21,895 nucleotides of DNA from a bacterium (lineage in GTDB: Bacteria > Krumholzibacteriota > Krumholzibacteriia > LZORAL124-64-63). Under the pieces are notes generated by a model that was not told the DNA's origin, ran no database searches, and saw only the letters and a list, made by a program, of their open reading frames with translations. Shown here in pieces: positions 1 to 21,895 of this stretch. The stretch is taken from positions 1 to 21,895 of the forward strand of contig JANOEP010000052.1 in the NCBI GenBank assembly GCA_031441465.1. Reading direction: 5' to 3'. The translations under genes were made by a program, and so were the position numbers. The stretch's first letter is position 1, and the number at the start of each line of letters is the position of its first letter.

Positions 1-2
1 AC

Positions 3-503
3 GGCCTCGCCATGCGCGAGGACGCGGGGCGCGGCTGGCGCCGCGTGGTGCCCAGCCCCGAACCCGTGGAGATCGTGCCCATCGCCGCCATCAAGGACAT
101 GCTCGGCGACGGTATCTGCGTGATCTGCTCGGGCGGCGGCGGCGTCCCGGTGGTGCGCTCACGGAGCGGCGCCCTCAGCGGCATCGACGCGGTCATCGAC
201 AAGGACCTCGCCTCGGAGCTGCTGGCCGAGCTGATCAAGGCCGACACGTTCGTGATCATCACCCAGGTCGAGCAGGTCTGCATCGGCTGGGGCAAGCCCG
301 GCCAGCAGTCGCTGGCGACGCTGCCCGCCGCTCGGGCGCGCGACCTGCTGGCGGCGGGCGAATTCCCCGCCGGCAGCATGGGTCCGAAGATCGAGGCCGC
401 CGTGGCGTTCCTGGCCGCGGGCGGTCGCGAGGTCGTCATCACCGATCCCGAACACTTGCTGGCCGCGGTCCACGGCGAGGCCGGCACGCGCATCGTCCCC
501 TGA
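3..503 (+). CDS. arcC: Carbamate kinase, C-terminal part (5'-truncated by window edge)
   Basis: Motifs GRGWRRVVPSPEP, SGGGGVPV, AVIDKDLAS and GSMGPKIEAA are typical of carbamate kinases. The frame is open from the window start. Confidence 0.93.
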   Translation, partial: GLAMREDAGRGWRRVVPSPEPVEIVPIAAIKDMLGDGICVICSGGGGVPVVRSRSGALSGIDAVIDKDLASELLAELIKADTFVIITQVEQVCIGWGKPGQQSLATLPAARARDLLAAGEFPAGSMGPKIEAAVAFLAAGGREVVITDPEHLLAAVHGEAGTRIVP

Positions 504-536
504 GGCGCGGCCGTGTCCGACGCGGTGTCCTTTCCG

Positions 537-566
537 TTGCGGGGGGCCGCGTGCGTGCGCTATGGT
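537..566 (+). promoter_or_regulatory. Possible sigma-70 promoter for purD
   Basis: TTGCGG (537-542), 18-bp spacer, TATGGT (561-566), followed by a GGAGG RBS and the ATG at 595. Confidence 0.35.
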
Positions 567-594
567 CCCGGACGCGATGGGAGGAGGACGGACG

Positions 595-1923
595 ATGACG
601 CCGCAGGTGCTGATCGTGGGCGCGGGAGGGCGTGAGCACGCGCTGGCGCGCCGGCTCGCCGAGTCCGCGTCCCGCCCCCGCCTCTGGGCCGCCCCCGGCA
701 ATCCCGGCCTGCTGCAACTAGCGTCCCGGGCGCCCGTCGATGCCGCCGACCACCACGCGCTGGCCGCTTGGTGCCGCGAGACGGCGATCGACCTGGTGGT
801 CGTCGGGCCCGAGGATCCCCTGATCGCCGGCCTGGCCGACGTCCTGCGCGACGCCGGCCTGGTTGTGTTCGGCCCCGGAGCCGAGGGCGCGCGCCTCGAG
901 GGGGACAAGGAACACGCCAAGCTGATCATGGCGGCGGCCGGTGTGCCGACCGCCGCCTACATCGCCTGCACGAGCCTCGACGAGGCGCTCTCCCGCCTCG
1001 AGACGGCGGTGTTTCCCCTGGTGGTCAAAGCCTGTGGAGCCGCCCAGGGCAAGGGCGTGGCGGTCTGTGCCGACCGGGCCGCGGCGCGGGCGCATCTGGA
1101 ACTGTGCTTCACGAACGACGCCTTCGGCGAAGCCGGGCGGCGCGTGCTGCTCGAGGAGTGCCTGACCGGCCCCGAACTTTCGCTCCTCGCCGTCACCGAC
1201 GGGCGCGACTACGGTCTGCTCTGCCCGTCGCGCGACCACAAGCGCATCGGCGACGGCGACACCGGTCCCAACACCGGGGGCATGGGCGTCGTCGCGTCCG
1301 CCGCCCTGCTGTCGCCCGGTCTCGGCCGGGCGGTCGGGGAGGGCGTCGTCGCGCCGGTGCTCGCCGAGCTGCGCCGTCGCGGCGTGGACTACCGCGGCGT
1401 GCTGTACGTCGGGCTGATGCTCACGCCGGCCGGTCCCCGCGTGCTGGAATTCAACTGCCGCTTCGGCGATCCCGAGACCCAGGCCGTGCTGCCGCTGCTG
1501 CGCGTCGACTTGCTGGAACTGCTGCGCGCCGCCGCGCGGGGCGGGCTCGGCGACTGGATGGCAGGCCTGCCGGCGCCCGGTCCCGGCGCCCCGCCGGGAT
1601 GGCCCGGCGCCGCCCTGACGGATTGGGAGCGCGCCGCGGCGGTCGTCGTGGCCGCCAGCCACGGCTATCCCGGGCCGATCCGCCGGGGGGACGCGATCAC
1701 GTTGCCGCCGGACCGTGCCGGCGCCTGGGTCGTCCAGGCCGGCACCGCCGAACACGAGGGGCGCCTGGTGACCGCGGGCGGGCGCGTGCTCGGTGTCGTC
1801 GGCGAGGGTGACGACCTGTGCGAGGCCCTGGTCGCCGCCTACGGTCTGCTGGCCGAGGTCCGGTTCGATGGTCTGATCGCCCGCCGCGACATCGGCGGCG
1901 GCGTCCCCGCTACCCAGGAGTGA
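595..1923 (+). CDS. purD: Phosphoribosylamine--glycine ligase (GAR synthetase)
   Basis: Motifs VLIVGAGGREHALA, APGNPG, VVGPEDPL, GKGV, DHKRIGDGDTGPNTGGMG, EFNCRFGDPETQ and TAGGRVL. Start placed at ATG 595, which has a GGAGG RBS upstream. Confidence 0.97.
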   Translation: MTPQVLIVGAGGREHALARRLAESASRPRLWAAPGNPGLLQLASRAPVDAADHHALAAWCRETAIDLVVVGPEDPLIAGLADVLRDAGLVVFGPGAEGARLEGDKEHAKLIMAAAGVPTAAYIACTSLDEALSRLETAVFPLVVKACGAAQGKGVAVCADRAAARAHLELCFTNDAFGEAGRRVLLEECLTGPELSLLAVTDGRDYGLLCPSRDHKRIGDGDTGPNTGGMGVVASAALLSPGLGRAVGEGVVAPVLAELRRRGVDYRGVLYVGLMLTPAGPRVLEFNCRFGDPETQAVLPLLRVDLLELLRAAARGGLGDWMAGLPAPGPGAPPGWPGAALTDWERAAAVVVAASHGYPGPIRRGDAITLPPDRAGAWVVQAGTAEHEGRLVTAGGRVLGVVGEGDDLCEALVAAYGLLAEVRFDGLIARRDIGGGVPATQE

Positions 1924-1926
1924 GGC

Positions 1927-2412
1927 ATGACGAAACGCGCGACGACCCCTGTCAAGGTGATGGTCCTGCTGGGCAGCAAGAGCGACCTACCGGTCATCGA
2001 CGGGCTCCGTGCGCTGCTGGACCGCTTCGGCCTCCCGCACCGGGTCGAGATCGCCTCGGCGCACCGCCAGCCGGACAAACTGCGGCGTCTGGTGGCCGCC
2101 GGCGACCGCGCCGGGATCGCGGTCTACATCGCGGTGGCCGGCATGGCGGCGCACCTGCCCGGCGTGGTGGCATCGTTGACGATGCGGCCGGTGATCGGCG
2201 TGCCGGTCGCGTCGGGCCCGCTGGCCGGCATCGACGCCCTGCTGTCGATGGCCCAGATGCCGGGCGGCGTGCCCGTGGCGACCGTCGCGATCGGACCGGC
2301 GGGCGCGAAGAACGCCGCCGTGCTCGCCGCGCGCATCCTGGCGCTCGGCGACGCGCGCGTGGCGGCGGCGCTGGACGACTTCCGCCGCGAGCAAGCACGC
2401 GGCGGCGGGTGA
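1927..2412 (+). CDS. purE: N5-CAIR mutase / AIR carboxylase catalytic subunit
   Basis: Motifs GSKSDL, SAHRQP, AGMAAHLPGVVA, PVIGVPV, QMPGGVPVATVAIG and AKNAA. Confidence 0.96.
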   Translation: MTKRATTPVKVMVLLGSKSDLPVIDGLRALLDRFGLPHRVEIASAHRQPDKLRRLVAAGDRAGIAVYIAVAGMAAHLPGVVASLTMRPVIGVPVASGPLAGIDALLSMAQMPGGVPVATVAIGPAGAKNAAVLAARILALGDARVAAALDDFRREQARGGG

Positions 2413-2413
2413 G

Positions 2414-3031
2414 ATGGGCGCCCGCACGCACGACCCCGCGGTCGCGGCCCGCTGCCTGGCCGGCGGGGGCGTGGTGCTGATGCCCACCGACACGCTGCCC
2501 GGTCTGCACGCGCGCGCCGACGCGCCGGCGGCCGTGGCGCGCATCACGGTGCTCAAGGGTCGTGACGAAGGCAAGCCGCTGCTGGTGCTCTGCGCCGACG
2601 CCGACGCGGCGCGCGGCCTCGTCGGCGAACTGGCCGGTCGCGTCTGGGATTACGCGGGTCGCTGCTGGCCCGGGCCCTACACGCTGGTGCTGCCGGCGGG
2701 TCCGGCGGCCCCACCGACGGCGACCCGCGGCGGGCCGACCCTGGCCGTGCGCGTGCCGGCGTCGCGGCGGTTGCGCGACCTCATCACCGCGTCCGGCGGC
2801 GCCTTGATCTCCACCAGCGCCAACGTGGCCGGCGAGCCGCCGGCCACGGATCTGGCGTCGGCGGCGCGGCAATTCACCGCCGGCGTCGACCTCGTGCTGG
2901 AGACGGACTGGGACGGGGCGTCGGAGGCTGCCGTCTCGGCGATGTTGGACCTCACCGAATGGCCGCCGCGTTTGTTGAGGCCGGGCCCGCGGGTTCCACC
3001 CGATTGGGAGTCGCATCTCGAAAAGGTTTGA
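2414..3031 (+). CDS. tsaC: L-threonylcarbamoyladenylate synthase (Sua5/YrdC/TsaC family, short form)
   Basis: Motifs PTDTLPGL, LKGR..KPL, WPGPYTLVL, AVRVP and STSANVAG. Confidence 0.9.
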   Translation: MGARTHDPAVAARCLAGGGVVLMPTDTLPGLHARADAPAAVARITVLKGRDEGKPLLVLCADADAARGLVGELAGRVWDYAGRCWPGPYTLVLPAGPAAPPTATRGGPTLAVRVPASRRLRDLITASGGALISTSANVAGEPPATDLASAARQFTAGVDLVLETDWDGASEAAVSAMLDLTEWPPRLLRPGPRVPPDWESHLEKV

Positions 3032-3061
3032 ATTCATTGCAATTGTGGAATCGGAGCCGGC

Positions 3062-3090
3062 TTGACTCAAACCGGTTCCCGGCCTAACTT
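3062..3090 (+). promoter_or_regulatory. Putative sigma-70 promoter for phosphatase-rpiB-glyA-nrdR-tatC
   Basis: TTGACT (3062-3067), 17 bp, TAACTT (3085-3090), preceded by an AT-rich stretch (3028-3046). Confidence 0.55.
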
Positions 3091-3096
3091 ACGCCG

Positions 3097-3597
3097 GTGG
3101 AGACGCACGTGACCACTCCTGTGACCATCCTGTTCGTCTGCTCGGGAAACACCTGCCGCAGCCCGCTGGCCGCCGTGTTCGCCGCCGCCCGCTGGGAGGA
3201 CGGCTACGCCTGCGCTTCCGCGGGACTGGACGCTTACCCGGGCTGCCCGGCGACGGCGGAATCCTGCGGGCAGGCACAGGAACGAGGGCTGGACCTGACC
3301 CGCCACCGTTCGCGGCCGCTGGACTCGGGCCTGCTGGTTGAGGCGGCCTGGGTGCTGCTGATGACGCCGGATCAGCTCGCACGCTTCCGCGCGCGGTTCC
3401 CGCAGCACACCGGCCGGGTCGGTCTGCTGGGACTCCCCGGCGTCGACCTGGCGTCCGGCGGCGACGCCGCGGCGGCCGAATCGATCGACGACCCCTACCG
3501 TGCGGGGACATCCCTGGCCTACGCGCGGATGGCGGACCAGGTCGAACGGCTCGTGGCGGCCTGGTCCGTGGAATTGCGGGGGAGGAGCGCGCCATGA
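3097..3597 (+). CDS. Low-molecular-weight protein phosphatase, probably YwlE-like protein-arginine phosphatase
   Basis: P-loop [25 protein letters not shown] and the general-acid loop DDPY. The start could instead be GTG 3109 (GGAG at 3099-3102). Confidence 0.88.
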
Positions 3598-4097
3598 TCA
3601 TCGCCGTCGGGTCCGACCACCGCGGCTTCGGGCACAAGGAGCGGGTCAGGGCGCTGCTGGAGCGCGAGGGCCACACGGTCGTGGACGTGGGCTGCCACGG
3701 GACCACTACCGTCGACTACCCGGACTTCGCTCTGGCCGTGGGCCGGGCCGTGGCCGAGGGCCGCGCCGCCCTCGGGGTGCTGGTCTGCGGCTCGGGCATC
3801 GGCGTGAGCATCGCCGCCAACAAGGTGCGCGGCGTGCGCGCCGCCCTGTGCTGCAACGAGGAGATGGCCGCGGCCACCCGTCGCCACAACGACGCCAACG
3901 TGATCTGCTTCGGCGCCGACCACACGCCCGTGGAGCTGGCCGAGCGCATGGTGCTGCGCTGGCTGGCGGCCGCGTTCGAGGGCGGCCGGCACGCCGACCG
4001 GATGCGCAAGATCGCCGACATCGAACAGGACGGGGGAGGCGGCGCCGCCGCCCCGTCGCCGTCATCGGAACCGGAACCGCGAGGAGAACAGGCATGA
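3594..4097 (+). CDS. rpiB: Ribose-5-phosphate isomerase B
   Basis: Motifs [42 protein letters not shown] and FEGGRH. ATGA overlap with the upstream gene. Confidence 0.96.
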
Positions 4098-5338
4098 ACC
4101 GCTACCTGCAGGCCGCCGACCCCGAGATCGCCGACGTCGTCGCCCGGGAACTCGGACGCCAGCGCGACCAGCTCGAGATGATCGCCAGCGAGAACTTCAC
4201 CAGCTTGGCCGTGATGGAGGCCGCCGGCAGCGTCCTGACGAACAAGTACGCCGAGGGGTACCCCGGCAAGCGCTACTACGGCGGTTGCGAATTCGTCGAC
4301 CGGGCCGAAGAATTGGCCCGCGAGCGGGTGAAGGCGCTGTTCGGGGCCGAGCACGCCAACGTTCAGCCCCACTCCGGCTCGACGGCGAACATGATCGCCT
4401 ACCTGGCCTGCCTGAGCCCGGGTGACAAACTGCTGGGCCTCTCGCTGTCCCACGGCGGGCACCTGACCCACGGCCACCCGGTGAACTTCTCGGGTCTGCT
4501 CTTCAACGCCCTGCACTACGAGGTGGACCAGGAGACCGAGGTCATCGACTACGACGCGCTGCGCGAGCAGGCGCGGCGCGAGCGGCCCAAGGTCATCGTG
4601 GGCGGCGCGAGCGCCTACCCCCGCCACTGGGACTACGCGGCCATGCGCAGCATCGCCGACGAGATCGGCGCGGTCCTGATCTTCGACATGGCCCACGTGG
4701 CGGGCCTGGTCGCCGGCGGCGCGCACCCCAGCCCGGTGCCTTTCTGCGACATCGTCACCTCGACGACCCACAAGACGCTGCGCGGGCCGCGCGGCGGCAT
4801 CGTGCTGAGTCGGCCGGCGCACGCCGAGGCGATCGACAAGCTGAACTTCCCCGGCGTGCAGGGCGGCCCGCTGATGCACATCATCGCCGCCAAGGCCGTC
4901 TGCTTCCGCGAGGCGGCCCGGCCCGAGTTCGCCGTCTGGGCGCGGCGCTGCGTGGAAAACGCCCAGGCGCTGGGCGACCGCCTGCTCGAGCACGGCTTCC
5001 ATCTGGTCAGCGGCGGCACCGACAACCACCTGCTGCTGGTCAACCTCACGAGCAAGGACATTTCGGGCAAGAAAATGGAGCACTTGCTCGACGAAGTCGG
5101 GATCACGGTCAACAAGAACACGGTGCCCTTCGACACGCGCAAGCCGTTCGTCACCAGCGGCATCCGCATCGGCACGCCGGCCCTGACCACGCGCGGCATG
5201 GGACCCGACCAGATGCGCGCGATCGGCGACCTCATCGCCGGCGCCTGGGAGGCCCGCGAGGACGAGGCGGCCCGCGCCGCGCTGCGCACGCGGACCCGCG
5301 AGCTGTGCGAGGCGTTCCCCCTCTACCCGGAACTGTAG
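4094..5338 (+). CDS. glyA: Serine hydroxymethyltransferase
   Basis: Motifs [36 protein letters not shown]-lysine [19 protein letters not shown] and [12 protein letters not shown]. The true start is ATG 4094 (GAGGAG RBS, ATGA overlap), not the 3500 given in the ORF track. Confidence 0.98.
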
Positions 5339-5347
5339 GAGAACGGC

Positions 5348-5818
5348 GTGAAGTGCCCGAGCTGCGGCGCCGACGACGACAAGGTGGTGGACAGCCGGTC
5401 GGCCCGCGAAGGCCGGGCGATCCGGCGCCGGCGCGAGTGCGTCGCCTGCGGCGAGCGCTTCACCACCTACGAGTATGTCGAGATCAAACCCTTCCTGGTG
5501 ATCAAGCGCGACGGTCGGCGCGTGGAGTACGATCGGACCAAGGTGATCGGCGGCATCGCCCGCGCCTGCGAGAAGCGGGCCGTCTCGCTGGAGGAGATGG
5601 AGGCCATGGCCGACGCCGTGGAACGCGACCTGGCCGGGGGTCTGCAGCGCGAGGTGCCTTCGGCGGCGGTCGGCGAGTTGGTCATGGCCCAGCTCAGGGG
5701 CAAGGACGAGGTCGCCTACGTCCGCTTCGCCTCGGTCTACCGCTCCTTCAAGCACGTCGACGAGTTCATGTCCGAGCTGCGCGGCCTGCTCGACCGCAAG
5801 GGGGACGCCGGTGCCTGA
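5348..5818 (+). CDS. nrdR: Transcriptional repressor NrdR (zinc ribbon + ATP cone)
   Basis: Motifs MKCPSC, KVVDSR, IRRRRECVACGERFTTYE and DEVAYVRFASVYRSF. GTG start with AGGAG RBS. Confidence 0.97.
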   Translation: MKCPSCGADDDKVVDSRSAREGRAIRRRRECVACGERFTTYEYVEIKPFLVIKRDGRRVEYDRTKVIGGIARACEKRAVSLEEMEAMADAVERDLAGGLQREVPSAAVGELVMAQLRGKDEVAYVRFASVYRSFKHVDEFMSELRGLLDRKGDAGA

Positions 5819-6581
5819 GCGGCGCCGCCAGGGCGGCCAGATGACGCTGCTGGACCACCTCGACGAGCTGCGCACGGTGCTGCTGCAGTCCTTGCTGGTG
5901 GCGGGCGCGGCGGCCATCGGCGGCTGGTTCGTCTCGCAGCAGCTGCTGGACCTGATCGTCGCGCCGATGACCGCCGCCGGCCAGCAGGTCTACTTCAGCC
6001 AGCCCATGGAAGCCTTCATGACCAGGATGAAGGTGGCGGGCGTGGCCGGCCTGTTCGTGGTCCTGCCCTTCGTGCTGCTGCGCGCGTACCGCTTCGTCGC
6101 GCCCGGCCTCTACCCCCGGGAACGGCGGTTGGTGACACCCCTGCTGGCCGCTTCGGTGGCGCTGTTCTACGCCGGCGCGGCCTTCGCCTTCCTGGTGATG
6201 ATCCCCCTGGTCGTCAAGTTCATGCTGGGCTACGCCACCGAGTCCGTTCGCCCGCTCATCGGCATCGGTTCCTACTTCTCCTTCGTGGCGCAGACCTGCC
6301 TCGCCTTCGGGCTGGTCTTCGAGCTGCCGGTCGTCGTGCTGCTGCTCAGCGCGGCCGGCGTGGTCAGCGCCCGGACCCTGTGGTCGGGCTGGCGGTACGC
6401 CGCGGTGATCATCGTGGTCGTCGCGGCGGTCCTCACGCCGCCCGACGTCGTGAGCCAGATGCTGATGGCCGTGCCGGTCATGGCCCTGTACCTCCTGTCG
6501 GTCGGGGCGGCGCTGCTCCTGGAGAGGGGGCGCCGGCGGGAGGAAGCGCGCGGCGGGCGGTTGCCAGAGGACGCCGGATGA
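5811..6581 (+). CDS. tatC: Twin-arginine translocase subunit TatC
   Basis: Motifs MTLLDHLDELR, FVAPGLYPRE, FGLVFELPV and TPPDVVSQ, with about six hydrophobic segments. The start may be ATG 5841. Confidence 0.95.
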   Translation: MPERRRQGGQMTLLDHLDELRTVLLQSLLVAGAAAIGGWFVSQQLLDLIVAPMTAAGQQVYFSQPMEAFMTRMKVAGVAGLFVVLPFVLLRAYRFVAPGLYPRERRLVTPLLAASVALFYAGAAFAFLVMIPLVVKFMLGYATESVRPLIGIGSYFSFVAQTCLAFGLVFELPVVVLLLSAAGVVSARTLWSGWRYAAVIIVVVAAVLTPPDVVSQMLMAVPVMALYLLSVGAALLLERGRRREEARGGRLPEDAG

Positions 6582-6654
6582 CATAAGGTAGGGAACCGGT
6601 CAAGCCTGGGGACGCCTGGCCGTCCCGGGAATCGACCGCCACCGAAGGGGATGC

Positions 6655-7659
6655 ATGTCGCTGCTCGACCAGGAACGGGTCCAGCTCTGGGCCCTGCAGA
6701 AGATCATCGGGGACGAGTTGTCCCGCTTCGACGCCGCCTACGACGGCCTCGTGCGCGGCGAGACCCCCCTGATCGAGGAAGTCTGCGCCCACGTCAAGCA
6801 GGGCCGCAGCAAGCGCTTCCGGCCCACCCTGCTGCTGCTCACGGCCAAGCACGACGCCCCGACGCCGCAGGATGCGGTGCTGTGCGCGGCCTGCGTCGAG
6901 ATGATCCACACCGCGACCCTGCTGCACGACGATTTCATCGACGAGGCGCTGACCCGTCGCGGTCTGCCCTCGGTGAACCAGGCCTGGGGACCGGCGACGG
7001 CCCTGGTCATGGGTGACTACCTCTACAGCAAGGCCCTGGACTGCCTTAGCGGCGCCGGCCTGCACGGGGCCCTGCGGCTGCTGGCCGGCACGACGCTGAA
7101 AATGAGCCAGGCCGAGATGATGCAGATCGAGACCCGGCACGACCTCGCGCTCACCGAAGAGCGTTACCACGACATCATCCTGCGCAAGACGGCGTCCCTG
7201 ATCGAGTCCGCCTGCGCGATCGGGGCGGGCTTCAACCCGGCCGCGGTCCGGCACGTCGAGGCCTACGGGGAGTTCGGCCGCATGATCGGCTTCGTGTTCC
7301 AGATCACCGACGACATCTTCGACTTCCTCGGCGACGAGCGCCGGCTGGGCAAGCCCACCGGTCAGGACTGGGAGGAGGGCCGCATCACCCTGCCCCTGAT
7401 CGCCGCGCTGCGCGACGCGCCCGAGGAGCGGCGGCGGCGCCTGCTCGACCGCGTGACGGGCCTCACGGGAGCGGCGCGGGCCGAGGCCTGGACCGAGGTC
7501 AAGGACTTCGTCCTGGAGCACGGCGGGACCGACTACGCCCGCGGGAAAGCCAAGGAATACGGGGACCGAGCCAAAGCTGCGATCACTACCGTCGCCACGG
7601 GAGTCCAGAGGGACCTGCTCGTCGTGTCGGTCGATTATGTCCTGCGCCGTCTCAACTGA
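6655..7659 (+). CDS. Trans-polyprenyl diphosphate synthase (long-chain, IspB/HepT-like)
   Basis: Motifs KRFRP, first Asp-rich motif TATLLHDDFIDEALTRRG, GDYL, KTASL, second Asp-rich motif FQITDDIFD and GKPTGQD..EG..TLP. Confidence 0.93.
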   Translation: MSLLDQERVQLWALQKIIGDELSRFDAAYDGLVRGETPLIEEVCAHVKQGRSKRFRPTLLLLTAKHDAPTPQDAVLCAACVEMIHTATLLHDDFIDEALTRRGLPSVNQAWGPATALVMGDYLYSKALDCLSGAGLHGALRLLAGTTLKMSQAEMMQIETRHDLALTEERYHDIILRKTASLIESACAIGAGFNPAAVRHVEAYGEFGRMIGFVFQITDDIFDFLGDERRLGKPTGQDWEEGRITLPLIAALRDAPEERRRRLLDRVTGLTGAARAEAWTEVKDFVLEHGGTDYARGKAKEYGDRAKAAITTVATGVQRDLLVVSVDYVLRRLN

Positions 7660-7683
7660 CGCCGCACCAGCACCGGGAAGAAC

Positions 7684-8169
7684 ATGAACAAGACCGTCAA
7701 GCAGACCGCGCCCTTCGCGGACGGCCCGGCCTTCCGCCTGGCCGAGACCGCCGCCCACGCCGCCCTGGTCAAGAAGGGGGAGGACGTGCTGGTGCTGGAT
7801 CTCGCCGGGCGCTCCGACGTGGCCGACTACTTCGTGATCGCCACCGGCGGCAGCGACCAGCAGGTCGACGCCGTCGCCCGCGGGGTCGCCGAAGCGGCGG
7901 CGGCCGAGGGCCAGAAGCTCCTGCACGGCGAGGGACGCGACCGCAACTACTGGGTCCTGCTGGATTTCTTCGACGTCGTGGTCCACGTCCTGCAGCCGCG
8001 CGCCCGCCAGTACTACTCGCTCGAACGCCTCTGGAACGACGCGCCCTGCCTCGTCGTGGGACCGGACTACTTCGCGCGGGCCGACGTCCGCCGGCGCCGG
8101 CCGGATCTCCAGCTGGTCCGCCTCGCGGGCCGGGACGAGGCGACGAAGCAGACGGGAGCCGGGAAGTGA
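7684..8169 (+). CDS. rsfS: Ribosome silencing factor (Iojap family)
   Basis: Motifs KKGEDVLVLDL, DYFVIATGGS, WVLLDFFDVVVHV and RQYYSLERLW. Confidence 0.93.
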   Translation: MNKTVKQTAPFADGPAFRLAETAAHAALVKKGEDVLVLDLAGRSDVADYFVIATGGSDQQVDAVARGVAEAAAAEGQKLLHGEGRDRNYWVLLDFFDVVVHVLQPRARQYYSLERLWNDAPCLVVGPDYFARADVRRRRPDLQLVRLAGRDEATKQTGAGK

Positions 8170-9908
8170 CCATCCAGGACCTCATCCGGACGGAACTGCA
8201 GCGACGGCTCGAGGAGTACGGCTTCTTCGAAGGGGACGCGACGGTCGAACTCGAGAAGCCGCGTGACCCGGCGCACGGGGATCTCAGCACCAACGTGGCC
8301 CTGACCACCGCCAAGCGGCTCGGCCGCAAGCCCCGCGAGCTGGCCGGCGAGCTGGCGGCCAAGCTCCAGTTCGACAAGGACGTCGTCGCCTCGGTCGAGA
8401 TCGCCGGCCCCGGCTTCATCAACTTCCGCATCGGCCGCCGGCACCAGGTCGCCCAGCTGCTGGACCTGTGGCGCGGCGCGGGCGCGATCGAGGATATCCG
8501 CATCGGCGGCGGGCGCCGCATCAATGTCGAGTTCATCAGCGCCAACCCGACGGGCCCCCTGAACGTGGTGTCGGCGCGGGCCGGCGCCTTCGGGATCACG
8601 CTGGTGCGGCTGCTCGACGCGATCGGGTACGACGCCCACGCGGAGTACTACGTCAACGACGCGGGCCGGCAGGTCCACCTGCTCGGGCGCTCCCTGCGGG
8701 CGCGGTTCTCGGAATTGGTCGGCCGGCCCGAGGCGTTCCCCGAGGACGGCTACAAGGGGCAGTACGTGGCGCAGATGGCCGAGGAGCTGCTGGAACTCGA
8801 CAGCGCGGCGATCCAGCAGCAGGCCGGCGTCTTCAACGACGAGAGTTTCCAGCGCGTCACCGCGCCGGAGGGCGACGCCCGCGCCTGGCTGGATCTGCCG
8901 CCCGACGAGTCGGCCCGGCGCTTCTCGAAGTACGCCCTGATGAAGATCCTCACCTGGCAGCGCCAGACCTGCCGGCGTTTCGGGCTGCGCTTCAACACCT
9001 GGTACTTCGAGTCGGAGCTGCACGAGACCGGGCGCGTCGATCGTGCGTTGGAGCAGCTGCGCAAGTCCGGCGCCGTCTACGAGCTGGACGGGGCCCTCTG
9101 GTTCCGCTCGACGGACTTCGGCGACGAGAAGGACCGGGTCGTGGTGCGCAGCGGGGGCGAGCCCACCTATTTCCTGGCGGACGTGGCCTACCACTACCAC
9201 AAGTTCCAGCGGGGCTTCGAGCACGCCATCGATTTCCTGGGTCCGGACCATCACGGCCACATCCCGCGCATGCAGGGGGCGATGCGGGCGCTCGGCATCC
9301 CCGACGGCTGGCTCGAAGTGCAGATCCTCCAGCAGGTCAACTTCATGGAGAACGGCCGCCCCGTCGACATGTCCAAGCGCGAGGGGCAGTTCGTGACCAT
9401 GGACGCCCTCGGCGACGACGTCGGCGCCGACGTCGCCAAGTACATCTTCCTGACGCGGCGCCCCAACTCCCACCTGGATTTCGACCTGGACCTGGCGCGC
9501 GAGCAGTCCAACGAGAACCCGGTCTACTACGTGAAATACGCGCACGCCCGCATCTGCGCGGTGCTGCGCAAGGCCGAGGCGGCCGGCTGGACGCTCCAGG
9601 AACCCGTCGCCGCGGACCTGATCGGGATGCAAGAGGACGCCGAGTGGAACCTCATGCGCGAGATCGTCCGACTGCCCGGGGTGATCCTGGGCGCCGCCGA
9701 GAGCCGCGAGCCTCACCGGCTGACGGCCTACGCCGCCGACCTCGCCGGCTGCTTCCATCAGTTCTACCACCAGTGCGTCATCGTGGGCGAGGACCGCGAC
9801 CTGACGCGCACCCGGCTCCAGCTCTGCCTGGTCACGCGCAAGGTCCTGCGGGACGTGCTGGACCTGATCGGGGTCGAGGCTCCCGAACAGATGGGCGACA
9901 AGGAGTGA
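8166..9908 (+). CDS. argS: Arginine--tRNA ligase
   Basis: Motifs HGDLSTNVA, AGPGFINF, VEFISANPTGPL, EYYVNDAGRQ, FGDEKDRV, GPDHHGH, MSKREG, ENPVYYVKYAHARI and APEQM. Confidence 0.97.
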   Translation: MTIQDLIRTELQRRLEEYGFFEGDATVELEKPRDPAHGDLSTNVALTTAKRLGRKPRELAGELAAKLQFDKDVVASVEIAGPGFINFRIGRRHQVAQLLDLWRGAGAIEDIRIGGGRRINVEFISANPTGPLNVVSARAGAFGITLVRLLDAIGYDAHAEYYVNDAGRQVHLLGRSLRARFSELVGRPEAFPEDGYKGQYVAQMAEELLELDSAAIQQQAGVFNDESFQRVTAPEGDARAWLDLPPDESARRFSKYALMKILTWQRQTCRRFGLRFNTWYFESELHETGRVDRALEQLRKSGAVYELDGALWFRSTDFGDEKDRVVVRSGGEPTYFLADVAYHYHKFQRGFEHAIDFLGPDHHGHIPRMQGAMRALGIPDGWLEVQILQQVNFMENGRPVDMSKREGQFVTMDALGDDVGADVAKYIFLTRRPNSHLDFDLDLAREQSNENPVYYVKYAHARICAVLRKAEAAGWTLQEPVAADLIGMQEDAEWNLMREIVRLPGVILGAAESREPHRLTAYAADLAGCFHQFYHQCVIVGEDRDLTRTRLQLCLVTRKVLRDVLDLIGVEAPEQMGDKE

Positions 9909-9909
9909 G

Positions 9910-10818
9910 ATGAGCATCCTGGTGGTGGGATCGGTCGCTTACGACACCGTCGAGACGCCGCGCGAGCGGCGCGAGCGCCAGCTCGGAGGCAGCGCCAGCT
10001 ACTTCGCGCTGGCCGCGGCGCGCTTCGCGCCGGTGCGCGCCGTGGGCGTCGTGGGCGGCGACTTCCGCGCCGAGCATCTGGCGCTGCTGGACTCCCGCGG
10101 CGTCGACACCGCCGGGATCGTCCGCCGCGAAGGCCCCACCTTCCACTGGGCCGGCCGCTACCACGAAGACCTGATCGAGCGCGACACCCTGGCCACCGAA
10201 CTGGGCGTATTCCAGGACTTCGCGCCGCAACTGCCGGACGATTGGCGGGAGACGCCCTACCTCTTCCTCGCCAACATCCACCCGGCGCTGCAGGCGGACG
10301 TGCTGGACCAGATGGTCGCACCGCGCCTGATCGTGCTGGACACGATGAACCTCTGGATCAAGTCGACGCGCCGCGAACTCCAGGAGGTCCTGGCCAGGGT
10401 CGATGTCGTGCTGCTGAACGACGGCGAGGCCCGCCTGCTGAGCGGGCAGCGCAGCCTCGCCGCGGCGGCGGCGACGATCAAGGAACTGGGACCGGCCCGG
10501 GTCGTGATCAAGAAAGGCGAGCACGGTGCTCTGCTCTTCGGCCGCGATTCCCTGCTCTCGGTGCCCGCGTTGCTGCTGCCCGAGGTCGTCGACCCGACCG
10601 GTGCGGGCGACTGTTTCGCGGGCGGCTTCGTGGGGTACCTCGCCGCCGCGGGTGCGACGCGGGACGACGACGACCCCGTCTTCCGACAGGCCATGCTCGC
10701 CGGCACGGCGGTGGCATCCGCCTGTCCGGAGGCCTTCAGCGTGGACGGCGTGCTGGCCCTCGACGAGGCGAGCTACTCCCAGCGTTTGGCGACGTTGGCC
10801 GCCATGATGTCCCCTTGA
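9910..10818 (+). CDS. PfkB/ribokinase-family carbohydrate or nucleoside kinase
   Basis: N-terminal VVGSVAYDTVETP and LGGSASY, DTMNLWI, KKGEHGA, and the PfkB signature VDPTGAGDCFAGG. Confidence 0.93.
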   Translation: MSILVVGSVAYDTVETPRERRERQLGGSASYFALAAARFAPVRAVGVVGGDFRAEHLALLDSRGVDTAGIVRREGPTFHWAGRYHEDLIERDTLATELGVFQDFAPQLPDDWRETPYLFLANIHPALQADVLDQMVAPRLIVLDTMNLWIKSTRRELQEVLARVDVVLLNDGEARLLSGQRSLAAAAATIKELGPARVVIKKGEHGALLFGRDSLLSVPALLLPEVVDPTGAGDCFAGGFVGYLAAAGATRDDDDPVFRQAMLAGTAVASACPEAFSVDGVLALDEASYSQRLATLAAMMSP

Positions 10819-10877
10819 GCCGCAGGGCTCCGGTCTCGTCCTGATCGTTCCAGGCGCACTTCTCGGCCTTTTTTTTT
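10817..10877 (+). terminator. Possible weak intrinsic terminator after the PfkB gene
   Basis: Short hairpin GAGCC-GCAG-GGCTC (10817-10830). AGGC...GCCT (10852-10869) runs into a 9-T tract (10869-10877). The stems are short. Confidence 0.3.
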
Positions 10878-10897
10878 ATGTCGAGTGAGATCGTGCC

Positions 10898-10926
10898 TTG
10901 AGCCGGCTGAAGGGATCTGTTAGGAT
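10898..10926 (+). promoter_or_regulatory. Putative sigma-70 promoter for the hypothetical/peptide/HD-GYP module
   Basis: TTGAGC (10898-10903), 17 bp, TAGGAT (10921-10926) with an extended -10 TG. GAGG RBS before ATG 10957. Confidence 0.5.
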
Positions 10927-10956
10927 TCCGCAGATGGATCGCCCGGCCGAGGGCTC

Positions 10957-11883
10957 ATGGACGAGATGGAGGGTCCTGCCTTGGAAGAACCCCGCAACGA
11001 TGATCTCGAATGGGTCAAGGACGCGGAACGATGGATCTGCCAGATCCAGGGTATCCGTCAGTGCAAGATCGACATCGACGAGTCGGGCAAGGTCGCCGGC
11101 ATCCACGTCATCGCAACGACCGCCCGCGAGCCGCGCCATGTGGTACGCGACGTCGAGAGCCTGCTGAAAGCCCGCCTGGATCTGGACGTCTACTACAAGA
11201 AGATCGGCGTCGTGCAGATCATCGAACCCGACGAAGTTGTTCCGGCGGCCGTCGCGCCGGCACCCGCCGTCCCGGCGTCCGCCGTCTTGGCGTCCGCCGT
11301 CTTGGCGCCCGCCGTGCCTGCGACCAGCGTGGCTGCGACCAGCGTGGCGCACGACACGGTGAAAGCGCCGCTCGTCTCCGAGCCGGTGTTGCCCCCACCG
11401 CTGCGGATCCCCGAAGTCCCGAAGCCCCACGTCGTGGCGCGTCCGGCCGTCCTGGTCGAGGAGGCCGCGGCGCCGCGCGTGGAGTGCGCGGGCGTCGGCG
11501 TGATGACCGCCGGCGCGGCCCTGACCGCCACGGTCGAACTGGCGCGCGGCGTGGCCGTGGCCAGGATTCAGGAGACGGGGCCGAACCACCCGGGAACCGA
11601 CCAGCTACTCGTGAGTCGCGCGGCGGTCCGCGCCCTGGCCGACCTGCTGGACGAGTCGGCGACCCTGAGCCTGGCGGACCTGCGCGAGACCGAGATGGCC
11701 GGCGAGCGGGTGACCCTGGTCGCGGTCGATCTGGTCGAAGGACGTCGCAGTGAGCGCTTCTTCGGCAGTTGTTCGCAGCGCCACGGGCCGCACCAGGCGG
11801 CCGTCTACGCCGTTCTGGACGCCCTGAACCGGCGCCTGGACCTCATGAACTTCAGGGAAGGGGGGGACAGACCCTCCGACTGA
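10957..11883 (+). CDS. Uncharacterised protein: N-terminal alpha/beta domain, Pro/Ala-rich linker, C-terminal domain
   Basis: 308-aa ORF with GC3-rich codon use and an RBS. Globular-looking N-terminus (IQGIRQCKIDIDESGKVAGIHVIA...VVRDVESLL...YKKIGVVQ) and a C-terminus ending AAVYAVLDALNRR. Confidence 0.85.
   Translation: MDEMEGPALEEPRNDDLEWVKDAERWICQIQGIRQCKIDIDESGKVAGIHVIATTAREPRHVVRDVESLLKARLDLDVYYKKIGVVQIIEPDEVVPAAVAPAPAVPASAVLASAVLAPAVPATSVAATSVAHDTVKAPLVSEPVLPPPLRIPEVPKPHVVARPAVLVEEAAAPRVECAGVGVMTAGAALTATVELARGVAVARIQETGPNHPGTDQLLVSRAAVRALADLLDESATLSLADLRETEMAGERVTLVAVDLVEGRRSERFFGSCSQRHGPHQAAVYAVLDALNRRLDLMNFREGGDRPSD
11263..11352 (+). repeat. Six degenerate 15-bp in-frame tandem repeats (PAVPA/SAVLA/SAVLA/PAVPA/TSVAA/TSVAH)
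   Basis: Units: CCCGCCGTCCCGGCG, TCCGCCGTCTTGGCG x2, CCCGCCGTGCCTGCG, ACCAGCGTGGCTGCG, ACCAGCGTGGCGCAC. Confidence 0.8.
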
Positions 11884-12007
11884 CCACGGATCCGGCCGAC
11901 TGCGGGGCCGGCGCCTTAGGAGCGAGCGGAGCGGATCGGATTGAAAGGAGCGGAGCCGCCTCTTGTCGTGTGGACAACCACTACGTCCGACATCTGGAGG
12001 TGAGATC

Positions 12008-12052
12008 ATGCTCGACTTCATTCTGAAACTGTTCTATCGGTGGGAGTGGTAG
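12008..12052 (+). CDS. Small ORF, 14-aa hydrophobic/aromatic peptide MLDFILKLFYRWEW
   Basis: GGAGGTGA Shine-Dalgarno at 11996-12003 (GGAGG 7 nt before ATG 12008), TAG at 12050-12052. It lies in an otherwise unexplained intergenic gap and is below the ORF-track cutoff. Confidence 0.7.
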   Translation: MLDFILKLFYRWEW

Positions 12053-12096
12053 TTTCTTGACCACCCCGGCGCCGGTCCCGCTTTACACTCAAGAAC

Positions 12097-12125
12097 TTCA
12101 CTTCTGCGGCCGAACCTAATATCTT
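12097..12125 (+). promoter_or_regulatory. Possible internal sigma-70 promoter for the HD-GYP gene
   Basis: TTCACT (12097-12102), 17 bp, TATCTT (12120-12125) in a locally AT-richer stretch. Confidence 0.3.
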
Positions 12126-12176
12126 GTCAGGAGTCTCCGCCCGCGGGGGCGTTTCCCGAGCCAAGGATCCCGCACC

Positions 12177-13559
12177 TTGAGCCACGCGAGACCCGATCGC
12201 AGCCACCGGCTGTTCCACGCCTATTACGCCGCTGTGCTCGCGGCCAGCGTCGTGCTGGTCGGCTTCCTTGTCGTGGCCCGCCGCCCCGAGAGCCAGGACT
12301 GGCTCGGCTGGGGCTTCTACTTCCTGATCCTGCTGCTGGCCGACACCAAGCTGTCGGAGTCCCAGGCCCGCGACGGGAGCAAGATCCTCTCTTCGCGCAC
12401 CCTCGCCCTGTCGGTGCTGGTGCTGTTCGGCCCCCTGGTCGCCGTTGCGATGGACACGGGCACTTCGCTGGTCCGCGGCCTGCTGCTGCGCCGGTCACCG
12501 GCGCGCAAGATGTTCTTCAACATCGCCATGCTGGCCCTCGCGGACGGGATCGCCGGTCTGATCTATCACGCCCTGCCCTTCCATGACCGCTTTACCACGC
12601 CGCTGTTCCTGCTGCCGTTGGCCGTCGCGCTGGTGACGTACTCCCTGGTCAACAGCCTGATCGTGACGGGGATCATGAGCCTGGATTCGGGCCTGCCCGC
12701 CCGCGAGATCTGGCACCGCGACATCCGCTGGGGCGCGCTGACCGGGCTGATGGAACTGCCGTTCACCGCCATCGTCATCCTGCTGTTCCAGCAGGCCGGC
12801 CCCTGGACGCTGATGATCTTCGTGCCGATCATCTGGGTCATCTTCTCGCTCGGCCGCGCGCACAAGCAGCAGAAGGAAGCCCACATGGCGTCGATCGCCG
12901 TGCTGGCGACGACCCTCGAGGCCGACGAACCCTACACGCACGGCCACAGCTACCGCGTCAGCCAGTACGCCGTGACCATCGGCCGCGCCATGGGCATGTC
13001 GCCGCGCAACCTCGAGGTCCTGGAGTACGGCGGGTTGCTGCACGACATCGGCAAGATCGCCATCAACAACGACATCATCTGCAAGCCCGGACGCCTGACC
13101 GACGAGGAGTTCGCGACCCTGGCCGAGCACCCGGCCATCGGCGCCCGCATCGTCGAGCAGATCAAGTTCCTGCCCGAGACCGTGGACATCGTGCGGCACC
13201 ACCACGAGCGCCCCGACGGCAAGGGCTACCCCGACGGCCTCAAGGGGGACGAGATCACGCTGGGCTCGAGCATCATGAACATCTGCGACGCCTTCGACGC
13301 CATGACCAGCGACCGCTCCTACCGCAAGGCCCTGCCCGTGGAGCGGGCGCTCGAGGAGCTGGTCAAGCACCGCGGCACCCAGTTCAACGCCGCGGTGGTC
13401 GACACCGTGCTGGCCCTGCACCGGCGCGGCGAGTTCGACATCATCCCCGATTCCGCGGTGGAGAAGGTCATCCGCCAGATCCAGCGCGTCGGCGAACCGC
13501 CGGTCCGGGCGGTGCCCACCCCGACCAAGGAAGACCCGGTCCATGAAGTACAGCGATAG
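12177..13559 (+). CDS. Membrane-anchored HD-GYP cyclic-dinucleotide phosphodiesterase
   Basis: About 6-7 hydrophobic segments in the first ~225 aa, then EADEPYTHGHSYRV, LLHDIGK, HPAIGA, HHHERPDGKGYPDGL and DAFDAMTSDRSYRK. TTG start after AAGGA. Confidence 0.93.
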   Translation: MSHARPDRSHRLFHAYYAAVLAASVVLVGFLVVARRPESQDWLGWGFYFLILLLADTKLSESQARDGSKILSSRTLALSVLVLFGPLVAVAMDTGTSLVRGLLLRRSPARKMFFNIAMLALADGIAGLIYHALPFHDRFTTPLFLLPLAVALVTYSLVNSLIVTGIMSLDSGLPAREIWHRDIRWGALTGLMELPFTAIVILLFQQAGPWTLMIFVPIIWVIFSLGRAHKQQKEAHMASIAVLATTLEADEPYTHGHSYRVSQYAVTIGRAMGMSPRNLEVLEYGGLLHDIGKIAINNDIICKPGRLTDEEFATLAEHPAIGARIVEQIKFLPETVDIVRHHHERPDGKGYPDGLKGDEITLGSSIMNICDAFDAMTSDRSYRKALPVERALEELVKHRGTQFNAAVVDTVLALHRRGEFDIIPDSAVEKVIRQIQRVGEPPVRAVPTPTKEDPVHEVQR

Positions 13560-14553
13560 CGGCGTCGACATCGACGCCGCCGCGCGGGCGCTCGCCGGGG
13601 CCAAGCAGGCCATCCGGTCCACCTGGGACGAGCGCGTGCGCAGCGACATCGGCGCCTTCGGCGGGTTGTACCGCGCGGCGCCGGGCGAACCGCTGCTGGT
13701 CGCCAGCGTCGACGGCGTCGGCACGAAGGTCACGATCGCCGCCCGGGTCGGGCGCTACGACACCGTCGGCCAGGACCTGGTCAACCACTGCGTCGACGAC
13801 ATCCTGGTCCAGGGCGCCGAGCCCCTCTTCTTCCTCGACTACTTCGCCACCGGCAAATTGCGCGAGGGCGTGCTCGAGCAGGTGCTCGACGGCTTCGCCC
13901 GGGCCTGCCGCGAGAACGGTTGCGCCCTGCTCGGGGGCGAGACCGCGGAGATGCCCGGCGTGTACGGCGACGGCGACTTCGACCTGGCCGGCTGCATCGT
14001 CGGGCGCGTCCGCGAAGAGGACCTGATCGACGGTTCGGCCATCCGCGCCGGGGACCGGCTCTGGGGCCTGCCCAGCACCGGCCTGCACACCAACGGCTAC
14101 TCGCTGGCCCGCCGGATCCTGTTCGAGACGGCGGGCTACGGTCCCGACGACGTGCTGCCGGGCTGCGACGGCACGGCCGCCGACCTTCTGCTGGCCGTCC
14201 ACCGCAGCTACCTGCCCCACGTGCGCGCGCTCTGGCGGGACCTGGGCCGGCCGGCCGTCCACGGCCTGGCCCACATCACCGGCGGCGGCTTCTACGACAA
14301 CGTGCCGCGCATCGTCCCGGACGGTCTCTGCTGCCGCATCGACACCGCGGCCTGGACCGTGCCGCCCCTCTTCCGGCTCCTGCAGCGGGCGGGAGCGGTC
14401 GCGGCGCCGGAGATGTACCGGGTGTTCAACATGGGAGTCGGGATGGTCTGCGTGCTGGCGGCCGACGCCGACCCTTCCGTCCCAGCGGCGCTCGGAGCGT
14501 TGCCCATCGGCGAGGTCGTGGCGGGTCCGCGCAAGGTCGAAGTCCTGCTGTAA
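13543..14553 (+). CDS. purM: Phosphoribosylformylglycinamidine cyclo-ligase (AIR synthetase)
   Basis: Motifs YSDSGVDID, DGVGTK, GAEPLFFLDY, GGETAEMPG, STGLHTNGYSLAR, AHITGGG and FNMGVGM. Confidence 0.97.
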   Translation: MKYSDSGVDIDAAARALAGAKQAIRSTWDERVRSDIGAFGGLYRAAPGEPLLVASVDGVGTKVTIAARVGRYDTVGQDLVNHCVDDILVQGAEPLFFLDYFATGKLREGVLEQVLDGFARACRENGCALLGGETAEMPGVYGDGDFDLAGCIVGRVREEDLIDGSAIRAGDRLWGLPSTGLHTNGYSLARRILFETAGYGPDDVLPGCDGTAADLLLAVHRSYLPHVRALWRDLGRPAVHGLAHITGGGFYDNVPRIVPDGLCCRIDTAAWTVPPLFRLLQRAGAVAAPEMYRVFNMGVGMVCVLAADADPSVPAALGALPIGEVVAGPRKVEVLL

Positions 14554-14686
14554 CCCTCCCGTCAACATCCCATGCTGGTGCCGCCGCTCCAACTCGGCGT
14601 CGCCAAGTCCTTTCGGCTGGTTCGTCGGCTCGGTCGCGGCAGATTTATTTTCCGGTCGCGCCCGCCTTGGCCGTAAATTCGATCAG

Positions 14687-14717
14687 TACATGATATTTCT
14701 CATGTAACTATCTGATT
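14687..14717. promoter_or_regulatory. AT-rich regulatory patch: palindrome plus IHF-consensus match
   Basis: TACATGA-N6-TCATGTA (14687-14706). Minus-strand AATCAGATAGTTA (14705-14717) fits WATCARNNNNTTR. Confidence 0.45.
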
Positions 14718-14794
14718 ATCATTTAATTGCACAAGCATGTGGACAGGAGTCGTCCTGGGATCAGCACCTGCATCCATGCGCCCGGAGGTGCAGC

Positions 14795-16302
<1,508 letters not shown>

Positions 16303-16306
<4 letters not shown>

Positions 16307-17958
16307 GTGGCTATGGTTCCGCCATGTCATTTTACCGACGAATCCCGGCGCAACACGCCGTGCCATACCCCGGATCCGGGCCGCGGCGCCGGCCGTCGCC
16401 GTCGACGCTCATCGCGCTCGGCGCCGGCGTGCTGGCCACGCTCGCGATGCCCCCCTTGCAGGGGACCGGCTGGGTCGTGGTGCCGGCCTTGGCGCTGCTG
16501 TTCGGCACGTTGAGCCGCGCACCCTCGCCGGCGCGCGCCGCCTGGTGGTTCGGCGTGGCCCATCAGGGGACGCTGCTGCACTGGCTGTTCCTGCTGGGGC
16601 CCGACGCCACGATCAGCTCGCGTTGGCTGATCCCCGCCGCCGCGATCGCGGCGATCCTCTACGCCGCGACCTTCTACTTGCTGTTCGGCTGGCTCGCCGG
16701 GCTCGTCCGGCGCCGGGTCGGCGGGACGGGGCTGCTGCTGCTCGCGCCGCCGCTGTGGACCGCGATGGAAGCGCTGCGCACGGTCGGGGAGTTGGGCTTT
16801 CCCTGGTGCCTGAGCGGAGCCGCCTGGCTGCAGACTCCCTTGTACCCCTTGGCCGCCACGGCCGGCGAACTGGGACTCGGCGCGGTGACGGCGTTGACCG
16901 CCGCCGCCCTGGCCGCCGTCGTCCTGGCCTCCGTCGTCCCCGCCGCGCTTACGGCCGCGCGGCCCCTGCGACTGCGGGGCGCGTCGCTGGCGTTGCCGAT
17001 CGCCGCCGCCGCCGCCTGGCTCGCCCTGGGCCTGGGCGCGCGCGGTTTGCCGACGGACGGCCGGGCGCCGGCGTTGCGCGTCGCCGCCGTGCAGGCCGAC
17101 GTGTCCCTGCACGACAAGTGGTTCGACGCCACCGCGGCGACTTCGACCGTGCCCTATACCGAACTCACCGCCGAAGCGGCGCGCGACGGGGCCGATCTGG
17201 TGGTGTGGGCCGAGACCGCCATCCCGGCCTACCTGCTGCAGGACCGACGGTTGTTGGCCTGGGTCCGCGCGGTGGCCGACTCCAACGACGTCTTCCTCTA
17301 CACCGGCTACCCCGACGTCACGCTCGGTGCGGACAACCGTCAGGAGCGCTTCAACGGCTCGGGCCTGTTCGCCCCGGACGGGCAGCTGACCGACCGCTAC
17401 GCGAAGCACCACCTGCTGCCGTTCGGGGAGCGCATGCCGTTCCAGCGCTGGTTGCCGTGGCTGGGCACGCTGGACTTCGGCCAGGCCGAATGGACTCCGG
17501 GACGGTCGCCGCAGCCGATGACCGTGGCGCCGGACAGCTTGCGGGCGTTGCGCATCGCGGGCTTGATCTGCTACGAGTCGATCTTCCCTTCCCTGGCGCG
17601 CCGAGCGGCGCTCGACGGAGCGCAGGCGCTGGTGAACATCACCAACGACGGCTGGTTCGGGAAGACCGCCGGGCCCGTCCAGCACGCCGAGATGGCGCGC
17701 CTGCGCGCGGCCGAGACGGGGCTGCCCGTGGTGCGCTGCGCCAACAACGGTGTCAGTTTCATCACCGACGGGCGCGGCGCCGTGCGCGCCCGCGCCGGGC
17801 TCGGGGGCCGCGCCGTGGTCGCGGCCGACGTGGCGCCCGCCGACGCGGTCACCCCGTTCGTCCGCCACGGCCACGCGCCGCTGGCGGCGGTTTTATGCTT
17901 GTGGACCCTCGGCGCCCTCGTCGTGCCCGCGTTGGCGCGGCGCAGGAGGCCGGCATGA
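16303..17958 (+). CDS. lnt: Apolipoprotein N-acyltransferase
   Basis: Multi-TM N-terminus, LGFPW, nitrilase-fold triad WAETAIP / [11 protein letters not shown] / [15 protein letters not shown] and RCANNGVS. Exact start uncertain (GTG 16303 or ATG 16324). Confidence 0.94.
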
Positions 17959-18482
17959 GCGATCCGCGGCGCCACGCCTTCCCGTACTGCCCGCGCTGCC
18001 GCGAACCCATGGGGCGGAACGACGAGGGCGGCGTCGCCCGGCCCGCGTGCCCCGCCTGCGGCTTCGTGCAGTACCTCAACCCCTCGCCCGCCGCGGCGGC
18101 CGTGATCCGGCGCGGGCGCCTGGTCTGTCTGGTGCAGCGGAAATTCGCGCCGAAGGTGGGGGAGTGGACCCTGCCCGCCGGCTTCATCGAGTACGACGAG
18201 GACCCGGCCGAGGCCGCCCGCCGCGAGACGCGCGAGGAGACCGGCCTGATCGTGCGCATCGACAGTCTGTTCGCCGTCCATCAGGGCGTGCTGCCGCCGG
18301 ACCGCCCGGTGATCCTGATCGTCTACGCCGCCACCGAACTGGGTGGTGAGCTGCTGGCGGGGGACGATGCCGCCGCCGTCGGCTTCTGGCCCCCGGACGC
18401 GCCTCCCGGCCCGATCGCCTTCTCTTCGCACCGCCGGGTGCTGGCTGCGCTCGCCGTCGCCGAGCGCGAGGCGCGGCCGTGA
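17955..18482 (+). CDS. Nudix hydrolase with N-terminal zinc ribbon
   Basis: ATG 17955 with AGGAGG RBS and ATGA overlap. CPRC...CPACGFVQYLNP and Nudix box GFIEYDEDPAEAARRETREETG. This is the 3' part of ORF-track 16545..18482. Confidence 0.92.
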   Translation: MSDPRRHAFPYCPRCREPMGRNDEGGVARPACPACGFVQYLNPSPAAAAVIRRGRLVCLVQRKFAPKVGEWTLPAGFIEYDEDPAEAARRETREETGLIVRIDSLFAVHQGVLPPDRPVILIVYAATELGGELLAGDDAAAVGFWPPDAPPGPIAFSSHRRVLAALAVAEREARP

Positions 18483-19087
18483 CCGGGCGGACCCTGCCCA
18501 TGGCCGTGCTGCTGTCCGGCAGCGGACGCACGCTGGAGAACCTGCTGGTGAAGATCCGCAGCGGCGCCGTGCCGGTCGCGGTCGTCGCGGCGGTCGCGAG
18601 CCGCGGGGACGTGCGCGGGGTCGCGGTCGCGCGCGATGCCGGCGTTCCGTGCGCCGTGATCCGCCGCAAGGACCACCCCGACGCCGACGCCCACAACGCC
18701 GCCGTGAACGCCTGGCTCGCGCCGTTCGCGCCGCGGTTGATCGCGCTCGCGGGCTACCTCTGCCACTACCGGCCGCCGGCCTGGTTCCACGGCTCGGTAC
18801 TGAACATCCACCCCGCGCTGTTGCCGAGCCACGGCGGCCGCGGCATGTGGGGGCGCCACGTCCACGAGGCCGTCCTGGCCGCCGGCGACGCCGAATCCGG
18901 CTGCACCGTACACCGTGTCAGCGAGGTCTACGACGCCGGCGAGATCCTCGGCCAGCGCCGTGTCCCGGTCCTGCCCGGCGACACACCCGCAACCCTCGCC
19001 GCCCGCGTGTTCGAAGCCGAGTGCGAGCTCTACCCCCGCATCATCGCCGCACAGGCGCACGCCCTGCTGGATGCGCCCGCCCCCTGA
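18479..19087 (+). CDS. purN: Phosphoribosylglycinamide formyltransferase
   Basis: Motifs AVLLSGSGRTL, LAGY, LNIHPALLP, SGCTVH, YDAGEI and LAARVFEAECELYP. Confidence 0.95.
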   Translation: MTGRTLPMAVLLSGSGRTLENLLVKIRSGAVPVAVVAAVASRGDVRGVAVARDAGVPCAVIRRKDHPDADAHNAAVNAWLAPFAPRLIALAGYLCHYRPPAWFHGSVLNIHPALLPSHGGRGMWGRHVHEAVLAAGDAESGCTVHRVSEVYDAGEILGQRRVPVLPGDTPATLAARVFEAECELYPRIIAAQAHALLDAPAP

Positions 19088-19143
19088 ATCAAATCGGCCG
19101 TGTCGTCACCCCCCCGCGCCGGCACGGCCCTTCACCCGTGGCC

Positions 19144-19272
19144 TAGGCATACGCACCGTGACAGGGGTGTCTGAAGGTCTCCTGCGCCAGGAGGGCGCAG
19201 GGGACCGAAAGCCAAGCGCTCCGGGCACACGAGGTGCCCGGAGCGCGTCCCCTGTCACGGTGCGTATGCCTA
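19144..19272. mobile_element. 129-bp inverted-repeat element (MITE/REP-like) with two internal hairpins
   Basis: Perfect 24-bp inverted repeat TAGGCATACGCACCGTGACAGGGG (19144-19167) / CCCCTGTCACGGTGCGTATGCCTA (19249-19272). Internal stems at 19176-19206 and 19216-19246. The structure is seen directly; mobility is inferred. Confidence 0.55.
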
Positions 19273-20712
19273 CCCCGTGCTGCCGGTCATCAGGAAGCTG
19301 TGCATCGCGGTGGCGGCCATGCGGCCGGCGCCCATGGCGAGGATCACCGTCGCGCCGCCGGTGACGATGTCGCCGCCGGCGAAGACGTCGGGCCAGGTCA
19401 CCGACTGCATGGTCTTCTCGTCGACGATGATCGTGCCCTTGCGCTCGTCGCGCTTCAGTTCGGGCACGTCGGCGGTCAGCAGGGGGTTGGGACCCTGGCC
19501 GGTGGCGATCACCACGGTGTCGACCTCGAAGATCTTCGTCTTGCCTTCGATGGGCACGGGACGCCGGCGTCCGCTGGCGTCGGGCTCGCCCAGCTCCATC
19601 TCCTGGCACTCGATGCCGCACACGGCGCCGGTGCCGTCGTCGATGATCCGGATCGGGGCGTGCAGCAGGTTGAACTCGATGCCCTCCTCTTCCGCGTGGT
19701 GGATCTCCTCCGCGCGGGCGGGCATCTCCAGACGGCTGCGCCGGTAGATCAGGTAGACCTTTTTCGGCCGCAGGCGCTTCGAGGTGCGGGCCGAGTCCAT
19801 GGCCGTGTTGCCGGCGCCGATGACGGCGATGCGCTTGATGTCCTTGACCGGCGTGTCGGTATCGGGGAAGCGCCAGGCGCCCATCAGGTTCACGCGCGTG
19901 AGGAACTCGTTGGCCGAGTAGACGCCGTTGAGGTTCTCGCCCGGGATGTTCAGGAACCAGGGCAGACCCGCGCCGGTGGCGATGAACGTGGCGTCGAAGC
20001 GGTCGCGGATCGACTTCAGCGATTCCGCCTTGCCGACGGGGTAGTTCATCACGAACTTCACGCCCATCTGGCGCAGCCCGTCGATCTCCCGGACCAGGAT
20101 CGCCTTGGGCATGCGGAATTCCGGGATGCCGTAGAACAGCACGCCGCCGGGCTTGTGCAGGGCCTCGAAGACCGTCACGTCGTGGCCGCGCTGGCAGAGG
20201 TCGCTGGCGGCGGTCAGGCCGGCGGGGCCGGAGCCGATGACCGCGACCTTCTTGCCGGTGGGCGGGTCGCACTTCGGGGTCACGTTCAGCCCGTGCTCCA
20301 TGGCGTAGTCGCCGAGGAAGCGCTCCACGCGGCCCACGCCGCCCGGCTGGCGTTCCTGCTGCGGCTTGTTCAGGTTGCAGACCAGCTCGCACTGGTCCTC
20401 CTGCGGGCAGACGCGCCCGCAGATCGCCGGCAGGAAGTTCGTCTCCTTGATCTTGCGCAGGGCGTCCTCGTACTGCCCCTCGCCGACCAGGCGCATGAAG
20501 GCGGGGATGTCCACGCCCACCGGGCAGCCGCTCACGCAGGGCTTGTCCTTGCACTGGATGCAGCGCTGACCCTCGCAGGTCGCCTCCTGCTCGGTGTAGC
20601 CGAGGGGCACTTCCTCGAAGTTGAAGATGCGGTCCTCGGGCTTCTGCTCCCGCATCGGGACCTTGGTCTTGGCTTTGTTGAACTTGTAGCTGGGCTTGCT
20701 GGTTTCCGCCAT
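19270..20712 (-). CDS. nfnB: GltD-like FAD/[4Fe-4S] oxidoreductase; NfnB/SudA large subunit
   Basis: Fe-S motifs RCIQCKDKPCVSGCP and CGRVCPQEDQCE, dinucleotide motifs VIGSGPAGL and VIGAGNTAMDSAR, YRRS, FAGGDIVTGGATVILAMGAG. Directly downstream of a PyrK-like subunit, with no gltB adjacent. Confidence 0.85.
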   Translation of the reverse strand: MAETSKPSYKFNKAKTKVPMREQKPEDRIFNFEEVPLGYTEQEATCEGQRCIQCKDKPCVSGCPVGVDIPAFMRLVGEGQYEDALRKIKETNFLPAICGRVCPQEDQCELVCNLNKPQQERQPGGVGRVERFLGDYAMEHGLNVTPKCDPPTGKKVAVIGSGPAGLTAASDLCQRGHDVTVFEALHKPGGVLFYGIPEFRMPKAILVREIDGLRQMGVKFVMNYPVGKAESLKSIRDRFDATFIATGAGLPWFLNIPGENLNGVYSANEFLTRVNLMGAWRFPDTDTPVKDIKRIAVIGAGNTAMDSARTSKRLRPKKVYLIYRRSRLEMPARAEEIHHAEEEGIEFNLLHAPIRIIDDGTGAVCGIECQEMELGEPDASGRRRPVPIEGKTKIFEVDTVVIATGQGPNPLLTADVPELKRDERKGTIIVDEKTMQSVTWPDVFAGGDIVTGGATVILAMGAGRMAATAMHSFLMTGSTG

Positions 20713-20727
20713 GATCGGGCCCCCTTC

Positions 20728-21606
20728 CTAGCGGTCGCGCTCGGCGAGTAGCTGGTCCGCCGCCTGCTGCAGGCGACACGTGTGCTCGGCGCGCTCGAGC
20801 GAGCGGGCCTCTTCGGGCTTGTAGTAGGCGAGCCGCTTCATCAGCTCGTCGAAGTCGGTCAGATGGCCGTCGAACTCGGGTCCTTCGACGCAGGCGAAGC
20901 GGGTCTCGCCGCCCACGGTCACGCGGCAGGCGCCGCACATCCCGGTGCCGTCGACCATGATCGGGTTGAGCGAGGCCAGCGTCTTGATGCCGTACGGCTG
21001 GGTGGTCTTGCAGACGAACTTCATCATGATCACCGGGCCGATGGCGATGCACTCGTCGATCTTCAGGCCCTCGTCGATCAGGCCCTGCAGCGCCTCGGTG
21101 ACCAGGCCCTTGCGGCCGTAGCTGCCGTCGTCGGTGGTGATGATCAGCTGATCGCTGACCGCGCGCACCTCGTCCTCGAGGATGAGCAGGTCCTTCGTGC
21201 GGGCGCCGAGGATGGTGATGACGCGGTTGCCGGCTTCCTTCATCGCGGTCGCCATGGGCCAGACCACGGCGTTGCCGATGCCGCCGCCGACGCAGACCAC
21301 GGTCTTGCCGCCCGCCGGGATGGTTGTCGCCCGGCCGAGGGGGCCGGCCAGGTCGAGGATGGAGTCCCCGGCCTTCAGCGCGTTGAGGTCGCGCGTGGTC
21401 TTGCCGACCTCCTGCGCGACGATGGTGATGGTCCCCTTGGCGACGTCGCGGTGCGCGATCGTCAGCGGGATCCGTTCACCCAGTTCGCTGACGCGCAGGA
21501 TGACGAACTGGCCCGCGCGCCCGCGCTGGGCGATGTGGTCGACCTCGATCTCGAACAGCATGGTTTTTTCGGCCAGGAGCCTGGCGGTGACGATCTTGTT
21601 GGCCAC
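20728..21606 (-). CDS. nfnA: Sulfide/dihydroorotate dehydrogenase-like FAD/NAD-binding subunit; NfnA/SudB small subunit
   Basis: Motifs GQFVILR, ERIPLTIA, GPLG, GGGIG, TDDGSYG, IGPVIMMK and [2Fe-2S] motif DGTGMCGACRV...CVEGPEFD. Start placed at GTG 21606 after AAGGAG. Confidence 0.88.
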   Translation of the reverse strand: MANKIVTARLLAEKTMLFEIEVDHIAQRGRAGQFVILRVSELGERIPLTIAHRDVAKGTITIVAQEVGKTTRDLNALKAGDSILDLAGPLGRATTIPAGGKTVVCVGGGIGNAVVWPMATAMKEAGNRVITILGARTKDLLILEDEVRAVSDQLIITTDDGSYGRKGLVTEALQGLIDEGLKIDECIAIGPVIMMKFVCKTTQPYGIKTLASLNPIMVDGTGMCGACRVTVGGETRFACVEGPEFDGHLTDFDELMKRLAYYKPEEARSLERAEHTCRLQQAADQLLAERDR

Positions 21607-21895
21607 GGCGTCCCTCTCCTTCAGTGCGCGTTCCGCGGGCGCCGCGATTCTTGAGCGTGCGGCTCCTGTATTGAGGGTCTCACTCCAAATAAGTCGTGAT
21701 GCGCCAGCGAAATCAAGGCGCATTCGAGTTGACGGCATCCCGCCGACCGGTTTGAAAATGGATGTCGGAACGCGATGGGAGGGGGGGGCGGGGGGTGGTC
21801 GGCGGAAGGGCTGTTACACGAGTAGTCGTATCATCATCTTCGTCTTCCAATGTTTCAAGCGCAATTTCTACAGTATCGGTATTCTCAATTAATTC

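Follow-up and report, generated by a model that had tools for sequence, protein, structure and literature searches.

The window, a stretch of 21,895 nt analysed as a whole, carries three co-oriented ORFs on the + strand: p308 (10957-11883), a 14-codon micro-ORF (12008-12052) and an HD-GYP gene (12177-13559). All three are kept across many relatives, beyond what chance would give, and all three are real, in agreement with the first-pass annotation, which had described three co-oriented genes in housekeeping surroundings. These surroundings comprise argS and a PfkB-family sugar/nucleoside kinase gene (pfkB, 9910-10818, + strand; Pfam PfkB, E 2.2e-26) upstream, with purD, purE and glyA farther upstream, and purM, lnt and purN downstream. 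The HD-GYP gene overlaps purM (AIR synthase, 13543-14553, + strand; Pfam AIRS and AIRS_C) by 17 nt, as had been noted. The order pfkB, p308, MASE9-HD-GYP, purM is a conserved block across the class Candidatus Krumholzibacteriia; purM lies downstream of HD-GYP in 48 of 50 loci, and in every related locus with enough flank, p308 has pfkB on its upstream side. The T-tract reported before the three genes is present as a T9 run between pfkB and p308 (10869-10877, + strand, read from the sequence), at which a consensus scan called no terminator. Two other claims fell away: a sigma-70 consensus scan of 10700-12400 gave 0 sites where a promoter-like site had been proposed, and base 10898, given as the start of the cassette, opens a spurious out-of-frame ORF of 89 aa that is no gene.

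The HD-GYP gene begins with TTG; most orthologues have TTG or GTG in the start column. Its product matches Pfam HD_5 (PF13487) over residues 242-407 and profile positions 2-170 of 170 (E 9.7e-36, 123.5 bits, cut-off 27.2) and Pfam HD (E 2.4e-20). MASE9 (PF20972) is matched with 32.8 bits against a cut-off of 24.3, the match being confined to profile positions 83-193 of 203. By a crude Kyte-Doolittle profile, residues 12-229 contain approximately 7-8 hydrophobic segments; a MASE9 domain has about 8 TM segments, among them a short intramembrane hairpin. The HDxGK, HHE and GYP positions are invariant columns in the orthologue alignment (A4), and the motifs, previously reported as intact, are indeed so in the window protein and in 49/49 orthologues examined. 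With 6 GGDEF-domain matches, the genome also encodes the means to make c-di-GMP. From its domain content the protein is predicted to be a membrane c-di-GMP (possibly cGAMP) phosphodiesterase, presumably gated by its MASE9 domain. Membrane domains of the MASE type rank with the most frequent inputs of c-di-GMP enzymes; to our knowledge, no such domain has a known ligand, and little has been described of the control of HD-GYP phosphodiesterase levels. The MASE9-HD-GYP architecture was defined by Galperin and Chou, with Thermotoga TM1467 and Streptomyces HdgA as examples; the window protein shares with these an N-terminal multi-TM MASE9 and a C-terminal HD-GYP with all catalytic motifs, whereas the accessible part of their MASE9 description includes no leader RNA, micro-ORF or p308-like neighbour (bioRxiv 10.1101/2021.11.05.467447).

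The p308 protein and its gene neighbourhood

The product of p308 (308 aa, + strand) is a two-domain protein in an AlphaFold2 model with mean pLDDT 83.5. It is lineage-specific and cytoplasmic, without signal peptide or TM features, and Pfam and NCBIfam gave no family for it at E <= 0.01 and E <= 0.1, respectively. Residues 15-88 are modelled as an alpha-beta-beta-alpha-beta, ferredoxin-like N-domain, which VIA-align pairs with EscJ (1yj7, Z 8.7) and with C-terminal domains of CDF transporters (Z 8.1-8.6). A disordered Pro/Ala-rich linker (residues ~89-175) leads to a C-domain of (beta-beta-beta-alpha)x2 topology (residues 176-294, pLDDT above 90), for which Foldseek returned LeuA (3fig_B, E 2.5e-5, 128 columns) and VIA-align the LiCMS regulatory domain (3f6g_B, Z 9.3, rmsd 3.0, 109 of 115 residues aligned). 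As modelled, the C-domain thus shares the fold of the LeuA/citramalate synthase regulatory domain; in contrast to those enzymes, p308 has no catalytic TIM barrel, does not match the Pfam LeuA_dimer profile, and has a ferredoxin-like domain and a disordered linker in front of its regulatory-type domain.

Proteins similar to p308 are present in 36 of 41 relatives. HD-GYP is immediately downstream of p308 in 59 of the 80 loci retrieved by p308 similarity; among these 59, the stop of p308 touches or overlaps the start of HD-GYP in 14. In another 14 of the 80, purM comes directly after p308 with no HD-GYP, and p308 stays next to pfkB in genera lacking both HD-GYP and the micro-ORF. The gene-neighbourhood comparison that had been suggested for this locus was divided in its outcome: the micro-ORF strictly follows the multi-TM HD-GYP, and p308 is the class-wide upstream neighbour of that gene, but p308 outlives the loss of HD-GYP. 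The earlier view of the 308-aa protein as a partner or effector holds as far as conserved adjacency goes, and fails in that p308 is not dedicated to HD-GYP.

A functional partnership of p308 with HD-GYP, either as a regulator that senses a small molecule or as one that binds RNA at the AGCGGAGC repeats described below, would tie a metabolite signal to c-di-GMP turnover. This possibility is a tentative one. The immediate upstream position in most loci, stop/start contacts typical of translational coupling and a C-domain folded like the regulatory domain by which LeuA/citramalate synthase binds Leu/Ile argue for it, whereas loci running from p308 straight into purM, an equally constant link to pfkB and the lack of leader repeats in families that keep p308 argue against it, and likeness of fold names no ligand. 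In our reading, p308 is a separate, probably ligand-binding protein that would be co-expressed with HD-GYP and not dependent on it.

The micro-ORF and its structured leader

The micro-ORF (12008-12052, + strand) encodes MLDFILKLFYRWEW from an ATG start to a TAG stop, and is preceded by the Shine-Dalgarno sequence GGAGGTG (11996-12002, + strand), of which the core GAGGT is invariant in 29/29 aligned leaders. In family f1 it was found in every HD-GYP-bearing locus seen, always with 14 codons. Across families its length is 11-20 codons (11-19 aa in f6, with 20 aa reached only by f5 and 'MWELL' types), and it ends in Trp-stop or Trp-Met-stop, with [KR]-[WFY]-E-W-stop as the conserved end. The hydrophobic peptide pattern D...G...K..W is kept along the whole length across families. 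Over 19 distinct sequences the codon-position entropies are 0.52, 0.40 and 0.91, the third positions varying most; by this comparative measure, coding-type constraint on the micro-ORF is shown. Its stop codons are 14 TAG, 14 TAA and 0 TGA (n = 28), against 61 TGA in 107 neighbouring genes (57%).

The micro-ORF is single copy, and is lost or duplicated along with HD-GYP. When f1 genomes were cross-tabulated, it was present in 21/21 with a full-length HD-GYP orthologue and 0/23 without one, counts that span 12 and 9 genera, respectively, and one genome (G012) has two HD-GYP copies with two micro-ORFs, one beside each. On the HD-GYP tree the state of the micro-ORF is explained by one change only, and so there are few independent evolutionary events behind these counts. 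RNA-library contigs of a relative with ~92% identity span p308 and the micro-ORF into HD-GYP (corresponding to 11564-12409 and 11901-12345); these are a weak hint of transcription, given possible DNA content, and a single transcript is not demonstrable from them.

The micro-ORF lies within a structured leader RNA of ~180 nt (11901-12082, + strand), recognised by a covariance model, R1, with an E of 1.8e-31. R1 was built from 19 f1 leaders only; 27 of 151 genomes of the class have a match to it, one in each. Outside f1, full-length single matches before HD-GYP were found in 4/12 f5 and 2/10 f6 genomes, and by coordinate comparison all six are directly upstream of the HD-GYP orthologue; there was no match in genomes of f2, f3, f4, f7, f8 and f9. 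Leader and micro-ORF precede HD-GYP in three families (f1, f5 and f6), as well as in an 'Eisenbacteria'-labelled group.

The leader is closed by a long-range helix of 13 bp, P1, with its 5' strand at 11903-11915 (RNAalifold) and its 3' strand at 12068-12080 (RNAalifold and folds; both + strand), the latter beginning 15 nt past the micro-ORF stop. Compensatory changes are seen in 10 of the 13 pairs, and 94.3% of cells are paired, compared with 37-45% when the partner strand is slid; 0 of 500 shuffles match the observed values. A P1-equivalent helix, differing in sequence, recurs in every one of 36 micro-ORF loci that represent all families, and covariation of P1 both within and between families is shown in the alignments. 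The inner helices P2 and P3 have compensatory changes in just 1-2 pairs each. The 3' strand of P1 sits past the micro-ORF stop and ahead of the HD-GYP start, beginning 0-6 nt after the stop in f5 and f6. A T-run follows P1 in 4 of 19 aligned f1 leaders, and P1 is therefore no general terminator.

The most conserved bases of the leader are two direct AGCGGAGC repeats (11925-11932 and 11949-11956, + strand), which are invariant columns in alignments A1 and A5. At least two repeats are present in 24 of 28 leaders, and the pair is unique in the 3.49-Mb genome. Right after the second repeat comes CGCCTCT (11957-11963, + strand), a candidate anti-Shine-Dalgarno that pairs with the micro-ORF Shine-Dalgarno in minimum-free-energy folds; the latter is base-paired in such folds of six leaders, and CYTC lies within 10 nt past a AGCGGAGC repeat in 15/28 leaders by a strict pattern. 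A search of 10700-12400 against Rfam 15 at E <= 10, c-di-GMP riboswitches included, matched no family, the sole hit being a chance-level Ocean-VII (10.9 bits, against a gathering score of 53.5). No description of the element was found in Rfam or in the part of the literature searched, nor any characterised system with such a layout, in keeping with the first-pass annotation, which knew of none. Within the reach of these searches, the leader is a previously undescribed control element. It is compact and defined by sequence, consisting of about 180 nt of RNA and a 14-codon ORF one-to-one with a MASE9-HD-GYP gene, and is transferable to reporters or in-vitro translation without culturing the host phylum. 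With p308 and its LeuA-like regulatory fold, two unannotated families are now defined for the uncultured Krumholzibacteriota.

In sister families without the leader, HD-GYP either has a sigma-54-type promoter (in the spacer of 9/20 sister-family loci by strict motif) or directly abuts p308, and the HD-GYP orthologues of five families are without any micro-ORF. That this slot is taken by a sigma-54-type promoter, or has no spacer, in these families marks it as a regulatory one and shows the enzyme to work without the peptide.

Cis-acting and trans-acting readings

The first-pass annotation had read the locus as a quorum-sensing-like peptide-receptor cassette, with p308 as a partner or effector; the multi-TM HD-GYP would then be the receptor that senses a secreted peptide from outside. 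The tight genetic link of the peptide to a membrane sensor enzyme is in line with this, as is its short, hydrophobic form with a Trp-rich end, which resembles the unmodified small hydrophobic pheromone precursors of Gram-positive bacteria. However, Pfam scans of the 24 likely proteins in the 21.9-kb window found no ABC exporter, peptidase or modification enzyme. The peptide has no signal or leader sequence that could be cleaved, and as the whole product is only 11-20 aa (14 here), it is too short to comprise both a leader and a mature peptide. The gene itself lies within a folded leader RNA closed by a covarying helix, its Shine-Dalgarno is paired in the folds, HD-GYP orthologues of sister families do without it, and p308, which lacks signal peptide and TM features, persists without HD-GYP and peptide. 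The quorum-sensing reading is therefore disfavoured, and very improbable; a built-in expression switch is more likely.

The best reading, with a probability of roughly one half, is that the micro-ORF, set in a structured 5' leader, encodes a leader peptide that acts in cis. While the RNA is folded, P1 and the pairing of anti-Shine-Dalgarno with Shine-Dalgarno would silence the micro-ORF, and in f5 and f6 would also mask the HD-GYP initiation region. A ribosome translating to the [KR]-[WFY]-E-W-stop end would unwind P1 or keep it open, whereupon HD-GYP, with its weak TTG or GTG start, would be translated, or read-through into HD-GYP would occur. In f1 there are ~70-170 nt from P1 to the HD-GYP start, and HD-GYP often has an SD-like sequence of its own, so that direct unmasking is impossible as a mechanism for this window. 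Both the avoidance of TGA and the conservation of the C-terminal residues suggest dwell time at micro-ORF termination as the step under regulation, as in arrest and leader peptides, and the output of the switch would be the amount of membrane c-di-GMP (possibly cGAMP) phosphodiesterase. Stalling, attenuation and alternative pairing are all steps that we infer, and conservation along the whole peptide fits a free peptide equally.

Like known leader and arrest peptides, the micro-ORF is short, has its own ribosome-binding site and is co-inherited with the gene it would regulate. TnaC is such a peptide, which acts at termination and uses UGA and RF2. PepNL, a 14-aa leader peptide of E. coli, blocks termination according to the available part of its description, and 14 residues thus suffice to block release (PMC11890864). 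The micro-ORF has in common with PepNL and TnaC that it is a very short ORF with a strong Shine-Dalgarno of its own and lies in the 5' leader of the gene under control; also shared are conservation that peaks at the C-terminal residues by the stop, and constraint on stop-codon identity. It differs in having no sequence similarity to them, in ending Trp-stop with TAA or TAG and never the UGA (RF2) of both, in being followed by a c-di-GMP phosphodiesterase gene, and in being enclosed, with its putative stalling site, by a long-range covarying helix with conserved AGCGGAGC repeats.

In attenuators and in leaders that unmask translation, of the trp, his and ermC type, the position of the ribosome on the leader ORF decides between RNA pairings that control the downstream gene. 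The present leader likewise has a translated ORF that could select RNA pairings, with Trp codons at the decisive position. However, its Trp codons are last and not internal, a terminator-like T-run is limited to the four f1 leaders above, HD-GYP has no link to Trp metabolism, and the alternative pairings are putative.

The main rival to the cis-acting leader peptide has the released 11-20-aa hydrophobic micropeptide enter the membrane, bind MASE9 and set phosphodiesterase activity as a regulatory subunit or intramembrane ligand, with an acidic residue near its N-terminus and Lys and Trp at its C-terminus, the leader merely tuning peptide amount. We regard this as possible, though doubtful. Strict co-occurrence, co-loss and co-duplication with HD-GYP are consistent with it, as are amino-acid conservation over the whole length, a strongly hydrophobic, aromatic composition, and a very strong Shine-Dalgarno with ATG against the weak TTG/GTG of HD-GYP. 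MASE9 has also been proposed, in the accessible part of its description, to bind a ligand within the membrane, with no known ligand (bioRxiv 10.1101/2021.11.05.467447). On the other hand, peptides of 11-15 aa (f1, f6) are too short to span a bilayer, peptide length differs between families although the HD-GYP orthologue is conserved, the orthologues of five families lack the micro-ORF entirely, and a free-peptide role leaves both the avoidance of TGA and the enclosing RNA helix unexplained.

More broadly, it is possible, though speculative, that the Trp-terminated micropeptide itself bears the signal, either as the first intramembrane ligand or regulatory subunit of a MASE-type domain gating a c-di-GMP phosphodiesterase, or as a new class of termination-stalling nascent peptide. 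In the latter case, to which the same caution applies, release would be RF1-dependent with Trp-tRNA in the P site, and the peptide would report cellular state and set phosphodiesterase synthesis via the leader RNA. A new leader or arrest peptide that ends in Trp and a stop of RF1 type would enlarge the small group of sensors that act at termination, and a micropeptide acting on MASE9 would be a first handle on MASE signalling.

Small membrane proteins that modulate sensors or pumps, of the MgrB-PhoQ and KdpF-KdpABC type, are about 26-50 aa long and have a full transmembrane helix. The locus resembles these in that an unannotated gene for a hydrophobic mini-protein lies beside, and is strictly co-inherited with, the gene of the membrane protein to be modulated; it differs in that the product is much shorter and is absent from many orthologous loci. 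A membrane-spanning helix of that type takes about 18 or more residues; the peptide falls short of this at 14 aa in f1, with 11-19 aa in f6 and 20 aa reached only in f5 and 'MWELL' types.

The HD-GYP gene and its neighbours

The gene block lies on the forward strand of a window with 65-77% G+C and runs in the order argS (8166-9908), a PfkB-family kinase gene (pfkB, 9910-10818), an ORF of 308 amino acids (p308, 10957-11883), a micro-ORF of 14 codons (12008-12052) with a GGAGGTG Shine-Dalgarno and its ATG 5 nt behind, an HD-GYP ORF of 460 amino acids with a TTG start (12177-13559), purM (13543-14553) and, downstream of purM, a sigma-54 activator gene (14795-16306). The 17-nt overlap of the HD-GYP gene with purM and the T-tract before p308, read as a T9 run at 10869-10877, are as given in the first-pass annotation, and its housekeeping surroundings are also borne out: the remaining window genes are housekeeping genes, many of them for purines (purD, purE, purM, purN, glyA). 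The promoter-like site it placed upstream of p308 was not reproduced by a consensus scan of 10700-12400, an interval in which no sigma-70 promoter was found. A terminator scan of the same interval returned a single terminator-like hairpin, within the HD-GYP coding region and at chance level. The purine genes and glyA cluster around the block (562-3031, 13543-14553 and 18479-19087), and pfkB could encode a kinase for nucleosides or ribose; a purine-metabolic link is conceivable for p308 and for the predicted GMP-releasing phosphodiesterase.

In the 460-amino acid protein, a MASE9 membrane domain is joined to an HD-GYP domain (Pfam HD_5, E 9.7e-36; MASE9, 32.8 bits, cut-off 24.3). Its catalytic motifs HDxGK, HHE and GYP are all intact, as first read. 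The HD-GYP protein itself is of a known kind, MASE9-HD-GYP being an architecture already described in the consulted portion of bioRxiv 10.1101/2021.11.05.467447. The apparent start of most HD-GYP orthologues in loci L021-L070, picked by alignment, is TTG or GTG and not ATG, which suggests intrinsically weak initiation.

Every relative retrieved with an organism name is a metagenome-assembled genome, in most cases under the label Candidatus Krumholzibacteriia or Krumholzibacteriota. Among 50 loci from eight families, each centred on an HD-GYP orthologue, p308 is directly upstream of HD-GYP in 49 (all but L033, where the flank is too short), purM is downstream in 48, and pfkB is upstream of p308 wherever the flank is long enough. 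In a second set of 80 loci, found by p308 similarity and sharing genomes with the first, so that the two are not independent, p308 is followed by HD-GYP in 59 and directly by purM in 14, with 7 left unassigned (3 for too short a flank). Thus p308 and HD-GYP are conserved neighbours, yet p308 is also kept without HD-GYP.

A constrained micro-ORF inside a covarying leader RNA

The micro-ORF looks translated, is constrained as a peptide and lies within an RNA domain that shows covariation and is dedicated to HD-GYP. Among the first 19 related loci, a micro-ORF of 14 codons is found at the same position in all 14 that bear HD-GYP and in none of the 5 without it. In f1, the family of the window, a pattern of Shine-Dalgarno, ATG and 14 codons with an E-W-stop end matches in 39/91 genomes, once per genome except for G012, which has two HD-GYP copies with one micro-ORF beside each; the window's genome has a single copy. 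When this pattern was cross-tabulated with the HD-GYP search, the micro-ORF was present in 21/21 f1 genomes with a full-length HD-GYP orthologue (counting G015, whose gene is cut by the contig end) and in 0/23 without an orthologue, over 12 genera with and 9 without HD-GYP.

Codon periodicity is seen across 19 distinct f1 micro-ORFs, with entropies of 0.52, 0.40 and 0.91 at positions 1, 2 and 3 and many synonymous changes, and the peptide consensus is M-[LI]-[DE..]-[FWY]-[ILV]-x-x-[LMI]-[FL]-x-[KR]-[WFY]-E-W. Micro-ORFs in the same place encode 11-19 amino acids ending in K-x-W or Y-W in family f6, 20 ending in T-W-W in f5, and 20 ending in G-W-M in a group labelled 'Eisenbacteria'. By eye, the 'GWM-stop' type is seen in L113, L117, L118 and L135 and a GTG start in L042/L128; L071 and L077 also bear micro-ORFs, distinct from the spurious shorter ORFs there. 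TGA is never the micro-ORF stop (0/28; 14 TAG, 14 TAA), as against 61/107 in four neighbouring genes.

The micro-ORF is enclosed by a structured leader RNA of ~180 nt (11901-12082). Three features of the p308-to-HD-GYP spacer are invariant in the alignment: two AGCGGAGC direct repeats, the Shine-Dalgarno, and the TGG-TAR with which the micro-ORF ends. A closing long-range helix of 13 bp (P1; 11903-11915 paired with 12068-12080, + strand), supported by RNAalifold and by explicit counting of pairs, encloses the repeats and the micro-ORF. Compensatory changes occur in 10/13 P1 pairs and 94.3% of cells are paired, versus 37-45% with the partner slid; the observed values were reached by 0/500 shuffles. 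An equivalent helix of different sequence is present at every micro-ORF locus of other families; in f5/f6 its 3' strand starts 0-6 nt after the micro-ORF stop and before the HD-GYP start, these two being only about 29-42 nt apart. In minimum free energy folds of six leaders, the micro-ORF Shine-Dalgarno pairs with a CCTC element behind repeat 2 and the AGCGGAGC repeats pair with the micro-ORF itself. Covariation support for these inner pairings is slight, and a strict pattern finds the CCTC element in no more than 15/28 leaders. A general role of P1 as an intrinsic terminator was rejected, since just 4/19 f1 leaders have a T-run behind it. For the window's genome, where the repeat pair occurs once, the repeats were also rejected as an element repeated throughout the genome or serving as a general operator.

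A covariance model built from 19 f1 leaders only was run on 151 class genomes and matched 27, once each: the window's genome (G000), 20/43 other f1, 4/12 f5 and 2/10 f6. No match was returned in the f2, f3, f4, f7, f8 and f9 genomes searched, under strict filters that may lose weak matches. By coordinate comparison, all six matches outside f1 lie directly upstream of an HD-GYP orthologue. An Rfam scan of 10700-12400 gave nothing meaningful and nothing like the leader, and none of the papers listed in literature searches, judged by title and abstract, describes an HD-GYP gene to which a leader ORF or mini-protein is coupled. The leader RNA with its micro-ORF is an undescribed family, as is p308.

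Several smaller features were noted along the leader. The stretch from repeat 2 to a conserved GCAAGTTC-like motif (window ~11963-11990, columns ~88-125 of alignment A5) forms a hairpin whose sequence differs from lineage to lineage with pairing kept, both arms differing, for instance, among L031, L032, L036 and L037; RNAalifold does not report it because MAFFT misaligns it. A CCAC(C)CC run shortly past the stop is a possible pairing partner of the W-E-W codons (TGGGAGTGG; 12041-12066 and f1 relatives), and in many f1 leaders this pairing puts the stop codon within or close to the loop of a small hairpin; L035 retains the KWEW end of its peptide and has no such partner. In L002 and L073, from the window's genus, the p308 frame continues past its usual stop through the leader as a 360-amino acid open frame, either a real C-terminal extension or a long-read assembly indel, and the micro-ORF is intact in another frame. 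A moderately conserved f1 motif between leader and HD-GYP start (CTGCCGAT ... TAtnTTG; 12096-12116, columns ~480-520 of alignment A1) matches the consensus of neither sigma-70 nor sigma-54; it may be a promoter specific to the lineage or belong to the RNA.

Proposed control of the HD-GYP gene and other uses of the spacer

The leader is best read as a cis-acting control element for the HD-GYP gene, a reading given a probability of about 0.5. The folded leader would keep the micro-ORF silent and, in f5/f6, would also mask the region where HD-GYP translation begins. A ribosome that translates the micro-ORF as far as its conserved [KR]-[WFY]-E-W-stop end would open P1 and allow HD-GYP expression, the tunable step being, on this model, release at the TAA/TAG stop behind Trp. 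That a 14-amino acid peptide suffices for such control at release is described for PepNL in the part of PMC11890864 consulted. However, P1 and the HD-GYP start are ~96 nt apart in the window, and the peptide is hydrophobic along its entire length. The main rival, a tentative one, is that the released micropeptide acts on MASE9 in the membrane; the bioRxiv preprint, in the portion consulted, proposes intramembrane binding of the MASE9 ligand. The quorum-sensing-like peptide cassette of the first-pass annotation finds little favour: a secreted signal is highly improbable, and no exporter, peptidase or peptide-modifying enzyme is encoded among the window's genes.

A weak hint of transcription across the junction into HD-GYP comes from two metatranscriptome libraries. 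In these, contigs of a ~92%-identical relative span 11564-12409 and 11901-12345 and so enter HD-GYP from p308 or from the leader. As assembled contigs, these carry no ends, strand or level, and uncovered parts are uninformative.

The spacer is occupied differently in sister families. A sigma-54-type TGGCAY-N6-CTGCW motif is found in f3, f7 and f9, with the strict pattern in 9/20 loci there and in 0/29 leader-bearing loci; no sigma-54 promoter was found in the window's own p308-to-HD-GYP spacer. In L051-L055, L058, L064, L065 and L070 the motif lies ~70-100 nt before the HD-GYP start. The sigma-54 enhancer-binding protein encoded after purM in the window might be the cognate activator in f3, f7 and f9. 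At f4 loci, and at some of those in f8, the stop of p308 directly adjoins the HD-GYP start or overlaps it, an arrangement seen in 14 of the 59 HD-adjacent loci found by p308 similarity. Thus, the spacer before HD-GYP is a regulatory slot filled in three ways: leader, sigma-54-type motif or abutment. One branch (support 99/96) of a maximum-likelihood tree of 47 HD-GYP orthologues has exactly the 28 rows with a micro-ORF on one of its sides, so that a single gain or a single loss suffices. The HD-GYP enzyme can exist without the micro-ORF peptide.

The p308 protein

p308 has no Pfam or NCBIfam family but is present across the class, in 36/41 related genomes. Searched against 5.8 billion proteins, its profile gave 224 matches; among the 120 listed none has a Pfam family, and those named by their source are 'hypothetical protein'. 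An AlphaFold2 model from a 47-row alignment (mean pLDDT 83.5) predicts an N-domain (residues 15-88, alpha-beta-beta-alpha-beta) and a C-domain (residues 176-294, (beta-beta-beta-alpha)x2), joined by a disordered Pro/Ala-rich linker. The modelled C-domain resembles the regulatory domains that bind Leu/Ile in LeuA and citramalate synthase (Foldseek 3fig_B, E 2.5e-5; VIA-align 3f6g_B, Z 9.3, rmsd 3.0, 109 residues aligned). The N-domain has the common ferredoxin-like arrangement (EscJ, Z 8.7; CDF-transporter C-terminal domains, Z 8.1-8.6), and these matches carry no functional conclusion. From the model, p308 may be a cytoplasmic, probably dimeric, small-molecule-binding protein.

It is possible, if doubtful, that p308 is a functional partner of its conserved neighbour HD-GYP. 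Complex prediction from the HD-GYP (A4) and p308 (A3) alignments scored 0.00, which is no verdict and says nothing either way. The linker's coding sequence includes short tandem nucleotide repeats (11237-11345) giving repeated AVLAS / ATSVA units, and the linker's length varies widely among the relatives aligned in A3.

Follow-up and report, generated by a model that had tools for sequence, protein, structure and literature searches.

The window analysed here, a stretch of 21,895 nt of bacterial DNA, contains a gap of 293 nt between two long genes. Upstream of the gap is a gene of 308 codons (10957-11883), an ORF for which family searches find no Pfam or NCBIfam family, and downstream of it, on the forward strand, is a 460-codon gene (12177-13559) assigned by Pfam to the HD-GYP c-di-GMP phosphodiesterases that carry a MASE9 domain. 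Within the gap, also on the forward strand, is a micro-ORF of 14 codons plus stop (12008-12052), with the ATG at 12008-12010, the TAG stop at 12050-12052 and MLDFILKLFYRWEW as its product. Aromatic residues occupy five of its 14 positions (F4, F9, Y10, W12 and W14), and a hydrophobic core of about seven positions is flanked by D3 and by the tail [KR]-[WFY]-E-W. The ATG at 12008 opens the frame of the micro-ORF only, the next long ORF being the HD-GYP gene that starts at 12177. A Shine-Dalgarno (SD) sequence, GGAGGTGA (11996-12003, forward strand), precedes the ATG at a distance of 4 nt. The initial annotation had described a Trp-ended ORF of 14 codons behind a well-spaced SD, with 5 aromatic residues in 14, and both its coordinates and its translation are reproduced. 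Genome-wide, GGAGGTGA is followed by ATG at 3-8 nt at 17 sites, compared to one in a reversed-sequence control. The ribosome site of the micro-ORF is rare and top-class, and the organism does use such sites.

The DNA of the gap was searched against 41 relatives. Three of the four matches from beyond the genus span almost precisely the SD plus micro-ORF (query positions 113-171), and a 14-codon ORF behind GGAGGTG is present in all ten loci from this search. A pattern of SD, ATG, ten free codons, W-E-W and stop is matched in 31 of the 91 genomes of the family, once in each, with no matches to the reversed pattern. Across the class, the same strict pattern is found in none of the 117 genomes outside the family. 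When the tail is relaxed to [KR-like][WFY]EW, 39 of the 208 phylum genomes (Krumholzibacteriota by their titles) and 16 of 28 genera have matches, and again none appear with the reversed pattern; lengths of 12-17 codons were allowed in this search, and only 14-codon matches came out. All 39 carriers belong to one family, and each has a single copy, except for one MAG, in which two copies are located at contig ends. When 185,579 species representatives are scanned with the relaxed tail and the length fixed at 14 codons, 62 loci are obtained. Thirty-seven of these are members of the family, in MAGs titled Krumholzibacteriia or Krumholzibacteriota, 'bacterium' or, apparently by mislabelling, 'Fibrobacteraceae'; the other 25 are unrelated, and have in-frame stops or are polar. 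Nowhere among these species is the micro-ORF family found outside Krumholzibacteriota-type MAGs.

Variation among the family members follows the reading frame. Thirty-five loci carry 33 distinct DNA versions that encode 30 distinct peptides, all of 14 codons, with the SD, the ATG and a TAA or TAG stop retained across the family; within the SD, GGAGGTG is unchanged in every aligned leader. The family consensus is M-[LI]-x-[FWY]-[ILV]-x-x-[LIFM]-[FLM]-x-[KR]-[WFY]-E-W. Position 14 is invariably Trp and position 12, the other Trp codon of the window's copy, is W, F or Y. Over codons 2-10, which the search pattern leaves free, summed column entropy is 8.15, 5.30 and 12.93 at codon positions 1, 2 and 3, respectively, and position 2 is mostly T. 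Variation at third positions together with T at second positions is the mark of a hydrophobic peptide under selection, and indicates that the frame of 14 codons is a genuine gene, conserved, unannotated and probably translated. The claim of a micropeptide gene made in the initial annotation is therefore strongly supported by the fixed length, the kept SD and start, the third-position variation and the 30 similar peptides: homologous loci do contain short ORFs led by a ribosome site and ending in W or WxW, with synonymous-biased variation. In RNA-labelled sequencing runs, contigs of an approximately 92% relative cover 11564-12409 and 11901-12345 at flat depth; they may be DNA carry-over, and are not taken as a sign of transcription or of transcript ends. 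These contigs come from two runs of one study, and four RNA-labelled runs each hold small shares of the stretch.

The locus is strictly conserved in its surroundings. PfkB-type kinase, 308-aa protein, micro-ORF and HD-GYP follow one another wherever a locus has enough sequence, at 30 of 31 loci for each flank, and the sole locus with no HD-GYP gene after the micro-ORF runs off at the contig end. In 38 of 39 genomes the micro-ORF is at one syntenic place in single copy, and this synteny spans 16 genera. The conserved neighbours of the locus are housekeeping genes (ArgRS, PfkB-type kinase and PurM). Among 32 genomes without the strict pattern, six have a K[FY]EW variant followed by HD-GYP, and in the other 26 purM directly follows the 308-aa gene, the micro-ORF and HD-GYP both being absent. 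In a tree of the 308-aa protein (51 rows, seven short rows, L012, L018, L032, L073, L077, L170 and L171, being left out), these 26 genomes fall in essentially one clade. The joint absence was considered as evidence of coupling between the micro-ORF and HD-GYP and then dropped; it says little on coupling because the tree shows only one or two events, and it is counted here as a single loss.

The protein encoded downstream matches PF20972 (MASE9) with 32.8 bits (cut-off 24.3), PF13487 with 123.5 bits, and PF01966. HD and GYP residues are intact in the translation (HHERPDGKGYP, LLHDIGK), and these matches identify the protein as a MASE9-HD-GYP c-di-GMP phosphodiesterase with intact motifs. The genome has no other MASE9 match. 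The protein is a member with the MASE9-HD-GYP architecture that is described in passages of Galperin and Chou (bioRxiv 10.1101/2021.11.05.467447), where MASE9 is proposed to bind a ligand within the membrane and the only member studied is said to have had no clear role; no upstream micro-ORF or leader RNA is mentioned in those passages.

Between the micro-ORF and the HD-GYP gene is a promoter-like motif, CTCAAG-N15-GCCGAAC (12088-12115, forward strand). It is of the type of the sigma-28 (FliA) promoter consensus, and relaxed matches are present in this interval at 25 of 35 loci, versus 1 of 35 reversed controls. FliA itself is present in the genome (273 bits, cut-off 189.6), and motifs of this type are also seen upstream of the genes for flagellin (CTCAAG-N15-CCCGATA), a CheY-like receiver, a GAF-GGDEF protein and an HDOD protein. 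We read the motif as a FliA-type promoter of HD-GYP, which would place the enzyme in the motility regulon. As this promoter is downstream of the closing helix described below, at least some HD-GYP transcripts would lack the micro-ORF, the RNA of which would be a separate unit. A search of 11700-12400 reveals no simple terminator or sigma-70 promoter between the micro-ORF and HD-GYP.

The micro-ORF is enclosed by an RNA unit of approximately 175 nt, closed by a covarying helix, P1. The 5' arm of P1, GGGGCCGGCGCC (11904-11915, forward strand), starts 21 nt past the stop of the upstream gene, and the 3' arm, GGCGCCGGTCCC (12068-12079, forward strand), starts 16 nt past the stop of the micro-ORF. 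RNAalifold on 34 leaders joins 11904-11913 with 12070-12079, and the extension to 11904-11915/12068-12079 consists of two further pairs judged by eye. In the pair counts, 97% of cells are paired and 7 of 10 pairs have changed on both sides; none of 500 shuffles is as high on any measure, and slid partners are paired in at most 52%. The 3' arm begins 1-20 nt past the micro-ORF stop across the leaders, and with lineage-specific extensions P1 is 19-30 bp long, ending 1-3 nt past the stop in some genera. Between the stop of the upstream gene and the 5' arm there are 8-20 nt across loci. As this leaves no space for a promoter, the micro-ORF RNA is probably made with the upstream gene or from within it. 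A sigma-54 promoter over the 3' arm was also considered, and was dropped because the GG-N10-GC spacing, judged by eye, fits some genera and not others.

Two GAGCGGAGC boxes are found within P1. Box 1 (GAGCGGAGCGG, 11924-11934) is nearly invariant in the leader alignment, which also defines box 2 (GAGCGGAGC, 11948-11956), both being on the forward strand. The genome has a CsrA gene and the boxes were considered as CsrA sites, a reading that was dropped because the same boxes are present in actinomycetes, which to our knowledge lack CsrA, and because the double box is found at this locus and nowhere else in the genome. Two hairpins inside P1 (H2 and H3) are placed on the basis of single-sequence folds and an alignment of actinomycete leaders. 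RNAalifold draws no pairs on the segment from box 2 to the ATG, where the hairpins misalign. Single-sequence folds of the same segment pair five or more of the seven SD bases in 28 of the 34 leaders, with a mean z of only -1.36, and CGCCTC (11957-11962, forward strand) is the predicted anti-Shine-Dalgarno that would mask the ribosome site. When whole leaders are folded, the pyrimidine-rich ORF can pair with the purine-rich boxes. At the gathering score neither the window nor any of 20 related loci has an Rfam match, and a permissive scan of 11800-12300 (E up to 10) gives two matches, both at chance level.

A small hydrophobic peptide, a long-range helix between the 5' and 3' ends and predicted sequestration of the SD are features that resemble those of the hok and aapA1 mRNAs. 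The locus might accordingly be a type I toxin-like module, in which the mRNA is locked by 5'-3' pairing and SD masking and the link to MASE9 is simply inherited gene order. The element is however single-copy and strictly syntenic over 16 genera rather than patchy or multicopy, it recurs beside MASE9 in another phylum, as described below, and no antisense promoter or terminator was noticed in passing at the locus. We also know of no type I toxin as short as 14 residues, and a toxin module seems very improbable here.

MASE9-HD-GYP is not restricted to the family that carries the 14-codon ORF. A single-copy gene of this type is present in 91 of 113 genomes from the other families of the phylum, located behind a homologue of the 308-aa protein. 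In two of these families it is preceded by Trp-tailed ORFs: 19-20 codons long and ending WW at four of five loci in family f5, and 11-19 codons long and ending KW at four of four loci in family f6. All of these have strong SDs and long-range helices of quite different sequence. By pattern match, AGCGGAGC-type boxes are present at 7 of the 8 ORF-bearing loci of f5 and f6, versus 1 of 21 loci without an ORF. In families f3, f4, f7, f8 and f9, no Trp-tailed ORF precedes MASE9-HD-GYP at any of 21 loci; thus, the peptide is not required by the MASE9 sensor as such.

Trp-tailed ORFs are also found upstream of MASE9 in a second phylum. In an actinomycete class, MASE9 is above the Pfam cut-off in 35 of 151 genomes, and a sample of 151 Myxococcota genomes contains no MASE9 match. 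An upstream ORF of 19-34 codons with W within its last four residues is present at 22 of 30 actinomycete MASE9 loci, the tails being typically GWxW plus 0-3 residues. Under a strict rule that demands ATG and an SD-like site, 17 of the 30 loci still have such an ORF, compared to one on the reverse strand and none in a downstream stretch (each out of 30). Ten of these peptides (20-33 aa) have no family in Pfam or NCBIfam, the best match being at chance level (E 0.65). The relatives of 24-34 residues carry hydrophobic stretches long enough to span a membrane. The partner is MASE9-HD-GYP (three checked) or MASE9-GGDEF-EAL, and at L175, L182, L186 and L189, which comprise the GGDEF-EAL type and one further HD-GYP group, the ORFs occur without AGCGGAGC boxes. 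The Trp-tailed ORF thus follows the MASE9 domain across output domains, partly without the RNA boxes. At locus L188, one subtilase-like ORF is located upstream of a MASE9 gene.

The folded RNA recurs together with many of the actinomycete ORFs. Fifteen aligned leaders share a long-range helix of approximately 20 bp, with arms that resemble those in the window (GGGAyCGGC / GCCGGTCCC), and the alignment predicts 34 pairs, of which 19 have changes on both sides. The order of elements is helix arm, AGCGGAGCGG box, hairpin with an AGCGG loop, SD, ORF and 3' arm. The AGCGGAGCGG box is invariant in all 15, is drawn by RNAalifold as a GC-GGA-GC mini-hairpin, and is also carried by box 1 of the window. 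Conservation of boxes and helices in sequence across phyla, and the capacity of the ORF to pair with the purine-rich boxes in whole-leader folds, would suit a structured RNA, either regulatory or small, that contains the reading frame incidentally. The three-base periodicity of variation with T kept at second positions, the invariant SD, ATG and stop, the frame kept over 30 different peptides, and the occurrence of Trp-tailed ORFs without boxes all argue against an RNA-only element, which we consider very unlikely.

The Trp-rich tail and short length had also suggested a RiPP-like precursor with a WxW motif to the initial annotation, and an exported signal or RiPP-type precursor with its enzymes encoded elsewhere would share these two features. 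Beyond them little fits. Fourteen residues do not accommodate a leader/core organisation, the relatives vary widely in length and in sequence except for the tail, the conserved neighbours are of the housekeeping kind, and a Pfam scan of the eight ORFs of the window reveals no modifying enzyme or transporter. We consider such a precursor the least credible of the explanations weighed here, and that part of the initial annotation is not upheld.

The main alternative is that the micro-ORF acts in cis as a leader peptide. A ribosome at the last codons or the stop would hinder formation of P1, and so alter read-through, processing or stability of the RNA into HD-GYP and purM. Sensitivity to charged tRNA-Trp could come from the terminal Trp codons, or ribosome stalling from the nascent peptide, and the GC helix of 12-20 bp could be a site for RNase III. 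P1 is strongly supported, and its inner extension reaches 1-3 nt past the stop in several genera. An ORF enclosed by a conserved fold, with the 3' arm beginning 1-20 nt past the stop, has the form expected of a cis-acting leader, which also counts against the peptide acting as a product. A T-run follows the 3' arm in L007, L012, L014, L018, L019 and L022, and a T6 in the actinomycete L184. Every family member has at least one Trp codon among its last four codons, and in the phylum AGCGGAGC-type boxes accompany the ORF (7/8 vs 1/21). MASE9 genes without an ORF in other families are as expected of an optional regulatory add-on.

Leader peptides of 14 residues do exist. In the passages of the literature on trpL of Sinorhizobium (PMC7298713, 10.1101/606483), the ORF similarly has 14 codons, late Trp codons, a strong SD and a structured RNA, and its product, peTrpL, is described as a 14-residue leader peptide that also acts in trans. 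Unlike trpL, the micro-ORF has no local terminator/antiterminator pair, the gene downstream is not one of Trp biosynthesis, the closing helix spans the whole ORF from about 100 nt upstream, and the whole peptide is conserved rather than the Trp codons alone.

Several observations count against a cis-acting leader. There is no terminator-like site in 12052-12177, and most leaders have no T-run. Whereas the alternative hairpins of classical attenuators are local, the 5' arm of P1 precedes the SD by approximately 100 nt, and the FliA-type promoter of HD-GYP is downstream of P1. HD-GYP and purM are unrelated to Trp supply, W12 is replaced by F or Y in three genera, and N-terminal halves of the peptides are kept at the amino-acid level with synonymous changes. 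Additionally, constitutive translation is the norm for leaders that act as sensors, while masking is predicted for this ribosome site, and some MASE9 loci have a Trp-tailed ORF without boxes. The initial annotation had offered a regulatory uORF sensing Trp or aromatic amino acids as an alternative; the structured RNA around the ORF keeps this alive, but the lack of a nearby terminator and of Trp-related genes downstream speaks against it. Overall, cis action as a leader seems unlikely, though it is to be taken seriously.

The best explanation, in which we place slightly less than even confidence, is that the micro-ORF is translated into a micropeptide and that this peptide targets the MASE9 sensor of the adjacent HD-GYP enzyme. 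In its favour are the conservation of the N-terminal half as well as the tail, the masked SD, the separate promoter of HD-GYP, the association with the sensor and the published proposal of an intramembrane MASE9 ligand. The folded RNA, with P1, its boxes and hairpins and the predicted anti-SD, would mask the strong ribosome site, and such masking suggests that synthesis of the peptide is probably switched, not constitutive. Once made, the peptide would most likely sit at the membrane interface, where it may bind to the intramembrane sensor domain MASE9, affect the activity of the enzyme and so tune the breakdown of c-di-GMP. The partner would be the sensor rather than the enzyme or the RNA, because the ORFs precede both output types and some loci are without boxes. 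Its role would be that of an accessory input, not of an obligatory subunit. The initial annotation had proposed a ligand or modulator of the HD-GYP sensor, which gains from the recurrence of the ORF upstream of MASE9; the role as a ligand stays conjectural, and the 0/21 loci in five families weigh on the other side. The peptide product and the cis-acting leader are not mutually exclusive.

MgrB-PhoQ, SafA-PhoQ, KdpF-KdpABC and AcrZ-AcrB are examples of small membrane proteins that modulate sensors or transporters, being approximately 30-50 residues long with a full transmembrane helix. The micropeptide would resemble them as a tiny hydrophobic product that is beside, or acts on, a polytopic membrane protein and is optional for its partner, and in having aromatic or basic residues at the end of the helix. 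It differs in that its 14 residues, with a core of about seven, are not of membrane-spanning length, which counts against the micropeptide reading, and in that its gene is wrapped in a conserved RNA fold. The partner would also differ, being a MASE9 c-di-GMP enzyme, a type that is not known to have a small partner of this kind.

A complex prediction was carried out, without alignments, on a 34-aa actinomycete relative and its own MASE9 domain. The outcome speaks weakly for binding, with a score of 0.34 compared to 0.02 for the best of three controls, at least 70% of contacts shared between runs and a partner pLDDT of 52 or higher. Among 78 solved complexes 51 reach this mark, as do 2 of 108 mismatched pairs, but passes at 0.60 or below include only 5 of the 78 solved complexes and all 4 mismatches that passed. 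Passes with so low a score are wrong more often than they are right, except where the guess was likely from the start.

More broadly, Trp-tailed micropeptides may be the missing input of MASE9, forming with it an ancient, RNA-gated peptide-to-c-di-GMP pair common to Krumholzibacteriota and Actinomycetota, a proposal that we make tentatively and with more doubt than belief. The gating RNA, with its long-range helix, GC-GGA-GC boxes and masked ribosome site, may itself sense a signal. In the passages of the literature covered on MASE9, on HdgA and the HD-GYP proteins of Streptomyces, and on leader peptides of HD-GYP genes (including PMC6205966), no upstream micro-ORF or leader is described. The module is new relative to Rfam, to Pfam and NCBIfam (via the longer relatives) and to the literature searched.

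As a membrane sensor domain MASE9 is widespread among c-di-GMP enzymes but has no assigned signal, and the presence of a conserved micro-gene with an RNA fold directly upstream, in two phyla, offers a testable handle on the input of this sensor. The 14-residue product would be among the smallest gene products selected as a peptide. Its gene is missed by ORF callers, as annotation pipelines exclude such genes by design. If the cis-regulatory reading is true, the locus would instead represent an undescribed class of leader RNA that controls the turnover of a second messenger.

The protein encoded upstream of the leader (308 aa, window 10957-11883) has a conserved C-terminus (…LDAVNR…) and no family match in Pfam or NCBIfam. 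A homologue is present in 84 of the 91 genomes of the family, and in other families the gene directly 5' of MASE9-HD-GYP encodes one at nearly all loci examined; there may be a functional tie between the two proteins. In the family-level tree of the 308-aa protein, the clade that has lost both the micro-ORF and the HD-GYP gene comprises genera g2, g3, g6, g8, g17, g19, g37 and g39, and perhaps g11. No MASE9 match is found genome-wide in this clade (E up to 1e-4), and thus the sensor has been lost rather than relocated.

A single MAG, G012 (loci L013, L109 and L116), carries the micro-ORF twice, one copy ending in KWEW and the other in KFEW. The copies lie on contigs C8 (94206-94264) and C19 (33993-34051), both at contig ends, and represent either strain heterogeneity within the bin or a true duplication. 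A tandem pair of related Trp-tailed ORFs of 31 and 34 codons, both transmembrane-like, is seen 5' of a MASE9-GGDEF-EAL gene in the actinomycete locus L182 (1008-1216).

The leader may carry its own promoter. Actinomycete leaders (L172-L201, e.g. L190:1052-1100) have a conserved TTGACAACTG(C/A)AGAG directly 5' of the long-range helix, and those of family f5, in Krumholzibacteriota, have TTGACA approximately 30 nt 5' of the helix 5' arm. However, the actinomycete spacing disagrees with a promoter reading. In genomes without the HD-GYP gene a sigma-70-like CTTGAAC-N17-TATCAT is located immediately 5' of purM, and several genera carry a similar TTGAnn-N17-TTAATC/TTATAT overlapping the 3' arm of the helix. 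In the window, the last 17 nt of the HD-GYP gene (13543-13559) are shared with the beginning of purM, and therefore purM, a purine synthesis gene, is an operon member behind a flagellar-type promoter.

The FliA-type motif 5' of the HD-GYP gene (CTCAAG-N15-GCCGAAC, window 12088-12115) has 14 matches in the window's genome, versus 3 in a reversed control. It is also found 5' of flagellin, CheY-like receiver, GAF-GGDEF and HDOD genes; one site outside the window is on contig C46 (about 6658-6685). The same contig encodes CsrA (10058-10210), approximately 3 kb from the flagellin gene, whose 5' leader contains AAGGA-type motifs, one of them at the ribosome site; the arrangement is similar to the CsrA-flagellin circuit of Bacillus. 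The distribution of the FliA-type motif suggests a sigma-28 regulon joining motility and c-di-GMP in the uncultured phylum Krumholzibacteriota.
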